Positions 1-64,000 of a DNA stretch of 64,000 nucleotides are shown in pieces. The position numbers were made by a program, and so were the translations under genes. The notes below the pieces were generated by a model that saw nothing but the letters and a program-made list of their open reading frames with translations, was not told where the DNA came from and did not search any database. The DNA is from an uncultured Acidobacteriaceae bacterium (lineage in GTDB: Bacteria > Acidobacteriota > Terriglobia > Terriglobales > Acidobacteriaceae): NCBI GenBank assembly GCA_963758255.1, contig CAVWUX010000010.1:19797-83796 (forward strand), written 5' to 3'. How positions within the stretch are numbered: position 1 is the first letter of the stretch; the number at the start of each line of letters is the position of its first letter.

Positions 1-28
1 CTTCTGTGTCTTTCGTAATGAGACCGCA

Positions 29-496
29 CTACCGTCTGCACCCGACACAATATCCGCCAATCTCGAAGCGCGCGATCAGGATGTGAAACTGGCAATCGCG
101 CTCGACCTGGCCCTTCACGCGGTCGAACAGGTCACTCTCGAACTCCTGCACCTTTCCGCAGCGCAGGCACGTCATGTGCATGTGATCGCGCTGCGGACGG
201 CGCTCATAGAAATGGCCTTCCCCTTTCACGTGCAGCAGATCAAGTTCGTCCACCAATCCATGACGCTTCAGCAGAGACAACGTCCGATACACGGTCACAC
301 GGTTAATGCCGGGATCGACCTTTGCCGCTTTGCGCAGAATCTGCGCCGCGTCGAGATGTTGTTTCGCGGTCTCGATGATTTCGAGGATGATGCGGCGCTG
401 GTGCGTCAGCCGGATCCCGCGGCTTAAGAGTGCATTCTGTAGTGAACCCGGTGTGGCGGATTCCGGAAACGGCATCGCGCTTTTCTCCTCGGTCAA
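29..496 (-). CDS. Fur-family metal-responsive transcriptional regulator
   Basis: 155-aa ORF. It has an N-terminal winged-helix segment (HQRRIILEII..NRVTVYRTLSLL) and C-terminal His/Cys metal-site residues including two CxxC pairs (CLRCGK, CVGCRR), typical of Fur/Zur/PerR. Confidence 0.85.
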   Translation of the reverse strand: MTEEKSAMPFPESATPGSLQNALLSRGIRLTHQRRIILEIIETAKQHLDAAQILRKAAKVDPGINRVTVYRTLSLLKRHGLVDELDLLHVKGEGHFYERRPQRDHMHMTCLRCGKVQEFESDLFDRVKGQVERDCQFHILIARFEIGGYCVGCRR

Positions 497-514
497 ATCC
501 CCTTGTTACAGCTT

Positions 515-533
515 GTTGCAACGGAGTTGCAAC
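515..533. promoter_or_regulatory. Candidate operator: two copies of the perfect palindrome GTTGCAAC, 11 bp start-to-start
   Basis: GTTGCAAC at 515-522 and 526-533, 19-37 nt upstream of the fur-family start codon (496, minus strand). Confidence 0.45.
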
Positions 534-592
534 AAATTTTGGGATACCTACTTGACTAGCATACATCTACGAATTCAAATAAAAGTACATTA

Positions 593-611
593 GTTGCAAC
601 TGCGTTGCAAC
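593..611. promoter_or_regulatory. Second GTTGCAAC-N3-GTTGCAAC operator-like pair
   Basis: GTTGCAAC at 593-600 and 604-611. It lies just downstream of a TTGACT(552-557)-N17-TCAAAT(575-580) promoter-like element and 54 nt upstream of the ATG at 665. Confidence 0.45.
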
Positions 612-664
612 TTGAAATTATAGCACCTATGTCAATTCCGCTGCACAGTTTCTGAGGTTTCCAC

Positions 665-1537
665 ATGACCAGTGGTTATTTTCTAAAGACCCTTCTCTCC
701 GCATGCATCCTTTGCCTGACCGTCTCCGTCGCCTCCGCTGGCGAGCGACCCTACTTCGTCGCCTACGACCAGACAATGGAGGAACCGGGAAATCTGGAGA
801 TCGAGGTGCAAGGCCTAACCGCTTCCCCCCAGGGCGGCAACCAGTTTCTCTCGGGTGTTACCGAATTTGAATATGGAGCCAAAGGTTGGTGGACGACCGA
901 GTTCTACCTCGACGGGCAAACCACGGCCAACCAGAGCACCATCTTTACCGGCTACCGCTGGGAGAATCGCTTCCGGCTGCTGATGCACGAGCACATCATC
1001 AATCCGGTTCTTTATGTCGAGTACGAGGACGTCAACGGAGCTGACAAGAGCCTGCTTGAAGTCGTGGGGTTTGACTCGCAGTTTGACGGCCTGGTCCCAA
1101 ATAACGAATCCAGCCGCGAACGGGAACGCGAAATCGAAACCAGGCTGATTCTGTCCAGCAACCTGAATGGCTGGAATATTTCCGAGAATTTCATCGCCGT
1201 GAAGAACCTCGCGGGAGAGCCTTGGGAATTCGGATATGCCGCCGCCGTCAGCCGGCCGCTTTCCCTGATGGCTTCCCCAGATGAATGCACCCTCTGCCGC
1301 GAAAACTTTCAGGCTGGCGTCGAGTTCTACGGCGGGATGGGCACTGCTAATAAGTTCACCATGCGGGGCACGTCGCAATACATCGCTCCGGTGCTCTCAT
1401 GGCAGGTGCGCGACGCGGTGTTCAAGGTGTCGCCAACCTTCGGGCTAACCGACGCCAGTTACCGAGCCATGTTGCGTTTTGGAGTGCAGTACGAAATCAG
1501 CGGATTCGGCCGCAAGCTCGAGAAGCTCTTTCATTGA
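665..1537 (+). CDS. Exported hypothetical protein (possible outer-membrane beta-barrel)
   Basis: 290-aa ORF with an N-terminal signal peptide (LLSACILCLTVSVASA/GE). Divergent from the fur-family gene. No family motif recognised. Confidence 0.6.
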   Translation: MTSGYFLKTLLSACILCLTVSVASAGERPYFVAYDQTMEEPGNLEIEVQGLTASPQGGNQFLSGVTEFEYGAKGWWTTEFYLDGQTTANQSTIFTGYRWENRFRLLMHEHIINPVLYVEYEDVNGADKSLLEVVGFDSQFDGLVPNNESSREREREIETRLILSSNLNGWNISENFIAVKNLAGEPWEFGYAAAVSRPLSLMASPDECTLCRENFQAGVEFYGGMGTANKFTMRGTSQYIAPVLSWQVRDAVFKVSPTFGLTDASYRAMLRFGVQYEISGFGRKLEKLFH

Positions 1538-1696
1538 GGCGCCCCTGTAAAATACGAGCCAGGAGAGACTCTTGACTCAACGCTCGCTCCGTCTGATCGG
1601 CATTACTGCGTTCTTTGCTGCGGTAGCGATACTGTTTGCGACGGCCCATCTCGCTGCCCAATCAATTCACGTAGCGCTCCCGCCTCAGCCGCCCAG

Positions 1697-1975
1697 ATGA
1701 AGAATCCCTACGCCGGTGATGCGCAGGCTGCAGCCGGAGGCAGGAAGCTCTACGCGCAAAACTGTGCCCAGTGTCACGGCAATAATTTGCAGGGAATGGG
1801 ACCAGCGCCTGCGTTACTGAGCCCAACCGTCAAGAGCGCGCAAGCCGGCCAGCTTTTCTGGTTCATTACCAACGGCAATCTGAATAACGGAATGCCTTCG
1901 TGGTCGCAGTTGCCCAAACAACAACGCTGGCAAATCGTCACCTTCATCGAAGCAAAGAACTCCGCCGGTAATTAG
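1697..1975 (+). CDS. Class I c-type cytochrome (C-terminal part of a frame-interrupted gene)
   Basis: CxxCH haem motif (CAQCH) and a distal Met region (NGMPSW). The 92-aa ORF lacks the export signal, which is encoded in another frame at 1572-1700. Confidence 0.75.
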   Translation: MKNPYAGDAQAAAGGRKLYAQNCAQCHGNNLQGMGPAPALLSPTVKSAQAGQLFWFITNGNLNNGMPSWSQLPKQQRWQIVTFIEAKNSAGN

Positions 1976-2083
1976 CACGAACTTCTCTGATTCAGCTCGC
2001 AAGACTGCGGCATCAGTACCGGGAAGACGGGATTTGATGACTGTGCCATGCAAACCGACGACGAAATCCGCTATAACTGAACC

Positions 2084-2890
2084 GTGAGTACCAGCAATCC
2101 CTTCTTTGCTCCGAAAACAGCCCTGATCACGGGCGCGTCCAGCGGTATTGGACTCGAATTGGCGCATCTCTTTGCTCGCGACGGGTACCGCCTGGTGCTG
2201 GTGGCGCGCAATCGCAGCACCTTGCGTCAACTGGGTGACGATTTGCAGTCGCGCTACAGCATTACCGTTCGCATCGAGCCCAAGGACCTTGCCCATCCCG
2301 CGACTCCCGCCGAGCTTTACCAGGACCTGCAGGAGTCAGGCATCCTGCTCGACGTGCTCGTGAACAACGCCGGATTTGGCGGTGCCGGCGATTTCGCCCA
2401 CACCGACTGGAACCACGAAGCCGAAATGATGCAGGTAAACATGGTGGCGGTCACTCACCTGACGAAACTGTTCCTGCCCCAGATTCGCGCTCGCGAAGGC
2501 ATGATCATGAACGTCGCCAGCACCGCCGCATTTCAGCCCGGTCCCTTCATGGCCGTCTACTACGCCAGCAAAGCATACGTGCTCAGTTTCACCGAGGCGT
2601 TGGCAGAGGAGTTACGAGGAACCGGCGTCAAGATTTCCTGCCTTTGCCCCGGCCCGGTAAAGACTAACTTCCAGAAGCGCGCCTACATCACCAACACACC
2701 CTTGGCCAACAGTCCCCTCCTTGTCGATGTTCGGGAGGTAGCGCGTGTTGGCTACGAAGGCCTAAAGCAAGGTAAGCGAATTGTGATTCCCGGATGGAAG
2801 AACCGCGTAGGCGTCGAGTTGTTGCGCATTTCTCCGCGCCAAATGGTCACCAAGGTCGTCAGGCGGATTCAGGAGAAGAAGAATGGTTGA
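2084..2890 (+). CDS. SDR-family oxidoreductase (short-chain dehydrogenase)
   Basis: TGASSGIGLE (TGxxxGxG) cofactor motif, NNAG, and catalytic YxxxK (YYASKAY). Confidence 0.85.
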   Translation: MSTSNPFFAPKTALITGASSGIGLELAHLFARDGYRLVLVARNRSTLRQLGDDLQSRYSITVRIEPKDLAHPATPAELYQDLQESGILLDVLVNNAGFGGAGDFAHTDWNHEAEMMQVNMVAVTHLTKLFLPQIRAREGMIMNVASTAAFQPGPFMAVYYASKAYVLSFTEALAEELRGTGVKISCLCPGPVKTNFQKRAYITNTPLANSPLLVDVREVARVGYEGLKQGKRIVIPGWKNRVGVELLRISPRQMVTKVVRRIQEKKNG

Positions 2891-2934
2891 GGCCTGCCGG
2901 CAACCAAGCTACGACTCCAAATTGTCGGGAGAAC

Positions 2935-3705
2935 CTACAGGTTGAACAATTCGCGCAGCCGCTTGGTCTGCGCCCGGCTAACCGGAATCTCGGCCTGCTT
3001 CTTGTCGTCCATGCGGATCTGATACGAACTCTTGAACCAGGGAACGACTTCCTTGATCCGGTTGATATTGACCAGGTAGGAGCGATGCGCCCGCCAGAAC
3101 ATTTTCGGATCGAGCGAATCCAGTAGTTCCTCCAGCGTCCGGCAATTCGACTGCCCCTCCATGCTGGTCGCAACCACACTGATGATGCCGTCCTCAATCG
3201 ATGCGTAGCAGATATCTTTTTGATCGACCAGGAACAGCCGGCCGGCCGATTTCAGGAGCACTTTGGCCGCCTGCGGCCTTTGTTGCTGTTCCAGCATCTT
3301 CACCAGGGTGTCCAGTTGGTCATTGGACGAGCCAGCAGCTCCCAGTTTCTTGCGCGCCTTCTCAACCGCCTGCACCACGCGCTTCTTGTCAAACGGCTTC
3401 AACAGATAGTCGGCCGCATTGACTTCAAAGGCTCTCACCGCGTACTGATCGAATGCCGTAGCAAAAACGATTTGCGGTATCGCCACCTTGCGATCCAGCA
3501 ACTTCTTGATCACGCCAAAACCGTCCAGCCCGGGCATCTGCACGTCGAGGAAAACCAGATCAGGCGACAGGTCTTTGATCAGGTTCACTGCCTCGACGCC
3601 ATTCTTGCCCTGCGCAATGACGTCCACTCCGACTTCTTTCAACAGATACGCGAGTTCGTCTCGCGCCAGTTGTTCGTCATCGACAATGACTGCCGAAATC
3701 GACAT
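2935..3705 (-). CDS. LytR/AlgR-family response regulator (REC + LytTR DNA-binding domain)
   Basis: Receiver motifs (VIVDDE, DLVFLDVQMPGLDG, LLKP). C-terminal LytTR-like segment (FWRAHRSYLVNINRIKEV). Confidence 0.85.
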   Translation of the reverse strand: MSISAVIVDDEQLARDELAYLLKEVGVDVIAQGKNGVEAVNLIKDLSPDLVFLDVQMPGLDGFGVIKKLLDRKVAIPQIVFATAFDQYAVRAFEVNAADYLLKPFDKKRVVQAVEKARKKLGAAGSSNDQLDTLVKMLEQQQRPQAAKVLLKSAGRLFLVDQKDICYASIEDGIISVVATSMEGQSNCRTLEELLDSLDPKMFWRAHRSYLVNINRIKEVVPWFKSSYQIRMDDKKQAEIPVSRAQTKRLRELFNL

Positions 3706-3812
3706 GCACGCTCCCTAAAGGCGAATTGAAAGGAGAGTATAAACCCAAGGGGGTTGAACCTCGCACGCTGCCCAAGCGGTGCTCCGCCGTTCCTGTCGTA
3801 AACTGATAATCG

Positions 3813-4574
3813 ATGGTCGTCATCTTCGGTATTCATGCAGTCAGTGAGGCGCTCAAGTCCGGTGCTCGCAGCTTCGATTACGTGGGCATCGCGCGCGAGC
3901 GTCACGACCAGCGCGTGCAGCGACTGATCGACGACTGCCGCGCCAGCGGAGTGCAAGTACGGTTTCTGCCTCGGGAGGAACTCGACCGCACCGCTAACAC
4001 CCATACCCACCAGGGGGTTATCGCGGTCACCAGCAGCAAGCAATATGCCGACGTCGACATGCTGTTAGAGCAGCGAAATGGCGACTACAGTTTTCTAGTC
4101 GTGCTCGACGGAATCGAAGACCCACACAACCTGGGCGCGCTCATTCGTACGGCTGACGGGGCGGGCGCCGACGGCGTCATTATCCCTGAGCGCCGCGCCG
4201 TCGGACTTACTGGCACCGTCGTGAAAGCCTCTGCAGGAGCCTCCGAGCACCTCGCGATCGCGCGTGTGACCAACATCGCGCGCACCCTCGAAGAACTGAA
4301 GGAACGGAACGTCTGGACCGTTGGGCTCGATGAGCGTGGAACCCAGACCTACGATGAACTCGATTACAAAATGCACTGCGCTATCGTTCTAGGAGCCGAG
4401 GGAAAAGGCCTGCACGATCTGGTGCGCAAGCGCTGCGACTTCCTGGTTTCCATCCCAATGCTCGGGCACGTGGCATCGCTGAATGTGTCAGTCGCGGGAG
4501 CGGTCGTGATGTATGAGGTAGCCCGTCAGCGGCGAGCCGTGAAGAGCCAGGAGAAAGCCAAGCGGCCCCAATGA
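3813..4574 (+). CDS. rlmB: 23S rRNA 2'-O-methyltransferase, SpoU/TrmH group 3 (RlmB-like)
   Basis: SpoU motifs LDGIEDPHNLGALIRTA, IVLGAEGKGL and IPMLGHVASLNVSVA, preceded by an RlmB-type N-terminal domain. Confidence 0.8.
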   Translation: MVVIFGIHAVSEALKSGARSFDYVGIARERHDQRVQRLIDDCRASGVQVRFLPREELDRTANTHTHQGVIAVTSSKQYADVDMLLEQRNGDYSFLVVLDGIEDPHNLGALIRTADGAGADGVIIPERRAVGLTGTVVKASAGASEHLAIARVTNIARTLEELKERNVWTVGLDERGTQTYDELDYKMHCAIVLGAEGKGLHDLVRKRCDFLVSIPMLGHVASLNVSVAGAVVMYEVARQRRAVKSQEKAKRPQ

Positions 4575-6340
4575 AACGGTGTTTGGCGCTCATCCTGTTT
4601 GGCTTGGCCCTCACCTGTTCCGCGGCAGCTCTCGATCGCGAGGCGTTTACCATTACCCGCTATCAGTTGGAAGTACAGATCGATCGCACGTCCCATGTGA
4701 TGGCCGTGACCGGACAGTTGACCCTTCGTAACGATTCCAAATCCCTGGAACGAAATGCGACGCTCCAAGTCTCGTCCTCTTTCACCTGGAATGGCGTCGC
4801 ACTCAATAACGAACCGCTGGCGTGGATCGGCAATGACTATACCTCCGACATTGATCACACGGGACATCTGTCGGAAGTCGTCGTGACCCTGCCCAAAGCG
4901 GCGCTGCCCGGGAGCACCATCACTCTCGATGTGCAGTACGGCGGAACTGTGACGCCGGACTCCACCCGATTTACCCGCATGGGAGCACCAGCTGAGACGG
5001 CGCTGCGAAACGACTGGGACCAGATCAGCGAGCCCTTCACGGCAATACGAGGCCTGGGGTACGTCGTCTGGTATCCGGTGTCGCTGCCGGCAGTCAGCAT
5101 GAGCGACGGTAACGCCGTGTTCAATGCCATCGACGCCTGGAAGTTCCGGCATCAGCGATCCGAATTCGACGCGCGGATACATGTGATCAGCGGAGATGCC
5201 AGGCTCTGCATCGCTGGAATTGCGACCGTCTCAAGCTGTGGCCAATTGAGCGAGACAGCCGACCCCCGCACCGGCGGTGACGTGCAGCAGATCACCAACC
5301 GCATTCACCTCAGCGGTCTCGGTCAGGTAGTACCAACGTTTTCTGTAGCGAATTACGTACAACTGGACCGCCCCGGCCTGGCAATCTTTCATACCCCCGA
5401 CAAAGTATCGTTGGCGCGTGATTACGCTGCTGCCGCCGAAGCCAACGAGTCATTGCTCAATGAGTGGCTGAAGCCAGCTCTGCAATCGACGACCTTGATC
5501 GAACTCACGGATCCCAACGCCAACCCCTATCAGAACGGCGCGGTGTTATTCACGCCGCTGCGTCAATCCCAGGCAGCCACACTCGAACTGCTGCTGACGC
5601 CGGTACAGGTCGCGGCACGTTTCTCCTCTCCCCATCGGTGGATCGAGGATGGGCTGCAGCGATTTCTACAGGCTGTCAACGTGGAGCGTCGTTCCGGCCG
5701 CAAAAGCGCTCTCCAGTTTCTGGACGAGTACCTGCCACCGCTGGTAAAGGCTGAAGAATCGCAATCCACGCCGCCAGGCGCCACAGCAAAGCCCCGCGAA
5801 AATGAAGCGGGAACCGACACCTTGTTGAATACCTCCGACGAGATACTACTGCGAGGCAAGGGGAGCTTCGTCTTTTGGATGCTGCGCGACATGCTGGGCG
5901 ACGAAGTACTCCAGCGCGCGCTCTCCGCTTATCGACCCGGTGCTGACGTGAACCCGGTTTATTTCCAGAGTCTACTTGAGGATGGCAAGAAGCGCGATCT
6001 GGAGTGGTTCTTCGACGATTGGGTGTACCGTAACCGCGGGCTCCCTGAATTCCATGTTGACAGCGCATACCTGCGCCCTCTACTCGACAATCCCGGCAAG
6101 ATCATTCTAGTCACGGTGACGATTGAGAACCGCGGGGGCGTCGGCGCCGAGGTTCCCGTACTCATCCAGACCCCTGAGGGCGAAAAGATCGCGCGAGTGT
6201 TGGTTATGGCGCATGAGAAAGCTTCTGGAAGGTCGTCCGTCCCTGCCGCCCCAACCAAAGTTGTGGTGAATGATGGCAGCGTACCCGAAACCAACTCAAG
6301 CGACAACACGTTCGATTTGCCGGCAAGTCCGGCTCCTTAG
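4571..6340 (+). CDS. Secreted hypothetical protein
   Basis: 589-aa ORF. ATGA overlap with the rlmB stop. Signal peptide (LILFGLALTCSAAA). No catalytic motif recognised. Confidence 0.6.
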   Translation: MKRCLALILFGLALTCSAAALDREAFTITRYQLEVQIDRTSHVMAVTGQLTLRNDSKSLERNATLQVSSSFTWNGVALNNEPLAWIGNDYTSDIDHTGHLSEVVVTLPKAALPGSTITLDVQYGGTVTPDSTRFTRMGAPAETALRNDWDQISEPFTAIRGLGYVVWYPVSLPAVSMSDGNAVFNAIDAWKFRHQRSEFDARIHVISGDARLCIAGIATVSSCGQLSETADPRTGGDVQQITNRIHLSGLGQVVPTFSVANYVQLDRPGLAIFHTPDKVSLARDYAAAAEANESLLNEWLKPALQSTTLIELTDPNANPYQNGAVLFTPLRQSQAATLELLLTPVQVAARFSSPHRWIEDGLQRFLQAVNVERRSGRKSALQFLDEYLPPLVKAEESQSTPPGATAKPRENEAGTDTLLNTSDEILLRGKGSFVFWMLRDMLGDEVLQRALSAYRPGADVNPVYFQSLLEDGKKRDLEWFFDDWVYRNRGLPEFHVDSAYLRPLLDNPGKIILVTVTIENRGGVGAEVPVLIQTPEGEKIARVLVMAHEKASGRSSVPAAPTKVVVNDGSVPETNSSDNTFDLPASPAP

Positions 6341-6426
6341 GGGCTTCCTGCTTGCCAAAGGGCAGGGTCAAAAGCTACAAACGTGTTTGATTGCAGTCGC
6401 GCGGCCAGCGCACGAAAGGGGTCCGC

Positions 6427-7857
6427 TTGAGCTACATCCAGTTCCTGGGAGCCGCCGGGGTGGTTACCGGATCGAAACACTTGATCAACACCGGTGATGT
6501 TAGCGGCAAGCGCGGTATGCAAGTCCTGGTTGACTGCGGGCTCTTTCAGGGACAGAAAGAATGGCGCGAACGCAATTGGCAGGACCTGCCCATCCCCGCT
6601 CGTGAAATCGACGCCGTAATCCTCACTCACGCGCACCTCGACCATTCAGGATGGATACCCCGGCTGGTAAAACAGGGTTTCCACGGTCCGATCTACGCGA
6701 CCCCGGCCACCATCGATCTCTGTGGCATCCTGCTTCCTGATTCCGGGCACTTGCAGGAGGAAGACGCGGCGTTTCACAACCGGTTCAAGACATCGAAACA
6801 CGACCCGGCTTTGCCGCTCTATACCATGGAGGAAGCGCAGCAGTGCCTTACGCTTTTCAAGCCCGTCGATTTCCGTGACCCCAAGCGCCTTTCCCCTGAG
6901 ATCTCATTCCAGTTTGTTCGGGCGGCGCACATCCTCGGCTCGTCCATGGCGGAAATCACGCTGACCGCCGACGGAAAGACCTCGCGTTTGCTCTTCACCG
7001 GAGATATCGGCCGCGTGCGTGACAACGAGATATCTCCCGGACGGGTGTTGCATTCCGGCCCCACGGAAAACGAACGCTGCGATTACCTTGTCATGGAGAG
7101 CACGTACGGCAATCGCCGGCATCCGCACGATGACCCCAGGCCCGAATTGGCCGCTCTGATTCGGGCCACTGTGCAGCGCGGCGGCAGCGTTGTGATTCCG
7201 GCATTCGCTGTCGAGCGCACCCAGAAGTTGCTTTTCATGCTCAAGGAACTCATGGAGACCGACCAGATTCCGCGCGTCCCGGTTCACGCCGATAGTCCAA
7301 TGGCGATCAAGGCCGTCCAGATCTTCCTGAAATACACAGGTGAGTTCAGTCCGGCGACCCGGGCCCTCATCGACAACTACGGATCTCCGGTAGATTGGCC
7401 CAATTTCTACTTCGACCAGACCCAGGAAGACTCCAAGAAAATCAACGAGTCGAAGTATCCCGCGATCATCGTTTCATCCAGCGGCATGGCCACCGGCGGA
7501 CGGATACTGCACCACTTGATGCTGCGGCTTCCTGATCCCAGGAACCTGATCTTGTTCATCGGCTTTCAAGCACAGGGGACCCGCGGTTACGACATCAAGA
7601 ACCATGCCGGCGAGGTCAAGATCTTCGGGCACATGATTCCCGTTCGAGCTCAGGTGGCGGCGCTGGAGCAGTTCAGCGACCATGCCGACACCCCCGAATT
7701 GCTGGAATGGCTGCACACCTTTCAGGCAGTACCCAGGCAGACCTATCTGGTTCACGGTGAACCCACCGCGTCTGCCGAACTACGCGAGGCAATAAAGAAC
7801 GATCTCGCTTGGAATGTCGAAGTCGCCGCCTATAAACAGAAGGTCCCAATCGTCTGA
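6427..7857 (+). CDS. MBL-fold metallo-hydrolase with beta-CASP/RNA-specificity domain
   Basis: HxHxDH motif (THAHLDHSG) and beta-CASP-type downstream region. The TTG at 6427 is preceded by GAAAGGGG and gives the typical N-terminus (SYIQFLGAAGVVTGS). The ORF-track start 6391 is an upstream extension. Confidence 0.8.
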   Translation: MSYIQFLGAAGVVTGSKHLINTGDVSGKRGMQVLVDCGLFQGQKEWRERNWQDLPIPAREIDAVILTHAHLDHSGWIPRLVKQGFHGPIYATPATIDLCGILLPDSGHLQEEDAAFHNRFKTSKHDPALPLYTMEEAQQCLTLFKPVDFRDPKRLSPEISFQFVRAAHILGSSMAEITLTADGKTSRLLFTGDIGRVRDNEISPGRVLHSGPTENERCDYLVMESTYGNRRHPHDDPRPELAALIRATVQRGGSVVIPAFAVERTQKLLFMLKELMETDQIPRVPVHADSPMAIKAVQIFLKYTGEFSPATRALIDNYGSPVDWPNFYFDQTQEDSKKINESKYPAIIVSSSGMATGGRILHHLMLRLPDPRNLILFIGFQAQGTRGYDIKNHAGEVKIFGHMIPVRAQVAALEQFSDHADTPELLEWLHTFQAVPRQTYLVHGEPTASAELREAIKNDLAWNVEVAAYKQKVPIV

Positions 7858-7868
7858 GCGAGGAGCGC

Positions 7869-8276
7869 GTGATGGCAATCTATGGCTTGATCGAGTATGC
7901 GGACGCTACACCGGAAGTGCGCGAGGTCTATGACGACATCATGGCAACTCGCAAGGTTGATTGGATCAACAACTTCTGGAAGGCGATTGCCCACGACCCC
8001 GTCCTGCTGAAACGTACCTGGGAGAGCATCAAACAGATCATGGCGCCCGGTAAGCTCGATCCCGTGGTCAAGGAGATGATTTACGTCGCTGTGAGCGTGA
8101 CCAACGGCTGTGACTACTGCATTGCCTCCCACACAGCGTCGGCCCGCAAGAACGGGATGACTCCCGAGATGTTTCACGAACTGATGGCCGTAGTCGGCAT
8201 GGCCAACGAGACCAATCGCCTCGCCAACGGATATCAGGTCGAAATCGATGATGCCTTCAAGACGCCGCCGGAGTGA
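7869..8276 (+). CDS. Carboxymuconolactone decarboxylase (AhpD-like) family protein
   Basis: AhpD-type CxxC motif (NGCDYCIASH). GAGGAG SD just upstream. The ATG at 7872 is an equally possible start. Confidence 0.75.
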   Translation: MMAIYGLIEYADATPEVREVYDDIMATRKVDWINNFWKAIAHDPVLLKRTWESIKQIMAPGKLDPVVKEMIYVAVSVTNGCDYCIASHTASARKNGMTPEMFHELMAVVGMANETNRLANGYQVEIDDAFKTPPE

Positions 8277-8332
8277 TCGCTCATCGTGACCCGCGATAGC
8301 CGCGGCGGTGTCGGTATAATGAGGACACATCT

Positions 8333-8578
8333 ATGAAAGCTTACGTTTACGTTTCGCTCAAAAAAAGTGTGCTTGACCCTCAAGGCAAAACCATTCACGG
8401 CGCCCTGAAGAAGATGGGCTATCGTGGGGTCAGCGACTTGCGCCAGGGTAAATACTTCGAGATTGCTCTCGACGACAGTATCGGACCGGAAGACGCCAAG
8501 GCCGAAGTCGAACGCATTGCGCGCGAGGTGCTCACGAACCCTGTGATAGAGGAATATCGCTTCACCTTGGAGAACTAG
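8333..8578 (+). CDS. purS: Phosphoribosylformylglycinamidine synthase subunit PurS
   Basis: 81-aa ORF with the typical PurS sequence (VLDPQGKTIHGALKKMGY..VRQGKYFEI). Confidence 0.85.
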   Translation: MKAYVYVSLKKSVLDPQGKTIHGALKKMGYRGVSDLRQGKYFEIALDDSIGPEDAKAEVERIAREVLTNPVIEEYRFTLEN

Positions 8579-8765
8579 CGCTGGCGTCAGCTCCCTATGT
8601 GAGCGCGATCCGGCTTGTTGGTTACGACAGTAACTTTCGCCTCCCCCCGCCGAACCGCGAAATCGGATAAGATTTAGCCATACTGTGCTCGTTGTCGAAG
8701 GCCAGTATCTGACCTTCAAAGTCCGCAAGAATGCGGACAACTCAGTTCCTTTGGAGCATACGAAA

Positions 8766-10634
8766 ATGTGCGGCATCGTGGGTTACGTGGGCAAGAAACG
8801 GGTCGTCCCTGTCATCATAGACGGTCTGCGCCGGTTGGAATATCGCGGTTACGACTCGGCCGGAATTGCCGTCGCGGGCAACGGCGAAGGCCTGCAGGTG
8901 CGTCGGGCGGAAGGTAAGCTGCGCAACCTGGAAGATGTCATCCAGCTCAAGCCGCTCGATGGAACCTACGGCATCGGCCACACCCGCTGGGCCACTCACG
9001 GTCGCCCCACTGAAGAGAATGCCCATCCCCATCGCGACTGCACCGGCAAGATCGTCGTAGTCCACAACGGCATCGTTGAAAACTACATGATCTTGAAGAA
9101 GAAACTTATCGAAGCTGGACACAAGTTCCGCACCGAGACTGACACTGAAGTCATCGCCCATCTCATTGAGAAGAGCCTGGCAGATGCCGATCATAAGATC
9201 CCGCTGGAGCAAGCGGTGCGTGACACGGTTAAGCAACTGACCGGCGTCTTCGCCATCGCGGTGATCTATTCCGATGAGCCGAACAAGATCGTCGCCGGGC
9301 GTAACGGCCCACCAGCCGTGATTGGATTGGGTGATAACGAGTATTTCGTAGCCAGCGACGTGCCCGCAATTCTCTATCACACCCGCGACCTGTTCTTCCT
9401 CGGCGACGGCGATCTGGCCGTGATCACCCCTGCTGGTGTGCAGTTGACCGACTTTGACGGCCATCCCATCTCGCGTCAGGTCCAGCACATCACCTGGGAC
9501 CCCATCATGGCCGAAAAGGGCGGCTTCAAGCACTTCATGCTCAAGGAGATCTTTGAGCAGCCCCGCGCTGTGCGCGATACCACTCTGGGGCGCGTCTCTC
9601 TCGATTCCGGCAAAGTCTTCCTCGACGAGATGGACATCACCGAGCAGGACCTACGAAATCTCCAGCGTGTCTACATCGCCGCCTGCGGTACCAGTTGGCA
9701 CGCCGGCCTTGCCGCCAAGTTCATGATTGAGCGCCTGGCAAAAGTCACCGTCGAAGTCGACTATGCCAGTGAGTTCCGCTACCGCGATCCGCTGACCGGT
9801 CCCGCTGATCTCACCATATTGATCACCCAGTCGGGCGAAACCGCCGACACCATCGCCGCCATGCGGGAGTCGCGGGCCAAAGGTTCGAAAACGCTGGGCG
9901 TCTGCAACGTGGTTGGCTCGATGATCGCCCGCGAATCCAATGGCACGATCTACACCCACGCCGGGCCTGAGATCGGAGTCGCTTCCACCAAAGCTTTCAC
10001 CGCGCAACTGACCGCGCTGTTTCTATTCGCCGTATACCTGGGCGAAGTTCGAGGAACAATCACTACTGCCGAGGCCAAGAAGCTGCTGACCGAACTCACG
10101 TTGATCCCCGGCAAGCTCGAGTCCCTGTTAGGCGGCGACGACGAGACCGAGGAGTTGGCCAAACGCTACCACCGGGCACAGGATTTCCTCTATCTGGGAC
10201 GCGGCATTCACTATCCGATCGCGCTCGAGGGCGCGCTCAAGATGAAGGAAATCTCCTACATCCACGCGGAGGGCTATCCCGCGGGCGAAATGAAGCACGG
10301 CCCCAACGCCCTGATCGACGAGGATCTGCCCGTCGTCATCATGGCTACCCGTGACCTCAATGACCCCAGCTCGGTTCAGCGTTACGAGAAGACGATCTCC
10401 AATCTGAAGGAAGTAAAAGCGCGGTCGGGAACTGTGATTGCCGTGGCCACCGAAGGCGACGAGGAGATCAAGGAATCCGCGGACCATGTCCTCTATGTTC
10501 CGGACGCACCCGAATTGCTGGCTCCAATTCTGGAGGTCGTCCCGCTGCAACTGTTGGCGTACCACATCGCAGTTCGACGAGGATGCGATGTTGACCAGCC
10601 TCGCAACCTGGCAAAATCCGTGACTGTCGAGTAG
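8766..10634 (+). CDS. glmS: Glutamine--fructose-6-phosphate aminotransferase (isomerising)
   Basis: Ntn-Cys N-terminus MCGIVGY, two SIS domains, C-terminal ..LAKSVTVE. The ATG at 8766 is preceded by GGAG. The ORF-track start 8685 is an upstream extension. Confidence 0.95.
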
Positions 10635-10661
10635 ATCGGCGAACGCGAGCGGCACGCGCGA

Positions 10662-11483
10662 GTGACGCTAATTGCCCGGCACCCGCATCTAAGTAACGTG
10701 AGCGATCCCAATCCAGTAGTGTCTCCGGCTGTGGAATCCAGCGCACCCGCCCGCCAACCGGCCGAGAGAAAGCTGTTGTCGGCGCGCCTGGCGCGTTCCC
10801 TCCTGCTCTCGGAGCAGACCAAGCACCTCGAGTTCGCGGTCGAAGGAGTGGATGAGTTCAACTTCACCCCCGGCCAGTTTGTTTCGATCCAGCAGCCGAA
10901 GCCTGACGGCAAGACCCACACCCGGGCGTACTCTCTCGCCTCGACCCCTCGTCACGGGGCGCAATTCGACCTGTGCCTGAATCGCGTGGAGCAGGGGTTC
11001 CTGTCGAACTGGCTGTGCGATCTGGAAGAGGGCGCAACCGTCCAGTTCCACGGGCCCCACGGGATGTTCACGCTCCGTGAACCCCGTCACAATGCCGTGT
11101 TCATCGCCACCGGCACGGGGATCGCGCCGTTTCGGGGCATCGTGCATTGGCTCTTTGAGCAACCCGACCGCCATCACGGGCACGAATATTGGCTGGTCTA
11201 CGGAACCCGCTACCAAGACGGTCTCTACTACGCCGACGAGTTTCGCGCTATCGAGCAGGCGCATCCTAACTTCCACTACCTACCGACCCTGAGCCGAGGC
11301 GATGGCGAATGGCAGGGGCTGCGCGGATACGTTCAGGACCACGTGCGCGAGATCGTGGCCGGCCGCACTGACCTGCGGGCCTACATCTGCGGGTTGCACC
11401 AGATGGTGGACGCCAATCGCAAGCTGCTCAAAGAAGAGCTGGGCTGGGACCGCAAGCAGATCGTCTTCGAGCGGTATGACTGA
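10662..11483 (+). CDS. FAD/NAD(P)-binding oxidoreductase, ferredoxin-NADP reductase-like
   Basis: RxYS FAD motif (RAYSLAS) and GTGIAPF NAD(P) motif. Exact start uncertain. Confidence 0.75.
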   Translation: MTLIARHPHLSNVSDPNPVVSPAVESSAPARQPAERKLLSARLARSLLLSEQTKHLEFAVEGVDEFNFTPGQFVSIQQPKPDGKTHTRAYSLASTPRHGAQFDLCLNRVEQGFLSNWLCDLEEGATVQFHGPHGMFTLREPRHNAVFIATGTGIAPFRGIVHWLFEQPDRHHGHEYWLVYGTRYQDGLYYADEFRAIEQAHPNFHYLPTLSRGDGEWQGLRGYVQDHVREIVAGRTDLRAYICGLHQMVDANRKLLKEELGWDRKQIVFERYD

Positions 11484-11560
11484 TCCCGCAGCTAGCTGAG
11501 TTACCCTGGGGTGCTCCTCTCCGGAAGCAGAACCGAACTGCGGCTTTTTGGACACACGGT

Positions 11561-11596
11561 GTGGCAAATCTGCGAATTTGCCACATCTTTCTTTTT
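11561..11596 (+). terminator. Hairpin GTGGCAAAT-N6-ATTTGCCAC followed by a T-rich tract
   Basis: Perfect 9-bp inverted repeat (11561-11584), then ATCTTTCTTTTT, 78 nt after the preceding stop codon. The stem is AT-rich, so it could also be a protein-binding palindrome. Confidence 0.4.
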
Positions 11597-12177
11597 CACG
11601 TGATGTTTAGAATCAGTGGTTTAGCCGGAAATTGTTCGCAAGTGATTGATAAATATGTAGGTTATACGTATCCATTTCCTGGGCGTGGGAGTTAGGTGGC
11701 ACGATGTTCGTCTTTCGTTCGCCTATTGGTCAGGGGGGTGGGGAGAGCGGTGTCCGGGTCCACTGCCCCAGTGACGGATCGCTCTGCACACTTTTTCATG
11801 TCCGATGAGGGGTTGCGCGGGTTTGCAAAGATCAAGCAGGGTCCGCGGCCTGGGCGCGGAGCGGGCAAGGCGCACCAATCCCTTGCTTCACGATTCACTT
11901 TCTACACTGCAGTAAACCGAGCGCGAAAGGACGTGGGACACATGACGGTGTGATAAGGCATGGCTGATGAAAATGCGGCAACTGCGGATCATAGGAAACG
12001 CCGGAGCCGAGTGGGCACGGAAACAGTCTGGTTCTCAATTGCCGAAGGCAATTGTGGGCCACCAGCGAGTGGCTCGCGATACGGAAAGAATCCGTCGCGG
12101 GCTGCGGCGTCGCGATGCCGGCTGTCACTCGACGGGGCCACCTTGCGGCTATACCAGTGTTTTGTGAAAATTTCCAC

Positions 12178-12205
12178 TTGACTTGAATCGAAACGGTACT
12201 AGTCT
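12178..12205 (+). promoter_or_regulatory. Sigma70-like promoter candidate TTGACT-N16-TAGTCT
   Basis: TTGACT at 12178-12183 and TAGTCT at 12200-12205. Immediately preceded by the near-palindrome GTGAAAATTTCCAC (12164-12177). About 300 nt upstream of the Crp-like gene. Confidence 0.3.
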
Positions 12206-12503
12206 GTCAGCAGTACCTGGGACTTCGGTGCGCCCTTCGTCCAGTGCCGGCAGGCTCTTCGGCGCCGCACTCGGCCTTCTTGATTGGTTCCTTGCTTTGG
12301 CCACGATGTATACGATCGTCGGGAACGGCCGATTTGCCGAGAATCAGCTTCTTCCCGTCCGCGCTGAGTAAATCTTTGGCGATATGTGTGGCCTAGCGCG
12401 TGTGGGCGAGCGCCAGGGAACTCCATTCATTCCCCGCCCGTCGAATGTGTCACCCGACCATATTCCTTGGCAAACGAAAACGGTTTCGTGACAGAGTCGG
12501 AAT

Positions 12504-13334
12504 TTGAGCACAAGGAATCGCGTCCTTCCGGATAGTTGTGGCACTCGCAACCATGGGAAGCCATTGAAGTACGAACCTATACAACTTTCCGATGCGGCTC
12601 GGAATCATCTCTTGTGCGCGCTATCGCTTGCCGAACTGGGGCGTCTACTGCCGCATTTTCAGCGTGTGACATGTTCCCTCGGCCAGATCGTTTACGAACC
12701 GGGCGAGCGCATCGAGTATTGTTACTTTCCAACCGACTGCGTCGTGTCGCTGGTGTACACCATGCGAGATGGCACGACTGCGGAAATGGGCCTGGTGGGA
12801 AATGAAGGTGTCCTCGGTGTCGCGCTATTTCTAGGAGGCGAATCTACCTGCAGCCGGGCTCTGGTACCGATCGCCGGGGAAGCACTCCAGTTGCCGGCCA
12901 AGCTGTTGCAGGAAGAGTTCGCGCGCGGCGGGCCGCTGCAGCGCTTGCTACTGCGCTACACACTAACGCTCATCACCCAGATTTCTCAAACCGCCGTCTG
13001 TAACCGCTTGCATTCCGTGGAGCAGCGGCTCTGCCGTTGGCTGCTCCTGTGCCATGACCGGAAGAATCGTACGGAATTACCCATGACCCAGGAACTCATT
13101 GCCAACATGCTCGGGGGACGTCGCGAGAGCGTAACCGTAGCCGCCGGACATCTGCAGGACGCCGGGCTGATTCATTACTGCCGCGGTCATATCACGATAC
13201 TGGATCGGGTTGGCCTCGAGGCGGCCGCCTGTGAATGCTATTGCGCCGTGGAAAATGAAGCCGACCGTCTGATCGGCAGGAAGCGGAAACCCGAATCTAG
13301 CAACCCCGAGGCAGCTTTTGAAGTAGCCGGCTAA
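12504..13334 (+). CDS. Crp/Fnr-family transcriptional regulator
   Basis: Cyclic-nucleotide-binding-like beta-roll region (YEPGERIEYCYFPTDCVVSL..GNEGVLG). C-terminal HTH (TQELIANMLGGRRESVTVAAGHLQDAGLI). Confidence 0.85.
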   Translation: MSTRNRVLPDSCGTRNHGKPLKYEPIQLSDAARNHLLCALSLAELGRLLPHFQRVTCSLGQIVYEPGERIEYCYFPTDCVVSLVYTMRDGTTAEMGLVGNEGVLGVALFLGGESTCSRALVPIAGEALQLPAKLLQEEFARGGPLQRLLLRYTLTLITQISQTAVCNRLHSVEQRLCRWLLLCHDRKNRTELPMTQELIANMLGGRRESVTVAAGHLQDAGLIHYCRGHITILDRVGLEAAACECYCAVENEADRLIGRKRKPESSNPEAAFEVAG

Positions 13335-13695
13335 CAAAGAAACGTAGCTGATCAAAATTGTCAGGCCGCGTCAGGTAGACGTTGCTCCCGACTGCCACCT
13401 CCGAACCCTCATCGAGACTGGCCACGCTGAAGATGACAACCGGAACATCTTCGCCCAGTCCAGCGCGTTCGCGGATTCGCCTTGCGATTGCAACCGTAAG
13501 AAGAGGATTCAGTCCCAGACTGAAGAGAATCAGATCAGGACTCTGGAGACCGGCCTTCAAGACCGCTTCTTCCTCATCTCTGGCCGTACTTACCCGGTAG
13601 CCACTGGATGTGAGTAGTCGCTCTACGCCATGGCGGGTCTCTTCCACATCCTCAACCACCAGGATGACCGAGCGGCACTCTTGATTGGATGTCAC
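13297..13695 (-). CDS. Stand-alone receiver-like protein lacking the phospho-acceptor Asp (pseudo-receiver)
   Basis: REC fold motifs (ILVVEDVEE, VPVVIFSV), but the beta3 position reads PDLILFSLGL (Asp replaced by Ser) and the conserved Lys is replaced (YLTRP). The 3' end overlaps the Crp-like gene by 38 nt, convergently. Confidence 0.75.
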   Translation of the reverse strand: MTSNQECRSVILVVEDVEETRHGVERLLTSSGYRVSTARDEEEAVLKAGLQSPDLILFSLGLNPLLTVAIARRIRERAGLGEDVPVVIFSVASLDEGSEVAVGSNVYLTRPDNFDQLRFFVSRLLQKLPRGC

Positions 13696-13972
13696 GGTTT
13701 GAGCTATGAGCGAACATCACTTTTCTACCAGAGTCATTCTTGGCCGTCTGTGCGCTGAACTACAAAGCTTCTGTCCCGAAGTGCACGGGTGTTGAAGCTA
13801 CGAACGAGCAGGCGAGATGTGACAATTTCTTGCGCTATGTGCGCTACCGCACCGACGCCCGTCCGCGTTTGCCCTCATGCTGCTTTCGAACAACGCGCCG
13901 CGACTCGACTCGCTCGCGAGTGAATCCAACGCTTGCGGCCCAGTTGCCAGGCATTAAGTTCGGAGGGATGTT

Positions 13973-16297
13973 ATGAGTGATGTGATCTCGTATGAAGACG
14001 CAGTCAGCCGGTTAGCCTCGCAGTCCGGTGCGGTTGGGCAACTCGCCCAGGACGCTGGCGCATTCGCGGCGGCTGTCGCTGCCTTTGAGGCAAGAGATGC
14101 AGACGCTTATCGCTGGGTGCTGGATCGGGTCGAGATGCTCCCCTATTGCGAATTGATCTGTGAGTGGGTGCGCGTCAAATTGGGGGTCTTGCGCTGCTAC
14201 GAGTTGTGTGGCGTGCCGCAGGAAAAGGTGCCAATTCCCGATCTGCAGCAGTTCGCCGCTGCGGTGGTACAACTCGCGTCAAATGAAAAACTGCTGCGCC
14301 AGGTTGTGGATGCGGTGGCCTGCGGTAATGGAGACGAATACCGAGCTGCCATCGCCGAACTCAAGCTCACTGAGTTCTGTTATCTGCTGTGTCATTGGGT
14401 CTACTTGATCATCTACCGCCGGGTTTGTGAGGTTATCTGCTCGCCTGAACGCATCCGCCTTGAAGATGCGGTGAGCGAGGTACAGGCCGCCAGCAAGGTC
14501 GTCGCCAGCCTGTTGGCCAATGAGAAAGCCATTGCCGTCATCGGCAAGGCCGCAATCAACCTCGACTGCCTGGTCATACGGTCCCAGATTGATGAGATCG
14601 GTTTTCGGCCATTCTGCGAGATCATCTGCTGGCTGATTTGTACTTGGCGGTGTGCGTGGGTCTGCCGGGAACTGTGCCTGATTCGCCCGCCGATTCTCAC
14701 CGGGGTCGATGCGATTGAGGAAGCGCGGACCTTCGCGTTGGCAACCCGGCAGTTCGCAGGCAAGCCTCGCGGGCTGACGGACTTGGTGACCGCGGTTGCG
14801 AGTCGGGACGCACAAGCTTACAGCGCGATCATTGACCGCTGGGGTCTCGGCCCGTACTGCTGGCAGGTGTGCGGGTGGATCTGCTGGGCCATCTGCCGCG
14901 AGTTCTGCATCTGCATTTGTCCGCCGCCGGTGCGTCGCCCATGGTTTGTCACCGTAGGCAATTTCGACATCTACACGCAGATTGATCCCGGCACGGGACG
15001 AACCAACACGAGTCTTGCACCCACCATCAACATGCCCTGGGGCGGCGGACCTAACTTCGCCTTCTTCAACGAGTTGAAGCTAGGCGGCTTCTGTCCCGCC
15101 GACTCGCCGACGTCACCGGGCATGCCGATGCGTTATCGCTTCCTCTACGCGAAGGACAAGACCACATTGTCCGGTGCAATAACGGCTGCCCAGGGTTCGA
15201 TCGATGTAACCAGTGCGGGCGCACCGGCTCCGCCCTTCAATATTTCGGTCTGCGTAGACGGACAAAGCGGCGAGACGATGACTGTGACCGGCGTTTCAGG
15301 TACCCACTGGACCGTCACACGCGGTCAGGATGGCACGACGGCGGCCGCCGCTGCCGCGGGAGCCGAGGTGTGGATTGACCCGAAGCCGATCACCGGTCCC
15401 CTCGTCGGCTCTGAGCTCCTGGTCGGGCAACGATTCATCTCCTGGCCGCAGAACACTGCCGGCGTCGCTGGGCCCGGGTTCGATCCGAACACGTTCGAAC
15501 CAATCTATGTAGGTTACGGTACCGACCCACTTCCACCAGCGCTGGGAACGACGTACTATAGCCCGAAACACTACATCAGCCCAGATATCACCACCGGCTG
15601 GATTGAAGTCGACCCAAACAGTCTCGCTGGAGCCTTCTTTGACCTACTTAACTTCGATTCGGCACAGGTCGTGGCCGGCGGCTGCCCGCCACTTCCCAAC
15701 CCCGATCCCCACCCATGCTTGAATGACATGCACTCGCCAGGTGGCGCGCCGGCTGGCAGTGCCGTGACAGGCGCCGGCCAAGGAGCCGGCACGGACTTGG
15801 CGATTATTTTCCAAGCCACTCGCGTCGGCGTTAGCTCTATCGATTACTCCAATTCCCTCTGCAAGATCCACATCAACAACTGGGTTGAGGTGAACAACCT
15901 GTGGATACAGGAATTCAATGGCCCAAGCACATGCTGTACGCCGATTGACACAACCCTCAGCGTGCAATTCACCGTGGACCACGAAGAGATGGACGCGGGT
16001 GGGTGGACCCTGGAAATCCTAAGTTGCAGCGGGTCCGCGCCGGGCGTCATTACACCGACGGCTTCCAGCCTCGGCCCGCCCCCGGTCACTGTGTCTTCTC
16101 GCGGCGGTTGGGGAACTATCGTTGAGAACACGACCGGCTGGACCAACTGCTCCTATCAGGTGTGGCTCATAACCAGACCCGGGCTCACAACTGGCCTGCA
16201 CGATCGGCATGAGGAAGATAATCTTTTGACCTTCTGTATCTGTGGACACGGAGGCCTTACGGCGCCGGCCGCCGCGGTACAGGCAAAGAAGCGCTAA
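13973..16297 (+). CDS. Cysteine-ladder repeat protein, 774 aa, no recognised family
   Basis: Long uninterrupted ORF with a GGAGGG SD 6 nt upstream. Contains four ~80-aa repeats ending in Cx3C-periodic helices. The C-terminal 450 aa are Gly/Pro/Thr-rich. No signal peptide. Confidence 0.85.
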   Translation: MSDVISYEDAVSRLASQSGAVGQLAQDAGAFAAAVAAFEARDADAYRWVLDRVEMLPYCELICEWVRVKLGVLRCYELCGVPQEKVPIPDLQQFAAAVVQLASNEKLLRQVVDAVACGNGDEYRAAIAELKLTEFCYLLCHWVYLIIYRRVCEVICSPERIRLEDAVSEVQAASKVVASLLANEKAIAVIGKAAINLDCLVIRSQIDEIGFRPFCEIICWLICTWRCAWVCRELCLIRPPILTGVDAIEEARTFALATRQFAGKPRGLTDLVTAVASRDAQAYSAIIDRWGLGPYCWQVCGWICWAICREFCICICPPPVRRPWFVTVGNFDIYTQIDPGTGRTNTSLAPTINMPWGGGPNFAFFNELKLGGFCPADSPTSPGMPMRYRFLYAKDKTTLSGAITAAQGSIDVTSAGAPAPPFNISVCVDGQSGETMTVTGVSGTHWTVTRGQDGTTAAAAAAGAEVWIDPKPITGPLVGSELLVGQRFISWPQNTAGVAGPGFDPNTFEPIYVGYGTDPLPPALGTTYYSPKHYISPDITTGWIEVDPNSLAGAFFDLLNFDSAQVVAGGCPPLPNPDPHPCLNDMHSPGGAPAGSAVTGAGQGAGTDLAIIFQATRVGVSSIDYSNSLCKIHINNWVEVNNLWIQEFNGPSTCCTPIDTTLSVQFTVDHEEMDAGGWTLEILSCSGSAPGVITPTASSLGPPPVTVSSRGGWGTIVENTTGWTNCSYQVWLITRPGLTTGLHDRHEEDNLLTFCICGHGGLTAPAAAVQAKKR

Positions 16298-16701
16298 TGT
16301 GGAGGTTCGTTCTGGCCGTTCTCGCAACCTGGCGGGTGACACACCTGCTGGCGAGCGAGGACGGCCCGGCCGACATCATCGTTCGATTTCGTGCGTTGTT
16401 GGGCCGGAGCATCATCGGCAAGCTGATGGACTGCTTCAATTGTCTCAGCCTGTGGGTCGCAGCTCTGGCGGCTCTTTACGTTTCGCGAAAGCCTCTGGAG
16501 TGGTTATTCTGCTGGCTGGCGCTGTCCGGTGGCGCCTGCCTGCTCGAACGCTTGGGGCAGGAGCCGGTCGTGATTCAACCCATGTCGCAGCCGGCAGAGG
16601 GAGATAACAGCGATGTGTTGCGGTCAGAATCGCACGGCAATGCGGAACATTCTGGCGCAGGGGACCACACGGAGCATTCCACAATACAGCTCCGGCTATA
16701 G
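16297..16701 (+). CDS. DUF1360-like small membrane protein
   Basis: TAATG stop/start overlap with the upstream gene. Has WRVTHLLxxEDGP and CFNCLSLWVA motifs plus hydrophobic segments, as I recall for DUF1360. Confidence 0.6.
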   Translation: MWRFVLAVLATWRVTHLLASEDGPADIIVRFRALLGRSIIGKLMDCFNCLSLWVAALAALYVSRKPLEWLFCWLALSGGACLLERLGQEPVVIQPMSQPAEGDNSDVLRSESHGNAEHSGAGDHTEHSTIQLRL

Positions 16702-16990
16702 CCAGGCCCAAGCCGTTCGAACCCGGCCTTCGACGCCTCCAGCAACGCAGACAGCTTCACCACACCCGGTCGCCATCCCGCAGGGTCAAGGTGTCCGACT
16801 TCAGGCCACGACGCCGGTCTCAGCACTGCAATCTGCCATGAGTTTGCGCTATCTGGAGAAGTCGCCCATCCGAGTGCGCGGACTTGCAACCGGCATCCTC
16901 TACGAGTTTTCGGGCGCCGCCCCTATTCAGCAAGTGGACACCAGAGACGCCCCGCCACTGTTGAACACACGATTCTTCCGTCGCGCATAA
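16613..16990 (+). CDS. Small hypothetical protein starting MCCGQNR
   Basis: 125-aa ORF with a GGAGA SD 8 nt upstream. It starts 89 nt inside the preceding ORF in another frame. Pro/Thr/Gln-rich middle, ordered-looking C-terminus (IRVRGLATGILYEFSGAAPIQQVDTRDAPPLL). Confidence 0.5.
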   Translation: MCCGQNRTAMRNILAQGTTRSIPQYSSGYSQAQAVRTRPSTPPATQTASPHPVAIPQGQGVRLQATTPVSALQSAMSLRYLEKSPIRVRGLATGILYEFSGAAPIQQVDTRDAPPLLNTRFFRRA

Positions 16991-17536
16991 GGGTGCAAGA
17001 CGGATTCGCCCGATAAAGCAAATCGAATTGGCGGAACTCAGCGCTCTCGTTGCAAGCTCCAAGGCGAAGACTCCAAGGTCCTCGGCCGGTGGCCCAGCCC
17101 GCGCGGGTCAAGCAGAATCTTAACGTGGGTGGCCCATTCCGGCTTCCATTGCCGGGGTGGGTGCTTTGATTTTCGCTGACAAATGGCCACTCGCTACTGA
17201 CCAAAGGCACGGTTCATCCGTCACACTCAACCGTGATGAACTCGCTTGGTGCTTCCCGCCCCATGCGCATACACTACCAGCGGCAGGATGAGGGAGAGCT
17301 GTCGTCCCCGAAGATGGCAGCCGGACACTACCCGAGTCCCCAGTAGGTGCCTCGACCTGTGATGGGTCACGTTCGTCCTCGATGTCTCGCCCATCTGCCC
17401 GCCCACGCTCTCGCCCCGTCCGAAGTAATCCTACTTAACTCCTTTGTTAACAAGACTTTGAATATAACTCACGTGTTTGCAGGAACTTACAGCCGATCGT
17501 GCTGCAAACCCTTTGTTTTCAAGAACAGGGGTAGGG

Positions 17537-17561
17537 GGGAGGGGTACCCAAAACCCCTCCC
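17537..17561 (-). terminator. GC-rich hairpin downstream of the rpfF-like gene
   Basis: GGGAGGGGT-N7-ACCCCTCCC, a 9-bp perfect stem, 40 nt after the stop codon. No clear U-tract. Confidence 0.35.
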
Positions 17562-17600
17562 GCTCCAGAACGGGAAATGCCGTCCAAAATCGAAGCTGAC

Positions 17601-18521
17601 TCACACCTCCGGCGCGACCGGCGCAGCGGATGCGGTTCCGCTGAATCGCCGGGATTGCGCTCGAACAACTCGCTCAATCGTCCGAATTCCCTGTTCACCC
17701 AAGGCCATTGCTGAGTCGACCCATTCGGTCGTGATGTCCTGCAGTTCTAAGATGGGCACACTCTCATAGCGCTGATAGACGCGGTTCACCGCCTGGTGGG
17801 CCAAGGGGGCACGGCGGCGGTCCTGCACCAGCCTGTGGGCCGCTGCGAGACCCTCACCGCGGGGCACGAGCATATCGACAATGCCAAGCTGGTATAGCTC
17901 CTCAGCCTTGTAGCGCTGCCCATTCAGAACCATGCGCTGGGCGCGCATCGCCGAGGTGCGGCGACGCAAGAACGAAAAGGCGCCCATGCCGGGGAAAAGG
18001 CCGAACAGCACTTCGGGGAAGCCCATCTGCACGCCCTCCTCGGCGATGAATGTATTGCATGCCAGGGCCACCTCCAGTCCGCCGCCCAGGGCGTCACCTT
18101 GCACCACCGCGATGGTATGCACTGATCCCGCCGCGATGTCCTGAAGCGCTGCGACCACCTCAACACAGAGCAAGGCGTATCGCAGCAGCGTTTCGCGATC
18201 ACGGCGGCGGATGCAGCGCGCAAACAGCTCCAGATCGCCGCCGAGGTTGAATACCGGCGCATCGCTGGCGATGACCAGGTGGGTGAGCGGCATCACTACG
18301 TTCTCGCGTTGAGCCAGCGTCTGCGTCCGAACAAGCTGCTGCTGCAACGCTTTTGCATCCTCAAGAATGGGCCAGGAACAACAAGGACGCGATTGATCGA
18401 TGGCGTGCATAAACGCCCAATAGATGTTGCTTTCCGTGTCGTGTTGGGTGCGCATGTGGCGGTCAACACAAGAGGGTGGAAGGGGTGTCAGAGTGCTTTG
18501 AAGTCGAGTGGCGGCATTCAT
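17601..18521 (-). CDS. rpfF: Crotonase-superfamily DSF-synthase-like protein (RpfF/DfsA type)
   Basis: Matches recalled RpfF/Bcam0581 signatures: YWAFMH..SRPCC, SDAPVFNLGGDLELF, QGDALGGGLE, GFPEVLFGLFPGMGAFSFL, WVDSAMALGEQGIRTIERVVRAQSRR. Start uncertain (ATG 18521 with GAAAGG upstream, or 18551). The ORF-track start 18671 looks too long. Confidence 0.75.
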   Translation of the reverse strand: MNAATRLQSTLTPLPPSCVDRHMRTQHDTESNIYWAFMHAIDQSRPCCSWPILEDAKALQQQLVRTQTLAQRENVVMPLTHLVIASDAPVFNLGGDLELFARCIRRRDRETLLRYALLCVEVVAALQDIAAGSVHTIAVVQGDALGGGLEVALACNTFIAEEGVQMGFPEVLFGLFPGMGAFSFLRRRTSAMRAQRMVLNGQRYKAEELYQLGIVDMLVPRGEGLAAAHRLVQDRRRAPLAHQAVNRVYQRYESVPILELQDITTEWVDSAMALGEQGIRTIERVVRAQSRRFSGTASAAPVAPEV

Positions 18522-18934
18522 TCGCAGGGACCTTTCGTTTCGGGATAACATCCAATAATTCCGACGAAACACGATTTGCTCTGCGTCTGGAACTGTTCTT
18601 ACTGGGGCTTGGCTTTTGAGTAGGGTATCAGACCAACCGTTTGACCGGCTCGGAAAAACCCCGCTGGACATTTTGCGGCGTGGCTTGGCCGCGACGGCCG
18701 AGACCCCGGTTTCGAGGCCGGCACCGTTGGCAACAGATCCACGGTTGCATTTCCACAGGAGAGATCGGAGGCCCGTTCGGGCGGACTCGGCAAGGTAGCG
18801 CTACGATAACGATGCCCATCGAAACGTAAGGTTAAGGGGCTTTGCCGTCCACATGCATGTCAGTTGATGAAATCGCTACCCCGTAAGTAACGCGAACGGC
18901 GGTTCCGTTATGAAGCGAGTTGTGCCTGTCGCCG

Positions 18935-20503
18935 TCACTGCAGCGCGCTGGTCAGAAAGCCTCCAACCTCCTGCTTCAGCCGACCGAGAGCGTCGCTCTT
19001 GATGTACATCATGTGTCCGGCGTCGTAATAGCCGAGGGTGATCTTGGCGTGCTGCTGGGCGTTGAGGTTCATGTGGCTGAGCGTGTACTGGGTCGCGAAG
19101 TAGGGCGTTGCCAGGTCGTAGTAGCCGGAAGCCACGAACAGCTTCATGTAGGGATTCTTCACGAAGGCCAGCCGCAGCGCCTCGCTGGTATCGGGGAATC
19201 CTTCTCCGGCCGAGCCCCAATCCCAGTCGGTAACGCCTCCGCCGAGCACGTAATACTCAAGATCGGTTTTGTAACCCAGATCGCTGCGCACGTAGTTGTT
19301 GAAGGTTGCGGTAAACGGCGGACGTATCACCGACATGGAAGGGTCGTAATACATGCCCTCACCGCGCACGCGTGAGAGGTCGTCGCCGGTGAAGCGGCTA
19401 TCGAGACGGCCCACCATCAGCCGCTGATTGCGCAACAGCTCGCGGCAAAAAACACCCTGCGTCAGGCGCATATCGTTCTCGTCCACGACGCTGCGATCGA
19501 TTCCGGTGAATCGTGCTACCTGGTCGACCAGGGTCTGGCGCTCGGTTGGCGTCAGGTTGTCGCCCTTCCCCAAGGCGCTGGCATAGGGCCCGGCGGCAAA
19601 CTGCTGGGCGTCACTCAGGACGCTGGCCAGGTCGCGCTGCTGCAAATCCGGCGGCAGCTTCTTGTGGTACCACGCCGTCGATGTATAACTCGGCAGGTAG
19701 AGGATGTACGGCAGATCGTTGCCGCGGGTGAATTCCAGGGTCTGGAAGTTCAGCACCGAGGAAACCAGCACGACGCCACTGAGGGCGATGCCGCGGTCAA
19801 CCAGGTAGCCGCTGAGTCCGGCGGCGCGGGTGGTGCCGTAGCTCTCTCCGACCAGAAACAGCGGGGAAGTCCAGCGCTGGTAGCGGCTGAGGTACAACCT
19901 GATGAAATCGGCAACCGACGAAATGTCGCCTTTCACGCTGAAGAACTTCTTGGCGAGCTCCTTCTTGGTGGCCCGGCTGTAGCCGGTTCCTACCGGGTCG
20001 ATGAACACGAGGTCGGTCTGGTCGAGCCAAGTGTCTTCGTTGTCTATCAGCTCGAAGGGAGGTTGAGGCATGCCGCCGTCGGGCAGCATTTTCACACGGC
20101 GCGGACCGATGGCGCCCAGATGCAGCCAGAGGGATGCCGATCCCGGGCCGCCGTTAAAGGAAAACATCAGCGGCCGCTTTGCGGGGGCGTTGTCGAGGGT
20201 GTAGGCGACAAAGAAAATGTTGGCTTCAACCTCGGTTCCCTCTTCGTTGCGGATCGGCATGTAGCCGGCGGTCGCGGTGTAGTGCAGCGCGCGTCCACCA
20301 ACCGTGATCTGGTGGTGGGTGACAATCGGCGGCTCTTCCTTGGGGGCTGCGGGCTTCTCCGCATCGCCGGGAAGCTTGCCGGACTTCTCGGTGGTTTTGT
20401 CGGCGGGCTTGGCGGATTCGGCGGCGTCCTTCTGCTGTGCGGTAAGGCAGGGGGCAAAGAAAAGCAGCGTTAGACAAATAGCAGCGGCACGAACATGGCG
20501 CAT
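18935..20503 (-). CDS. Secreted S10-family serine carboxypeptidase
   Basis: Signal peptide (AAICLTLLFFAPCLTAQ), FNGGPGSAS motif and GESYG catalytic-Ser motif. Confidence 0.85.
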   Translation of the reverse strand: MRHVRAAAICLTLLFFAPCLTAQQKDAAESAKPADKTTEKSGKLPGDAEKPAAPKEEPPIVTHHQITVGGRALHYTATAGYMPIRNEEGTEVEANIFFVAYTLDNAPAKRPLMFSFNGGPGSASLWLHLGAIGPRRVKMLPDGGMPQPPFELIDNEDTWLDQTDLVFIDPVGTGYSRATKKELAKKFFSVKGDISSVADFIRLYLSRYQRWTSPLFLVGESYGTTRAAGLSGYLVDRGIALSGVVLVSSVLNFQTLEFTRGNDLPYILYLPSYTSTAWYHKKLPPDLQQRDLASVLSDAQQFAAGPYASALGKGDNLTPTERQTLVDQVARFTGIDRSVVDENDMRLTQGVFCRELLRNQRLMVGRLDSRFTGDDLSRVRGEGMYYDPSMSVIRPPFTATFNNYVRSDLGYKTDLEYYVLGGGVTDWDWGSAGEGFPDTSEALRLAFVKNPYMKLFVASGYYDLATPYFATQYTLSHMNLNAQQHAKITLGYYDAGHMMYIKSDALGRLKQEVGGFLTSALQ

Positions 20504-20583
20504 TAAGATGTCTCCCTCAGGCTAAATAATCTACATCCGGTCGATGGGGTAACGCGTGCAACTGTAACATGCGGAACGCGGGG

Positions 20584-21090
20584 CTAGGACTTAGCGGCTT
20601 TGCGCTGCTCGCGCTCGGCTTTCGCAGCCTCGCGGCGGCGTAATGCGCCTTCGTAGCGCCGCTTCTCGTCGTCGGTTTCGGGGATAACCGGATTCACCGG
20701 CAGCCGGCGGCCATGACGGTCTACGGCGACAAACGTCAAATAGGCTTTCGCTACCTGTTGGCGCGAGTTAGAGATGTAGTTCTCGACTGACACTTTTACT
20801 CCCACCTCCATCGAAGTTGTGAAAACCCGATTCACCGAGGACTGGAACAAAACCATGTCGCCCACGTGAACCGGCACCAGGAAGTCAATGTGGTCCATTG
20901 AGGCGGTCACAACGTAGGAATGCGAATGGCGATGGGCGGCAAGGGCACCGGCCAAATCGATCCAGTGCATCAGGCGGCCACCCAAGAGCGCGCCGAGCGG
21001 GTTGGTGTCGTTGGGTAGTACCAGTTCGATCATCTCGGACTTCGATTCACTGACTGGCCTCGGCTGCAATACTGTTTCGTTTTGCTCCAT
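20584..21090 (-). CDS. Acyl-CoA thioesterase (hotdog fold, YciA/ACOT-like)
   Basis: Typical sequence LPNDTNPLGALLGGRLMHWIDLAGA..ASMDHIDFLVPVHVGD. The ATG at 21090 is preceded by AAGGAAAGAG. The ORF-track start 21225 is an upstream extension. Confidence 0.8.
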   Translation of the reverse strand: MEQNETVLQPRPVSESKSEMIELVLPNDTNPLGALLGGRLMHWIDLAGALAAHRHSHSYVVTASMDHIDFLVPVHVGDMVLFQSSVNRVFTTSMEVGVKVSVENYISNSRQQVAKAYLTFVAVDRHGRRLPVNPVIPETDDEKRRYEGALRRREAAKAEREQRKAAKS

Positions 21091-21310
21091 CTCTTTCTCT
21101 TTCCTTTTGGCCTGATCTCCCTGATCAGACGTGATGATTGGGCTCCGGCATCGCAGGCCTCGATTCCCCAACAGCTGAATAAGGGCTAATTTGTCATTGT
21201 AATGGCCACGCGTTCCCGCCAGCACGTGGCCGGCACAGCCGTCGATTGAGACGTTGAGATTGGTGTACGGCCTCCTGTACCATTCGTTCTAATCCCTGGA
21301 GAAACGATTT

Positions 21311-21637
21311 ATGGCCGATGATTCCCGCGTGGCGGCGTTACAGGAGATCCTGAAGGGGAACCCGAATGACGCTTTTGCGCGCTACGCCCTAGGTCTGGAA
21401 TACTCCGGCGCAGGCGAAACTGACGCTGCCCTGGCGGAATTCGCCAAGTTGCTGGAAGCGCATCCCGACTATACCAACGGATATTTCATGTCAGCCCAAG
21501 CGCTAGCTCGCGCGGAGCGCATCGAGGAGGCCCGAGCCATGCTGCGAAGCGGAATCGAGTCGGCCCGCCGCACCAACAACCGCCACGCTCTTTCGGAGAT
21601 GGAGGCCATGCTCGATGAATTGACCACTGCCGGCTGA
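21311..21637 (+). CDS. Small TPR-repeat protein
   Basis: 108-aa ORF with TPR-like helical repeats (NDAFARYALGLEY..AALAEFAKLLEAHPDYTNGYF). Confidence 0.7.
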   Translation: MADDSRVAALQEILKGNPNDAFARYALGLEYSGAGETDAALAEFAKLLEAHPDYTNGYFMSAQALARAERIEEARAMLRSGIESARRTNNRHALSEMEAMLDELTTAG

Positions 21638-21732
21638 AGACGCTGGTACACGGGGCTTGGCCACAAGCCGGTGTCCTCCTACCGAAGATTTGCGCTGGTC
21701 CGACTGCGCTCATAAGCGATAATTACGCCAGC

Positions 21733-24414
21733 ATGTTCCCATTGGAGAGCAGGGCCATACCTACGAACCCCGTTAGAGTCATTTCGCACTTCGGCGGCTT
21801 GGCATTTTTCCGATCGCTAAGCGCCTTGGCGTTGATCGTTCTGGTTGGCTCGGCGACTGGTCTCGCGCAATCGGGAGGCACGGAGAAGCCGGGATCGAAA
21901 GCATCCGGCAAGAGCGCCCCAGCCAAAGCTGCCACCAATCCCCTTGCAGGCATCATGCCGGGCAAGCCGGCGGTGCCGATTGCAAACCAAGAGCTGCCGG
22001 CGGCAATTCCACCGCAAGCGGCTGCACTCAGCTACCCGCTGCCTGAGGTGGCCGCGCGTTCACAGGAATTGGGCCAGACGCTGCGCAGTCTGGGCGGCCA
22101 GTTGCCATCGCAAGAGCAATTGGAATCGATGCGCACCGCTCTCGCGCAACTAGAACCGGAGTTGCAGTCGAAACAACGCGAGGCAGACGTTCTACTATCT
22201 GCCACTCCGAATTCGCTCGAGGTCCGGGAGCAAGAGACGTATTGGCGAGGGATGCAGACCTATACCGCGGCGTGGCAGGGACAATTACTGGCGTGGGGCA
22301 ACAGCGTGCAGGCCGTGATCCAGACACTTCAAGAGCAAGAAAGCAGATGGGATGCGACCCTCCAGGAAAACCAGGGAGATGCCGATCTCGATGCAGTAAT
22401 CAAAATCATCGACAGCAACCTGAGCGACATCCGCAAGCTTCGCGCACTGGCCAAGGATGAGTTGCAGACGATCGTAAACATGCAGATCCAGACCGGTGCA
22501 GATATCGATATGGCCGGCGCGGTGCTTGATCGCCTGTCGCAAGCGCGGAAGCAACTCACCGGGCACCTCCTGCATCGCGACAGCCTGCCATTGTGGCAAA
22601 TCGCCACACGCCGCCAGGTCGGGGAGATTCCGCAAAACTACGGGTCGTTCAGCGACCGCTGGATCGCAATTAAGGCTTTCTTTCATGAAAACTCAGGGGC
22701 GATGGCCGTTATTGTCATCCTGCTGATGGTCTCTCAGGGTTTGGCCTACCGTCTGCATGTCAGGGTGATGGAGAGCAAGGCAGAGTTGGAGCCGTCGGTG
22801 GTACAGATACTGAGCCATTGGTTTGCACTGGGATTGCTTCCTCCACTGATGTTCGGCTATCTGCTTGTTCCCAGCGCTCCAATGTCGCTAATTGGGCTCG
22901 CAATCCTCATTTCGCTCATTCCCATCCTGGCATTGTTGCCGCCGTTTATCGAGCGCCGACCGCAGTTGATGCTGTACTTCCTGGTGGGGTTCAGCGCATT
23001 CACTGCCCTGCTCACATGGATTCCGTTGACGGCGGCACACCGGCGGGAGCTGCACTTTCTTTCGAACGCCGTGCTGTTCGCTTACTTTGTGTATACCCTG
23101 CCGCCTTTCAGTGCTGCCCGCGCCAAGGACCACAGCTACATGCGCCGCCTGGTACTGCTGGGATTGTGGCTCGCGGTTGCGTCCATAGGAATCTCGCTGT
23201 TTGCTAACCTCTTTGGCTACGTGAGGCTGGCCCAATTTCTCGCCTCCGCCAGTCTCTATAGCGCATTCATCGCTTTGAGTGGGTTCACCGCGTACCGAGT
23301 TTTCACCTCACTGTTCCTGGCGGGCATAGCATCCCCAATTGCAGAGCGGATCGCCGCAGTACGACTGCATCGCTACCCGATCACCCGTTGGGTCCCTCGT
23401 CTTGTAGCAGGGATCGGGGTCTTCATCTGGCTCACAGCGACGCTTGATCTGCTCAGCCTCGGCGAATCGTTCAGCGACGCCGTCACCCGTTTTCTCGACT
23501 TTCATATCGCAGGAAGAGCGGCTGGAATCACCCTGGGCAGCGTTCTAGGATTCTTCCTTATCTTGTTGATCGGGTACTTTGCCGCCGCAGTGATTCGTTT
23601 CAGCCTCCGCGAGGAGGTCCTCAAGCGATTCCAGTTGTCGCGCGGCCTGCCCGAACTGATTTCGTCCACGTTGTACTACGTGATCCTGGTGCTGGTATTC
23701 CTCTCTGCGGTCAACGTTGGAGGGGTGGAGCTGAACAAGTTCACGGTTCTGACCGGCGCAATTGGCGTCGGCTTCGGCTTTGGACTGCAGAATATCATCA
23801 ACAACTTCGTTTCCGGACTGATTCTCCAGTTCGAGCGGCCTATTCACATCGACGACATCCTGGAGGTCGACAACAACACGGGCCGGGTCACCCGCATCGG
23901 AATCCGTTCCAGCACCATCCGCAGCTTCCAGGGCGCGGAGGTCATCATTCCCAACGCCACACTGATCTCCAATAAGGTGATCAACTGGACCCTGTCGGAG
24001 TCGCAACGCCGCCGAGAATTGCCCGTTGGGGTAGCCTACGGTTCCGACCCTAAAATCGTGCTGAATATCCTTAGGGAAGCCGCCGCGAAGCACGAACTCG
24101 TACTCACCAAACCGGAGCCGATGGTCTACTTCAAAGGGTTTGGAGACAGCTCCCTGGATTTCGAGCTGCACTTTTGGATCATGCAGGAAAATAACTGGCT
24201 CCAGATCACCAGCGAAGTGGCACTGGCCGTGATGCAGAAGCTCGCCGACGCCGGCATCGAGATACCCTTTCCGCAACGCGACATGCACCTGCGGTCGATC
24301 GACTCGACCGCGACCGGTCTGCTGCCGTCCAATCAGCGGCAGGAGGTACCCTCGCTCGAAGGAAAGTACGAATCTCTCCCGCCGGAAGTGGGCGGAATAC
24401 GACGCAGCACGTGA
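21733..24414 (+). CDS. Large mechanosensitive ion channel (MscS/MscK family)
   Basis: Signal/anchor region, long coiled periplasmic part, multiple TM helices, and a C-terminal MscS core (NIINNFVSGLILQFERPIHIDD..GRVTRIGIRSSTIRSFQGAEVIIPNA). Confidence 0.9.
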   Translation: MFPLESRAIPTNPVRVISHFGGLAFFRSLSALALIVLVGSATGLAQSGGTEKPGSKASGKSAPAKAATNPLAGIMPGKPAVPIANQELPAAIPPQAAALSYPLPEVAARSQELGQTLRSLGGQLPSQEQLESMRTALAQLEPELQSKQREADVLLSATPNSLEVREQETYWRGMQTYTAAWQGQLLAWGNSVQAVIQTLQEQESRWDATLQENQGDADLDAVIKIIDSNLSDIRKLRALAKDELQTIVNMQIQTGADIDMAGAVLDRLSQARKQLTGHLLHRDSLPLWQIATRRQVGEIPQNYGSFSDRWIAIKAFFHENSGAMAVIVILLMVSQGLAYRLHVRVMESKAELEPSVVQILSHWFALGLLPPLMFGYLLVPSAPMSLIGLAILISLIPILALLPPFIERRPQLMLYFLVGFSAFTALLTWIPLTAAHRRELHFLSNAVLFAYFVYTLPPFSAARAKDHSYMRRLVLLGLWLAVASIGISLFANLFGYVRLAQFLASASLYSAFIALSGFTAYRVFTSLFLAGIASPIAERIAAVRLHRYPITRWVPRLVAGIGVFIWLTATLDLLSLGESFSDAVTRFLDFHIAGRAAGITLGSVLGFFLILLIGYFAAAVIRFSLREEVLKRFQLSRGLPELISSTLYYVILVLVFLSAVNVGGVELNKFTVLTGAIGVGFGFGLQNIINNFVSGLILQFERPIHIDDILEVDNNTGRVTRIGIRSSTIRSFQGAEVIIPNATLISNKVINWTLSESQRRRELPVGVAYGSDPKIVLNILREAAAKHELVLTKPEPMVYFKGFGDSSLDFELHFWIMQENNWLQITSEVALAVMQKLADAGIEIPFPQRDMHLRSIDSTATGLLPSNQRQEVPSLEGKYESLPPEVGGIRRST

Positions 24415-24454
24415 GGCCCGCCCTGTGTAACGGGAGACAGCCCCCCATTTTCTT

Positions 24455-24485
24455 TTCGCCCAAATCTGGAGGCGCTTTGGGCGAA
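24455..24485 (+). terminator. Hairpin after the MscS-family gene
   Basis: TTCGCCCAAA-N11-TTTGGGCGAA, a 10-bp perfect stem, 41 nt after the stop. Weak T-tract. Confidence 0.35.
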
Positions 24486-24622
24486 TTCGTGCTACGAAGC
24501 CCGCAACTGGCAGCTGAGAAACCTTATCCGGTACTCGACGCGCCGGATCGAGAGCAATCCAACACTCGCTCCATTCGGAGGCAGCCTCCGCGCTGGCGTA
24601 GAATACGAACAATCGATCGGCC

Positions 24623-26166
<1,544 letters not shown>

Positions 26167-26167
<1 letters not shown>

Positions 26168-26319
26168 TGGCTAGCGGTCAGCGGTCAGTGGCTAGTGGCC
26201 AGAAAATCGAGCGAACTGTCCCGCGATTAGGCGTAATTGAAATCAACATGGAAGAGCCATAAGTGGTTCATGAACGACTGGCTGCAGGAACTAGCCACTA
26301 GCCACTGACCACTAACCAC
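26167..26319. repeat. Long imperfect inverted repeat built from GGTCAG/TGGCTAG units
   Basis: The left arm (26167-26201) begins at the ATPase stop codon. The right arm (26291-26319) ends 7 nt before the vWA start. Core match GGTCAGTGGCTAGTGGC (17 nt), arms separated by ~90 nt. Confidence 0.8.
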
Positions 26320-26325
26320 TTTCTT

Positions 26326-27567
26326 ATGAAGTTCGTTAAATACAAAAAATACGTCCCGGAACCCGCGTCGGAGATGAGCATGGAAGACCTGCTCGCGGCT
26401 CTCTCCGACCAGCTGCTGCAGAGCGGGTTTCAGCGGCAGTACATGGACTACTATGACCAGCGCGCCGCCGAGCAGACGCTGGAGGATCTTCGCAACGCCA
26501 TTGCCGATGCAATCATGAACAGCGATATGCTCGACGAGCAACTGCGCGAGCAGATCGAGTCCATGAGCGCCGAGCAGTTTGAACAACTCATCGAACAGCT
26601 TATCGATCGCATGGAGCAGGAAGACTACATCACCATCGATCAACCGCACGATCCGTCACGTCCCTCCACCGTGGATGGGAAGGCCAGCGAATCCCAGGCC
26701 CAGGCGCGGTTTGAAGTTACCGATAAGGGACTCGACTTCCTGGGGTTTCGAGCCTTGCGCGATCTACTGGGGTCGCTAGGCAAGTCCAGCTTTGGACGCC
26801 ACGACACCCGCGACACCGCGACCGGAATCGAGGCCAGCGGGGCGTCGAAGACTTACGAATTCGGCGATACCCTGAACCTCGACATTACTGCGACGCTATC
26901 GAACGCCATCCAGCGCGAGGGACTGCATCTTCCGTTGAACATCGAGTACAACGATCTGCAGGTTCACCAGTGCGAGTACCAGTCGTCATGCGCAACCGTG
27001 CTGATGCTGGACTGCTCGCACTCCATGATCCTGTACGGCGAAGATCGCTTTACGCCCGCCAAGAAAGTGGCCATGGCGCTGTCGCATCTCATTCGTACCC
27101 AGTATCCGGGCGATTCGCTTTCGCTGGTGCTGTTTCACGACTCCGCCGAAGAAGTGCCACTGTCGCAATTGGCGCGGGTGCAAGTTGGTCCTTACTACAC
27201 CAACACGCGCGAAGGGCTGCGCATGGCGCAACGCATCCTGCAGCGCCAGCGCAAGGACATGAAGCAGATCGTCATGATTACCGACGGTAAGCCTTCAGCA
27301 CTGACTCTCGAAGACGGTCGTATCTACAAGAACGCCTTCGGTCTTGACCCCATGGTGGTCAGCGAGACCCTGCAGGAAGTTTCGAAGTGCAAGCGGTCGG
27401 GCATCCTGATCAACACGTTCATGCTGGCGTCGGAGTACGGACTGGTGCAGTTCGTTCAGAAAGTCACGGAGATGTGCCGCGGCAAGGCCTACTTCACGAC
27501 GCCCTACACTCTTGGACAATATCTGCTGATGGACTACATGTCGCGCAAAACCAAAACAGTGCATTGA
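26326..27567 (+). CDS. vWA-domain protein (ChlD/CoxE-like partner of the upstream ATPase)
   Basis: C-terminal vWA/MIDAS signature ([10 protein letters not shown] ... MITDGKPSA). Acidic helical N-terminal part. Confidence 0.75.
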
Positions 27568-27651
27568 GGGAATCAACTGCTGTGTCCTGAATGCGATGAC
27601 TTGCCAAACCCTCGTACGCAAGGTTTCGCGTTGTGACTTCGACCGTAGTTA

Positions 27652-28818
27652 GTGTCAGCTAGCCTCATGCCCAAGCTTCCGCGGACGCGACGACACTTCG
27701 TAAGTCTTCGCACCATTCTGTGGCTGGCGCCGCTACTAGTTTCCTGCACGGTCTCCGCGGGCGTTTTGCTTTCATCACTGATGGGCTCCTGTATTGACGA
27801 GAACGGGAAAGCGATGGCTGGAGCGGTATTGCGATTCACCGACCCGGCCACAGGCAGGCACTTCGAGGTGACGTCGAACTCCGAGGGTAGATTCACCTAT
27901 ATTGCGGTCGAGCCATCACGCTACCGGCTCGACGTTATTCGCGATCGCAAACAGCAAGTGTCGTTCGCGAACGTCGATTTGCAGTGGAGTTCTCATCCCC
28001 TGCTGATCGAGATCAACCTTCAGCTCAACTCCGTTAAAGTCACCCGGCAGGTGCTACTGGCGGAATCCTTCCAGACGGAATCTCCACCGTCGGAAATAAC
28101 CTCGCCGCCGAATACGGATAAGACTATCGCCGACGCAATCAACCAGCAGATTGCCGCCGCCAAAGCCTTCATGGATGCCGAAAATTGGGAGGGCGCGCGC
28201 GCCGCCGCCGAGGCCGCGACTGCAATCGATCCCAAGCGCGATCTCCCTTGGGCTTGGCTTGCCAGCGTTTACTGCCAGCAGGCCTCGCACGCGACAGTGC
28301 CTGCGGATTCGCTGCTGCAAAATTGCATTCGGTATTACAAGTACGCCATTGCCATCGCGCCAAGCGCGACGTACTACAACAACCTCGGCACAGCCTACAC
28401 TTCGATGAAGCAATGGCGGGAAGCTGCGGACAACTTCCGCACCGCCGGACAGATTAGCCCCGACCACGCCGGCCTATACCACAAGAATCTCGGAGCTGCT
28501 CTTCTGAAACAAGCTGAGTCAGGTCCGGCCGATGACACTCAGGAAACGCTTCAACTGGCTGCTGATGCTTTTTCGCTAGCTGCCGCAGCCGTGCCGCCAA
28601 TTGCCGAGGCCTACTACTGGAAGGGGCTGTGTCAGCTACGCCTGGCGGCGCTCGGCGCTCCCGGCTCCACCTACAAATCGACTGGCGAGTCTTTTCAGCA
28701 TTACTTGCAGCTCGCTCCGAAAGGACAGTATGCGGCCGAGGCGCGCGCGATGGTCGATGGACTGAAAGATGTGCCGGCCGATGCCGGTTCGGTTAGTCCC
28801 CTGCCCCAACCCAAATAA
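27652..28818 (+). CDS. CarboxypepD_reg-like domain + TPR repeat protein
   Basis: Signal/anchor region, Ig-like regulatory domain (GAVLRFTDPATGRHFEVTSNSEGRFTY) and TPR-like repeats in the C-terminal half. Confidence 0.65.
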   Translation: MSASLMPKLPRTRRHFVSLRTILWLAPLLVSCTVSAGVLLSSLMGSCIDENGKAMAGAVLRFTDPATGRHFEVTSNSEGRFTYIAVEPSRYRLDVIRDRKQQVSFANVDLQWSSHPLLIEINLQLNSVKVTRQVLLAESFQTESPPSEITSPPNTDKTIADAINQQIAAAKAFMDAENWEGARAAAEAATAIDPKRDLPWAWLASVYCQQASHATVPADSLLQNCIRYYKYAIAIAPSATYYNNLGTAYTSMKQWREAADNFRTAGQISPDHAGLYHKNLGAALLKQAESGPADDTQETLQLAADAFSLAAAAVPPIAEAYYWKGLCQLRLAALGAPGSTYKSTGESFQHYLQLAPKGQYAAEARAMVDGLKDVPADAGSVSPLPQPK

Positions 28819-28868
28819 CAAAGGGGAGCGCGCCTGGCACTCCCCTTGTAGGTGCCATGGTTGGCGGC

Positions 28869-29123
28869 TTAACTTTTCGGCGGTTCAGGCGTAGCTTCGT
28901 CGATCTTCTTCACTGCCGCTTCAGCTCCCTGGAATCCGATCTTCGAATGGGTCCCGTCGCAAAATGGTTTGTTCACTGATCCGCCACATCGGCACAGCGA
29001 AAATGCCGGCTTCCCAGTCAAGTCGTAAGGATTCCCGTCGGCGTCGACGAGTTCAATCGATCCTTCGGGAGCCTCCACGCGGTATGGCCCGTTCCTGCGT
29101 ACAGTGATCTTCACTTGCGCCAT
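28869..29123 (-). CDS. CDGSH-type iron-sulfur domain protein
   Basis: CRCGGSVNKPFCDGTHS is the CDGSH 2Fe-2S signature. Probable start at ATG 29123 (or 29132). The ORF-track start 29261 is an extension. Confidence 0.8.
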   Translation of the reverse strand: MAQVKITVRRNGPYRVEAPEGSIELVDADGNPYDLTGKPAFSLCRCGGSVNKPFCDGTHSKIGFQGAEAAVKKIDEATPEPPKS

Positions 29124-29281
29124 TGCTCTCATCCCCACTTTCGCGGCGGGTTGCGCCGTCGGTTCATTGTAGCGGAGATTGTGGTTCGCAGTTCCCTGTC
29201 CGGCAACGGACAATCGCGTGCGCGCTTGGACATCACCCGCGAAAGACCGTCTGTAAGCCACTGAAAATAGGAGCTATCGGA

Positions 29282-29297
29282 TGGCTGCCGTCGTGCA
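29282..29297 (+). promoter_or_regulatory. Sigma54-type promoter candidate TGGCTG-N5-GTGCA
   Basis: The GG (29283-84) and GC (29295-96) have the canonical 12-nt offset. Located 80 nt upstream of the first ADOP permease start. Confidence 0.35.
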
Positions 29298-29376
29298 TGT
29301 TTTCCTTTGAACCTCGCGCGCGTGAATCCCGTACCTTTGTACGGCCAGGCCAACCGTTGAAGTCAGGAGACAGACC

Positions 29377-31821
29377 GTGCACTCAATCGCACAAGAACTT
29401 CGCTACGCAATAAGGCAACTTGCCAAGTCACCCGGATTCGCCATCGTATCCATCCTCACCCTCGCGCTTGGCATTGGCGCCAACATCGCGGTCTTCTCCG
29501 TGACCAACGCGATCCTTCTGAATCCCAGCGGAGTTCCGCATGCGGCGAACCTGGTTGCGCTGCGCGCCCGCTACGGTGGTCTGGCCGACCTGAGTAACAT
29601 TTCGATCTCCGCACCTGACTTCGCCGATGCGGATGCCGGAAAAGACATTTTTGCCGCAGCCGCTGTCGCTAACGCCACGAACTTCAATTTCAGCCGGGAG
29701 AATGCGAATCCCGAATTGGTGAGTGGCGCGCAAGTCTCATCGCAATACTTCGACGTTTTTGAGGTGCGTCCTGTCCTTGGGCGCGTGTTCACCTCGGAAG
29801 AAGACCAGCCGGGCGCCGGCCCTGTGGTTGTGCTGTCGCACGATGTCTGGAAGAAACGTTTTGGATCTGACCCGGAGATCGTCGGTCGCTCCATCGTCCT
29901 CAATCAACGATCGTATCGGGTGATAGGAGTCATGGGCCCGGAGTTTAAATGGCCCAATCAGGCCGAGATCTGGGTTCCAATTGCGCTTCTTCCCGCGCGC
30001 TATCACGACCCAAACTACCGCTATAACGAATATCTCTTCGGCGTCGCCCGCCTTCGGCCCGGAGTCACGTTGCAGCAGGCCAATGCCTATCTCAACAAGA
30101 AGGCCGAAGAGAACATCACCTCGGAAGGCAGCAATAGCTACGGCAGAGTCAGCGGCTGGGGAATGTTTTCCATACCTCTCACCGAATTTATCGGGGGCAA
30201 TCTTCGCAAGCCGCTGATCGTGCTGCTGGCGGCGGTTGGAATGGTACTGCTGATCGCCTGTGCCAACATTGCCGGCCTCCAAATGGCACGCGCTTCGGCG
30301 CGTCAACGCGATCTGGCGGTGCGGATCGCTCTGGGTGCATCCCGCTGGAAACTGGTTCGCCAGGCGTTGATGGAAAGCGTTGTGCTGACAGTCTGCGGAC
30401 TCGCCCTTGGCTTTGTTGTCGCCTATGTTGTTGCCCCTTTCCTTTTGCGCGGCCTGCCGCCCAATCTGGCCGAACATTTGCAGCTCTCTTTCCGGGGACC
30501 CGTGCTCTTTTTCGTCGTTGCAATTGCCGTTGTCTGCTCATTGCTCTGTGGTGTCGTACCCGCCTGGCACCGCACGCAACCCGGCTGGTTCAGCGCTTTG
30601 CATGAGTCCGGCCGCTCCGGTACCTCCGGACGTCGCAGTCAACGGGCGCGCTCCACGCTGGTAATCGCGCAGATCGCCCTTTCACTCATGCTGCTAGCCG
30701 GCGCTGGTCTTCTGTTCAGCAGCCTCCGCGCTGTCGAGACGGTCGAAACCGGCTTCCAAGCCTACGGTCTGGCCTCAGCTTCGTTCTCACTGCCAAAAAC
30801 CGTATACGACAAGGATGAGAAGCAAGCCGCTTTCCTCACCGCCCTGGAGGAACGTCTGCGCAACATCCCTGGCGTCAGTTCGGCAGCGCTGGTCGATTCC
30901 CTGCCCTTCAGCAACAATGGCGGTATGTCCAGCTTCTACATTCAAGGACGTCCGAAGGGACCCAACGACCCCGGCCCTCATGGCAGCATCCGGCTGATCT
31001 CCCCGGACTATTTCACGACTCTCCGCATTCCTCTGTTGCAGGGCCGTGATTTTACTGATCAGGACCGCAAGACTACCGAGCAGGTGGCCATTGTCGACGA
31101 AGTTCTCGCTCATCAATATTGGCCGGGGCAGAATCCTATCGGCCAGCATATCGCCTTCGACGATCCCAACAAAGGACCGTGGTTCACGATTGTCGGTCTG
31201 GTAGCTCACTCCCGTTCCAACTCGCTTGAGGCCGACACCAACGAGGGCTTCTACTACATCCCGATCGCACAGCTCCCGAGCCTGGCAACCTCGCTTGTGG
31301 TACGCTCCTCGCGTCCAGCGGAGAATCTGACCTCTGACCTGGCCGCTGCTGTTCGAGCGGGCGACTCGAGTATCCCCATTTACGACGTTAAGACCATGGA
31401 GGAACGGGTCAACGAATCTCTGGTGGGCCGCAAATTCCTGGTCATCCTGCTCGGCGCTTTTGCCGGTCTGGCGCTGCTTCTCGCGGCCCTGGGACTCTAC
31501 GGCGTCATCAGCTTTTCGGTCCGCCTCCGGACTCGCGAGTTGGGGGTGCGGATGGCGCTGGGCGCACAGCGCGGCCGAGTGCTGCAGCTGGTTCTGCTGC
31601 AGGGACTGCGCCTGGCAGTATTTGGGGTGGCGTTTGGACTGGTCGCCGCGGCAGTGCTGGGACGGTTATTCAGCAGCCTGTTGTTTCGGGTCAGCATCCT
31701 GAACTTCCTCCCGTGGCTCACTGCCATCGCCTTGCTCGTGGCAACCGTCCTGATAGCGAGTTATCTTCCCGCGCGGCGGGCGGCGTCCATTGAGCCGATG
31801 AAGGCACTGAGAACCGAATAG
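29377..31821 (+). CDS. ADOP-family duplicated MacB-like/FtsX ABC permease
   Basis: N-terminus LRYAIRQLAKSPGFAIVSILTLALGIGANIAVFS, two FtsX permease halves, C-terminus PARRAASIEPMKALRTE. AGGAGA SD before the GTG start. Confidence 0.9.
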   Translation: MHSIAQELRYAIRQLAKSPGFAIVSILTLALGIGANIAVFSVTNAILLNPSGVPHAANLVALRARYGGLADLSNISISAPDFADADAGKDIFAAAAVANATNFNFSRENANPELVSGAQVSSQYFDVFEVRPVLGRVFTSEEDQPGAGPVVVLSHDVWKKRFGSDPEIVGRSIVLNQRSYRVIGVMGPEFKWPNQAEIWVPIALLPARYHDPNYRYNEYLFGVARLRPGVTLQQANAYLNKKAEENITSEGSNSYGRVSGWGMFSIPLTEFIGGNLRKPLIVLLAAVGMVLLIACANIAGLQMARASARQRDLAVRIALGASRWKLVRQALMESVVLTVCGLALGFVVAYVVAPFLLRGLPPNLAEHLQLSFRGPVLFFVVAIAVVCSLLCGVVPAWHRTQPGWFSALHESGRSGTSGRRSQRARSTLVIAQIALSLMLLAGAGLLFSSLRAVETVETGFQAYGLASASFSLPKTVYDKDEKQAAFLTALEERLRNIPGVSSAALVDSLPFSNNGGMSSFYIQGRPKGPNDPGPHGSIRLISPDYFTTLRIPLLQGRDFTDQDRKTTEQVAIVDEVLAHQYWPGQNPIGQHIAFDDPNKGPWFTIVGLVAHSRSNSLEADTNEGFYYIPIAQLPSLATSLVVRSSRPAENLTSDLAAAVRAGDSSIPIYDVKTMEERVNESLVGRKFLVILLGAFAGLALLLAALGLYGVISFSVRLRTRELGVRMALGAQRGRVLQLVLLQGLRLAVFGVAFGLVAAAVLGRLFSSLLFRVSILNFLPWLTAIALLVATVLIASYLPARRAASIEPMKALRTE

Positions 31822-31848
31822 CCATTTGACTCAGGAGATGAGGAACTG

Positions 31849-34359
31849 ATGGGAACGATCCTGTACGAAATTCGAATGGCACTGCGGCAGATCCGCAAGG
31901 CCCCGGGATTCGCCATTGTGGCGGTGCTCACGCTGGCATTAGGTATCGGCGCCAATACTGCGGTTTTCACCCTGCTAGACCAGGCTCTGCTGCGCCGGCT
32001 GCCGGTATCTCATCCCGAGCAGCTGGTGCGACTGCGATTTGCCGGGTCCAGCCCCGGGCACATTCAGTCGTATGGCGGAGACGACCAGGATTATTTTTCC
32101 TATCCGATGTACCGCGATCTTCGCGACAAGAACACGGTGTTCGACGGCCTGCTGGCCAGCGATCAGTGCCAGGCAGGCATCCAGTGGAACAACTCGCCGG
32201 ATCTGGTGAGTTGCGAGATGATCTCCGGCAACTATTTTCAGGTGCTGGGGGTACAACCTGCGATCGGCCGGCTCATGGTGCCCTCCGACGACGTTCCTAA
32301 CAGTCCACCGGTTGCTGTCCTGAGTTTCAACTACTGGAAGACGAAGCTGGGCGCCGATCCACGCGTGATCAATCAGACGCTGCTGATCAATGCCCACCCG
32401 TTTATGATCGTCGGAGTCTCGGCTCCGGGGTTTCACAGCGTAGTCGCCGGACAGACTCCCAAGATCTTTGTGCCCATCACGGCCCAACCTGTGATTCAGG
32501 CTCGTCTCCAGATTTTCGACGATCACAAGTCGCGGTGGTTGACGCTGGCCGCCCGCCTCAAGCCGGGCGAAACTCCGGCAGCGGCGGAAGCCGGCATCAA
32601 CCCACTCTGGAATGGACTTCGAGCGGAAGAGTTTCCGTTATTCAAGAGCACCTCTGAGCACTTTCGCCAGGCATTCTTCGACAAGGCGCACCTGTTCGTC
32701 GTTGACGGATCCAAGGGCTTCTCTCCGCTGCGCGATCAGATCGGAGAGCCACTGCTCATCGTGATGGGCATGGTAGGGCTCGTGGTTCTGATGGCGTGCG
32801 TGAACATATCCAGCCTGCTGCTGGTGCGCGCCTCGGGCCGTGCGCGGGAAATGTCGGTCCGTTACGCGATGGGCGCCAGTCGGTGGCAGATCATCCGGCA
32901 ATTGCTGATCGAAGGCCTGCTGCTGGGTACGTTGGGAGGCATCGCCGGCCTGATCCTCGCGCCTCTGGCTTCAAGAGCATTGGTCCGCGCCGTCGTCGTG
33001 GGAGACGTCTCTCAATTTCCCTTCAACACGAGTGTCGACCTGCGTATTCTGCTCTTCAACTTTGTCATGGCCTTTGCCGCCAGCGTTGTCTTCAGCCTGG
33101 CGCCCGCGTTGCGTTTTCTGAAGCCCGATCTGGTGAACTCGCTGAAGCAGCAGAGCGGGACGACCGGCGCGTCGCCGTTGCGGTTTCGCCGAGTCATGGT
33201 GGGCTTGCAGATCGGATTGAGCCTCATGCTCGTGGTCGGTGCGGGACTCTTCGTGCGCACGCTCCATAACCTGGAGTCGCAGGACGTTGGCTTCGTTACC
33301 GATCACCTCGTAACTTTCGGCATAAGTCCGCAGTTGGCTGGATACCAGCAGGAGCAGATAAGTCCTTTACATCAGCGGGTGCTTGATACGCTCGCAGCGC
33401 TTCCCGGCGTCCACTCCGTGGGCGGCACCGACGACCCTGAACTGGCGAACGACGACATCGTCAGCACCTTTTCCATCGGCGGGTACGAGGCCAAGGAGGA
33501 TGAAGATATGGGTATGGAAGCTCCCTCCGTAACCCCCGGCTACTTCGCCACCTTGCGGCTTCCACTGCTGGCGGGAAGGGTCTTCACCGATCAGGATGTG
33601 GTTGGCCAGCCGAAAGTGGCGGTGGTGAATGCGACCCTGGCGCGCAAGTATTTCGGCGATCCGCAACACGCCATCGGTCGCGCAGTTGGACGCGGGCACG
33701 GGGACGGGACCAAATTCGACATCCAGATCGTAGGAGTCGTCGGAGATACCAAGCACACGGGCGTGCGCGATGAAATCCGGCGCACCATCTATCAGCCGTT
33801 TTCCCAGAACGAAAAGCAGGGCGGATTGCAGTATTACGTTCGCACCTGGCAGTCGCCGGAAGCTGCCGAAGCGACCATTCGTACTGCCCTCCAGAACCTG
33901 GATTCCAAGCTGGTGCTCGACACCATGCGCACCATGGATGAGCAGATCGCCGACAATCTGATGAACGATCGGCTGATCGCCTTGCTGGCGGTGGTATTTG
34001 CAACGCTGGCCACGCTGCTCGCTGCCATCGGCCTCTACGGGGTGTTGGCCTACTCGACCGCCCAACGCACCCGCGAGATCGGCATCCGCATGGCCATGGG
34101 CGCCCAGCGGATCAGCGTCGTTCGCATGGTGTTGGCGGATGTCCTGTGGCTGGCCGGCGTGAGCATTGTGCTCACCATTCCGCTCTCCATTTTGTTGGCC
34201 CGCATGGTTCGCAGCCAACTCTACGGGGTGAGCTCGTTTGACCCGCTCACTCTCCTCGCCGGCACCTTGCTGGTCGCATTGGTGGCGCTGCTGGCGGCCT
34301 TGTTGCCAGCCCGGCGGGCTGCTTCCATCGAGCCCATGAAAGCGCTGCGAACGGAGTAG
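31849..34359 (+). CDS. ADOP-family duplicated MacB-like/FtsX ABC permease (second copy)
   Basis: Same architecture and the same conserved N- and C-termini (ALRQIRKAPGFAIVAVLTLALGIGANTAVF ... IEPMKALRTE). Confidence 0.9.
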   Translation: MGTILYEIRMALRQIRKAPGFAIVAVLTLALGIGANTAVFTLLDQALLRRLPVSHPEQLVRLRFAGSSPGHIQSYGGDDQDYFSYPMYRDLRDKNTVFDGLLASDQCQAGIQWNNSPDLVSCEMISGNYFQVLGVQPAIGRLMVPSDDVPNSPPVAVLSFNYWKTKLGADPRVINQTLLINAHPFMIVGVSAPGFHSVVAGQTPKIFVPITAQPVIQARLQIFDDHKSRWLTLAARLKPGETPAAAEAGINPLWNGLRAEEFPLFKSTSEHFRQAFFDKAHLFVVDGSKGFSPLRDQIGEPLLIVMGMVGLVVLMACVNISSLLLVRASGRAREMSVRYAMGASRWQIIRQLLIEGLLLGTLGGIAGLILAPLASRALVRAVVVGDVSQFPFNTSVDLRILLFNFVMAFAASVVFSLAPALRFLKPDLVNSLKQQSGTTGASPLRFRRVMVGLQIGLSLMLVVGAGLFVRTLHNLESQDVGFVTDHLVTFGISPQLAGYQQEQISPLHQRVLDTLAALPGVHSVGGTDDPELANDDIVSTFSIGGYEAKEDEDMGMEAPSVTPGYFATLRLPLLAGRVFTDQDVVGQPKVAVVNATLARKYFGDPQHAIGRAVGRGHGDGTKFDIQIVGVVGDTKHTGVRDEIRRTIYQPFSQNEKQGGLQYYVRTWQSPEAAEATIRTALQNLDSKLVLDTMRTMDEQIADNLMNDRLIALLAVVFATLATLLAAIGLYGVLAYSTAQRTREIGIRMAMGAQRISVVRMVLADVLWLAGVSIVLTIPLSILLARMVRSQLYGVSSFDPLTLLAGTLLVALVALLAALLPARRAASIEPMKALRTE

Positions 34360-34917
34360 TCAGTGCGTCCTGCTCCCCAACGCGGGAGTGGCGGTGGTCG
34401 GCATGCGAGGGCGTTCCCGAGGTGCGTCCACGGGCGTGCCTTCCAGCTTGAGACGCATGTTCTCGGCGAGCTCATGTATGACTTGGATTTTCTCGGCCAT
34501 ACCTTCGGCTACCGATGGCGTCCGTAACGCCAGTTCGCAGTTCAGCAGGATGCCGGTCACCTCGCCCCGCAGCAGGTTGCGCAGAACGCTTTCCGCCGTC
34601 CGCATGGCAGCCAGCTTCTCCCGCACAAAGCGCAACATGCCGTTTTGCACTTCGCGCGTCACTCTCTCCGTGCCGTGCAGCGCCAGATTGACGTAGATGG
34701 GCATGGCCGCTCCTGCGTGGTTCAGCAACTGGCTTACGCCTCCAGTGTCGACATGGTTGAACGACTCGTCGAGAACCACGGCGTCGTATTCGTGCGCTTG
34801 CAGGCACTCGACGGCTTTTGCCAGCGATGACGCGATCTGTGTTTTCTGGCGTATCGTCTGTTCGATGGCCGCGGCACACTCTCTGGCTCGCGGCGATGTT
34901 GTTATCAGGATAACCAT
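34360..34917 (-). CDS. Receiver-like protein with a degenerate DHp-like helix
   Basis: 185-aa ORF. REC-like N-terminus lacks the acidic pair (VILITTSPR; AVVLDESF). The C-terminal helix SVLRNLLRGEVTGILLN aligns with HELRNPL-type H-boxes, but His is replaced by Ser. Confidence 0.55.
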   Translation of the reverse strand: MVILITTSPRARECAAAIEQTIRQKTQIASSLAKAVECLQAHEYDAVVLDESFNHVDTGGVSQLLNHAGAAMPIYVNLALHGTERVTREVQNGMLRFVREKLAAMRTAESVLRNLLRGEVTGILLNCELALRTPSVAEGMAEKIQVIHELAENMRLKLEGTPVDAPRERPRMPTTATPALGSRTH

Positions 34918-35004
34918 AGGATCCTCCGGTCAACAGATGTGGGCGCACTTCACCGGCCCCGCACAGAAGCAGGTATGCCCAGAGAGATGGATGCGGCCCG
35001 GCGG

Positions 35005-36531
35005 CTACACCGTCGAGCCGTATTCTTTCAGTTTGCGATACAGGGTCGTCTTGCCGATTCCCAGTTGCCGGGCGGCCTCCAGCTTGTCGCCGTTCAGGAC
35101 CGTAATGGCGTGCAGAATCGCCCGCTTCTCCAGATCCGCCAGCGACGCAACGCCGGCCAACTCGAGACTGGTCGGAACCACCGCCGGTGTCTGCGTCTGA
35201 GAGTTCTGCAACGCAGTCGGCAAGTCAGCAATGTGGATGGTTGGACCCGAGGTCAGGGCGCACGCCCGTTCCAGGCAGTTCTCCAGTTCGCGCACGTTAC
35301 CGGGCCAGTCGTAGTTGAGCATCAGTCTGAGGGCGTCGTCGCTGATGTTGCGCTGAACACCCGTGGTGCGGGCGACTCGTTCCAGAATGTGTCCCGCCAG
35401 CAAGGGAATGTCTTGCTTGCGCTCGCGCAGCGCCGGCACCCGCAACGTCAATACATTGAGCCGGAAGTACAGATCGCGGCGGAAGGTTCCCTGTTGTACG
35501 GCCTCTTCCAGATCGCGATTAGTGGCCGCCAGGATGCGCACATTGATGGGAATCGCGCGGGTACCGCCGACCGGCCGGATTTCTTTCTCCTGCAGGGCCC
35601 GTAACAGTTTTGCCTGTAGGTCCACCGGCAATTCGCCGACTTCGTCCAGAAACACGGTCCCACCATCGGCGGCGGCCATTAGACCGTCTTTGGCCCGGAC
35701 CGCGCCGGTAAATGCACCCTTCACGTAGCCGAACAGTTCGCTCTCGATCAAGGTGGGCACCAGCGAACCGCAATCGACAGGAATGAAGGGCTTGTCGCGA
35801 AAGGAGCCCGAATAGTGGATCGAACGCGCCACCAACTCCTTGCCTGTGCCGCTCTCGCCCAGGATGAGCACCGGATGCGTGCTGTGGGCTGCCTTTCCGA
35901 TGATGCGATAGAGCCGGTCCATTTCCGGCGCCTGTCCCACCATCGCCCCGAATCCATGCTTCGACTTCACCTGCTCGCGCAGCAGCCGGTTCTCCGTGGC
36001 GAGTTTCAGGTGCGCTGTCACCCGGTCCAGCACCAGGCGCAGCTCATCGAAGTTGAAGGGTTTGGTGACATAGTCGTAGGCGCCAGATTTCATGGCCTGA
36101 ACCGCCGACTGCACGGTCGCAAATCCAGTCATGATCACGACTACGGTATCCGGACGGCGTCGTTTGATCTCGCGCAGCACTTCCACGCCGTTCGTGCCCG
36201 GAAGCCGCAGATCGAGCAATACGACGTCCACGTTCGTGCTATCCAGGACCCGGTAGCAGTGTTCGGGTGAATCCGCGATCTCGGTGCTGAACCCCAACGC
36301 CATCGCGACCTCACGACAGGACTCGCGCACCGAGCGTTCGTCGTCAACGATCAATAGGTTAAGGAGATTTGTATCGGCGGTCTGTTCAATGGTTGTAAAT
36401 GTCTCGGCAGTATGCACGGCCAGGTCCTCTTCCATACAACTCGGATTGACGAAGCAATCGCAATTAGATTGTGGCAACGTCTGCATGACCATTGTCCCTT
36501 TTTGGGAAATCGACGCTAGTACGGCGGTCAC
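35005..36531 (-). CDS. Sigma54-dependent response regulator (NtrC family: REC + AAA+ + Fis HTH)
   Basis: REC (LLIVDDERS, VVLLDLRLPG), AAA+ with GESGTGKE and the GAFTGA motif, and a C-terminal HTH (AARQLGIGKTTLYRKLKEYG). ATGA overlap with the upstream gene. Confidence 0.9.
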   Translation of the reverse strand: MTAVLASISQKGTMVMQTLPQSNCDCFVNPSCMEEDLAVHTAETFTTIEQTADTNLLNLLIVDDERSVRESCREVAMALGFSTEIADSPEHCYRVLDSTNVDVVLLDLRLPGTNGVEVLREIKRRRPDTVVVIMTGFATVQSAVQAMKSGAYDYVTKPFNFDELRLVLDRVTAHLKLATENRLLREQVKSKHGFGAMVGQAPEMDRLYRIIGKAAHSTHPVLILGESGTGKELVARSIHYSGSFRDKPFIPVDCGSLVPTLIESELFGYVKGAFTGAVRAKDGLMAAADGGTVFLDEVGELPVDLQAKLLRALQEKEIRPVGGTRAIPINVRILAATNRDLEEAVQQGTFRRDLYFRLNVLTLRVPALRERKQDIPLLAGHILERVARTTGVQRNISDDALRLMLNYDWPGNVRELENCLERACALTSGPTIHIADLPTALQNSQTQTPAVVPTSLELAGVASLADLEKRAILHAITVLNGDKLEAARQLGIGKTTLYRKLKEYGSTV

Positions 36532-36962
36532 ACCATCGTGTGAGGAACCTTTTCTGGGTCTGGCAGAATAACCGTTGCCGGCTCGACGTTCGCCTCAAGC
36601 TTGAGTCCCGCCGCCTTCAGGGGATCGGCACGTGGAGGCGAATTCGTACCTTCAATCAGCGTCAGCGCGCTCGCTTCTACATATCTGCAACCATCGTTCG
36701 ACGCCGATTGCTCCCCGGCTTCCAATTTCCTCAGCAGACGCTTCAAGATCTCGCCGCCCCGCTGCGCGCTTCGCTCGATCTCGTGCAGGTAGCGCTTGCC
36801 GCGGCTATAGGACGGCATCTTCCATTCCATCACCTGGGCGTTCAGCAGTATTCCGGCCAATACGTTGTTCAGGTCGTGCAGGATTTCAGCGCAATCTGCG
36901 CAGGTAACTTTGGAACATACAGTGGCATTGCGGCTTCCCGCGCTAGCGCTGCCTTCACCCAT
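36528..36962 (-). CDS. DHp (HisKA)-only histidine-kinase fragment protein
   Basis: 144-aa ORF with the H-box AEILHDLNNVLAGILLNAQV and no ATPase (N/G1/G2) motifs. Cys cluster CSKVTCADC just before the H-box. Confidence 0.65.
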   Translation of the reverse strand: MGEGSASAGSRNATVCSKVTCADCAEILHDLNNVLAGILLNAQVMEWKMPSYSRGKRYLHEIERSAQRGGEILKRLLRKLEAGEQSASNDGCRYVEASALTLIEGTNSPPRADPLKAAGLKLEANVEPATVILPDPEKVPHTMV

Positions 36963-37031
36963 CCACTCTTTGAAATGGCCTCATGACTCGTCCCCTTCCA
37001 GAATCCTGTCATCCGAACATCCAATTGAAAG

Positions 37032-37046
37032 GCACGAGTAATGCCA
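37032..37046 (-). promoter_or_regulatory. Sigma54-type promoter candidate TGGCAT-N5-GTGC
   Basis: The minus strand reads TTGGCATTACTCGTGCC with canonical GG/GC spacing, ~70 nt upstream of the DHp-only/NtrC operon start. An imperfect palindrome GTTCCGAAACGGGAC (37135-37149) lies ~95 nt further upstream. Confidence 0.35.
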
Positions 37047-37276
37047 AACCCGAACCGTGGAACAACATCTGTCTTTTCAATACGCTAAGGACGGGAAAGA
37101 GAGGTGCTCGTCGTACCGGGAAATTTGGCTTGAAGTTCCGAAACGGGACGAACTGCAGCTCGCAGGGACTGTATGTAGCGTGAAATGTGGATCTTGGCCC
37201 ATGAATCCCGAAACAGAATCAATATGCCATCGGTTCCCAGAATGGGCGTCGAATCTCCAGGTAGATAAGAAAGCGC

Positions 37277-37304
37277 AAAAAAACGGGAGGCTGACTGCCC
37301 CCCG
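37277..37304 (-). terminator. Rho-independent terminator of the BNR-repeat gene
   Basis: The minus strand reads CGGGGGG-CAGTCAG-CCTCCCG (7-bp stem) followed by TTTTTTT, 27 nt after the stop codon. Confidence 0.8.
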
Positions 37305-37330
37305 TTTTCTCCGTCGGATTAAATGAACTT

Positions 37331-39466
37331 CTAATCCTGGTTCTTAGCCCCTGCGCTTCCACCCCCAACAGCCGCCGTCGATACCGAAGCTGCAGTGCCG
37401 GCCCGCTGCAAAAGCAATCCGTTATGCCATGAGACCGCTAGCAGAAGGTCCTGATAACCCATGGCCGAACGAATGGAGAATTTGGCTTCGGAGCTCAGCT
37501 TCCAAGTCTTGCCGCCATCGACGCTTTCAAATACGCCGCGCGAATTCATTGCCGTCGCCAAGAGCCGCTGCGCCTTCTCGTCGTAGTTCACGCCCAGCAC
37601 ATAACTAGAGGCCAAGCCGTTCATAACGTGCGACCAATCCTTGCCTTCATCGGTGGTGCGCAGCGCGCCTTCCCGGGTTGCCAGCCAAAGCGATGAATCC
37701 GGAGTCATGGTGAAGTTATAGATGCCGGTGACATACTTCGGAGGCGTGATCTCCGACCAGGTTCGACCTGCGTCCCGCGAGAGGAACGCCCGCTTGACAC
37801 TGGCCAGGGTCAGAGTCCCATCAGGATAATCGTTGGCAGCTACGAAGTCACTTTCGCCATCGACCGGAGTGCCGTACCACTTTTTACCGCCGTCCACGCT
37901 GATGAACAATCCTTCGTTGGTGGCGGCATACCATGCCTTGTCCGTGATCTGGATGGAGCGCACACGCGGCGCGATGGCGATGGGAATGGGAACTTCGATC
38001 GGTTCCTTCTTCTTCGCGGTCACCGCCGGCTTCCTGGTTGCGCCTTTTGCCGTCCGAGACTTCACCGCCGTCTTCTGATGCACCGGCTCGGGAGTCTCTT
38101 CCACTTTCTTGGGCTGCCACTCGGGAACCGGTCCGCGAAACATGCTGGCAGCGACCCATGTGCCGCTCAACGACGGAAGCGAGAAAATGCCATGGTTCGT
38201 GCCGGCAAAGATGACTCCATCGTCTGCCTGTTGCATGCTCAGTATGTCGCGGTCGCCCAGCCCCTTGCTGACCTGCTGCCAGCTCTGCCCCATGTCGTCG
38301 GTGCTGAACAAGCCACCATGCAGCCGGTCGTTGACGATACCCACGTAAAGGCGATTGGGATCCTTGCGGTCGGCAATCACGGAGCCGATCATTCGGTGTG
38401 AAAAACCGCGATTCGACGACCGGTACTTGGCGAATCCGTCATTGCTCGCCAGCACTCCTCCGCGATCGGTGGCGACCAGCACCCGCTGCGGATTGCGAGG
38501 ATCGATCAGAACATCGTTCACCACAACATCGTCCGAAGTCACCAGCGACCACTTGGTGCCGCCGTCCACGGTCTTCCACAGTCCGCCGGTGGTGCCGGCG
38601 TAAACGATCGAAGACCGATCCGGATCCTGCTTCAAGACCCTGGTTCGAATTGCGGAATGAGGCAACCCTTGCACTCGACGAAATAACTCAGCGCCATTGT
38701 CGCTTTTGTAGATCCCCGAGCACGCGCTGGCGTAAACCCGCGAAGGCGTTCGGGGATCGACGATGATGCTGAAAACATCGGAATCGTCGAGCATGCCATC
38801 TTTTACGTTACGCCAGTTCTTTCCGCCGTCGGAGGTCTTCCATGCCAGATGACGGGTGCCGGCGTAAACGATGTCGGGATTCTGCGGGTCGATCGCTACG
38901 GACACAAAATTCTTCATGGAGGCGTGGTTCTCCAGTATCTCCGGGTTCTCCGGGGTCATGCGCTCCCAGGTCGCACCTCCATCTTTCGAGCGAAAGACGC
39001 CATCGAGTGCTCCGATCACCAGCACATTATGATCGATTGGCGCCATCGCCAGCGCGCGGATCGACTTGCCATGCACTCCCTCCAGTGCGAGCCAGGTGGC
39101 ACCGCCGTCATCGGAGCGGAAAACATCGCCCTCGTCGTCGTGGTACAGGCCCCAACCGGCCGCATAGATGATCTTTGGATTGGTGGGATCGAAAACGATG
39201 TGGTCGATGACCAGGTCGTCGCCCTCGCCTAGATGCACAAACGGAGCCCAGGAGTTGCCGCCGTCGTGGGAGACAAACAACTCCCCGACGCTGGTTCCTA
39301 TCAGGATGCGGTTGGGATCGCTGGGATCATACGCCAGGCAGCGCACATTGCCACCATCGGGGCCAATTAACCGCCACTCGGTGGCGACTGCAGCTTGTGT
39401 GCTTACCGTGTACAGCAGGGCAAAGCCGATCGCCAGCGTCGCGACTGAACCAATCAATTTCCGCAT
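37331..39466 (-). CDS. Secreted BNR/Asp-box repeat protein (sortilin/Ycf48-like beta-propeller)
   Basis: About ten SxDxGxxW Asp-box motifs (SHDGGNSW, SDDGGATW, SKDGGATW, TSDGGKNW, TVDGGTKW, SVDGGKKW, SRDAGRTW, SVDGGKTW ...). Signal peptide after ATG 39466. Confidence 0.85.
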   Translation of the reverse strand: MRKLIGSVATLAIGFALLYTVSTQAAVATEWRLIGPDGGNVRCLAYDPSDPNRILIGTSVGELFVSHDGGNSWAPFVHLGEGDDLVIDHIVFDPTNPKIIYAAGWGLYHDDEGDVFRSDDGGATWLALEGVHGKSIRALAMAPIDHNVLVIGALDGVFRSKDGGATWERMTPENPEILENHASMKNFVSVAIDPQNPDIVYAGTRHLAWKTSDGGKNWRNVKDGMLDDSDVFSIIVDPRTPSRVYASACSGIYKSDNGAELFRRVQGLPHSAIRTRVLKQDPDRSSIVYAGTTGGLWKTVDGGTKWSLVTSDDVVVNDVLIDPRNPQRVLVATDRGGVLASNDGFAKYRSSNRGFSHRMIGSVIADRKDPNRLYVGIVNDRLHGGLFSTDDMGQSWQQVSKGLGDRDILSMQQADDGVIFAGTNHGIFSLPSLSGTWVAASMFRGPVPEWQPKKVEETPEPVHQKTAVKSRTAKGATRKPAVTAKKKEPIEVPIPIAIAPRVRSIQITDKAWYAATNEGLFISVDGGKKWYGTPVDGESDFVAANDYPDGTLTLASVKRAFLSRDAGRTWSEITPPKYVTGIYNFTMTPDSSLWLATREGALRTTDEGKDWSHVMNGLASSYVLGVNYDEKAQRLLATAMNSRGVFESVDGGKTWKLSSEAKFSIRSAMGYQDLLLAVSWHNGLLLQRAGTAASVSTAAVGGGSAGAKNQD

Positions 39467-39677
39467 GACCACAACGACATCTCCCCTAAACAAGTATTGA
39501 ACTCAGAACACGCATCACAATCATATGCGTGCGAAGGTCGTGCCGCACAGTATCAAAACCAGTGCGTCTCTACCGCAATCCCAACTTTCCAACGCCGGAC
39601 TTTGGGTTCTTGGTTATCAGGAAAAAGCCGGTGAGAGGTTTCCCTCTCACCGGCGTGAGTCAACTGCGGCACTTCAG

Positions 39678-41289
39678 CTATTGCGCTGGAGCTTCCGCAG
39701 GCTTGGCTTTCGCCTTGTGCTTCTTCGGGGCAGGCGCGTTACGGGACTGCGGCTGCACCTGGGTTTCGTCAACCGGCGTTCCCTCTACCGCCTGGCCAGA
39801 GCACAGGGCTCCGTCCGGCAGATAGAAGAAGTGGGTCGCCTTACCCTTGGCCCCGCCCTCGCGAGGCTCGACACGGCTGCCGTCGATCTTGGTCGGGCCA
39901 TCCGTAGTCAGGTAGTACTTCACGTTGACGGAGCGCTGCGCACCGAGTTCCTTCACCTTGACCGACTCCGTCTCGTCCGTGTAGCCCACGATTTCCAGCT
40001 TGCCGGTGGGCATCTGTTGCAGACGCAGAGCCAGTTTGTCGAGCGACGTCCTTGCAATCGTTGTCGACACGCCACGGTTTCTTGGGGTTCTTCTCGAAGG
40101 TACACTCGCCCCAATCCTCGACGCTGACGCACTTGATTTCCTCAATCACGCCAACCGAGGTGGTGCAGGTGCCGGTCAGGCCATGCGAATCGGTCGCGGT
40201 GACCGTCACATTGACCGTCGAGCCAGGCAAGCCCGTTGTGTCGAGGGCCGCCGAGGTCCCGCTGCCGCTGATCTTGCCAGCCGAAGCGGCGTACGCATAG
40301 CTGGTGATCTCCGCGCCATCCGTGCTGGTCGCGTTCGCGGTAATCGAGGACGTCTCACCCGACTTCACAGTCGCCGGACTCGCCGAGCAGGTTACCGTCG
40401 GCGGAGTGAACGGCTTTATGGTGAAACTCGTCGAGCAGCTCGCCGAGTTGTTCTTCTTTTCCTTGGGATCGGTGATGGTTGCGTTGGCGGTGTAGCTGCC
40501 TGCAGCCAGACCGGTCGTATCGATGGTGGAAGTCGCCGCGGTCGGCGTGGCTAGCTTGCCACCCGTGGCGGTCCAGGCATACGCCAATGTGTGCTTGGGA
40601 CTGAAGTTCGTGCCGCTCGTCGTCACCGACACCGGCTCGCCCGCAAACACCGGAGTCGTCGGGGTCGCCGAGCAGGCGGCCGACAGCGGAGCAGTGTAGT
40701 AGTTGCCCAGATTGAACACTACGCCGGCCGACAAGCGAACGCTGTTCCAAGTCGAGCTATGGGCGGTAAACGTCTGCGGATTGTAAGTCGTGTAAAGCCA
40801 GTCCGCCTGTGCAATTCGTAGGGAGATAAAGTTTGTGAGGGTCAGGTCGAAACCGCCACCGCCTCCCACCGCCGCACGCCACTCTGAGTCCAGTCCTGCC
40901 GGACTGAGATGCGCAGCGCCAACCAATACGCGCACAAACGGTGAAAACTGATCGTTGCGAAACTTGTACTGCAGTCCTACCAACCCAAAGCCGGCATTGG
41001 CGTACGTGCTGTTGTAGTGGCCACTGCCATCAATCACCACGCCCAATTTCCGTAAGTTGGGGAAATAAAATGTGCTGGAAGCATTCCAGCCGTGAGCGAT
41101 GTCGGGGACCTTGCCCCAGTCAACGTAGCCATTCGGGTGGTACCACGAATAGCCGCCGAACACTTCCGCTCTCGGCTGTACAGTAACTTGCGCTGTGGCA
41201 AGAGAGCCAAACAAACAGAGTACAAACGCAAGCGCGATCGATGTCGCTACAAGCCGTTTCGGAACTCCATCAGAAAACGCCATTCTCAA
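39678..41289 (-). pseudogene. OmpA-family outer-membrane protein (beta-barrel + Ig-like repeats + OmpA_C), one frameshift as sequenced
   Basis: ORF 39841-41289 carries a signal peptide, barrel and three Ig-like repeats. The OmpA C-domain (LEIVGYTDETES..) continues in ORF 39678-40145 in another frame. The junction is near 40041-40050 (..RVDNDCKDV / LDKLALRLQQ..). Confidence 0.8.
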
Positions 41290-41984
41290 TCCTCCGGAAC
41301 TCTAGCAGTACCTTCAGCAAAGTGGCCCACTCGGGTTCAGTCTTGAACTTAATTGGGTACAAAGAGATCTGATTGCTACGTAACAGCTCCCGATTGTACA
41401 GCATCGGGCCTTTTCTACAAAACTACTGTTTTCCGATGTTTACTGACTTTATAACCGGGTCCTTCGTGCCGTTCCCGCAAGATCACTTGCACCTCGCCAT
41501 TCCGTCCCACGATGCTATCGCGAAACGTACGCCCCGACGCACAGCCGAGTTGCAACTGCTATTGTCATATATCGTACAACACAGGTCGGCGGCGCAGTAA
41601 AGGGAATTTTTTGGGAAGAAATCAGATCTGCGGGGTGGTCTCGCAGTAATGCCCCACCATGGTCGCGTGCCACTGCTCGCATCGATTGCTCAAATGACGA
41701 TCTACTGCGGCAGCGACCACGCGAGTCTTTTCCCAAGATGGGCTCGAGTCACCGAGGTTTGCCGATTTATTTTGCGCGTGTCTACGCTGTCGATCGCTGC
41801 CCCTCGTCTTTGACCCGACCGCGTCCTAAAAGTGTTACCTTTACAGGAAGCCGCCTTGTCTACGACATCCTGCCCGGAGTGCAATACTGGAAACCGGTGC
41901 GGGGTCGCTGGCCACACTCCTCAAGAGGCATGAGAGGCGTTCGACAAATATCTCGCTAGATTCGCCACTTCCTAGAGGCAGCTT

Positions 41985-43397
41985 TTGGGAATGATCCAGG
42001 AAAAAGTACTGATTGTCGAGGACGAAGAAAACGAGCGTACGGGGCTCGCCGAACTGGTGAGCGCCTGGGGCTATGAAACCGCCACCGCCGAGGACGGTGT
42101 TGACGGATTGGCAAAAGTAACGGATTGGGGACCGGGGATCGTGGTCACCGACCTGAAGATGCCCCGCATGGACGGTCTGGAGCTACTGGAGCAGATCGCC
42201 GCGGCACCGCACCCGGTCGCAGTCATCCTGCTGACGGGTATGGGGAAGGTCGACGCAGCCGTGACCGCCATGAAGCGCGGAGCCTTCGACTTCATTGAGA
42301 AGCCGGTCAATCCCACGCGCTTGAGAAACATTCTGCAGAATGCAACCCGGATTCGCGGCGCCGAGCGTGAACTGGAAGCCAGTCGGCGCAGGTTGCGTGA
42401 TGTCGGAGTGCTGGGATCGCTGGTCGGTCCCTCGCGAAAAATGCAGGAGATCTTTCACCTGGTTGAAATGGTCGCTCCCAGCACCGCTTCTGTTCTCATC
42501 ACCGGAGAAAGCGGAACCGGCAAGGAGCTACTGGCGCGCACCATTCACTCCCTCAGCCCTCGCAAGTCGAAACCATTCGTGGCCATCAACTGCGCGGCAA
42601 TTCCCGAAACTCTCATCGAGAGCGAGATCTTCGGGCATGAGAAGGGCGCGTTTACCGGGGCAGTCGACCGCCGCACGGGGTGTTTCGAGCTGGCGGAGGG
42701 CGGGACCCTGCTGCTCGATGAGATTGGCGAGATGCCAATTGCCACTCAGGCGAAGCTGCTTCGCGTGCTGGAAGACCGCAAGCTGCGTCGCTTGGGCAGC
42801 AAAGGCGAGACCTCCGTCGACGTCCGCGTGCTTGCCGCCACCAACAAGCCCCCCGAGGAAGCTGTAGCTCGTGGCGCACTGCGCAATGACCTTTACTATC
42901 GGCTCAACGTCTTCAACATTCATATGCCGCCCCTGCGCGAGCACATGGACGATTTGCCCGAACTGGTTCATGCCCTGCTCGCTGACATGAACGACAAGCA
43001 TGGACGCAGGGTCGTGGGAGTGGGCGAAGCCGTTATGAGCGCCTTCCAGGCTCACGCCTGGCCGGGCAATGTCCGTGAATTGCGCAACACCCTGGAGCGG
43101 GCAGTGATTATTTGCGACGGTCCCATGATCGAACCGAAGCACCTCCCTCCGGGCTTCGGACAAGCCTTTGTCCGGGCTCCTGTGCACGACGCCAATTCTG
43201 TTCATCTCGGAGTCGGGACAACGGTCGGCGAGGCTGAACGACAGTTGATTCTCAAGACCCTTGAATCCACACATAACAACAAGACTCGGGCCGCCGAGAT
43301 CCTTGGAATCAGCCTCAAGACGCTGCATAACAAGCTGAAGGAATACGGCCAACAGGAGACCAACAGCCGCGGCGAGTTGGATTCAGCAGCCAGTTAA
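41985..43397 (+). CDS. Sigma54-dependent response regulator (NtrC family)
   Basis: REC (VLIVEDEENER, IVVTDLKMPRMDG), AAA+ (GESGTGKE, GAFTGA) and Fis-type HTH (AAEILGISLKTLHNKLKEYG). No adjacent kinase. Confidence 0.9.
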   Translation: MGMIQEKVLIVEDEENERTGLAELVSAWGYETATAEDGVDGLAKVTDWGPGIVVTDLKMPRMDGLELLEQIAAAPHPVAVILLTGMGKVDAAVTAMKRGAFDFIEKPVNPTRLRNILQNATRIRGAERELEASRRRLRDVGVLGSLVGPSRKMQEIFHLVEMVAPSTASVLITGESGTGKELLARTIHSLSPRKSKPFVAINCAAIPETLIESEIFGHEKGAFTGAVDRRTGCFELAEGGTLLLDEIGEMPIATQAKLLRVLEDRKLRRLGSKGETSVDVRVLAATNKPPEEAVARGALRNDLYYRLNVFNIHMPPLREHMDDLPELVHALLADMNDKHGRRVVGVGEAVMSAFQAHAWPGNVRELRNTLERAVIICDGPMIEPKHLPPGFGQAFVRAPVHDANSVHLGVGTTVGEAERQLILKTLESTHNNKTRAAEILGISLKTLHNKLKEYGQQETNSRGELDSAAS

Positions 43398-43411
43398 GCC
43401 TGCCTCCACGC

Positions 43412-43441
43412 TTGGCGAACCGGCGACAGCGCCTGTACAAT
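43412..43441 (+). promoter_or_regulatory. Sigma70-like promoter candidate TTGGCG-N18-TACAAT upstream of the tRNA
   Basis: Hexamers at 43412-43417 and 43436-43441, ~50 nt before the tRNA 5' end. Confidence 0.35.
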
Positions 43442-43491
43442 CAAATCTTGCCGACGCAGTGAGCGCTATTTTTCGCTCGTTCGTTTCCCGC

Positions 43492-43578
43492 GCCGAAGTG
43501 GCGGAATTGGCAGACGCGCATGGTTCAGGTCCATGTACCCGCAAGGGTGTGGGGGTTCGAGTCCCTTCTTCGGCACCA
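43492..43578 (+). tRNA. tRNA-Leu (anticodon CAG)
   Basis: 87-nt cloverleaf. Acceptor GCCGAAG/CTTCGGC. Anticodon stem CATGG/CCATG with loop TTCAGGT. Long variable arm. T-arm GGGGG-TTCGAGT-CCCTT. Encoded CCA. Confidence 0.9.
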
Positions 43579-43639
43579 GTAATCAGGGCGCAGACCGCCA
43601 GGTCAACGATTGTGCCTTCAATCGGCCACCGTCATGCGC

Positions 43640-44650
43640 TTACACGACCGCGGCGCGCGACGCCACTCCCAGGTACTGAATAGCCAACAGGGTCTCATCA
43701 TCAGCGAGTTCCCGGCCTCCACGGAATTGTTCTACTTGTTCGCGGCAGGCCTTGATTAGCCGCTCCGGGCAGCACATGCCGCGCTGTTGGAGCAGATTCC
43801 TCAGGGCTTGCACTCCGTACTCGTCGCCCGCATGATTCTCCGCCTCCGAGATGCCGTCGGTGTACAGCACCAGCGTGTCACCCGGCTGCAGGTGCGAGGT
43901 CGAGGCCTTGAATTGCTGGTCGCAGAACATTCCGAACGGAAGGTCCGTGCTCTCGAAAACTGTTGTGCCCCGTTCGCCTGCCAGCAGCACCGGCAAGTGC
44001 CCTGCATTCACGATCTCCAGGTCGCCACCTGCGCTCACCCTTCCTGCAACCAGCGTGGCGTACTGCGTGGGCAACGTGCTCTCGCAGAAAAGACGGCTCG
44101 CTTGCGCCAGCATCTTCTCCATGCTCAGACCGAGGGGAATCAGCGCGCGAAACACCGCCCGCAGATTGGCTGAAAGCAGCGCTGCTGCGATGCCTTTTCC
44201 CGACACGTCGGCCAGCAGAAAGTGCAGCCCGCCGTCACCCGAGCCGATCAGGTCGCAGTAGTCTCCGCTCACCACGCCCGCCGGACGGAAGTGATATCCA
44301 ATGTCCCATCCCGGAATCGCCACGTTCGGAGGAGGCAGCAAGCTGCGCTGAATCTGCGCCGCCAGTTCCAGGTCGTGCTCCAGAGACCGCTGCTGCGCGG
44401 GAGACAGGCAGCCCAGGCACACGGAAATGGTAGGGTCGTTCAGCAGGCGGCCGGCTTCGATGGTGTCGTGGCAAACCTCACACAGTCCGAATTTGCCGAC
44501 GTTCATGTTCTCCAGCGCGTGATCGACGTCGGCCAGAAGGCGCCGCATCTGGTCCGATTCGTTGCGGGAGAGCACGTCTTCCAGGCGCGCCCGCCGGTCG
44601 AGTAACTGCTCCCGAATTTGGCCGGTGAAAGGAGTATCTGCAATTGCCAT
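43640..44650 (-). CDS. DksA/TraR-type C4 zinc-finger fused to a PP2C/SpoIIE-family phosphatase
   Basis: N-terminal coiled region plus CEVCHDTIEAGRLLNDPTISVCLGC (CxxC-N17-CxxC). C-terminal SpoIIE-like domain (VSGDYCDLI.., LADVSGKGIAAAL.., DTLVLYTDGISEA). Confidence 0.75.
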   Translation of the reverse strand: MAIADTPFTGQIREQLLDRRARLEDVLSRNESDQMRRLLADVDHALENMNVGKFGLCEVCHDTIEAGRLLNDPTISVCLGCLSPAQQRSLEHDLELAAQIQRSLLPPPNVAIPGWDIGYHFRPAGVVSGDYCDLIGSGDGGLHFLLADVSGKGIAAALLSANLRAVFRALIPLGLSMEKMLAQASRLFCESTLPTQYATLVAGRVSAGGDLEIVNAGHLPVLLAGERGTTVFESTDLPFGMFCDQQFKASTSHLQPGDTLVLYTDGISEAENHAGDEYGVQALRNLLQQRGMCCPERLIKACREQVEQFRGGRELADDETLLAIQYLGVASRAAVV

Positions 44651-44972
44651 GGCTAACCACCTTACCTGCTTTAGAGGGTTATTTTAGCTCCAGGATGCAA
44701 ATTCATTGCAGGTATTTTGACGTCCCCTCCGCTCGAATTTACCGCCATGCATACTGTAGCGCTTTCCGGTTTCAGGGGCCTTCCGATTCTTGCGCTTGAA
44801 CCAAAGTAACCCGCCGGTTCTGGCCACGGCGCACGCCACTTTGACGTTCATCGTATCCTCAGTTAGGCATGGTCCGCATCCTCAACCCACGTCCGCGGCG
44901 CATCGAAGAGGTCCAGGACGCCGCGCCTGGCTTGGCACGCTATTTCACCGTTGCCGCGACTGCCCTTCAGCC

Positions 44973-45524
44973 ATGACCTCACAGGTTCATCGCACGCGCT
45001 TCGTGATCATGGCAGGGCTGCCAGGCACCGGCAAGACTGCTCTCGCCCGAGCACTGGCCGAACGCCTGGGTGGGATCGTCTTGAGCAAAGATGATGTGCG
45101 CGCCGCTTTGTTTCCGCCGGGTGCGATCACTTACTCCAGCGGCCAGAACGATTTCTGTATGTCAGTGGTATTAATGGCAGCACAGCGCATCGCTGCCGAG
45201 CACAGCGTACCCTTCGTATTTCTAGACGGGCGCACGTTCTCGCGTACTCATCACGTGAGGCAGGTCGCGCAGGCTGCCGCTTCGATCGGAGCCGGCTTCA
45301 GCATTCTGTACCTGCATTGTCCGGAGGCGCTCGCGCTCGAACGCATCAAGCAGGACCGTGACAAACACCCCGCCAAGAACCGCGATCCGCTGCTGTATTT
45401 TCTGGTGAAGTCTTACTTTGAACCGATTACTGCGCCGAAGCTCGACGTTGACACCTCGCAGAGCCTGGAAACGTGCGTGGAGCAATGCGTTGAGTATCTA
45501 GCCACAGGGACAAAGAGGCACTGA
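44973..45524 (+). CDS. P-loop NTPase/kinase-like protein (AAA_33-like)
   Basis: Walker A GLPGTGKT close to the N-terminus when started at ATG 44973. The ORF-track start 44790 is an unlikely extension. Confidence 0.65.
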
Positions 45525-45544
45525 GGGAATGCCTCGGCGGTGAA

Positions 45545-48616
<3,072 letters not shown>

Positions 48617-48676
48617 TCAGGCGCAAAAATGCCAAGTCCTGGTCGCGAGCTAGCATCCCCGCACCCCCTTCGCCAA

Positions 48677-48706
48677 TTGACCGGCGCCATTAATCCGCCT
48701 CATAAT
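48677..48706 (+). promoter_or_regulatory. Sigma70-like promoter candidate TTGACC-N18-CATAAT
   Basis: Hexamers at 48677-48682 and 48701-48706, ~40 nt upstream of the GTG at 48748. Confidence 0.4.
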
Positions 48707-48747
48707 CTGTATGCTCAGCGAATCCGCTACTGACAAGGTGGCCAATC

Positions 48748-49721
48748 GTGAACACTCAGGATCCCAAAGGCCGCCGTCCTTTCTCGACGGCAGGCCAGAA
48801 GCTCGACGACGTGATCGGCGATACCGCGCAACGCATCGAAGAGGAGACCAAGCAGCTCATCGCCTACATCAACGACGAGGTCGTTCCGATGGTGCGGGAG
48901 CACTCGACCAAGGGGCTGCGGGTTGCGTCGGACAAGTTGAAGGAACTGGCCGACTACATGGAAACGGCAAACCAGCAGAAAAAAGGCTGATCACGCGATT
49001 TCCTGTCCTCGCCCTCGTTGCCGTCGGCATGCTCCTGTTGTCGGCGTGTGGCCGGCACAAGGCGGCGTCTGCAAAACACGTTCCGCCTCCTCCCACCGTT
49101 GCGCCTGCGCCGCCCCCCACTACGACCGCCAAAGCCGCGCCGGAAGGCAAGATCACGGTTTCGCCCAAGGCCAAACCCATTTATGTGGAAACAGGGCTGG
49201 CGAGTTGGTACGGACCTCAGTATCACAACCACAAGGGATCCAATGGCGAAGTCTATGACCAGAACGGGATGACCGCGGCGCACCGGACGATCCCGCTGAA
49301 CTCGGTGGTGCGGGTCACCAACGAGACCACCAAGCACTCCGCCATTGTGCGCATTACCGATCGCGGACCGTTCATCGACAACCGCATTATCGACCTGTCA
49401 CTGGCGGCGGCGAAGGCGGTGGACGTCTGGCAACCCGGCACCGCGATGGTGAAAGTCGAAGTGCTCTCGGCTCCCGTTCCGATTGCAGAGGGAGGACGCT
49501 GGTGCGTGCAGATCGGCGCCTTCCAGAGCGAGCGCGACGCCCGCAAGCTGAAAGAGAAACTGCAGGACCGCTATCAAGACGCCAAGGTCATCCAGTTCAC
49601 CGGCCCCACCGGCGAGTGGGTGCGCCTCCGCCCCGAGGGTGACAATAAGCAGAAAGCGCAGGAAGTCGCCAGCAAGACCCACGTGAAAGAGGGTGGCGTG
49701 TTCCTGGTGCGGCTGGATTAG
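48748..49721 (+). CDS. rlpA: RlpA-like lytic transglycosylase (DPBB) with SPOR domain; frame apparently broken in an A6 run
   Basis: DPBB motif (GLASWYGPQYHNHKGSNGEVYD..VRITDRGPF) and SPOR domain (WCVQIGAFQSERDARKL). The lipoprotein-type signal (RLITRFPVLALVAVGMLLLSAC) has no canonical start in its own frame. One extra A at 48979-48984 would join it to the 80-aa ORF 48748-48990 (ATG 48958 = METANQQKK..). Confidence 0.6.
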
Positions 49722-49818
49722 CAAGCTGGCTTTGTCTCCCCTGGTTGTACTGCGCCGGAACCAGAGTTTCGCCATCGTCTCCTTTCCGATATTCTGAAAG
49801 CCATCACGACCCGTTCTT

Positions 49819-50496
49819 ATGCGAAGCTCCCGGCGTCAACCTACTCCCGAGCCATTCGTCCCGCTCACCATCCGGTTCGACCACGCGCTGCTGTTTGCCG
49901 CCCAGGTGCATCGCAATCAAGACCGCAAGAAGAGCGGTATTCCGTACCTGTCGCACCTGTTGGGAGTGGCCGCGATCGTGCTCGACTACGGCGGCGACGA
50001 AGACATGGGGATTGCAGCCTTACTGCACGACGCGGCGGAAGACCACGGCGGGCGCGCCATGCTGCGCTCGATCGAACAGATATTCGGACCGCGCGTGGCG
50101 AAGATTGTCGACGGCTGCACCGATTCCTACGGCGACGAAGACCAGCGCAAACCCAAGTGGTATCCGCGCAAGCTGCGTTACCTGCGCCGGGTGCGCAATG
50201 AGGACGCGGAGACCCGCTTCGTTTCGGCCGCCGACAAGCTTTACAACACGCGTGCTGTGTTGCGCGATCTGCGGCAGGCAGGCGACTCGGCGTTTGACCG
50301 GTTCTCCGCCCCCAAGGCGAAAGTCCTCTGGTACTACCGTTCGTTGGTGCGCGAATTCCGCGCCGGCGGCGTGACCCATCTGCTGAAGCCGCTGCTCGAC
50401 GACTATGACCGCGCCGTCACCGAACTCGAACATCTGTCGGGCTTGCTGGCGGCGCCGAGCCGCGCGGCCAAGCCCAGGGCCAAGCGCAAGCGCTAG
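49819..50496 (+). CDS. HD-domain (SpoT-like) phosphohydrolase
   Basis: FAAQVHRNQDRK..PYLSHLLGVA..AALLHDAAEDHG is the RelA/SpoT-type HD signature. Confidence 0.75.
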   Translation: MRSSRRQPTPEPFVPLTIRFDHALLFAAQVHRNQDRKKSGIPYLSHLLGVAAIVLDYGGDEDMGIAALLHDAAEDHGGRAMLRSIEQIFGPRVAKIVDGCTDSYGDEDQRKPKWYPRKLRYLRRVRNEDAETRFVSAADKLYNTRAVLRDLRQAGDSAFDRFSAPKAKVLWYYRSLVREFRAGGVTHLLKPLLDDYDRAVTELEHLSGLLAAPSRAAKPRAKRKR

Positions 50497-50538
50497 AACG
50501 GACAGACCACCTACGTCAGGATCGCAGGAGCCGCCATT

Positions 50539-50946
50539 GTGTCTACCACCGAAACCGATCGCATCACGGAGTTACTGAAGACGGCACAGACCATCGCTGT
50601 GGTCGGCCTGAGCGACAGTCCTCGCCGCACCAGTTATGGTGTGTCGGAATACATGCAGTCGCAGGGATACCGCATCATTCCCGTCAATCCCGAAATCCGC
50701 GAGACGCTGGGCGAGAAGGCGTATGCCACATTGTCAGAGGTGCCGGAGAAGATCGACATCGTCAACGTGTTCCGGCGGCCGGAGTTTGTGCCGGAAGTTA
50801 TGGAGCAGGCGATTCAACTCAAAGTTCCCGCCATCTGGATGCAGGAAGGCGTGATTCACGAAGCTGCGGCCGAGAAGGCCCGGCAGGCAGGCATCTTCGT
50901 GGTCATGGACAGGTGCATCCTGAAAGAGCACGCAAAGAGACTGTGA
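50539..50946 (+). CDS. CoA-binding domain protein (YccU/YneT-like)
   Basis: 135-aa ORF with the typical motifs IAVVGLSDSPRRTSY and GYRIIPVNP. Confidence 0.8.
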   Translation: MSTTETDRITELLKTAQTIAVVGLSDSPRRTSYGVSEYMQSQGYRIIPVNPEIRETLGEKAYATLSEVPEKIDIVNVFRRPEFVPEVMEQAIQLKVPAIWMQEGVIHEAAAEKARQAGIFVVMDRCILKEHAKRL

Positions 50947-50997
50947 CGCGGGACACCCAGTATCGGTGCGGGGGCAACGGCTCCACCCACGTCGAGC

Positions 50998-52909
50998 TCA
51001 GTGTCCTGTAGTTGCCGGGCTCTCCACCCAGTCGGGCACGCTGCCTTCGGGCTCCTGCGATTCGACTGCAAAATTGCGGACCACCCGGTGATACAGCCAG
51101 AAGGCGCATACCGCCGACACCACCAGCAGCACTAGTCCCACAATCGGTTCGTGCAGAAGAAGCTTGCCCGTGCCAAACAGGCAGGTGTAAACCATGGCGC
51201 AGCCCAGCAGCCATGCTCCCAGATTGGCGCCGAGGTCACGATTGGCGGGGATCGCCGGAAGTAACTTTGCGACCGGCTTCCATCCCCGAACGTCGGGACG
51301 CACGTTGCGGTAGAAGCGCGTCAGGACCTCCTGCGGCTCGGGCTTGGTGAGCAAGCGTGACCGTCACCCAAACCAGCGTTGTTATAATGGTTGTTATAAT
51401 CGCACTTTTAGCGAACACGACGGAGCTATTGCCGCTGAACGGATGCCAGCGGCTCAGGACCAGGCTGATTGCAAGCGACGAGGCCATGGCGGAAATCTCA
51501 CTCCACGCATTAATGCGCCACCAGTACCAGCGCAGGATGTACACCGCGCCAGTGCCCGCGCCAACTTGCAGCACGATCTCCCAGCCGGAGGCGATGGAGC
51601 CGAGTTGCACTGAAATCCACGCGGCCACAATCACCAGCAGCACGGTGCAGAGGCGCGAGACCAGCACGTAATGTTTCTCGGAGGCGCCGGGCTTCACGAA
51701 GCGGCGGTAGAAGTCCGACACCAGGTACGACGCGCCCCAGTTCAATTGGGTGGCGATGGTGGACATGAAGGCGGCGAGGAATCCCGCGATGGCGATGCCG
51801 CGATACTGGTGCGGCAGGTAGGTGTTGAGCACCAGCATGTATCCGGTCTCGGGATGAGCGAGCCCGGGGTAGAGAACGATTACGGCGATGCCGGTGAGGA
51901 TCCAAGGCCAGGGGCGAATGGCGTAATGCGCGATGTTGAACCAGAGCACGGAGAGCAGGCCCTGCTTCTCGTCGCGGGCGCTGAAGATGCGCTGGGCGAT
52001 GTAGCCTCCGCCGCCGGGCTCGGCGCCTGGATACCAGAACGCCCACCACTGCAGTCCGATGAAGACGAAGAAGTTGGCGAGCGGGACCATCCACATGGGC
52101 TCGGAGGTTACGCCGCGCGAAAAGTTGGGCAGGAAGTTGAGCGGGCTTTCGGCGTTGCCGCCGGCATGTGCCTGCATCTGTTGCACGCTGGCAATGACGG
52201 CGCTCATGCCTCCGCAGGCGCGGATGGCGTAATACGCCACGGCGATGACGATGCCCATCTTCAGCACGAACTGGAAGAGGTCGGTCCAGAGCACGCCCCA
52301 CAGGCCGCCGAGCGCGACGTAGAGGCCGGTGAAGGGGATGAGGAAGAGCACGCAGATGGCGAGGGCAGCTCCATCGTTGCCGCTCCAGACCGAGCCGAAG
52401 TGGCCGCCCATGAAGGCGCTGATGTTGTTCAGCATGGGGGTGTTGGCCAGGGTGGTGCCGACGATGGAGGTCATAGCCTTGGTGACCCAGCCGAGGATGA
52501 CGCAGTTCATCAGCAGGCCGAGATAGATGGCGCGAAAGCCGCGCAGGAATGCTGCGGGCTTGCCGGAGTAGCGGATCTCGGCGAACTGCACGTCGGTGAG
52601 CAGGCCGGAGCGGCGCCAGAGGCGGGCGAAGAGGAAGACCGTCATCATGCCCGAGAACAGGAAGCCCCACCACAGCCAGTTGCCGGAGATGCCTTGCGAA
52701 TAGACGAGGCCGGTGACGACCAGCGGCGTGTCGGCGGCGAAGGTGGTGGCGACCATGGAGGTGCCGGCCAGCCACCAGTTCACATTGCGTCCGGAGACGA
52801 AGTAGTCGTCAACGCTCTTGCCGGAGCGCCCGCGAAACCACAGGCCCAGCACGAGAGTGATGCCGAGATAGCCGATGATGGCGGACCAGTCGAGAAGGGT
52901 GAAGGACAT
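50998..52909 (-). pseudogene. Sodium:solute symporter (SSF) family transporter, one frameshift near the 3' end as sequenced
   Basis: Typical SSF N-terminus (DYFVSGRNVNWWLAGTSMVATTFAADTPL). After ..VWVTVTL the sequence continues in ORF 50998-51354 (LTKPEPQEVLTRFYRNVRP..). Junction ~51350-51356. Confidence 0.8.
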
Positions 52910-52966
52910 AAGTGGACAATTATCGTTGAGGGCCGCGCAAAAAGCAAAAGCGGGCCGCGGATTTGC

Positions 52967-53016
52967 GCGGATGAACGCGGATCGGATCTCGGAATGCTTT
53001 ATCCGCGTGATCCGCG
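52967..53016. repeat. CGCGGAT-type palindromic intergenic element
   Basis: CGCGGATGAACGCGGATCGGATC (52967-52989) faces ATCCGCGTGATCCGCG (53001-53016). Preceded by GGCCGCG..CGGGCCGCGG. Confidence 0.6.
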
Positions 53017-53077
53017 GTGTGATCGGTTACCGAAGCTAACTCATAAGTGCCGCGAGAGAGGAATTTGAATCCCCTCA

Positions 53078-53139
53078 GGGGCTGAAGCCCATTGGTTATG
53101 ACGGTTTGCCGGCACGGCTAAAGCCGTGCCCCTTCAAAA
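53078..53139. repeat. REP-like hairpin pair: GGGC-TGAA-GCCC and GGCACGGC-TAAA-GCCGTGCC + CCTTCAAAA
   Basis: Perfect hairpins at 53078-53090 and 53111-53130. The same element recurs at 56693-56810. Confidence 0.8.
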
Positions 53140-53159
53140 ACCAATATTCGGTATCGGCC

Positions 53160-56100
53160 TTACGGTTTTGCGAACTGCACTTTCACAGTCTTGATCTCGT
53201 ACGCGTTGGTTGGCACGGTGACGACCTTGCCGCTGCCGTCCAAACTCAAGGGAGTCGGCGCCACCTCCATCAAGTTGGTCTGCCACGCTCCCGCTGCGGA
53301 TTGCGGCAGCATCAGGTGGATGTCGCCCGTCTTGCCCGCCCACTCGTAGAAGCGCACGATCAGCGAACTGTCGTCTTCATCTTTCTTGATGGCGGTGATC
53401 ACCACGTTGTCCTCCTGCGTACCGAAGAACGATTTGCTGGCCGGCAGCGTGCCCGGATGCTGCTTAGTGGTCGTGGCCATCAGCGGATAGTTGACTTCGT
53501 AGCCTTGGCGAACGGTCAACGCCTCGCGCCAGGTTCCCGCGTGTGGGTAGAGCGAATAGGTGAATTCATGATGGCCCTGATCGGCGTTGGGATCGGGCCA
53601 CTCGGGCCCGCGAAGCAGGGAGAGGCGCAGGACGTTGTCTTTGGCGTCGTAGCCGTATTTCGAGTCGTTGAGCAGGCTGAAGCCGTGGGTCGCGTCTGAC
53701 AGGTCGGCCCAGCGCAGCGCCGGAACCTCGAACTGCGCCTTCTCGGCCGGCGTGTTACGCGTGGTGGGACGCTCGACGGTGCCATAGGGAATTTCGAACG
53801 TCGCCTTGTCGTTACGGGCGCTGAGCGGGAACGCCACTTTCAGCAGGATGTGCTTCTCGTGCCAGTCGGCCTGCATGTGGACGTCAACGCGCGGCGATCT
53901 AGCGTTCAGCGTGATGTCCTGAATGAAGGTGGAGCTTTGCCATGTGTGCTTGACGCGGATCACGGCGCGCAGCGGAGTGTTCTCGATGAGCTTCACTTCG
54001 TCGGCTTTCAGCAGATCAGTGTGATGCTCGATGAAGTCGGCGTCCACGTTCCAGGCGTCCCACTGCTTCGGCTTGTCCACGAAGGCTTGCAGCAAATTGC
54101 CACAAGGCTTGCCGTGCAGGCAAGTTGGCGGGAGCGCCGACGACCGGGCACAGCCGGCGCGAGCGCTTCGGTGTTCGTGCGCTTGTCGACGATGCTGGTG
54201 ATGCAGCCGGTCTTGGGATCGATTTGCAGGCGAAGGAATTCGTTTTCGAGGGAAGTGTCCGTGGCGATGAGCTGACTCGGGGGGCCCGTTCCAGACGAGA
54301 CGCTGCTTGCTGGTGAAGCCTGATCAGTTGGTAGCCGTTAGGCGGAACATCTTCGGCGACAACCCGCAACCGCGCGCGGTTGGTTTGTTTGTCCTGGCTA
54401 ACCACATCCGACACGCAGAGTCCTCTCTTGTGCATCGGTCGCCGATAGTGCCATTAGCGGATCGGGGAATTGAGTGTCGAATTCGATTGGGCCGGTGCGC
54501 TTCCACGAGAGCGGATTGAAGATGACCACCGTGACATCGTCGGTCTTCACCCGCGAAGCCATATCGTTCAGCGCAGCCTGTATCGTGTCGCTGCTGAAGC
54601 GCTGCACCTCGGCATACTTCCGCGCCGCATCCACGTAGTTGATGCCGATCCCTGAGCCCGGCAGGATGTCGTGGAACTGGTTGAACAGCACCTTCTTCCA
54701 CGAATCGTCGAGGCCCGCCTGCGGATACGGCTGACCGAACAGCGTGCCAATCGACGCCAGCTTTTCCGCGTCGAGCAGCGCGACTTCACTCTTGCGGTTG
54801 CCGCGCTTGGTCTCCGACTGCGTGGTCTGCACGCCGCGGTGGTACTGGAAGTACAGCTCGCCGTTCCATACCGGCAGATTGAGCTCGCTTTCGTTTTTGC
54901 TGAGATTGTTGAGGAAGCTCGCCGCCGTCGAGAACTCAAGTTTCGGGTAAACGATGTCGGATTTCTGCCAGCGCAGTGCGGTGTCGAGATCGACGCGCGT
55001 CGGGCCGCCGCCGTGGTCGCCCACGCCGTAGAGGTACATCATCTGCAGCGCGCCGTTGGGTGCGGAGTCAGTGCCGCCGTTGTACTTCCACATCAGCGGG
55101 CCGTACACCGCGGAATCTTGGGCCATGGTCACCGGATCGATCTGGCCGCTGTAGGTGCTGGGGAAATACGTCATCAGACGTGCTGCCGTCGGGCGCCTGC
55201 CACCAGAAAAGACGGTAGGGGAACTTGGTGAACTCCGAGGCCCACAGCAGCTTTTGTGTTACGAAGTAGTCGATGCCCGCGCGTTTGTAGATTTGCGGTA
55301 ACTGCGCGTTGTAGCCGAAGGAGTCGGGGTTCCAGCCGATGTTCACGTCCACGCCGAACTTCTGCTGGAAGTAGCGCTTGCCATAGAGGATCTGGCGCAC
55401 CAGCGATTCGCCGTCGGGCATGTTGAGGTCGGGCTCGACCCACATGCCGCCGACGATCTCCCAGCGGCCTTCCTTCACGCGCTGTTCAATCTCCTGGAAG
55501 ATCGCGGGGTACTTCTCCTCCATCCACACGTATGCCTGCGCAGCCGAGGCAGTGAACTTGAAGTCGGGATACTCGCGCATGAGTTGCAGTACGGTGCCGA
55601 AGGTGTTGCGGACGACCTCGACGGTTTCGGTCTCGGGCCACAGCCAGGCCATGTCGATGTGGCTGTTGCCCACGGCCTTGATGGTGAACTGGCTCATGTA
55701 GGGTTTGAGGGGGGCGAGCTTGGATTGAGCGGTCAGAAGCGAGGCGTCGAAAGCGGCCTGGTCGCCTTTGTCGAGCGCGGTGAGGTCGATGGCGTGCACT
55801 GCGGCGTCGAGCTGCTGCTGGCGTTCGGCCTTGCCGTCGGGATAGGCGGAGACGAGAAGCTCCGCGGCCATGATCTCCTGGCGCAGTATTGTGGGATCGG
55901 GACGAGCCTCGCCCGGAGTGAATACCAGCGAAGCAGCGGAGAGGCTGGTTTTCGGCGGCCCGCCGCAGCAACCGACGGTTCCGGAAGGAAGGACGCGGAC
56001 AGCAATGAGCAGCTTCTGGCCCGGTTGCGCGCTTTGCGTCAGCGCGATTGGTACCTGGGAGTCCTGGTCGCCGCGCGCGACCATGTTGCCGTTCACGAAG

Positions 56101-56453
56101 ACCGAGATCAGGATGCCGGTGTTTCCGCCGATGTCGAGGTTGAGAGACACGCGAGAGCCTGTCGCCGAATAGCCGTTGAGTGCAGGAGGGATTTCGACGC
56201 TGTGGTAAAGCCAGACCGGCAGTTGCAGGTCCTGCTTTAACGCCATGGGTTTGGCTTCGGCCATCGAAGCGTCCGGTGTCTCGCCGTGCGGCAAGTCAGT
56301 GGCGATCATCTGCCAGTGATCCAGCGGCATGGTCGTGATCGCCTGCAGCCGATCGAGGACGGGCTTGTAGGGATCGGCGGGAGGTTGTTGTTGAGCAATC
56401 GAGAAAAAGGAGCTAACAAACAGGAAGAAAATCATGCAACGGAAGAATTTCAT
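53160..56453 (-). pseudogene. GH38-family alpha-mannosidase, multiply frame-interrupted as sequenced
   Basis: Signal peptide and GH38 N-domain (VGNSHIDMAWLWP.., GGMWVEPD, NPDSFGY) in 55068-56453. Middle part in 54398-55174. Further pieces near 54016-54435. C-terminal part in 53160-54095. At least 5 frame changes (~55176, ~54408, ~54300, two near 54110-54160). Confidence 0.85.
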
Positions 56454-56692
56454 AGTGTGGTCTCAACCCCGGCGGCACGACAACGAAACGAATCGGCGCA
56501 CCATGCTACGCGTGTCTGCTTTGTAGCAGTGCCGCCGCTACGCGGCTCGTGATGTATTGTTCAAACCCGACCGCGGGCTTACGCCCACGGCTAACTCATA
56601 TGCCGCCGCAGAGCGGCTGTTCCGAACGCAGAATTGTCAGCTGCGGCGCAGACTCCGTCAGTGAATCTCTGAACAAGCTTGCGATTGCGGCC

Positions 56693-56810
56693 GGGGCTAA
56701 AGCCCAAAGTTTAAGAAACCCCGGAGCGGCACGGCTGAAGCCGTGCCCCTTCAAATCGTATTTATGAGACCAGTACCAGTACCTCACGGCTGAAGCCGTG
56801 CCCTTTCAAA
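56693..56810. repeat. REP-like hairpins: GGGGCTAAAGCCC, then two copies of (GG)CACGGCTGAAGCCGTGCC + C(C)TTTCAAA
   Basis: Hairpins at 56693-56705, 56728-56747 and 56785-56802. Near-identical to the copy at 53111-53139. Confidence 0.8.
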
Positions 56811-56818
56811 TCCTGCCG

Positions 56819-58195
56819 TCAGTACTCGATTCCCAGCTTGTGCTGCATCTCTTCCAGCGTAATGCCTTTCGTTTCAGGGAACGTGAACATGACGACAAAG
56901 AACATGAGCGCCATCATGGCGGCGAAGAACACGAACGGGAAAGCGCCGCCGAAGCGCTGCACAAACACCGGGAAGATAAACGCGATCAAGGCGTTCATGA
57001 TCCAGTGAGTAGAGCTGCCCAGGGCCTGGCCTTTGGAGCGCACGCGGTTGGGAAAGACTTCGCTGATATACACCCAGATGACCGCGCCTTGCGATATCGC
57101 GAAGAAGGCGATGTACGCCACCAGAAACCACACCAGCAAGTGTTGGTGGGCATGGGTGAAGAAGATCGCAGCGACACCCGCCAGACAGAACGTCATGCCG
57201 GCGCCGCCGATCATCAGCAGCGTCTTGCGGCCGAGTTTGTCGATGAGGGACATGCCGATCAGCGTGGCAACCAGGTTCATGGCTCCGACGGCGACGGCCT
57301 GCAAATCGCCCGAGACCTTATTGAAGCCGGCCATGGCAAAGATGTAGTTGAGGTAGTACAAGATGGCGTTGATTCCTGCGAGCTGATTGAACGCAGCCAC
57401 GGTGAACGCCAGATAGATCGGCAAGCGATATTTGCGCTGAAAGAGCGGCTCGGAGTGCGCCACGCCATCCACGTGAATCGAAGCGATGATGTCGTCCAGT
57501 TCGCTGGCGCCGTCGGGCGAGCCCAGGGAATCAAGCACTTCACGCGCTTCGGGAATGCGGTTCTTGGTCACCAGCCAGCGGGCCGAACGCGGAATTCCGA
57601 ACAGCATGACGAGGAACAACACCGCAGGAAGCGCTGCGATACCCAACTGCCAGCGCCATTCATTGAGGCCGAAATTTCCCAGGCCGATCAGGTAGTTGCT
57701 GAGATAGGCAACCAGAATGCCGATGACAATGTTGATCTGAAACGACCCGACCAGCATCCCACGCCACTTCGCGGGAGCGATTTCCGCGATGTACACCGGG
57801 CCCAGCACCGACGAGCCACCGATCCCGAGACCACCGATAAAACGGAAAACAAGCAGCGAGGGCCAGTCCCATGCGAAGGCGCAACCCAGCGCTGAGATCA
57901 CGTAGAAGAGAGCCAGGATGCGCAGGCTTTCGCGGCCGCCTAGATGGTCGCCGAGAACTCCAGAGGACATGGCGCCAATGATGGTCCCCACCAGCGCGAT
58001 CGAGACGGTCCAGCCCAGTTGGCTCGGCGACAGGTGGAAGACGGACGTCAACTGCTGCGTGGTCCCGGCGATGACCGCGGTGTCGAAGCCGAACAGCAGA
58101 CCGCCCAATGCGCCGACGATGATGCTCTTTACCAGATAGAAGTTGAGTTTGCCCGGCCCGCCTGGTGCCTTCGAATTCGTGCTGACGTAATGCAT
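56819..58195 (-). CDS. MFS sugar porter family transporter
   Basis: GFDTAVIAG, PRSARWL and PETKG motifs. The ATG at 58195 overlaps the upstream stop (TAATG). The ORF-track start 58450 is an extension through the upstream gene. Confidence 0.9.
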   Translation of the reverse strand: MHYVSTNSKAPGGPGKLNFYLVKSIIVGALGGLLFGFDTAVIAGTTQQLTSVFHLSPSQLGWTVSIALVGTIIGAMSSGVLGDHLGGRESLRILALFYVISALGCAFAWDWPSLLVFRFIGGLGIGGSSVLGPVYIAEIAPAKWRGMLVGSFQINIVIGILVAYLSNYLIGLGNFGLNEWRWQLGIAALPAVLFLVMLFGIPRSARWLVTKNRIPEAREVLDSLGSPDGASELDDIIASIHVDGVAHSEPLFQRKYRLPIYLAFTVAAFNQLAGINAILYYLNYIFAMAGFNKVSGDLQAVAVGAMNLVATLIGMSLIDKLGRKTLLMIGGAGMTFCLAGVAAIFFTHAHQHLLVWFLVAYIAFFAISQGAVIWVYISEVFPNRVRSKGQALGSSTHWIMNALIAFIFPVFVQRFGGAFPFVFFAAMMALMFFVVMFTFPETKGITLEEMQHKLGIEY

Positions 58196-58545
58196 TATTC
58201 GCTCCACACTGCCAGTTCGTTGCCGTTGGGATCGGCAAAGTGAAAACGCCTTCCGCCCGGGAACTCGAACGTTTCGACGACGATCTTTCCGCCCGCCTCG
58301 ATGACCTTGCTCCGCGTCGCTTCCAGCGTCTTCGCATACAGGACGACAAGCGGACCGCCCTTCACCGGCTGGGCACTCATGGTAAAACCGCCAGCCAGCC
58401 GGCCATCGTGGAAGCTGGTGTAGTTCGGGCCATAGTCGGTAAAGCTCCATCCAAACACCGCATTGTAGAAGCGCTTGGTGGCTTCGATGTCGGTGGCCGG
58501 AAACTCAACATAGTCGATTTGAAGGTTGTGGTCTCGCTGGTCCAT
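58195..58545 (-). CDS. VOC (glyoxalase/bleomycin-resistance) family protein
   Basis: 116-aa ORF. IDYVEFPATDIEATKRFY.. and ..FHFADPNGNELAVWS are typical of VOC-fold proteins. Confidence 0.8.
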   Translation of the reverse strand: MDQRDHNLQIDYVEFPATDIEATKRFYNAVFGWSFTDYGPNYTSFHDGRLAGGFTMSAQPVKGGPLVVLYAKTLEATRSKVIEAGGKIVVETFEFPGGRRFHFADPNGNELAVWSE

Positions 58546-58615
58546 CTCTAGCCTCGTAGTGAGTATCAGCGGGCAAGATTAGCACACCCGCTTTCGTCGA
58601 CACTTAGGAATACGG

Positions 58616-60089
58616 TTGGCAGGCGGGATTCTCGCCGCTGCGCCGCTGCTCGGAGTTGCGCAACGGCGCCGGCTGCCTCATAATCCGCCGGTGAAGCAAG
58701 ACGCGAATTCCGCCGTCGCCCAGCCTGAAACTGCCGCCGCTGCGCGCCGGTCTGCGGTCCTTCATAGAGCCCTGAACAAGGACTATCCGGTCGCCGTCAG
58801 CGGCGAAGGCGTGTGGCTGTTCGATCGCGATGGCAACAAGTACCTCGATTTCGCCTCCAGCGCCGTCGTCAACTTCATCGGACACGGTGACCCGGCTGTC
58901 GTCCGCGCGATGGCAGCGCAAGCATCGGAACTGGAGTTCGCGCACTCAAGCAACTTCACAACAGAAGTCGCTGAGCAGTTCGCGCAGGAGCTCCTCGACT
59001 TCGCGGGCCCGGCGTTTCGCGACGGCGCAGTTTTCTTCACCAGCGGAGGCTCGGAGTCGGTGGAGAGCGCGCTAAAGCTGGCACGCCAGTATCAGGTGGA
59101 AAGCGGACACTCCGAGCGCTTCCAGATCGTCAGCCGGCGCCAGAGCTATCACGGCGCGACGCTGGGCGCGATGGCGGTCAGCGGGAATCAAGCGCGGCGC
59201 GGGATTTACCTGCCGATGCTGCGAGAATTCCCGAAGACCAACATTCCCTACTGTTATCGCTGCCCCTACGATTGCGGGAATGGATGTGCCGATTGCGGCC
59301 TGAAGTACGCCGCTGAGGTCGAGCAGGCCATCGGCGAATCCAGCGGTGCCGTCGCGGCATTCATCATGGAGCCGATCAGTGGCGCCACCTTGGGTGCAGC
59401 AGCCCCACCTCCCGCGTACGTGAAGCGTGTTGCTGAAATCTGCCGCGAGCAGCAAGTATTGCTGATCGCAGACGAGGTCATGACGGGATTCGGCCGCACC
59501 GGCCGCCGCTTTGCCATGGATCACTATGATGTCGCTCCCGACATCATCGCTGCCGGTAAGGGAATCTCGAGCGGCTACGCCCCGCTGGGGGCCGTCATCG
59601 CGCAGCGCCGCGTTGTCGATGCCATAACGAACGGCAGCGGGATGCTGCTGCACGGATTCACGTACAACGGTCATCCAGTATCCGTTGCGACCGGCCGGGC
59701 TGTACTAAAGCGTCTCATCGAAGACCGGCTGGTCGAAGCCGCCGACTCGGACCGTACCGGCAGTGTCGCGTCGATCCTGCAAGACGAATTGCAAAAGTTG
59801 TGGAAGCTGGACTGCGTGGGTGATGTTCGCGGGCTCGGACTTACTGTGGGCAGTTGAGTTCGTTGCCGACAAGCTCACCAAGCAACCGTATCCGGCGGAA
59901 AAGAAGTTTGCCGCCAGCGTGAATGAATGTGCCATGAAACGCGGTTTGCTGCTTTATCCTATGCAGGGTTGCGTGGATGGCAAGCGTGGCGACCACGTAA
60001 TGATCGCGCCTCCCGCGATCATCGCCGCGGACGAAATTCGCTGGGCGGTCGAGCAGGTAGCTGAGTCGATCGCAGAAGCGGCGCACTGA
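58616..60089 (+). pseudogene. Class III (omega) aminotransferase, one frameshift as sequenced
   Basis: PLP-enzyme motifs (FTSGGSESVESALKLAR, LIADEVMTGFGRTG). ..GDVRGLGL then continues as LWAVEFVADK.. in ORF 59763-60089. Junction ~59839-59846. TTG start 58616 with an AGGA SD. Confidence 0.8.
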
Positions 60090-60216
60090 TTTTGGGGGCA
60101 ACGGCACGTCCCAGGTACAGGAGGATGCCAAAAAAACGATAGGCACATCTAAGCGCTGGGTCGCTTCGCCCTCGTCAACTGACCGACTCGAGGTATCGGG
60201 CACCCGATCCGACCAT

Positions 60217-60243
60217 GGAAAAGGCGCGGACGGTCCGCGCCTT
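60217..60243 (-). terminator. Terminator hairpin after the CsgG-like gene
   Basis: AAGGCGCGGA-N3-TCCGCGCCTT, a 10-bp perfect stem (60221-60243). On the minus strand it is followed by TTCC, giving a T4 run. Confidence 0.6.
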
Positions 60244-60273
60244 ATCACTGCACTGAATTTGCCGGGTTCGCTT

Positions 60274-61296
60274 CTACTGGGTAATGGTCTTCACCGCGTC
60301 ACCGACCTTGAAGCCCGCGCCCGAGACCGGTGTACCGACCGCGGAAATGGCGTCCACGTCCGTAAGCTTGATCACACCAACCGTGGTGCTCATCTTACGA
60401 ATCACCTGCCCGGTTGACGGGTCTTTGATCTCCTTCGTAACCCGCTCCACGTTTAGCTGGTCTCCAACTTTGAGTCCAGCCTTGCCGCCCACGTTGAGGA
60501 CAACCTGCCCGCCATCCACCGCGGCCACCAGTCCTTCAACCGAAACCGTGCGTGCTTCAACCTTGGGAGCATCAGCGATCAAGCCGGCGCTCAAGTCCTT
60601 TACCGCAAGGTTGACTGCCTCGCCGATGATAGTCTGCTGAAAATCGCTGCTGCCGAAGTCGGCGTGACCGGCGCCGAATCCGTGCCAGTTGCCGCCACCA
60701 CCCGTCATCGAGGTGCTCTCGCGCGACGATTCGCCCTTGCCCGACGCTACGCCCATGATTTCGGCGGTGTCGATGTTGATGATCCGCGCATCGACCCCAA
60801 CAATCGCCTTGCTCTTTTTGTGGCCAAAGCCCCCAAGGCCGTAGCCTGCCCAACCGCCTCCTGCGCCGCCGATGTTGGTGTTTTTGGTCTCGTTGCCGAA
60901 CTGAGTGACGCTGCCGACGATAATCGCGTCAACACCCAGTATCTTGCCCAGTTTGGCCGCCGAATTAGGATTGGCGCGATCGCTATTGGAGAAGTTCTGC
61001 TCGGCCAGGATCTTGTCCATGGCCTTGCGGTCGATCACCGAATACGTCCCATCCTGCACCAGATATCTCACGGTGAGGTCGCTCATTCCCCTGCCTACAT
61101 CCACATTGGTGCCAAAGATCGCAGACGAATAGCTCTGCACGGTTGCGTAGTCGAAATCAAAGACTGCCACGCGCTTCTTGCGGCCTTGGTTCTGGACAGC
61201 TCCGGAAGCTGGCATCGCTGCCGTATTCTGCGCTGTGGCATCCGCCAGAAACAAAGCTCCTACCAACGAAAGGGCCAAGACGATCCTGCTCATCAT
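60274..61296 (-). CDS. CsgG/HfaB-family (curli-type secretion/assembly lipoprotein-like) protein
   Basis: Signal peptide. Typical sequence KKRVAVFDFDYATV..GMSDLTVRYLVQDGTYSVIDRKAMDKILAEQNF..KLGKILGVDAIIVGSVTQFG. Confidence 0.75.
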   Translation of the reverse strand: MMSRIVLALSLVGALFLADATAQNTAAMPASGAVQNQGRKKRVAVFDFDYATVQSYSSAIFGTNVDVGRGMSDLTVRYLVQDGTYSVIDRKAMDKILAEQNFSNSDRANPNSAAKLGKILGVDAIIVGSVTQFGNETKNTNIGGAGGGWAGYGLGGFGHKKSKAIVGVDARIINIDTAEIMGVASGKGESSRESTSMTGGGGNWHGFGAGHADFGSSDFQQTIIGEAVNLAVKDLSAGLIADAPKVEARTVSVEGLVAAVDGGQVVLNVGGKAGLKVGDQLNVERVTKEIKDPSTGQVIRKMSTTVGVIKLTDVDAISAVGTPVSGAGFKVGDAVKTITQ

Positions 61297-61499
61297 GTCG
61301 CATCTCCCAACGAGAAGGTTGCGGTTGAACTGGTCAGAACTGCAATTTTCTGTCTGAGGGTCCCGAACACGGAATTCTACACCCGACCAGTCCGCTGCGA
61401 ACCCTCAAAAGTAGGCCGATGTCGGTCAAAAAACCCAGCAATAACGAAAGGGCGCGGCTCCCGCCGCGCCCCTGCGTGCCTCCAAATTGCAGATGCTAC

Positions 61500-62020
61500 C
61501 TATTGCTGAGATGAGCCACCGGGCACGTTGTCGTGCTGTATGCCCAACTCATGGGGGGAAGACATGACGGCCGTGTCCGGATTCAGCAGGCCCGTCTTGT
61601 CAGGCCCCAACCCCAGCTTGATCAATGCCCGTGAGTCCGGGGTGACTTTGGTCTGCCAGCCATTCTCCGACTGATAGCGCACAAGGGCGTCTTTGGTGTC
61701 CTGGTCCCATTTACCGGTTGGCTCGCCGGAAAGGTAATGCTCGCGAATCAGCGCCTCTTGGATCGCGCGCGCGCGTTCCTGATCGATCCCGTGCTGGCCG
61801 CGCGAAGCCGATTTGGTGGACTTCTTCTTGGATTTGCTGCTGGAGCTTTCGCGGACTTGCTCGACTTCGAGGACTTGGACGACTTATGAGAACTGGAAGA
61901 CGACTTCGTCGACTTCGCTGGTTTGGTTGATTTCTTCTGACTCGTGGTAGCTGTCGCCGCTCCTACAAATAGAAGCGCGGCAGCCACTATTGCGGTTGGA
62001 TGAAGAATTCCTAGACTCAA
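61500..62020 (-). pseudogene. Lys/Ser-rich exported protein with a peptidoglycan-binding (PG_binding_1-like) domain, one frameshift as sequenced
   Basis: TTG 62020 opens a signal peptide (SLGILHPTAIVAAALLFVGAATA) and a KSSKSSKS linker. The PG-binding-like C-terminus (ERARAIQEALIREHYLSGEPTGKWDQDTKDALVRYQSENGW) is in another frame. The junction is at a T3/A3 run, 61847-61849. Confidence 0.65.
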
Positions 62021-62168
62021 GCGCAAAGGCAGCACCTCGGGGGAAAATCTATGAATTCCAGAAGAACGGGGTAATTGTAACCGCCCATTCACCAAAATGG
62101 GAACCACAAAAATCAGCAGAAACCAAAAAGGCACTCCGGCGAGAAACAGCTCCCATTTCCACAAAGGC

Positions 62169-62193
62169 TCGGGCGGAGTATTCCTCCGCCCGA
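62169..62193 (-). terminator. Hairpin after htrA
   Basis: TCGGGCGGAG-N5-CTCCGCCCGA, a 10-bp perfect stem, 26 nt after the stop codon. Modest T content follows on the minus strand. Confidence 0.5.
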
Positions 62194-62218
62194 TGTCGAT
62201 CGAATGCCGGCTTTTGCC

Positions 62219-63823
62219 TTACGGAAGCGTTCCCCCCATGAAGACGGTCCCGGAATTGGGACCCAAGCCGCGCGGCCGTACCAGGAAGACGACGTCCTGT
62301 CCGGGCTTGAGTTGCGACTCCAATTTGCGGAAGTCGGACTCGCTGTTGACCGGCTGTTTGTTGATCTCAAGGATGACGTCGCCGCGGCTTACGCCCACGG
62401 TGTCGCCAAACCCATCGGGCTTTACGTCTTGCACGATGACTCCCTTGGAGTTGGGAAGTTTCATGCGATCGGCGATCTCAGGGGTGATGTCTTTCACAAT
62501 GACCCCGAGCTTGCTCTCCTCGGGTTTGGCTTGTTCGCCGCCTTCTTCCTCATCCCCGAGCCGTGTGGCGAATAACTTCTGGCGGTCGGCTACGGTTACC
62601 TCAGCCGTGTTCTGTTTCCCGTTGCGCACGTAGCCAAGCTTGGCTGTGCTCCCTGGCTTGATCGCCGAGATTTCCGCCACTAGCTCGTCACCCGAAGTGA
62701 TCGTCTTGCCGTTAACCGAAACGATGGTGTCGCCCGTCTGCAGTCCGGCTTTCTGGGCTGGTCCGTTGGGAGTGACATTTGCGATGGTCACGCCACTGGA
62801 GACTCCGTACACACGCTGCACCGCCGGATTGGGTACGGCGTTGAATTCCACTCCGATGGAGCCGCGCGACACTTTGTGGTCGGGACTGATCAACTGGTTG
62901 TACACCTGCACCACGGTGTTGGACGGCATGGCGAAACCCACGCCCTGGTAGCCGCCTCCGCTGGTGTAAATCGCGGTGTTAATGCCGATTACCTCTCCCA
63001 ACATGTTGACCAGCGGGCCACCGGAATTGCCGGGGTTGATGGCTGCATCGGTCTGGATGAACGACTGAAACTGGCGCTGTGGAACGATGTTGCGCCCGCG
63101 CGCAGAAACGATACCCGCAGTCACGGTTTCTTCGAGGCCAAACGGGCTGCCGATGGCCAGCACCCAATCGCCGACCGCCATGCTGTCCGAATTGCCAAGT
63201 TTGGCCGCCGGCAGAGGCTTCTTGGCGTCAATCTTGATCACCGCCAGGTCGGTTTCCTTATCGGTACCGACGACGGTCGCGTCGTAGGTCACGGTCGCCG
63301 GATCGTTCATCAGCTTCACCCGGATGCGGTCAGCCTTCTCGACGACGTGAGCGTTGGTGATGATGTAGCCCTTGGAATCGACAATCACGCCCGATCCCAG
63401 AGAACGCTCGCGCAAGTCTTCGCCGCCGGGCGCACCCGGCACCTGGCCGCCTTGACCGCCAAAGAAGCGGTCCAGGAAGTCCTGCATAGGGTTATCGTCG
63501 CCGCCGTTGTCGTCCGGAGTGCCCGGCGTCGTCCGTCCGCCGCGGCGATGGGGGTTCTTGATCGTCGATTCGGTATTGATGTTGACCACCGCCGGCTCAA
63601 GCTGGCGAGCGATTTGTGAAAACTGATTCGACAGTTGCTGCGGCGAGGGCACTTGCAGAGGGGTCGCATCCGCAGACGAAACCCCCTTCTCTTTTCCCTT
63701 AACGCCCCCCGATACCACCGTACCGATCAAGATGCCCAGCGAGAGGGTCGCCAGCACCACCAGGGTTGAGGCAAAACGATTCGCCTTTAACCTTTGCCTG
63801 AAACCCGTGACTTGCCGATCCAT
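62219..63823 (-). CDS. htrA: Do/DegP/HtrA-family serine protease with two PDZ domains
   Basis: Trypsin-like catalytic motifs ([23 protein letters not shown]) and two PDZ segments. The ATG at 63823 is preceded by GGAGG at 7 nt. The ORF-track start 63850 is less likely. Confidence 0.9.
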
Positions 63824-64000
63824 TGAGTATCCTCCACCGATTAGAGCCAAACTTTGATTATACGTTGCCTAAAGCCACGACCTGCGTCGTCAGCGGGCGC
63901 AGAAACTCCTCAGACCCTTTAGACGTTCGGCGCAGAGGTTTAGTTACCAATTGTTTAGTTGTAAGGTATTTCTCAGGCTCTGCCTGGCATTACGGCGAGA

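Follow-up and report, generated by a model that had tools for sequence, protein, structure and literature searches.

The window analysed here, a stretch of 64,000 nucleotides from an uncultured Acidobacteriaceae bacterium (contig CAVWUX010000010.1), contains three genes, designated A, B and C, that constitute a single conserved, translationally coupled operon with the following elements:

13962..13967, + strand: Shine-Dalgarno GGAGGG of gene A, 5 nt upstream of the ATG
13973..16297, + strand: gene A, 774 aa, ATG start, cysteine-ladder protein
16297..16701, + strand: gene B, 134 aa, DUF1360 membrane protein
16600..16604, + strand: Shine-Dalgarno GGAGA of gene C, inside B, from sequence
16613..16990, + strand: gene C, 125 aa, start MCCGQNR
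17132..17172, + strand: terminator-like hairpin, 12-bp stem followed by a T-run, candidate operon end

All three open reading frames were confirmed as genuine genes by the ORF calls and by homologue conservation, and the hairpin is probably the end of the operon. The initial annotation had placed the Shine-Dalgarno sequence of A 6 nt before the start codon; the motif is indeed there and its GGAG is kept in the alignment of upstream regions, but the spacing is 5 nt. The predicted junctions were both found, A and B sharing a common TAATG stop/start and C, with its own GGAGA, overlapping B by 89 nt. Gene C is absent from the gene calls of the source record; gene callers often omit ORFs of this type because of their overlap with B.

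A word-indexed search retrieved 313 homologues of A, all hypothetical and without Pfam matches, and the family comprises 160 clusters at 50% identity (E<=1e-30). Carriers of the trio amount to 57 species-level genomes, all of them uncultured MAGs and mostly Acidobacteriota, to which the A family is not confined. The order A-B-C is kept at every related locus with enough downstream DNA, as the initial annotation had asked of relatives: B lies directly 3' of A at every informative locus, the 3' end of B overlaps at all loci with an ORF that starts MCCG, and two C homologues used as starting points led back to the series Crp, receiver-like gene, A, (B), C. Flanking genes are otherwise unrelated from locus to locus. 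This conservation, together with the lack of a characterised family for A, supports the earlier proposal of a coupled three-gene operon encoding an uncharacterised system.

The operon had also been described as sitting among signalling genes. Three elements upstream of A bear on this:

12504..13334, + strand: Crp/FNR-family regulator (HTH_Crp_2 E 2.9e-18, cNMP_binding E 9e-6)
13297..13695, - strand: single-domain receiver-like protein, or pseudo-receiver (Pfam Response_reg E 2.9e-10)
13836..13856, + strand: operator-like motif TATGTGCGCTACCGCACCGAC, inverted repeat GTGCG-N4-CGCAC, 117 nt upstream of A

The regulator scores 66 bits against HTH_Crp_2 (cutoff 27) and 26 bits against cNMP_binding, just under the cutoff of 27.5. 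The pseudo-receiver, whose acceptor-Asp position reads LILFS in a manual alignment made by eye, is divergent from A and convergent with the regulator gene, with a 38-nt overlap seen again in loci L070 and L071. A Crp-like homologue lies upstream of A in L020, L024, L029, L037, L056, L060, L070 and L071, and receiver-like homologues occupy the same place in L020, L024 and L029 (tblastn) and in L071 (a Response_reg gene), a position taken in L070 by a 120-aa uncharacterised gene. The motif TATGTGCGCTACCGCACCGAC stands out as the invariant block when nine upstream regions are aligned, appears once in the window (0.02 expected) and was found only at loci with the Crp-like gene, plus L044 (minus strand). 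Regulator, pseudo-receiver and palindrome are thus associated with the operon in a single sub-clade of 9 loci, so the signalling context holds there for the first two genes; the enoyl-CoA hydratase family (putatively RpfF-like) neighbour is not conserved with the operon. The Crp/FNR-family gene is probably a clade-specific accessory that regulates the operon, and in that sub-clade it would switch it via GTGCG-N4-CGCAC.

Architecture and cysteine pairing of protein A

The domains and cysteine helices of A are distributed as follows:

13985..14932, + strand: N-domain, repeats aa 5-82, 86-160, 161-240 and 243-320 (hhalign, AF2)
14138..14209, + strand: Cys helix of repeat 1, aa 56-79 (C59, C63, C75, C79), covarying with repeat 2
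14369..14440, + strand: Cys helix of repeat 2, aa 133-156 (C136, C140, C152, C156), covarying with repeat 1
14606..14677, + strand: Cys helix of repeat 3, aa 212-235, six Cys spaced i,i+4, ladder conserved
14849..14920, + strand: Cys helix of repeat 4, aa 293-316, seven Cys, C314 covarying with C199
14939..16294, + strand: C-module, beta-rich, aa 323-774 (AF2)
15116..15370, + strand: optional inserted domain, aa 382-466, like phage tail-fibre N-terminal domains

The four repeats proposed for the N-terminal ~320 aa are real: alignments of one repeat against another gave hhalign probabilities of 97-99% (E 1e-10 to 1e-18), and each ~78-aa unit consists of three short helices and one long Cys helix. 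In the AF2 model (mean pLDDT 84) residues 7-315 are all-helical, and 23 of the 34 cysteines of A lie within residues 1-322. The C-module has the invariant residues D669-H670-E671 and C654-C655 in alignment columns, contains the cysteine pairs that had been pointed out in STCCTP (C654, C655) and FCICGH (C755, C757), and in P0300, P0324 and P0349 is preceded by an unrelated N-terminus of beta type. A is conserved along its whole length, and the claim that it has no signal peptide agrees with the absence of an in-frame start upstream of the ATG, of any signal-like basic or hydrophobic N-terminal stretch on inspection of the sequence, and with homologues that align from its residue 1.

Searches of Pfam, NCBIfam, PADLOC, PDB (sequence and profile) and Foldseek against PDB gave no whole-protein match for A, which bears out its description as unassignable; none of 61 family members matched Pfam, and the anti-phage defence models of PADLOC matched neither A, B nor C. 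The only likeness to phage proteins is in the insert, which resembles the tail-fibre N-terminal domain phrog_38058 by profile (E 3.3e-10) and by fold (BFVD Foldseek matches of ~80 residues, rmsd 1.4-2.9 A). This would suit a prophage or tailocin remnant with A as a tail-fibre-type protein, an origin we regard as extremely improbable: the match covers an optional, mobile domain of ~80 aa, missing from the ~670-aa forms of A and located near the C-terminus in others, while the rest of A has no phage relative. Moreover, tblastn with A against 50,697 phage records and 72,556 plasmids returned nothing, as did a scan of viral contigs for the A family, and the flanks contain no recurrent phage genes. 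The A-B-C system is not explained by any relative in Pfam, NCBIfam, PDB or PADLOC or among phages; since none of its proteins matches a characterised one, it looks like a new thiol-based system.

Across ~150 homologues, the cysteines of A behave in covariation as 1:1 pairs that are gained and lost together. For 199-314 (phi 1.00) both positions are Cys in 133 homologues and neither in 23, with no mixed cases; the corresponding numbers for 71-144 (phi 1.00) are 101, 52 and 0, although some covarying pairs, this one among them, may represent only one or two evolutionary events. High values were also obtained for 67-148 (phi 0.94), 654-685 (0.95) and 227-304 (0.86), and for the sub-lineage gains 485-591 (0.94) and 367-480 (0.84), while positions 75 and 140 are jointly lost in P0055 and P0059. 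In the beta module, the covarying pairs are 654-685, 427-630, 571-585, 367-480 and 485-591. In repeats 1/2, the pairs 67-148, 71-144 and 75-140 all sum to 215, which implies an antiparallel register of the two Cys helices, and this covariation gives the rungs 59-156, 63-152, 67-148, 71-144, 75-140 and 79-136. The Cys helices of repeats 3/4, where 227-304 is the only covarying rung and the orientation is hence inferred, would likewise be antiparallel, with positions summing to 531 and predicted pairs from 215-316 through 235-296. The cysteine ladder initially described therefore stands, amended to a zipper in which helices of adjacent repeats are joined antiparallel, two by two.

The ladder thus comprises two helix pairs of up to six i,i+4 rungs each, those of repeats 3/4 as predicted; the copy of the window has six rungs in repeats 3/4 and four in repeats 1/2, the latter as two blocks of two neighbours. 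An alignment of 61 sequences, taken from bins of several phyla, shows the ladder cysteines to be invariant. Among homologues, rungs are gained or lost singly, five-rung ladders being the commonest state, and the replacements at lost rungs combine a small and a bulky residue (G+Y, S/T/G + R/Y/H/W), which suggests side-chain contact. Of 127 full-length members, 85 have an even total number of cysteines (p 1.7e-4), while the counts of N-domain and C-module taken separately are mostly odd; this implies that one pair probably joins the two domains. Gain and loss in pairs is the signature of structural disulfides.

Pairwise covariation of cysteines would likewise arise from two-coordinate metal sites. 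The main rival to the disulfide reading is Cu(I) or Zn binding of the Csp3 type, in which A would be a cytosolic thiolate-rich metal store or buffer whose rungs hold either Cu(I), in two-coordinate sites, or Zn(II), shared by two neighbouring rungs; the CxxC of B would be a membrane hand-off and the Cys-Cys head of C a metallochaperone. We consider this unlikely. Cu(I) is held in Csp3 by 18-19 cysteines on helices; eight of the sites are single-helix CXXXC motifs and the others are formed by Cys of adjacent helices (PMC5171941). Csp1 and Csp3, thiolate-lined four-helix bundles, resemble A in their many helical cysteines and CXXXC motifs, and cytosolic Csp forms, like A, have no signal peptide (PMC5171941). 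The ladder cysteines of A all lie on predicted helices with repeated CXXXC (spacing 4; helices 56-79, 133-156, 212-235 and 293-315), Zn is bound 1:1 by reduced twin-CX3C motifs (PMC3759932), repeats 1/2 of the window retain exactly two blocks of neighbouring rungs, two in each, and CxxC and N-terminal CC are typical metal ligands. Nevertheless, A has no sequence similarity to Csp proteins, being unrelated to any Pfam family and hence to theirs, and no Csp structure is among the 50 Foldseek PDB matches listed. It has 774 aa and a large beta module, only one of the four helices in each repeat is a Cys helix, and each of its cysteines has one partner on one antiparallel helix, whereas four helices line a common core in Csp; this strict 1:1 pairing of two helices argues against a four-helix Cys core in A, though it is still compatible with metal. 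Single-rung gain and loss, with five rungs as the commonest state, misfits Cys4 sites; the coming and going of 367-480, 485-591, 654-685 and 427-630 makes serial metal sites unlikely in the beta module; and neither genes of copper or zinc homeostasis nor metal-sensing regulators were repeatedly found nearby, the associated regulator being Crp-like.

In the beta module, this sporadic gain and loss has the look of fold stabilisation, not of a tuned switch, and so speaks against A as a cytoplasmic redox sensor or oxidant sink whose ~16 dithiol pairs would oxidise reversibly under stress under Crp/FNR-type control. The many conserved Cys pairs of this signal-less protein, and the FNR-like 5-N4-5 palindrome and Crp/FNR-family regulator adjoining the operon in nine loci, would fit such a role. 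We find it very doubtful, as the regulator is limited to a sub-clade and the large binding-type C-module and the membrane partner would be left unexplained.

The disulfide reading has precedents in helical hairpins of the CX3C-Xn-CX3C pattern, of which there is also a 6C form. Twin-CX3C small Tims form a helix-loop-helix with C1-C4 and C2-C3 disulfides (PMC3759932), and plant alpha-hairpinins exist in two- and three-rung forms (PMC11591084). Both share with A antiparallel helices with i,i+4 Cys joined outer to outer and inner to inner (PMC3759932, PMC11591084), and the register derived from covariation for repeats 1/2 is theirs. However, they have 2-3 rungs in a hairpin of <100 aa and are either made in oxidising compartments or imported into them, whereas A has up to six, twice. 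Unlike in twin-CX3C hairpins, the paired helices of A are ~57 residues apart, in adjacent repeats with three helices between them, and A is bacterial, signal-less and non-homologous to either family (no Pfam match).

Membrane protein B and small protein C

The description of B as DUF1360-like held: it passes the gathering threshold of PF07098 (27.3 bits, cutoff 21; E 3.7e-6), residues 36-84 aligning to positions 49-99 of the 102 of the model, the C-terminal half only, and its homologues at other loci give weak or faint matches. With 134 aa and three hydrophobic segments (mean Kyte-Doolittle hydropathy 1.4-1.7 in 56 homologues), B fits a small multi-pass membrane protein of ~110-140 aa. It is 50-80% identical across phyla, and D45-C46-F47-x-C49 (nt 16429-16443), part of a CxxC-x-S-x-W segment, is invariant in the alignment of 56 loci. 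The mean K+R content of loop 1 (3.4), loop 2 (1.2) and the tail (6.9) suggests an N-out/C-in topology. The CxxC stands at the start of the second hydrophobic segment, probably on the cytoplasmic face.

These traits of B could also be those of a holin-like exit in a release cassette, with A as a signal-less surface-binding or toxic protein that oxidises spontaneously outside and C as a release or anchoring accessory. We judge this decidedly improbable. It would account for disulfides without a Sec signal, and the topology and charged hydrophilic tail of B, its weak match to phrog_781 (E 0.003), the presence of DUF1360 in mycobacteriophages, and the tail-fibre-like domain and beta modules of A, typical of extracellular binders, point in that direction; the features of B compatible with holins are generic, though, and no holin family was matched. 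In contrast to holin-endolysin systems, A-B-C has no partner muralytic enzyme, an endolysin or peptidoglycan hydrolase being found neither in the operon nor recurrently beside it. The proposal would also leave unexplained the invariant CxxC of B and MCCG of C; C has neither signal peptide nor lipobox in the alignment and locus comparison; the cross-phylum identity of B and the full-length conservation of A are unlike toxin/immunity pairs; and the family is missing from the phage genomes, plasmids and viral contigs searched.

C is a conserved gene, not a spurious ORF, with 189 homologues. It consists of an MCCGQ start (16613-16627), a disordered P/Q/S/T-rich linker and a small beta domain (aa 75-125, nt 16835-16987), for which AF2 gave pLDDT 93-95, against <50 for residues 9-65. 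MCCG is invariant among homologues and MCCG[QSN]KR is the sole universal part, short forms being devoid of the beta domain. The MCCG head thus sits on a flexible tether; no redox fold was found in C.

A putative thiol module and its implications

The reading we tentatively prefer, as possible rather than probable, is that A-B-C makes up a self-contained thiol module, A being oxidised or handled by B and C. If the Cys pairs are structural disulfides, mature A would be oxidised and very stable, and would probably act beyond the reducing cytoplasm, either at the envelope or once released, with a surface or polymer bound by its beta module and tail-fibre-like domain. Barred from the Sec/DsbA route, A would depend on thiol chemistry brought by its own operon: at the membrane, B would hand on oxidising equivalents, which the Cys-Cys head of C would carry to A; alternatively, this head would tether A to B. 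Such a relay would be analogous to that of mitochondrial Mia40, which oxidises twin-CX3C helical hairpins.

Several points weigh against this relay. The bacterial cytoplasm is reducing, and neither a signal peptide nor an export route for A could be identified. B has no likeness to known oxidoreductases, nor were Dsb or thioredoxin-type genes seen repeatedly in the neighbourhoods. A helix has to be distorted to accommodate six i,i+4 rungs in a row, and we know of no solved precedent with more than three. Dedicated disulfide relays for helical Cys-motif clients do exist, one being the poxvirus cytoplasmic pathway. Another is Mia40/Erv1 of mitochondria (PMC3759932, PMC11452306). Both share with our proposal a helical CX3C client and small proteins with closely spaced cysteines, working away from DsbA; there is no homology, however, B and C having no FAD, thioredoxin or CHCH features, and a relay in A-B-C is only inferred.

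The MCCGxKR head of C resembles eukaryotic dual-palmitoylation motifs such as the N-terminus of GAP-43. A further idea, quite unlikely in our estimation, is that DUF1360 proteins are a new class of minimal cytoplasmic-face membrane thiol enzymes, B acting together with C either to form disulfides within the cell in a client that has no signal peptide, or to S-acylate the MCCGxKR head. No function for DUF1360, nor a partnership with A-type or MCCG genes, is described in the literature searched. Were this idea true, it would mean a bacterial pathway without described counterpart and the first function for DUF1360 in Bacillus, actinomycetes and their phages.

If the pairs of A are disulfides, it would contain the longest helix-helix cysteine zipper known, in two sets of up to six rungs, in a bacterial protein barred from the normal Sec/DsbA route. 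This would imply an undescribed way of protein oxidation or export or, failing disulfides, an undescribed metal-thiolate architecture. Besides giving DUF1360 its first fixed, testable partnership and defining with C a small-protein family with an invariant Met-Cys-Cys-Gly start, this compact module of ~3 kb occurs widely among uncultured bacteria of soil and peat, mainly in Acidobacteriota, a group in which function is poorly known.

Gene order, carriers and probable upstream regulation

The three genes of the operon have the positions assigned to them by the initial annotation, as established by rechecking ORF coordinates and junctions.

Features of the operon region
13836-13856, + strand: operator-like block TATGTGCGCTACCGCACCGAC with the inverted repeat GTGCG-N4-CGCAC, lying between gene A and the divergently oriented receiver-like gene
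13973..16297, + strand: gene A (cysteine-ladder protein), ORF of 774 aa, GGAGGG 5 nt before the ATG
16297..16701, + strand: gene B (DUF1360 membrane protein), ORF of 134 aa, its ATG overlapping the TAA stop of A by one base (TAATG)
16613..16990, + strand: gene C (small protein starting MCCG), ORF of 125 aa, GGAGA 8 nt before the start, 89-nt overlap with B in the +1 frame
17132-17172, + strand: terminator-like hairpin 3' of the operon, 12-bp stem followed by a T-run

No sigma-70-like promoter was detected in a simple scan, nor any Rfam match between 11400 and 17700 at E<=1. Upstream, a stretch of around 1 kb (11484-12503) has lower GC content (0.54 at 11500-11999), a longest ORF of <=85 aa, no tRNA and no Rfam match at that same threshold; over the whole 64 kb of the window, a tRNA-Leu(CAG) at 43492-43578 (+) was the sole RNA gene detected.

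A word-indexed search returned 313 homologues of A, every one labelled hypothetical and none with Pfam domains, and in a profile search 160 out of 1.84 billion cluster representatives matched at E<=1e-30. For C, 189 homologues of around 125 aa each were found. With each species represented by one genome, a scan recovered 57 loci, all in MAGs of soil or peat origin, the majority from Acidobacteriota (Bryobacterales, Terriglobia, Acidobacteriaceae, Solibacter) and a minority labelled Alpha- or Gammaproteobacteria, Chloroflexota or Phycisphaerales. Bin labels have to be taken with caution, since several of the non-Acidobacteriota ones are attached to sequences 67-75% identical to those of Bryobacterales. 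L009 and L011, from bins labelled Gammaproteobacteria and Vitreoscilla, carry A homologues with this degree of identity to the Bryobacterales-type protein of the window, which indicates mis-binning, mislabelling or recent transfer.

The trio proved to be a conserved neighbourhood: wherever a locus extends far enough downstream, B lies directly 3' of A, the 3' end of B is overlapped by an ORF starting MCCG[QSN]KR, and the A-B-C order is complete. The A/B junction usually falls between -22 and +1 nt, and look-ups begun at two C homologues returned the same arrangement. Apart from the operon, the gene content of the flanks varies between loci. One MAG (MFD04428.bin.2.85) has two copies of the whole module, consisting of the Crp-like gene, the receiver-like gene, A, B and C (L020 and L029); in L029 the first 386 aa of A are followed by a break in the reading frame, either a frameshift error or the mark of a pseudogene. 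In L001 a Tc-toxin-like protein (around 2600 aa; SpvB and TcdB_toxin_mid domains) is encoded immediately 3' of the operon (11319-18304), a gene not seen downstream of the operon in the other loci.

The signalling context described in the initial annotation holds in part. A Crp/FNR-family gene is found upstream of A in nine loci, including the window, and in most of these a convergent receiver-like gene overlaps its 3' end. Conservation of the neighbourhood does not extend to the ECH/RpfF-like gene. The convergent overlap between the Crp-like (+) and receiver-like (-) genes is conserved at exactly 38 nt in the window (13297-13334) and two distant loci (L070, 2367-2404; L071, 2375-2412). All the loci with an upstream Crp-like gene share an invariant block, TATGTG.G....CGCACCGAC, which contains GTGCG-N4-CGCAC and is located 110-300 nt 5' of A. 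Of the loci lacking that gene, L044 was the sole one in which the block was seen, there on the minus strand. This candidate operator is probably that of the Crp-like regulator.

The membrane protein B and the overlapping protein C

The proposed relationship of B to DUF1360 was borne out, the Pfam threshold for this family being passed. In the alignment of homologues the invariant residues are W12, H16, E21-D22-G23-P24, R32, G41, D45-C46-F47-x-C49, S51 and W53, and the tail is not conserved. Loop charges suggest an N-out/C-in topology, which would place the CxxC motif at the cytoplasmic face. The literature searched contains two mentions of DUF1360, both incidental, with nothing functional; we take YjcA of B. 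subtilis to be a member. A role of the operon as a holin-like release cassette seems to us quite improbable.

The invariant parts of C are limited to M1-C2-C3-G4-Q5 and the C-terminal domain. Residues 9-65 are predicted to be disordered, and a small beta domain is modelled with confidence (AF2) over residues 75-125, for which Foldseek gave no neighbours in the PDB; there was no match of the C family in Pfam or of C in NCBIfam. Most loci encode a long form with the conserved C-terminal domain, and about a dozen a short form of 65-85 aa, with only the head and the disordered tail. The possibility of C being an artefact of the B frame was discarded, given that B varies or is missing beyond DVLR and C keeps its ORF, start, Shine-Dalgarno and, at the majority of loci, a foldable domain. 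The MCCG codons overlap the nucleotides of the ...DVLR of B; just past this point the B frame stops or diverges and the C frame is open and conserved, so that of the two C is the constrained reading. The C protein of the window is missing from the protein collection, from which it follows that the source record has no call for it. Gene callers usually retain just one of the two overlapping genes (C is uncalled in the window record, L001, L003 and L006, and B in L070 and L071), so the MCCG family is under-annotated in public records. In an Acidobacteriaceae MAG (L053), two tandem C-like ORFs are located 3' of B (8746-9096 and 9126-9434), the second of which matches residues 14-124 of C only and may be devoid of the MCCG head.

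Modular architecture of protein A

The AF2 model of A (61-sequence alignment, mean pLDDT 84) is all helical over residues 7-315 and beta-rich over 324-756. The four N-terminal repeats described in the initial annotation, R1 (aa 5-82), R2 (86-160), R3 (161-240) and R4 (243-320), are indeed related to each other (hhalign probability 97-99%), and each consists of three short helices and a long one with Cys at every fourth residue. The closest pairs are R2 with R4 and R1 with R3, which suggests that the repeats derive from a duplicated two-repeat unit.

Within the beta-rich module there is an optional insert domain of around 80 aa (382-466), similar to phage tail-fibre N-terminal domains (phrog_38058 in PHROGs, E 3.3e-10; rmsd 1.4-2.9 A with Foldseek against BFVD). 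It is missing in family members of around 670 aa and located near the C-terminus in others, and explains a long tail of weak matches of A that includes giant proteins with up to 31 copies. In eight loci (L005, L007, L015, L016, L022, L036, L038, L056) this mobile tail-fibre-like domain, of around 75 aa, appears after residue ~395, near the C-terminus, or is absent.

The two halves of A are separable modules. The Cys-ladder domain is joined to unrelated Cys-rich beta C-termini in three proteins (P0288, P0305, P0346), and the beta module follows an unrelated beta-sandwich N-terminus in another three (P0300, P0324, P0349); none of the six has a signal peptide. B and C are absent beside the swapped forms at the three informative loci, L066 (Cys ladder with a different C-terminus), L065 and L068 (beta N-terminus with the same C-module); L067 and L069 were left out as too short.

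As initially proposed, A as a whole cannot be assigned to a characterised family. There was no match in Pfam, NCBIfam or PADLOC, PHROGs matched the insert only, in BFVD (Foldseek) a clean match was limited to the insert's approximately 80 residues, sequence and profile searches against the PDB gave chance-level matches (e.g., PsaE over the insert domain), and Foldseek with the full model found nothing in the PDB at E<=1e-3. In a Pfam scan of all 61 members of the A family the sole match was a weak one to CATASP, in 8 of the 61 (best E 0.009); it could not be localised in ten members, the literature retrieved for the term was irrelevant, and the match was discarded. The absence of matches to A in phage genomes and plasmids (tblastn) and in a viral-contig scan makes it very unlikely that the operon is a prophage remnant.

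Cysteine ladders and possible function

The presence or absence of Cys was compared pairwise (phi) in around 150 homologues of A, and Cys residues were found to covary in pairs.

Covarying Cys pairs in A
199-314: phi 1.00 (133 both Cys, 23 neither, 0 mixed)
71-144: phi 1.00 (101 both Cys, 52 neither, 0 mixed)
654-685: phi 0.95
67-148: phi 0.94
485-591: phi 0.94, gained in a sub-lineage
227-304: phi 0.86
367-480: phi 0.84, gained in a sub-lineage
571-585: phi 0.73
427-630: phi 0.64

Cys 75 and 140 are jointly lost in two sequences. Pairs 67-148, 71-144 and 75-140 each sum to 215, which places the Cys helices of R1 and R2 antiparallel and in register, and invariant Cys complete this ladder (59-156, 63-152, 79-136). 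In R3/R4, pair 227-304 (sum 531) sets six Cys per helix face to face, from 215-316 through 235-296; an antiparallel arrangement is deduced here because a parallel register would strand two Cys without a partner. The commonest state in the family is five rungs (Cys pairs bridging two helices) in R1/R2 and six in R3/R4, and the window copy has four and six, with G71/Y144 and R67/Y148 in place of Cys. Where a rung is lost, a small and a bulky residue take its place, as expected for side chains in contact. Of 127 full-length members, 85 have an even total of Cys, and the N-domain and the beta module taken separately usually have odd numbers, which suggests that one pair is inter-domain, probably with C117 as a member.

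Pairwise gain and loss, including the new pairs of the beta module, along with the parity bias, constitute the classical hallmark of structural disulfides. In geometry the ladders resemble twin-CX3C small Tims and alpha-hairpinins, where antiparallel helices are joined by C1-C4 and C2-C3 pairing (PMC3759932, PMC11591084), although these have 2-3 rungs and A has two sets of up to six, each set joining the helices of neighbouring repeats. The difficulty for the disulfide reading is that A has no signal peptide. The main rival is a cytosolic metal-thiolate protein like Csp3, in which helix-borne CXXXC motifs bind Cu(I) (PMC5171941); we consider it unlikely, given that rungs are gained and lost singly, pairing is strictly 1:1, Cys pairs also occur in the beta module, and the gene context lacks metal-related genes. 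We likewise give little credence to A being a redox sink or sensor.

Besides the PHROGs match of the insert domain, no relatives of A or C were found in Pfam 2025, NCBIfam 2026, PHROGs, PADLOC or the PDB to 2026. We rate the module, whose carriers are all uncultured, as lying outside the known kinds of system. Our tentative reading is that A-B-C may be a self-contained thiol module, in which A would be oxidised and B and C would oxidise or tether it. A would mature to an oxidised, very stable protein acting at the envelope or after release, and the CxxC of B and the Cys-Cys head of C would supply or relay oxidation, or tether A.

Follow-up and report, generated by a model that had tools for sequence, protein, structure and literature searches.

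The N-terminal domain of a 774-residue protein encoded in the window (the whole 64,000-nucleotide stretch of DNA analysed here) is, on balance, probably a structural module built around two zippers of disulfide-bonded cysteine-cysteine rungs. Each of its four repeats ends in a helix with cysteines at every fourth position. A disulfide-stapled structural module had been listed as one alternative in an earlier note on this DNA, and it turned out to be the best fit: the cysteines of the first ladder helix (H1) co-vary pairwise with those of the second (H2), and those of the third (H3) with those of the fourth (H4). The coordinates of the gene, its domains and the neighbouring features are collected in Table 1.

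Table 1. Features of the cysteine-ladder locus (positions in the window)
Feature	Residues	Position	Strand	Remarks
774-aa Cys-ladder protein gene		13973..16297	+	N-terminal helical repeat domain, C-terminal beta-rich region; ORF and SD
Repeat domain	6-321	13988..14935	+	four homologous units of ~78 residues
Repeat 1	6-84	13988..14224	+	three short helices and H1; HHalign E 1e-12 to 1e-13
Repeat 2	85-161	14225..14455	+	three short helices and H2; HHalign E 2.6e-12 to 2.4e-18
Repeat 3	162-240	14456..14692	+	three short helices and H3, contains C199; HHalign
Repeat 4	241-321	14693..14935	+	three short helices and H4, contains extra C314; HHalign
Ladder helix H1	56-79	14138..14209	+	Cys 59, 63, 75, 79; putative rungs to H2
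Ladder helix H2	133-156	14369..14440	+	Cys 136, 140, 152, 156; antiparallel to H1
Ladder helix H3	212-235	14606..14677	+	Cys 215, 219, 223, 227, 231, 235; putative rungs to H4
Ladder helix H4	293-316	14849..14920	+	Cys 296, 300, 304, 308, 312, 316, plus 314; antiparallel to H3
C-terminal beta-rich region	322-774	14936..16294	+	11 Cys, several pairs co-vary; AF2 mainly strands
Mobile ~85-aa beta domain	382-468	15116..15376	+	inserted within C-terminal region
DUF1360-family partner, 134 aa, three TM		16297..16701	+	conserved C46-x2-C49, C81; Pfam PF07098
Third conserved gene, 125 aa		16613..16990	+	overlaps partner 3' end by 89 nt, other frame
Terminator-like hairpin		17132..17172	+	12-pair stem, 8 GC, then GCTTTGATTT T-run; consensus match only

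Translation of 13973..16294 on the plus strand yielded the 774 amino acids. A GGAGGG Shine-Dalgarno sequence lies 6 nt upstream of the start codon at 13973, and the aligned start codons of homologues are likewise preceded by GGAGG-like sequences. An upstream alignment of the ladder-gene loci revealed a common motif in just 3 of 12 loci, and an Rfam scan of 13300-17400 did not match any RNA family. The protein contains 34 cysteines, an even number, and 23 of them fall within the 322 residues of the N-domain. The ladder positions given in the earlier note agreed exactly with our translation; two more cysteines, C117 and C199, are located in linkers. No Sec or Tat signal peptide was found in any member of the ladder family, and the N-terminus of the protein already belongs to repeat 1. 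Synthesis therefore takes place in the cytoplasm, a reducing environment, and nothing points to a route of export. Disulfides would have to form after the protein has left the cytoplasm, or by a dedicated route.

The repeats were compared by profile-profile alignment with HHalign on sub-alignments of the family. All six repeat pairs proved homologous (probability 96.7-99%, E values from 3.5e-10 to 2.4e-18), which bears out the four repeats proposed from the sequence, and their offsets of 77, 79 and 81 amino acids were reproduced. The domain is slightly wider than originally described (Table 1). Residues 1-322 contain 14 cysteine pairs at a spacing of four, compared to a mean of 1.55 in shuffled sequences; none of 200,000 shuffles reached 14, and the maximum was 8.

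We modelled the full-length protein (pLDDT 83) and the N-domain (pLDDT 91.2, pTM 0.89) with AF2. The helices, 16-17 in the domain, agree in both models and span residues 7-25, 28-39, 43-52 and 56-79 in repeat 1; 91-102, 105-117, 120-129 and 133-156 in repeat 2; and 166-181, 184-195, 199-208 and 212-234 in repeat 3. For repeat 4, the full-length model gives helices 245-258, 260-263, 265-276, 280-289 and 293-315, and the N-domain model gives 246-262, 265-276, 280-289 and 293-315. Each ladder thus falls on a single helix of 23-24 residues in both models, in line with the i/i+4 helical stripe suggested before. Foldseek searches of the PDB with both models returned nothing at E<=1e-3 (best E value for the N-domain, 0.36), and a phmmer search of every PDB sequence with residues 1-322 as the query gave 0 matches at E<=10. 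The N-domain is therefore a confidently predicted fold without an analogue in the PDB.

The evidence for pairing comes from co-variation, which we counted across 160-161 homologues. Cysteines at the 12 rungs were gained and lost pairwise, such that both positions are Cys or both are not, with few exceptions. The pairs follow an antiparallel register of i+j=215 between H1 and H2 and of i+j=531 between H3 and H4, with an extra pair 199-314. Judged by these registers and by the AF2 helices, the CX3C motifs of two antiparallel helices face each other in register. Pairs 59/156 (Cys/Cys in 157 sequences, both non-Cys in 2), 75/140 (156-158; both non-Cys in 2-3, as SS or TS), 79/136 (153-157; both non-Cys in 3-4, AA in three of them; up to 3 discordant) and 235/296 (154-157; both non-Cys in 3, as AA; up to 1 discordant) are Cys/Cys in nearly all homologues. 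Pair 71/144 is Cys/Cys in 103-108 sequences and non-Cys at both positions in 50-55, mostly as GY (50 sequences), otherwise as GW (2), GS or TG, with 2-3 discordant. Pair 67/148 is Cys/Cys in only 17, non-Cys in 141 and discordant in 2; in the window protein, positions 67 and 71 of H1 are R and G. Both cysteines of pair 227/304 are present in 109-114 sequences and lost in 36 to ~45, with 7-9 discordant and more than 10 combinations of replacing residues, and those of pair 199/314 are present in 134-137 and lost in 22-24, with 0-1 discordant. An unpaired cysteine is thus tolerated in a few discordant sequences, e.g. Y227/C304. Replacements at the rungs are volume-compensating contact pairs such as G/Y, R/T, H/G, W/G, A/A, A/V and S/S.

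These changes occurred repeatedly. Mapped on the tree, positions 71 and 144 changed 17 and 14 times (17 joint changes), 227 and 304 changed 17 and 20 times (23 joint), and 199 and 314 changed 5 times each (5 joint). An unbiased MI-APC scan of every position pair identified 71-144 as the strongest coupling in the domain (0.59), followed by 199-314 and 227-304 (0.49 each); the next value was 0.29. Such repeated, strict co-gain and co-loss is an indirect signature, read from sequences, of the kind expected for disulfide partners, and we infer S-S bonds at the rungs, as opposed to metal bridges or a simple packing of thiols.

Residues 6-321 are predicted to form a single compact, all-helical domain of four units, each ending in a 24-residue ladder helix. 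The ladder helices of units 1 and 2 make up one antiparallel pair in this model, and those of units 3 and 4 the other, with Cys placed opposite Cys. H1 and H2 would be connected by rungs 59-156, 63-152, 75-140 and 79-136, with 67-148 and 71-144 as additional rung positions that are non-Cys here, and H3 and H4 by rungs 215-316, 219-312, 223-308, 227-304, 231-300 and 235-296. The ancestral ladder comprised six rungs per helix pair, with 24 cysteines in total, and the window protein retains 4 + 6 of these rungs, besides the extra staple 199-314; complete 6+6+6+6 ladders are present in distant family members. Disulfide rungs would zip each helix pair covalently into a rod and give a very rigid N-terminal module, resistant to denaturation and protease. 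The role of the module would be a structural one. This module would be carried by a beta-rich protein with a tail-fibre-type domain that appears to evolve as a disulfide-rich protein throughout. A point of geometry counts against the model: with an i/i+4 spacing, successive rungs should drift by ~40 degrees each, and six in a row would then require under-wound helices or an unusually strong right-handed wrap. Should the rungs be disulfides, the domain would contain the longest natural helix-helix disulfide ladder that we found, with six consecutive i/i+4 rungs twice per domain, and would offer a natural template to designers of hyper-stable helical rods. Moreover, 17 putative disulfides in a protein without a signal peptide from a Gram-negative soil bacterium would make the site of oxidation a question of cell biology. 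Distant homologues are carried by cultured Sphingomonas strains, among them Sphingomonas oligophenolica JCM 12082 and Sphingomonas sp. ZT3P38, which opens this question to experiment.

The C-terminal region shows comparable cysteine behaviour. At pair 571/582, which closes a Pro-rich loop of 11 residues, both cysteines are present in 52 homologues and absent in 109, with no discordant sequence and 10 coincident changes. Both cysteines of pair 427/630 occur in 101 homologues, neither in 52 and just one of them in 8; C427 lies in the inserted domain, and its co-variation with C630 ties the insert to the core. The insert itself matches the N-terminal part of the tail-fibre family phrog_38058 (E 3.3e-10) and resembles tail-fibre entries of BFVD (26-41% identity, rmsd 1-3 A), the structural matches being confined to the ~80-aa insert. 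A PDB sequence search of this region gave just a weak PsaE-like match. Homologues contain 0-2 copies of this mobile domain at varying positions, and in giant proteins 5-32 stretches per protein were matched. Residues 474-751 recur at the C-terminus of TTR-domain proteins that lack a signal.

The strongest competitor, although rather unlikely in our view, is a metal ladder: the facing cysteine pairs would stay reduced in the cytoplasm and bind Cu(I), or Zn, Cd or Hg, for storage or detoxification, as two rows of metal-thiolate sites that would work like the Csp proteins with a different architecture. The absence of a signal peptide throughout the family and the very high cysteine density (23 of 322 residues) are in line with this reading. 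So are the CxxC motif of the partner protein, the N-terminal CC of the third protein and the CX3C spacing on helices, given that Csp bundles bind Cu(I) through cysteines (PMC9484137). However, the coupling is one-to-one with hardly any intermediates, whereas a cluster of bridged thiolates should behave differently. At sites that would require four cysteines, for instance 223, 227, 304 and 308, exactly two are lost while the other two are invariant. His or Met ligands are not conserved, no Pfam, NCBIfam, PDB sequence or solved fold was matched, and the conserved neighbourhood is devoid of metal-homeostasis genes, only the cassette genes recurring in ~50 loci. Furthermore, the cysteine pairs of the beta region cannot be a metal cluster, yet strict pairwise co-loss is found there as well, at what look like ordinary disulfide loops. 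Two-coordinate metal sites would likewise predict pairwise co-loss. A cytoplasmic zipper of two antiparallel helices holding a row of two-coordinate soft-metal ions (e.g. Cu(I)), ~10-12 per domain and serviced by the DUF1360 protein and the Cys-Cys protein, is a variant that we regard as unlikely; if true, metals would be stored or handled by an architecture that has no relation to Csp bundles or metallothioneins.

It is quite improbable that the rungs form a redox switch or thiol reservoir, normally reduced and zipping reversibly upon oxidative stress or lysis, thereby changing how stiff the protein is or how it oligomerises. Conditional oxidation would reconcile the cytoplasmic origin with the disulfide-like co-variation, but no redox-regulator gene is conserved nearby. 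Twelve rungs are also well beyond the known switches, and we know of none that uses nearly as many.

Two further ideas of the earlier note can hardly be maintained. According to the first, the repeats are a concatenated RiPP precursor of four Nif11-like leader and Cys-core units that would be cleaved and modified. The Ala-rich helices loosely resemble Nif11 leaders, and the CX3C spacing is reminiscent of some sactipeptides, which show it. But the NCBIfam and Pfam libraries, which include Nif11 models, gave a single, unrelated weak match at E<=10 (YicS, E 0.13), radical-SAM, LanM, protease and transporter genes are not conserved nearby, and the repeats form one confidently predicted globular fold fused to a 450-residue beta region. 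Each supposed core co-evolves, one rung at a time, with that of the adjacent unit, and the cores therefore fold together. The second idea, membrane-inserted helical hairpins, is equally far-fetched: Trp, Ile, Leu and Cys are abundant in the ladder segments, but with 2-6 charged residues per 24-residue helix and mean Kyte-Doolittle hydropathies of 0.72-1.10, these segments lack the ~20 uncharged hydrophobic residues of a membrane helix, and AF2 packs them into a soluble helical domain.

We also compared the domain with known cysteine-rich helical systems. Csp1 contains 13 cysteines, and Csps use a CX3C-type spacing. Csps bind Cu(I) via cysteine-lined four-helix bundles, each monomer taking up as many as ~20 Cu(I), with 19 cysteines in BsCsp3, and Csp3s are cytosolic and signal-less (PMC9484137). 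Cysteine-studded helices and, in the case of Csp3, the missing signal are common to both systems, but Csp1 and Csp3 are single four-helix bundles with 13-19 cysteines facing one core, whereas cysteine coupling in the ladder domain is strictly pairwise within two separate helix pairs. A single cysteine-lined bundle of the Csp1/Csp3 type, as envisaged earlier, was not supported: the domain has 16-17 helices, and the couplings are restricted to H1-H2 and H3-H4, with none linking the two helix pairs. Membership in the Csp family was rejected, given the lack of PDB sequence matches at E<=10 and of any Csp entry in the Foldseek results. A Pfam-A hmmscan of the whole protein at E<=10 gave 0 families; therefore, DUF326, which we take to be the Csp family model, was not matched either.

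By analogy, the ladder domain would extend, in trans, the kind of helix staple known from twin-CX3C proteins and alpha-hairpinins. It would work alike but is not a member of either group, given the 56-residue gap between its helices, its up to six rungs and the lack of a Pfam match. Alpha-hairpinins are peptides of roughly 30-50 residues. Two disulfides join the antiparallel helices in their 4C forms, and the 6C forms, such as the helix-loop-helix peptide of Nigella sativa (PDB 2NB2), have the motif C-X3-C-X3-C-Xn-C-X3-C-X3-C (PMC11591084), which implies three rungs. They are likewise antiparallel helices with consecutive i/i+4 Cys-Cys rungs. In contrast to the ladder domain, they are secreted plant defence peptides with 2-3 rungs at most and a loop of 4-20 residues between the helices; the ladder helices reside in adjacent 78-residue repeats, the bacterial domain of 320 residues has two zippers, and there is no sequence relationship. 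In twin-CX3C proteins, the small Tims of the mitochondrial intermembrane space, CX3C pairs of antiparallel helices form an inner and an outer disulfide; these proteins lack a cleavable signal, are made in a reducing compartment and, once translocated, are oxidised by a dedicated relay (PMC3848088). CX3C motifs on antiparallel helices and the absence of a cleavable signal are shared with the ladder protein, but small Tims are eukaryotic, ~10 kDa in size, dependent on Mia40/Erv1 and have two rungs only. Since the ladder protein has no Pfam match, no small-Tim model was matched. The cysteine zipper of the RSV F protein links the chains of a parallel trimer through rings of disulfides. It was engineered into the stalk, where stacked disulfides lock a helical coiled coil (PMC4476739), and is thus man-made, whereas the ladder domain is natural, and its zippers would be intramolecular and antiparallel.

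At E<=1e-3, 313 homologues of the 774-aa protein were found, and the best 120 listed are ~50-77% identical. The ladder family comprises hundreds of members, mainly from Acidobacteriota and every one annotated as hypothetical, and the ladder cysteines are invariant or almost so in alignments of 41, 120 and 161 homologues. Scans of the three cassette proteins against Pfam, NCBIfam, PADLOC and PHROG left the ladder domain without a match; the families recognised were just DUF1360, in the partner, and an N-terminal tail-fibre family, in the inserted domain. A tblastn search of phage genomes with the N-domain gave no match. The ladder domain would be a new domain family in hundreds of hypothetical proteins of soil bacteria. 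In homologues P0162, P0184 and P0223 the N-domain is joined to a different C-terminus, and P0215 consists of the C-domain alone; the contigs of these four are too short or too unrelated to give functional clues.

In the close subfamily, the ladder gene is part of a conserved three-gene cassette. The start of the partner gene overlaps the stop of the ladder gene (TAATG), and it follows directly 3' in every close-subfamily locus of sufficient extent; the distant subfamily lacks it. Its product belongs to DUF1360, scoring 27.3 bits against PF07098 with a gathering cutoff of 21 (E 3.7e-6), and literature mentioning DUF1360 gives no function. The third gene is kept in 45 loci and has its own Shine-Dalgarno sequence, GAGGGAGA, ending 8 nt 5' of the ATG. 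Its product has 189 database homologues, all hypothetical, no match in Pfam, NCBIfam, PHROG or PADLOC, and the pattern 'MCCGQ[KN]R - Pro/Ala/Ser-rich linker - ...RYLE.SPIRVRGL.TG..YEFSG..P.Q.VD.RDA..LLNTRFFRRA'. Apart from these two small downstream genes, no metal, redox, secretion or RiPP genes were conserved across ~50-60 loci. If the ladder protein is oxidised by a dedicated route, the DUF1360 membrane protein with its CxxC motif and the 'MCCG' protein are its candidate components. The hairpin downstream of the third gene likely marks the end of the three-gene operon. The DUF1360 family is also found in phages, and the partner shares the motif C-x2-C-x-S-x-W with a Gordonia phage membrane protein.

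We translated the ORF encoding the 774-aa protein with the cysteine ladder, here called the ladder protein. The earlier note had described four repeats of ~80 aa, offset by 77, 79 and 81 residues and each carrying such a ladder. All cysteine positions it listed were matched exactly by the translation, which returned the same offsets and contained two more cysteines, at residues 117 and 199. Within residues 1-322, 14 Cys-Cys pairs with a spacing of four were counted; 200,000 composition-preserving shuffles averaged 1.55 such pairs and never exceeded 8. Profiles of the four putative repeats, cut from a family alignment of 120 sequences, were also compared by HHalign. All six repeat pairs gave probabilities of 96.7-99% (E 3.5e-10 to 2.4e-18). 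Therefore, the four repeats are real homologous units of ~78 residues each.

Features of the ladder locus (window positions)
Feature	Position	Strand	Remarks
Crp/Fnr-type regulator (+) and stand-alone response-regulator receiver protein (-)	12504..13695	+/-	immediately upstream of the cassette
Motif TTCTTGCGCTATGTGCGCTACCGCACCGACG	13826..13857	+	~120 nt before the ladder start codon
Ladder ORF, 774 codons	13973..16297	+	first possible start after an in-frame stop; GGAGGG Shine-Dalgarno 6 nt upstream
C117	14321		repeat-2 linker
Mobile ~85-aa beta domain, residues 382-468	15116..15376	+	0-2 copies at varying positions in homologues
C654, C685, C757	15932, 16025, 16241		beta region
DUF1360 partner, 134 aa, three TM	16297..16701	+	Pfam E 3.7e-6, above threshold
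'xGD...VLRxE' patch	16594..16630	+	sole conserved patch in the otherwise variable C-terminal tail of the partner
Third gene, 125 aa	16613..16990	+	89 nt shared with the partner 3' end, in a different frame
Terminator-like hairpin	17132-17172		after the third gene

AlphaFold2 predicted three short helices and one helix of 23-24 residues for each repeat, the latter bearing the ladder (H1-H4; residues 56-79, 133-156, 212-234 and 293-315). The full-length model was based on 41 sequences (pLDDT 83), the model of the N-terminal domain (residues 6-321) on 24 diverse sequences (pLDDT 91.2, pTM 0.89). No solved structural analogue was found by Foldseek (best E 0.36, TM at most 0.21), and no Pfam or NCBIfam model matched the ladder protein. 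We regard the ladder domain as a domain family not described before, whose predicted fold is new.

The outer ladder cysteines are invariant, while some of the inner ones vary, and do so jointly. The sum of facing positions is constant, 215 across helices 1/2 and 531 across helices 3/4. Therefore, the helices are in antiparallel register, with each ladder cysteine opposite another one; such a facing pair is called a rung below.

State of cysteine pairs in 161 sequences
Pair	Both Cys	Both replaced	Discordant
71/144	103	54 (G/Y 50, G/W 2, G/S 1, T/G 1)	2
75/140	156	3 (S/S, T/S)	0
79/136	157	3 (A/A)	0
227/304	109	~45 (>10 residue combinations)	~7
235/296	157	3 (A/A)	1
199/314	137	24	0

When divergent N-domains from a representative profile search were added, the either/or pattern held at all 12 rung positions. 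In these, 59/156 is exchanged for I/S or R/Y and 223/308 for R/F; position 67/148 is C/C in 17 sequences and R/Y, W/G or V/Y elsewhere, divergent N-domains included. A full 6+6+6+6 ladder of 24 cysteines is present in many distant members, and we take it as the ancestral state. On a neighbour-joining tree calculated with the rung columns left out, both members of a pair repeatedly change on the same branches (71/144: 17 and 14 changes, 17 joint; 227/304: 17 and 20, 23 joint; 199/314: 5 and 5, 5 joint). Among all pairs of 322 positions, 71-144 ranked first by MI-APC (0.59), followed by 199-314 and 227-304 (0.49 each); the next pair scored 0.29, and 67-148 came fifteenth. No coupling was seen between the H1/H2 pair and the H3/H4 pair. 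Therefore, the ladders form two separate two-helix zippers and not one four-helix, Cys-lined core. In the window protein, the first zipper has four rungs, its two central positions being R67/Y148 and G71/Y144, and the second has six plus the 199-314 staple.

Disulfide partners are expected to be gained and lost one-to-one, and the ladder pairs behave in this way, with discordance almost never observed. At would-be four-Cys sites exactly two cysteines are lost and the remaining two are invariant, and the residues replacing rung cysteines are volume-compensating packing pairs. Comparable sites occur in the beta region. Residues 571 and 582, which close a Pro-rich loop of 11 residues, are both Cys in 52 sequences and neither in 109, with no discordant case and ten coincident changes; the 427-630 pair, connecting an optional insert with the core, likewise behaves pairwise. 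These beta-region sites look like ordinary disulfides. Together with the even total of 34 cysteines and the precedent of the twin-CX3C proteins, these observations favour a disulfide-stapled module, which the earlier note had listed as an alternative and which is now the best-supported reading; we consider it somewhat probable that the rungs are disulfide zippers. This reading is weakened by the lack of a signal peptide in any family member and by the N-terminus itself forming helix A of repeat 1. It is also weakened by our own geometric reasoning that six consecutive i/i+4 rungs need either under-wound helices or a right-handed wrap of unusual strength. Seventeen putative disulfides without a signal peptide are a real puzzle, and the co-variation pattern is unusually clean.

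A ladder of Cu(I)-type metal sites would likewise yield pairwise coupling if the metal were two-coordinate, but sequence, fold and neighbourhood give no support, and we regard it as unlikely. The Csp-like four-helix bundle, the leading idea of the earlier note, is not supported: coupling occurs only within helix pairs, and every testable Csp trait was missing from the ladder domain. A conditional redox switch is less probable than the metal ladder. Scarcely credible are a RiPP-type function of the ladder units and the once proposed membrane-inserted hairpins, the latter because each ladder helix holds 2-6 charged residues and is therefore not transmembrane.

In the literature, we came across no natural helical cysteine ladder of this kind. 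Among matches with judgeable context, 'cysteine ladder' or 'cysteine zipper' referred to theta-defensins, which are beta-sheet peptides, and to the engineered RSV F stalk. Twin-CX3C proteins are an established case of antiparallel helices joined by two CX3C-type disulfide rungs (PMC3848088), and 6C alpha-hairpinins carry a C-X3-C-X3-C motif on both of two antiparallel helices (PMC11591084), which we take as three rungs. The ladder domain would work alike, but with six rungs, in trans between adjacent repeats. It belongs to neither group, since homology is lacking, the domain is bacterial and it is no small hairpin.

The beta domain inserted at residues 382-468 (consensus ...TSITV....PF.v.....GE.MTVT.V.GTTWTV.RGQDGT.A...AGA.V) is absent from Pfam. 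Tail-fibre families of phages were matched over their N-terminal part in PHROG (E 3.3e-10), and tail-fibre models in BFVD (26-41% identity, rmsd 1-3 A); the insert is homologous to the tail-fibre N-terminal domain. Giant proteins (including P0160 and P0260) contain 5 to 32 matching stretches each, and one of them looks TcA-toxin-like. In the distant subfamily (relatives of 30-40% identity), C117 is lost jointly with C654, C685 and C757, which hints at a possible disulfide tether between the helical and the C-terminal domain.

A 90%-clustered database contained 313 homologues (E<=1e-3), annotated as hypothetical throughout; the best 120 share ~50-77% identity, mostly over the full length. The few organism labels are mostly Acidobacteriota MAGs (Bryobacteraceae, Terracidiphilus, Bryocella, Sulfotelmatobacter), and most of the 58 ladder loci in a scan of species-representative genomes are also from Acidobacteriota. 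Distant-subfamily members came from two cultured Sphingomonas strains and from genomes with the labels Vulcanimicrobiota, Fimbriimonadaceae, Verrucomicrobiota, Vicinamibacterales, Acidobacteriaceae and Alphaproteobacteria. Among 1.8 billion representatives, a profile search retrieved 3913 proteins (E<=1e-3), whose architectures show that the ladder protein is modular: P0162, P0184 and P0223 join the N-terminal ladder domain to an unrelated C-terminus, and P0181 and P0215 place the C-terminal beta region behind TTR-like domains. The latter two (locus L066, TARA marine metagenome) are ~600 aa long, start with a TTR/CarboxypepD_reg-like domain where the ladder domain would be and end in the equivalent of residues ~474-751; they have neither a signal peptide nor a DUF1360 neighbour.

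The Crp/Fnr-type regulator and the receiver protein are not kept beside the cassette (ladder, partner and third gene) in other loci, and the locus comparison revealed no other conserved genes around it. No sigma-70-like promoter was found upstream of the ladder gene. The TTCTTGCGCTATGTGCGCTACCGCACCGACG motif, near-exact in L019 and L023 and missing in nine other loci, may be a promoter or operator.

The ladder stop codon overlaps the partner start (TAATG), and the partner directly follows the ladder gene in ~46 distinct loci of the close subfamily, that is, in every one extending far enough. Distant-subfamily loci keep the ladder and lack the partner, which is therefore not strictly required. 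No function for DUF1360 is given in the literature. In the partner, C46-x2-C49, where TM2 begins, and C81 in TM3 are invariant. The invariant C-x2-C-x-S-x-W at this TM2 start recurs in a membrane protein that a Gordonia phage encodes directly before its portal gene (L069:595-909), which suggests a redox or metal function conserved in DUF1360. The third gene has no entry in the protein database for the source contig and is apparently unannotated. It has its own Shine-Dalgarno, is kept in 45 loci and is represented by 189 homologues in the database. Its product matched no known family and comprises an N-terminal MCCGQ[KN]R (MCCGQNR in the window), then a linker rich in Pro, Ala and Ser, and finally a conserved C-terminal domain of ~50 residues ending in RFFRRA. 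Any role of the partner and the third protein in oxidising, exporting or metallating the ladder protein is speculative. The 'xGD...VLRxE' patch coincides with the third-gene Shine-Dalgarno GAGGGAGA and start 'ATGTGYTGCGG' in the other frame, and constraint from the overlapping gene probably explains its conservation. In L046, the third gene is present as two tandem copies.

What the first reader, a model, noticed from the sequence alone, without database searches (positions are those of the whole stretch)
17601..18521. Orphan RpfF/DfsA-like DSF (cis-2-enoic acid) signal synthase in an acidobacterial context
The ORF carries the motifs I recall as distinguishing DSF synthases from ordinary enoyl-CoA hydratases: W/YxxMH..RPC, VFNLGGDLxLF, QGxALGGGxE, PEVLFxLFPGMGAxSF, WVDxAMxL..R. 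DSF signalling is best described in Xanthomonas and Burkholderia, where it involves RpfC/RpfG or RpfR sensors and the Crp-like Clp output. Here no RpfB/C/G/R-like gene is adjacent. However, a Crp-like regulator and a pseudo-receiver lie 4-5 kb away, and the gene is convergent with the Cys-ladder operon.
Basis: partly seen in the sequence, partly recalled or inferred. Interest (0 to 1): 0.6.

Follow-up and report, generated by a model that had tools for sequence, protein, structure and literature searches.

The report
Orphan DSF-type synthase in an acidobacterium
A soil acidobacterium (Korobacteraceae) carries an intact, horizontally acquired copy of the enzyme that Xanthomonas-type bacteria use to make fatty-acid "DSF" signals, but none of the known receptors for it; it is a credible but fairly ordinary new member of a known enzyme family in an unusual host.

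Summary
The ORF at 17601-18521 (-) is real and is a true RpfF-class crotonase. It matches Xanthomonas campestris RpfF (PDB 3M6M) at E 3e-74 and is about 50% identical to Xanthomonadales RpfF. In a tree it falls deep inside the RpfF family, far from the genome's own housekeeping crotonases.

The host is a Candidatus Korobacteraceae acidobacterium. The gene is rare there: 2 of 19 genomes of the genus, and only this genome among 401 sampled from the phylum. It lies in a 7.4-kb strain-specific island.

In four related genomes it occupies four different loci. Only about 1.0-1.1 kb of DNA is shared: the gene plus a strongly conserved ~50-nt leader. Its nearest outside relatives sit in canonical rpfB-rpfF-rpfC-rpfG clusters of Xanthomonadales-like bacteria. 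This points to horizontal acquisition without the sensor genes.

The genome has no RpfC sensor domain, no RpfR and no EAL domain at all. Its one REC-HD-GYP regulator is a core gene of the whole order. The nearby Crp-like regulator travels with the Cys-ladder operon, not with rpfF.

The gene is under purifying selection (dN/dS 0.12-0.31). Verdict: observation confirmed, "orphan DSF synthase" supported, the hinted Crp link rejected. It is a new member of a known kind, of moderate-low interest.

The parts
17601..18521 (-). RpfF-class (DSF-synthase family) crotonase gene, 306 aa. Catalytic Glu are E150 and E170.
18522..18581 (-). Conserved 5' leader that travels with the gene. About 50 nt just upstream of the ATG (TTTCG.CGGAAT...CCGAAACGAAAGG) are nearly invariant in all four clade loci, even where the CDS is only 75% identical. 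It contains the SD-like GAAAGG. It is probably a promoter, operator or translation-initiation region.
   Evidence: No convincing RNA fold or covariation.
18582..18669 (-). Further upstream DNA shared only with the closest locus (L091). This marks the outer limit of the mobile unit.
   Evidence: homology 18669..17589 with L091, 18581..17602 with L090
17556..17577 (-). Terminator-like hairpin about 25 nt after the stop codon. It is a pattern match only, and the number of such matches in the region is no higher than chance.
11484..18936 (.). A 7.4-kb strain-specific island. It lies between the conserved ferredoxin-reductase-like gene (ends 11483) and the conserved S10 peptidase gene (ends 18935). 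It holds the Crp-like gene, the pseudo-receiver, the Cys-ladder three-gene operon, a repeat element and rpfF. Genus relatives carry 1.4-8.4 kb of unrelated DNA at this site.
17074..17580 (.). Multi-copy intergenic repeat family of the genus, filling the gap between the Cys-ladder operon and rpfF. It is not found next to rpfF in the other carriers, so it is context and not part of the rpfF unit.

Best explanation
The gene encodes a functional RpfF-class bifunctional crotonase. By homology to characterised RpfF and Bcam0581 (inferred, not shown here), it would take 3-hydroxyacyl-ACP from fatty-acid synthesis and dehydrate it to cis-2-enoyl-ACP. It would then hydrolyse the thioester and release a free cis-2-unsaturated (DSF-family) fatty acid.

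What the evidence here shows is the gene's history. A Korobacteraceae (Acidobacteriota) lineage acquired it from a Xanthomonadales-like gammaproteobacterial rpf cluster, without the linked rpfB, rpfC and rpfG. It has since moved between members of the genus as a single-gene unit of about 1.0-1.1 kb with its own conserved 5' leader, landing in variable islands.

The genome has no known DSF receptor. The product is therefore either sensed by an unrecognised receptor or acts on other organisms as a one-way broadcast or interference signal. This last step is inference.
For: Family placement. PDB 3M6M RpfF matches at 3.3e-74 and 7ZQ7 at 2.6e-72, against about 1e-35 for Burkholderia/Cronobacter RpfF and 1e-17 or weaker for generic hydratases. 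NF006452 scores 320.9 bits against a cut-off of 177. Identity to Xanthomonadales RpfF is 45-52% across 80 genomes. JGI labels relatives 'DSF synthase'.

Catalytic residues. The Glu pair and the pocket residues L145, G146, G147, G94, M179 and W267 are conserved.

Tree. The Korobacteraceae clade has 100/100 support. It is nested in an 18-sequence clade, also 100/100. Three of that clade's other members were looked up (P0013, P0016, P0017). All three sit beside an RpfC-type hybrid kinase gene, and one lies in a full acn-rpfB-rpfF-rpfC-rpfG-lysS-prfB array. The sister contig is Xanthomonadales-like: its MnmG is 77-78% identical to Rudaea and Tahibacter.

Patchiness. The gene is in 2 of 19 genus genomes, 0 of 22 other genomes of the family and order, and only this genome among 401 sampled from the phylum.

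Mobility. There are four different insertion sites, and shared DNA is limited to the gene plus 150 nt or less upstream. rpfF is 88% identical between G000 and G003, while the flanking core genes are 73-77% identical.

Constraint. dN/dS is 0.12-0.31.

Orphan status. No RpfC sensor domain was found with four queries, and the positive control worked. There is no RpfR FI or PAS domain and no EAL domain.
Against: The score against NCBI's RpfF equivalog model (296 bits) is well below its 550-bit cut-off, so strict equivalence to Xanthomonadales RpfF is not established. RpfF enzymes are also broad acyl-ACP thioesterases (PMC4504480), so the relevant product need not be a signal. In other bacteria, synthases of this family are almost always linked to a receptor gene. 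The lack of one here could mean the enzyme has been put to another use. The genome is 94.5% complete, so a receptor could lie in the missing part.
Confidence: 0.7

Rival explanations
1. The enzyme is active but serves lipid metabolism or chemical antagonism rather than signalling. As a broad acyl-ACP thioesterase/dehydratase it would release free fatty acids for membrane remodelling, surfactant-like dispersal or antimicrobial effect. No receptor would then be needed.
For: RpfF and Bcam0581 cleave many acyl-ACPs in vitro, and RpfB is needed to counteract this (PMC4504480). No known receptor is present in the genome. No dedicated rpfB accompanies the gene; the best FadD-like match is only 34% identical and lies elsewhere.
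Against: The residues that define the DSF-producing subfamily are fully conserved. Uncontrolled thioesterase activity is costly, yet the gene is kept under purifying selection in at least 8 sequence clusters. Nothing here separates this reading from signalling.
Confidence: 0.15
2. The gene is a neutral or decaying passenger of horizontal transfer, with no role in the host.
For: It is very patchy. It sits in variable islands next to repeats, a Y1 transposase or TIR-type genes. dN/dS among the closest pairs is somewhat relaxed at about 0.3.
Against: The frame is intact in every copy examined. The catalytic residues are invariant. dN/dS falls to 0.12 over the deeper comparison, where dS is about 1.45. 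The 5' leader is conserved more strongly than the coding sequence.
Confidence: 0.07
3. rpfF forms a circuit with the neighbouring Crp-like regulator and pseudo-receiver, as a Clp-like output.
For: The genes lie 4-5 kb apart inside the same island. Clp, a Crp-family protein, is the DSF output in Xanthomonas (established knowledge).
Against: Orthologues of the Crp-like gene are in G012, G008 and G007, next to the Cys-ladder/DUF1360 module, and none of these genomes has rpfF. The rpfF carrier G003 lacks the Crp-like gene. None of the island's other genes occurs within 10 kb of rpfF in the other carriers.
Confidence: 0.03
4. It is an ordinary housekeeping enoyl-CoA hydratase of beta-oxidation.
For: It matches Pfam ECH_1 and ECH_2.
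Against: In the tree, the genome's five other crotonases form a distant outgroup. Scores against generic hydratases are 55 or more orders of magnitude weaker than against RpfF. The gene is absent from nearly all relatives.
Confidence: 0.02

Closest known systems
Xanthomonas campestris RpfF (DSF synthase; PDB 3M6M/3M6N)
   Same: Alignment is full-length (residues 12-293) at E 3e-74. It has the same crotonase fold family, both catalytic Glu (E141/E161 = E150/E170), the same GGG oxyanion-loop and pocket residues, and the C-terminal WVDxAM helix. The tree puts the window's protein in the same family clade.
   Different: Identity is only about 50%, and the score is below NCBI's RpfF equivalog cut-off (296 against 550 bits). 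It is not flanked by rpfB, rpfC or rpfG, and the genome has no RpfC-type sensor. The host is an acidobacterium, and the gene moves as a lone cassette.
Uncultured Xanthomonadales-like RpfF in rpfF-rpfC clusters (P0010-P0018 and P0023; loci L110-L113)
   Same: These are the nearest relatives outside the clade, at 52-57% identity. Together with the Korobacteraceae clade they form a 100/100-supported group.
   Different: Every one of these loci that was looked up has a convergent RpfC-type hybrid kinase gene. One has the full rpfB...rpfG-lysS array. The window's gene has none of these, and its conserved 5' leader is absent from them.
Burkholderia cenocepacia Bcam0581/DfsA (BDSF synthase; PDB 5FUS) and Cronobacter RpfF (6DGN)
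   Same: They share the bifunctional-crotonase subfamily and the Glu pair. They match at about 1e-35 over residues 79-294, with 30% identity.
   Different: They are much more distant than the Xanthomonadales type. These enzymes are paired with RpfR (FI-PAS-GGDEF-EAL), whereas the window's genome has no EAL domain at all.
Pseudomonas aeruginosa DspI (cis-2-decenoic acid synthase; PDB 5WYB, identity of the entry from memory)
   Same: It is a crotonase implicated in cis-2-enoic acid production and encoded without an adjacent dedicated receptor.
   Different: Similarity is only generic-crotonase level (7e-20). It is not the same subfamily.

Membership tests
RpfF / DSF-synthase subfamily of the crotonase superfamily | Crotonase (ECH) fold | tested here: met
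   Pfam ECH_1 at 4e-24 and ECH_2 at 4e-15. Full-length alignment to solved RpfF structures.
RpfF / DSF-synthase subfamily of the crotonase superfamily | Two catalytic glutamates (Xcc E141 and E161) | tested here: met
   E150 (GGGLE) and E170 (PEVLF) align to chain positions 157 and 177 of 3M6M, which are native 141 and 161. Both are invariant in 18 sequences.
RpfF / DSF-synthase subfamily of the crotonase superfamily | Phylogenetic placement with characterised RpfF, apart from housekeeping enoyl-CoA hydratases | tested here: met
   ML tree (LG+C20, 49 sequences). The protein is nested among Xanthomonadales-type RpfF, and the genome's own paralogues are a distant outgroup.
RpfF / DSF-synthase subfamily of the crotonase superfamily | Score above NCBIfam's RpfF equivalog cut-off (NF053515, 550 bits) | tested here: not met
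   296 bits. It does pass the related model NF006452 (320.9 against 177 bits). It is therefore a subfamily member, not a strict equivalog of Xanthomonadales RpfF.
RpfF / DSF-synthase subfamily of the crotonase superfamily | 3-hydroxyacyl-ACP dehydratase plus thioesterase activity giving a cis-2-unsaturated fatty acid | not testable with these tools
   Needs enzymology and LC-MS. The mechanism is taken from PMC4504480.
Complete DSF signalling system (rpf cluster, RpfC/RpfG type) | RpfC-type sensor kinase with the polytopic DSF-sensing input domain | tested here: not met
   N-terminal sensor domains of four RpfC proteins gave no tblastn hit in the genome at E<=0.01. As a positive control, these domains find each other at 1e-19 to 1e-27. 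The genome is 94.5% complete.
Complete DSF signalling system (rpf cluster, RpfC/RpfG type) | RpfG (REC-HD-GYP) linked to or co-distributed with rpfF | tested here: not met
   A REC-HD-GYP gene exists at C1:426630-427751, 36% identical to RpfG. It is a core gene in 41 of 41 genomes of the order, nearly all of which lack rpfF.
Complete DSF signalling system (RpfR type) | RpfR receptor (FI-PAS-GGDEF-EAL) | tested here: not met
   No hit to the FI or PAS domains of B. cenocepacia RpfR. No EAL domain (PF00563) in the genome, while the control rings in 6 of 14 genomes.

The most novel reading that the evidence does not exclude
A subset of Korobacteraceae make a DSF-family fatty acid with a receptor-less, self-mobile synthase cassette. 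It would then be either read by a receptor class not yet known (neither RpfC nor RpfR) or used purely to manipulate DSF-responsive neighbours such as Xanthomonadales, Burkholderia or fungi. This would be the first DSF-family chemistry in Acidobacteriota, and a case of a quorum-signal synthase spreading on its own as a 'broadcast' gene. The invariant ~50-nt leader would be its private control element.
Probability: 0.3. Interest if true: 0.6.

Novelty: new member of a known kind. Interest (0 to 1): 0.35.

Why it matters
Acidobacteria are among the most abundant soil bacteria, yet almost nothing is known about their chemical communication. A genuine RpfF-class enzyme is shown here by strict criteria, not by the loose HMM hits of metagenome surveys. 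It suggests that some Korobacteraceae can produce cis-2-enoic fatty acids in soils where DSF-responsive Xanthomonadales and Burkholderia live. The separation of synthase from receptor, and the gene's movement as a lone cassette, give a concrete case for testing whether signal synthases can spread as interference or 'eavesdropping-in-reverse' genes. The enzyme itself is an ordinary member of a well-studied family, and orphan RpfF homologues are noted in other genomes of this scan.

Tried and rejected
(1) A link to the Crp-like regulator, pseudo-receiver or Cys-ladder operon was rejected. Their distribution in the genus is independent of rpfF, and they are absent near rpfF in the other carriers.

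(2) The adjacent 4HBT thioesterase and S10 peptidase as partners were rejected. Both are core syntenic genes present in relatives that lack rpfF.

(3) MAG contamination or chimeric assembly was rejected. The gene lies inside a 167-kb contig with Korobacteraceae synteny on both sides. It also recurs in at least four independent assemblies of related genomes. Its GC content (61.7%) is close to that of the genome (59.0%).

(4) The repeat at 17074-17580 as a vehicle for rpfF was rejected. It is not found within 10 kb of rpfF in the other loci.

(5) An RNA structure in the conserved leader is not supported. The consensus fold is weak (-4.3 kcal/mol) and shows essentially no covariation. Rfam finds nothing in the region.

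(6) The longer ORF starting at 18671 was rejected. Only part of that extension is shared, with one locus only, and homologues begin at the MNAATR start.

(7) The REC-HD-GYP gene near lysS, an arrangement reminiscent of Xanthomonas rpfG-lysS, is a core gene of the order and not co-acquired.

(9) The sigma-70 consensus scan found no promoter in 16900-19100.

Full report
OBSERVATION. On the minus strand an open frame runs 17601-18671. Pfam sees only a crotonase (ECH_1, 4e-24). NCBIfam is more specific. The best model is NF006452 at 320.9 bits (cut-off 177). Next is the RpfF equivalog NF053515 at 296 bits, below its 550-bit cut-off. All generic hydratase models score 93 bits or less. Against solved structures the ranking is X. 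campestris RpfF 3M6M at 3.3e-74 and 7ZQ7 at 2.6e-72. Then come Burkholderia/Cronobacter RpfF (5FUS, 6DGN) at about 1e-35, 5WYB at 7e-20, and ordinary enoyl-CoA hydratases at 1e-17 or weaker. In the 3M6M alignment the catalytic Glu141 and Glu161 correspond to E150 and E170. Both are invariant in an 18-sequence alignment, as are G94, L145, G146, G147, M179 and W267. The start at 18521 is supported because homologues in four genomes begin MNAATR or MNLAVN and a GAAAGG lies about 10 nt upstream. The source's own call is 22 codons shorter.

HOST AND DISTRIBUTION. The window is C10:19797-83796 of a 4.78-Mb, 17-contig genome that is 94.5% complete. Its GlmS is 88% identical to proteins of 'Candidatus Korobacteraceae' MAGs. 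This places the genome in Acidobacteriota, Terriglobia, Terriglobales. An RpfF-class homologue (E<=1e-40) is present in only 2 of 19 genomes of the genus. It is absent from the 22 other sampled genomes of the family and order. Among 401 genomes spread over 228 genera of the phylum, only this genome has one. In the large protein collection there is a tight group of eight clusters at 77-90% identity. Identity then jumps down to 57% or less, and from there on the hits are overwhelmingly Xanthomonadales (Lysobacterales) RpfF at 45-53%.

PHYLOGENY. I built an ML tree of 49 sequences (LG+C20+F+G4, ultrafast bootstrap/SH-aLRT). It included Xanthomonadales RpfF, B. cenocepacia BDSF synthase, megaplasmid homologues from Methylobacterium, Sphingomonas and Methylibium, an E. 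coli plasmid homologue, and the genome's five other crotonases as outgroup. The Korobacteraceae sequences form one clade (100/100). That clade is nested in an 18-sequence clade (100/100), which in turn lies within the RpfF family. The housekeeping paralogues sit on a long outgroup branch. I looked up three of the non-acidobacterial members of the 18-sequence clade. All three lie in canonical arrangements. P0013 and P0016 are convergent with an RpfC-type HisKA-HATPase-REC-Hpt kinase gene. P0017 sits in aconitase-rpfB-PilZ-rpfF-rpfC-...-rpfG-lysS-prfB. The contig of the sister lineage (P0013) is Xanthomonadales-like: its MnmG is 77-78% identical to Rudaea and Tahibacter. The simplest reading is horizontal transfer from a Xanthomonadales-like soil gammaproteobacterium into Korobacteraceae, leaving the sensor genes behind.

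GENOMIC SETTING. Synteny with five genus relatives runs up to window 11483, the end of a ferredoxin-reductase-like gene. It resumes at 18882-18937, the end of the S10 peptidase gene. Between these anchors the relatives carry 1.4-8.4 kb of unrelated DNA. So 11484-18936 is a strain-specific island. It contains a Crp-like gene, a stand-alone receiver, the 774-aa 'Cys-ladder' gene with its two small partners, a repeat element and rpfF. None of the island's other proteins is encoded at the homologous site in relatives, or within 10 kb of rpfF in the other carriers.

In four carriers the gene sits at four different loci:
- In the window it follows the S10 peptidase gene.
- In G003/L090 it lies in a different island, beside unknown genes and a Y1 transposase.
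- In L091 it lies between an aminotransferase gene and a TIR-domain gene.
- In L088/L089 it lies between a transglutaminase-core gene and a pirin gene.

DNA homology between these loci is confined to 18669/18581..17589 of the window. That is the CDS, 150 nt or less upstream and about 12 nt downstream. Between G000 and G003, rpfF is 88% identical while the flanking core genes are 73-77% identical. This argues for lateral exchange inside the genus. GC content (61.7% against 59.0% for the genome) shows no anomaly.

CONSTRAINT AND LEADER. Pairwise dN/dS is 0.26-0.31 among the close copies. It is 0.12-0.14 against the most distant copy, where dS is about 1.45. The gene is therefore maintained by selection. 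The ~50 nt immediately upstream of the ATG (TTTCG.CGGAAT...CCGAAACGAAAGG) are almost invariant across all four loci, including the one whose CDS is only 75% identical. They are absent from the proteobacterial relatives. A consensus RNA fold is weak and without covariation. I therefore read the leader as a DNA-level promoter or operator plus ribosome-binding region that travels with the gene. A terminator-like hairpin follows the stop codon, though this is a pattern match only.

IS IT REALLY ORPHAN? I took RpfB, RpfC and RpfG from a Xanthomonas arboricola locus. I took three further RpfC proteins from the sister-clade loci. I took RpfR from B. cenocepacia, verified by its matches to the RpfR FI and PAS structures 6DGA and 6DGG. 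All were searched against the whole genome.
- The N-terminal sensor domains of the four RpfC proteins give no hit at E<=0.01, although they find one another at 1e-19 to 1e-27.
- RpfR's FI and PAS domains give no hit, and only five GGDEF domains match.
- A Pfam EAL search of the genome finds nothing, while the control genomes respond.
- A REC-HD-GYP protein with the RpfG architecture exists (36% identity). It is present in all 41 genomes sampled from the genus, family and order, nearly all of which lack rpfF. It was not co-acquired.
- The best RpfB-like acyl-CoA ligase is a generic FadD at 34% identity.

By contrast, other RpfF homologues I looked at come with a receptor gene next door: RpfC in the sister clade, and an EAL-domain protein in Methylobacterium and Sphingomonas. 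'Orphan' is therefore a real contrast, within the limits of a 94.5%-complete genome.

THE CRP HINT. Orthologues of the Crp-like gene at 60-80% identity occur in G012, G008 and G007. In each case they lie a few kb from a match to the DUF1360/Cys-ladder module. None of these genomes has rpfF, and G003, which has rpfF, lacks the Crp-like gene. The Crp-like gene, and presumably the pseudo-receiver overlapping it, belongs with the Cys-ladder module. Its proximity to rpfF is an accident of two insertions into one hot spot.

MECHANISM. What is shown: family membership, an intact catalytic apparatus, purifying selection, horizontal origin, single-gene mobility, and absence of known receptors. What is inferred from the characterised enzymes (Bcam0581 and Xcc RpfF; review PMC4504480): the protein dehydrates 3-hydroxyacyl-ACP to cis-2-enoyl-ACP and hydrolyses the thioester, releasing a cis-2-unsaturated fatty acid. 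It probably also releases saturated fatty acids through its broad thioesterase activity. What is speculative: the role of the product. It could be a signal read by an unknown receptor, an interspecies signal or interference molecule aimed at DSF-responsive neighbours, or simply a released lipid.

COMPARISON AND NOVELTY. The protein is a member of the RpfF subfamily and is closest to the Xanthomonadales type. It is not a strict NCBI equivalog, and it is not part of an rpf signalling system by any of the receptor criteria tested. In the paper library, four papers mention both RpfF and Acidobacteria, and judging from their titles and abstracts none describes such a gene. Searches for 'DSF synthase' with Acidobacteriota gave nothing relevant. 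Metagenome surveys report 'rpfF' very broadly, but by HMM-based screening (PMC12781772). Notes from this scan list other orphan RpfF-type genes in other phyla, which I did not check. The finding is thus a new member of a known kind in an unusual host, with an interesting mobility pattern. My interest score is 0.35.

LIMITS. The genome is incomplete. The donor is assigned from one sister contig.

Noticed in passing
window 16991-17600 (core 17074-17580): The 610-bp 'gene-free gap' between the Cys-ladder operon and rpfF is made of a multi-copy intergenic repeat family. Pieces of it match dozens of places in every genome of the genus at 70-86% identity, and about 17 places in the window's own genome. 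Its nature (MITE-like element, small RNA or other) was not determined, and Rfam has no match.
   Followed up: partly
window 12504-16990; G012:C12:672493-677152, G008:C10:235775-240088, G007:C4:136450-140625: The Crp-like regulator travels with the Cys-ladder/DUF1360 module. In three other genus genomes, orthologues of both lie within about 4 kb of each other. The regulator is probably dedicated to that operon.
   Followed up: partly
own genome (whole): No EAL domain (PF00563) is detectable in this 94.5%-complete genome. There are about five GGDEF matches and two HD-GYP proteins (C1:426630-427751 and C2:619081-619650, the latter next to a GGDEF). c-di-GMP breakdown appears to rely on HD-GYP enzymes alone.
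   Followed up: partly
own genome C1:426630-432437 (L107:6628-12437): The core REC-HD-GYP gene lies downstream of lysS on the same strand, with two genes in between. This echoes the rpfG-lysS adjacency of Xanthomonas (L030:13084-15879). It is probably coincidence.
   Followed up: no
L080:10001-10867 (Nocardiopsis yanglingensis strain A18, JBJNRH010000016.1): An actinomycete assembly carries an RpfF that is sister to Lysobacter RpfF in the tree (98/94 support). This is either contamination of the assembly by a Lysobacteraceae contig or a recent transfer.
   Followed up: no
L117:4806-5639 (E. coli IncK2/Z plasmid NZ_CP060058.1): A mobilizable E. coli plasmid encodes a distant RpfF-like crotonase (35% identity over 64% of the query). 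It follows an ABC transporter / FtsX permease / LolA-like gene set. It sits on a long branch at the base of the RpfF family in the tree.
   Followed up: no
L114:4905-8237 and L115:1908-4772 (Methylobacterium radiotolerans pMRAD01; Sphingomonas parapaucimobilis megaplasmid): Alphaproteobacterial megaplasmids carry RpfF homologues (about 39% identity), each convergent with an EAL-domain protein gene. These are plasmid-borne synthase/receptor-like pairs of the RpfR type.
   Followed up: no
L091:11117-11776 and L090:8032-8478: In other carriers rpfF sits beside a TIR-domain gene plus Schlafen/AlbA_2 and HATPase_c_4 genes (a defence-island-like setting), or beside a Y1 (IS200/IS605-type) transposase. 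This is consistent with insertion into variable, mobile regions.
   Followed up: no
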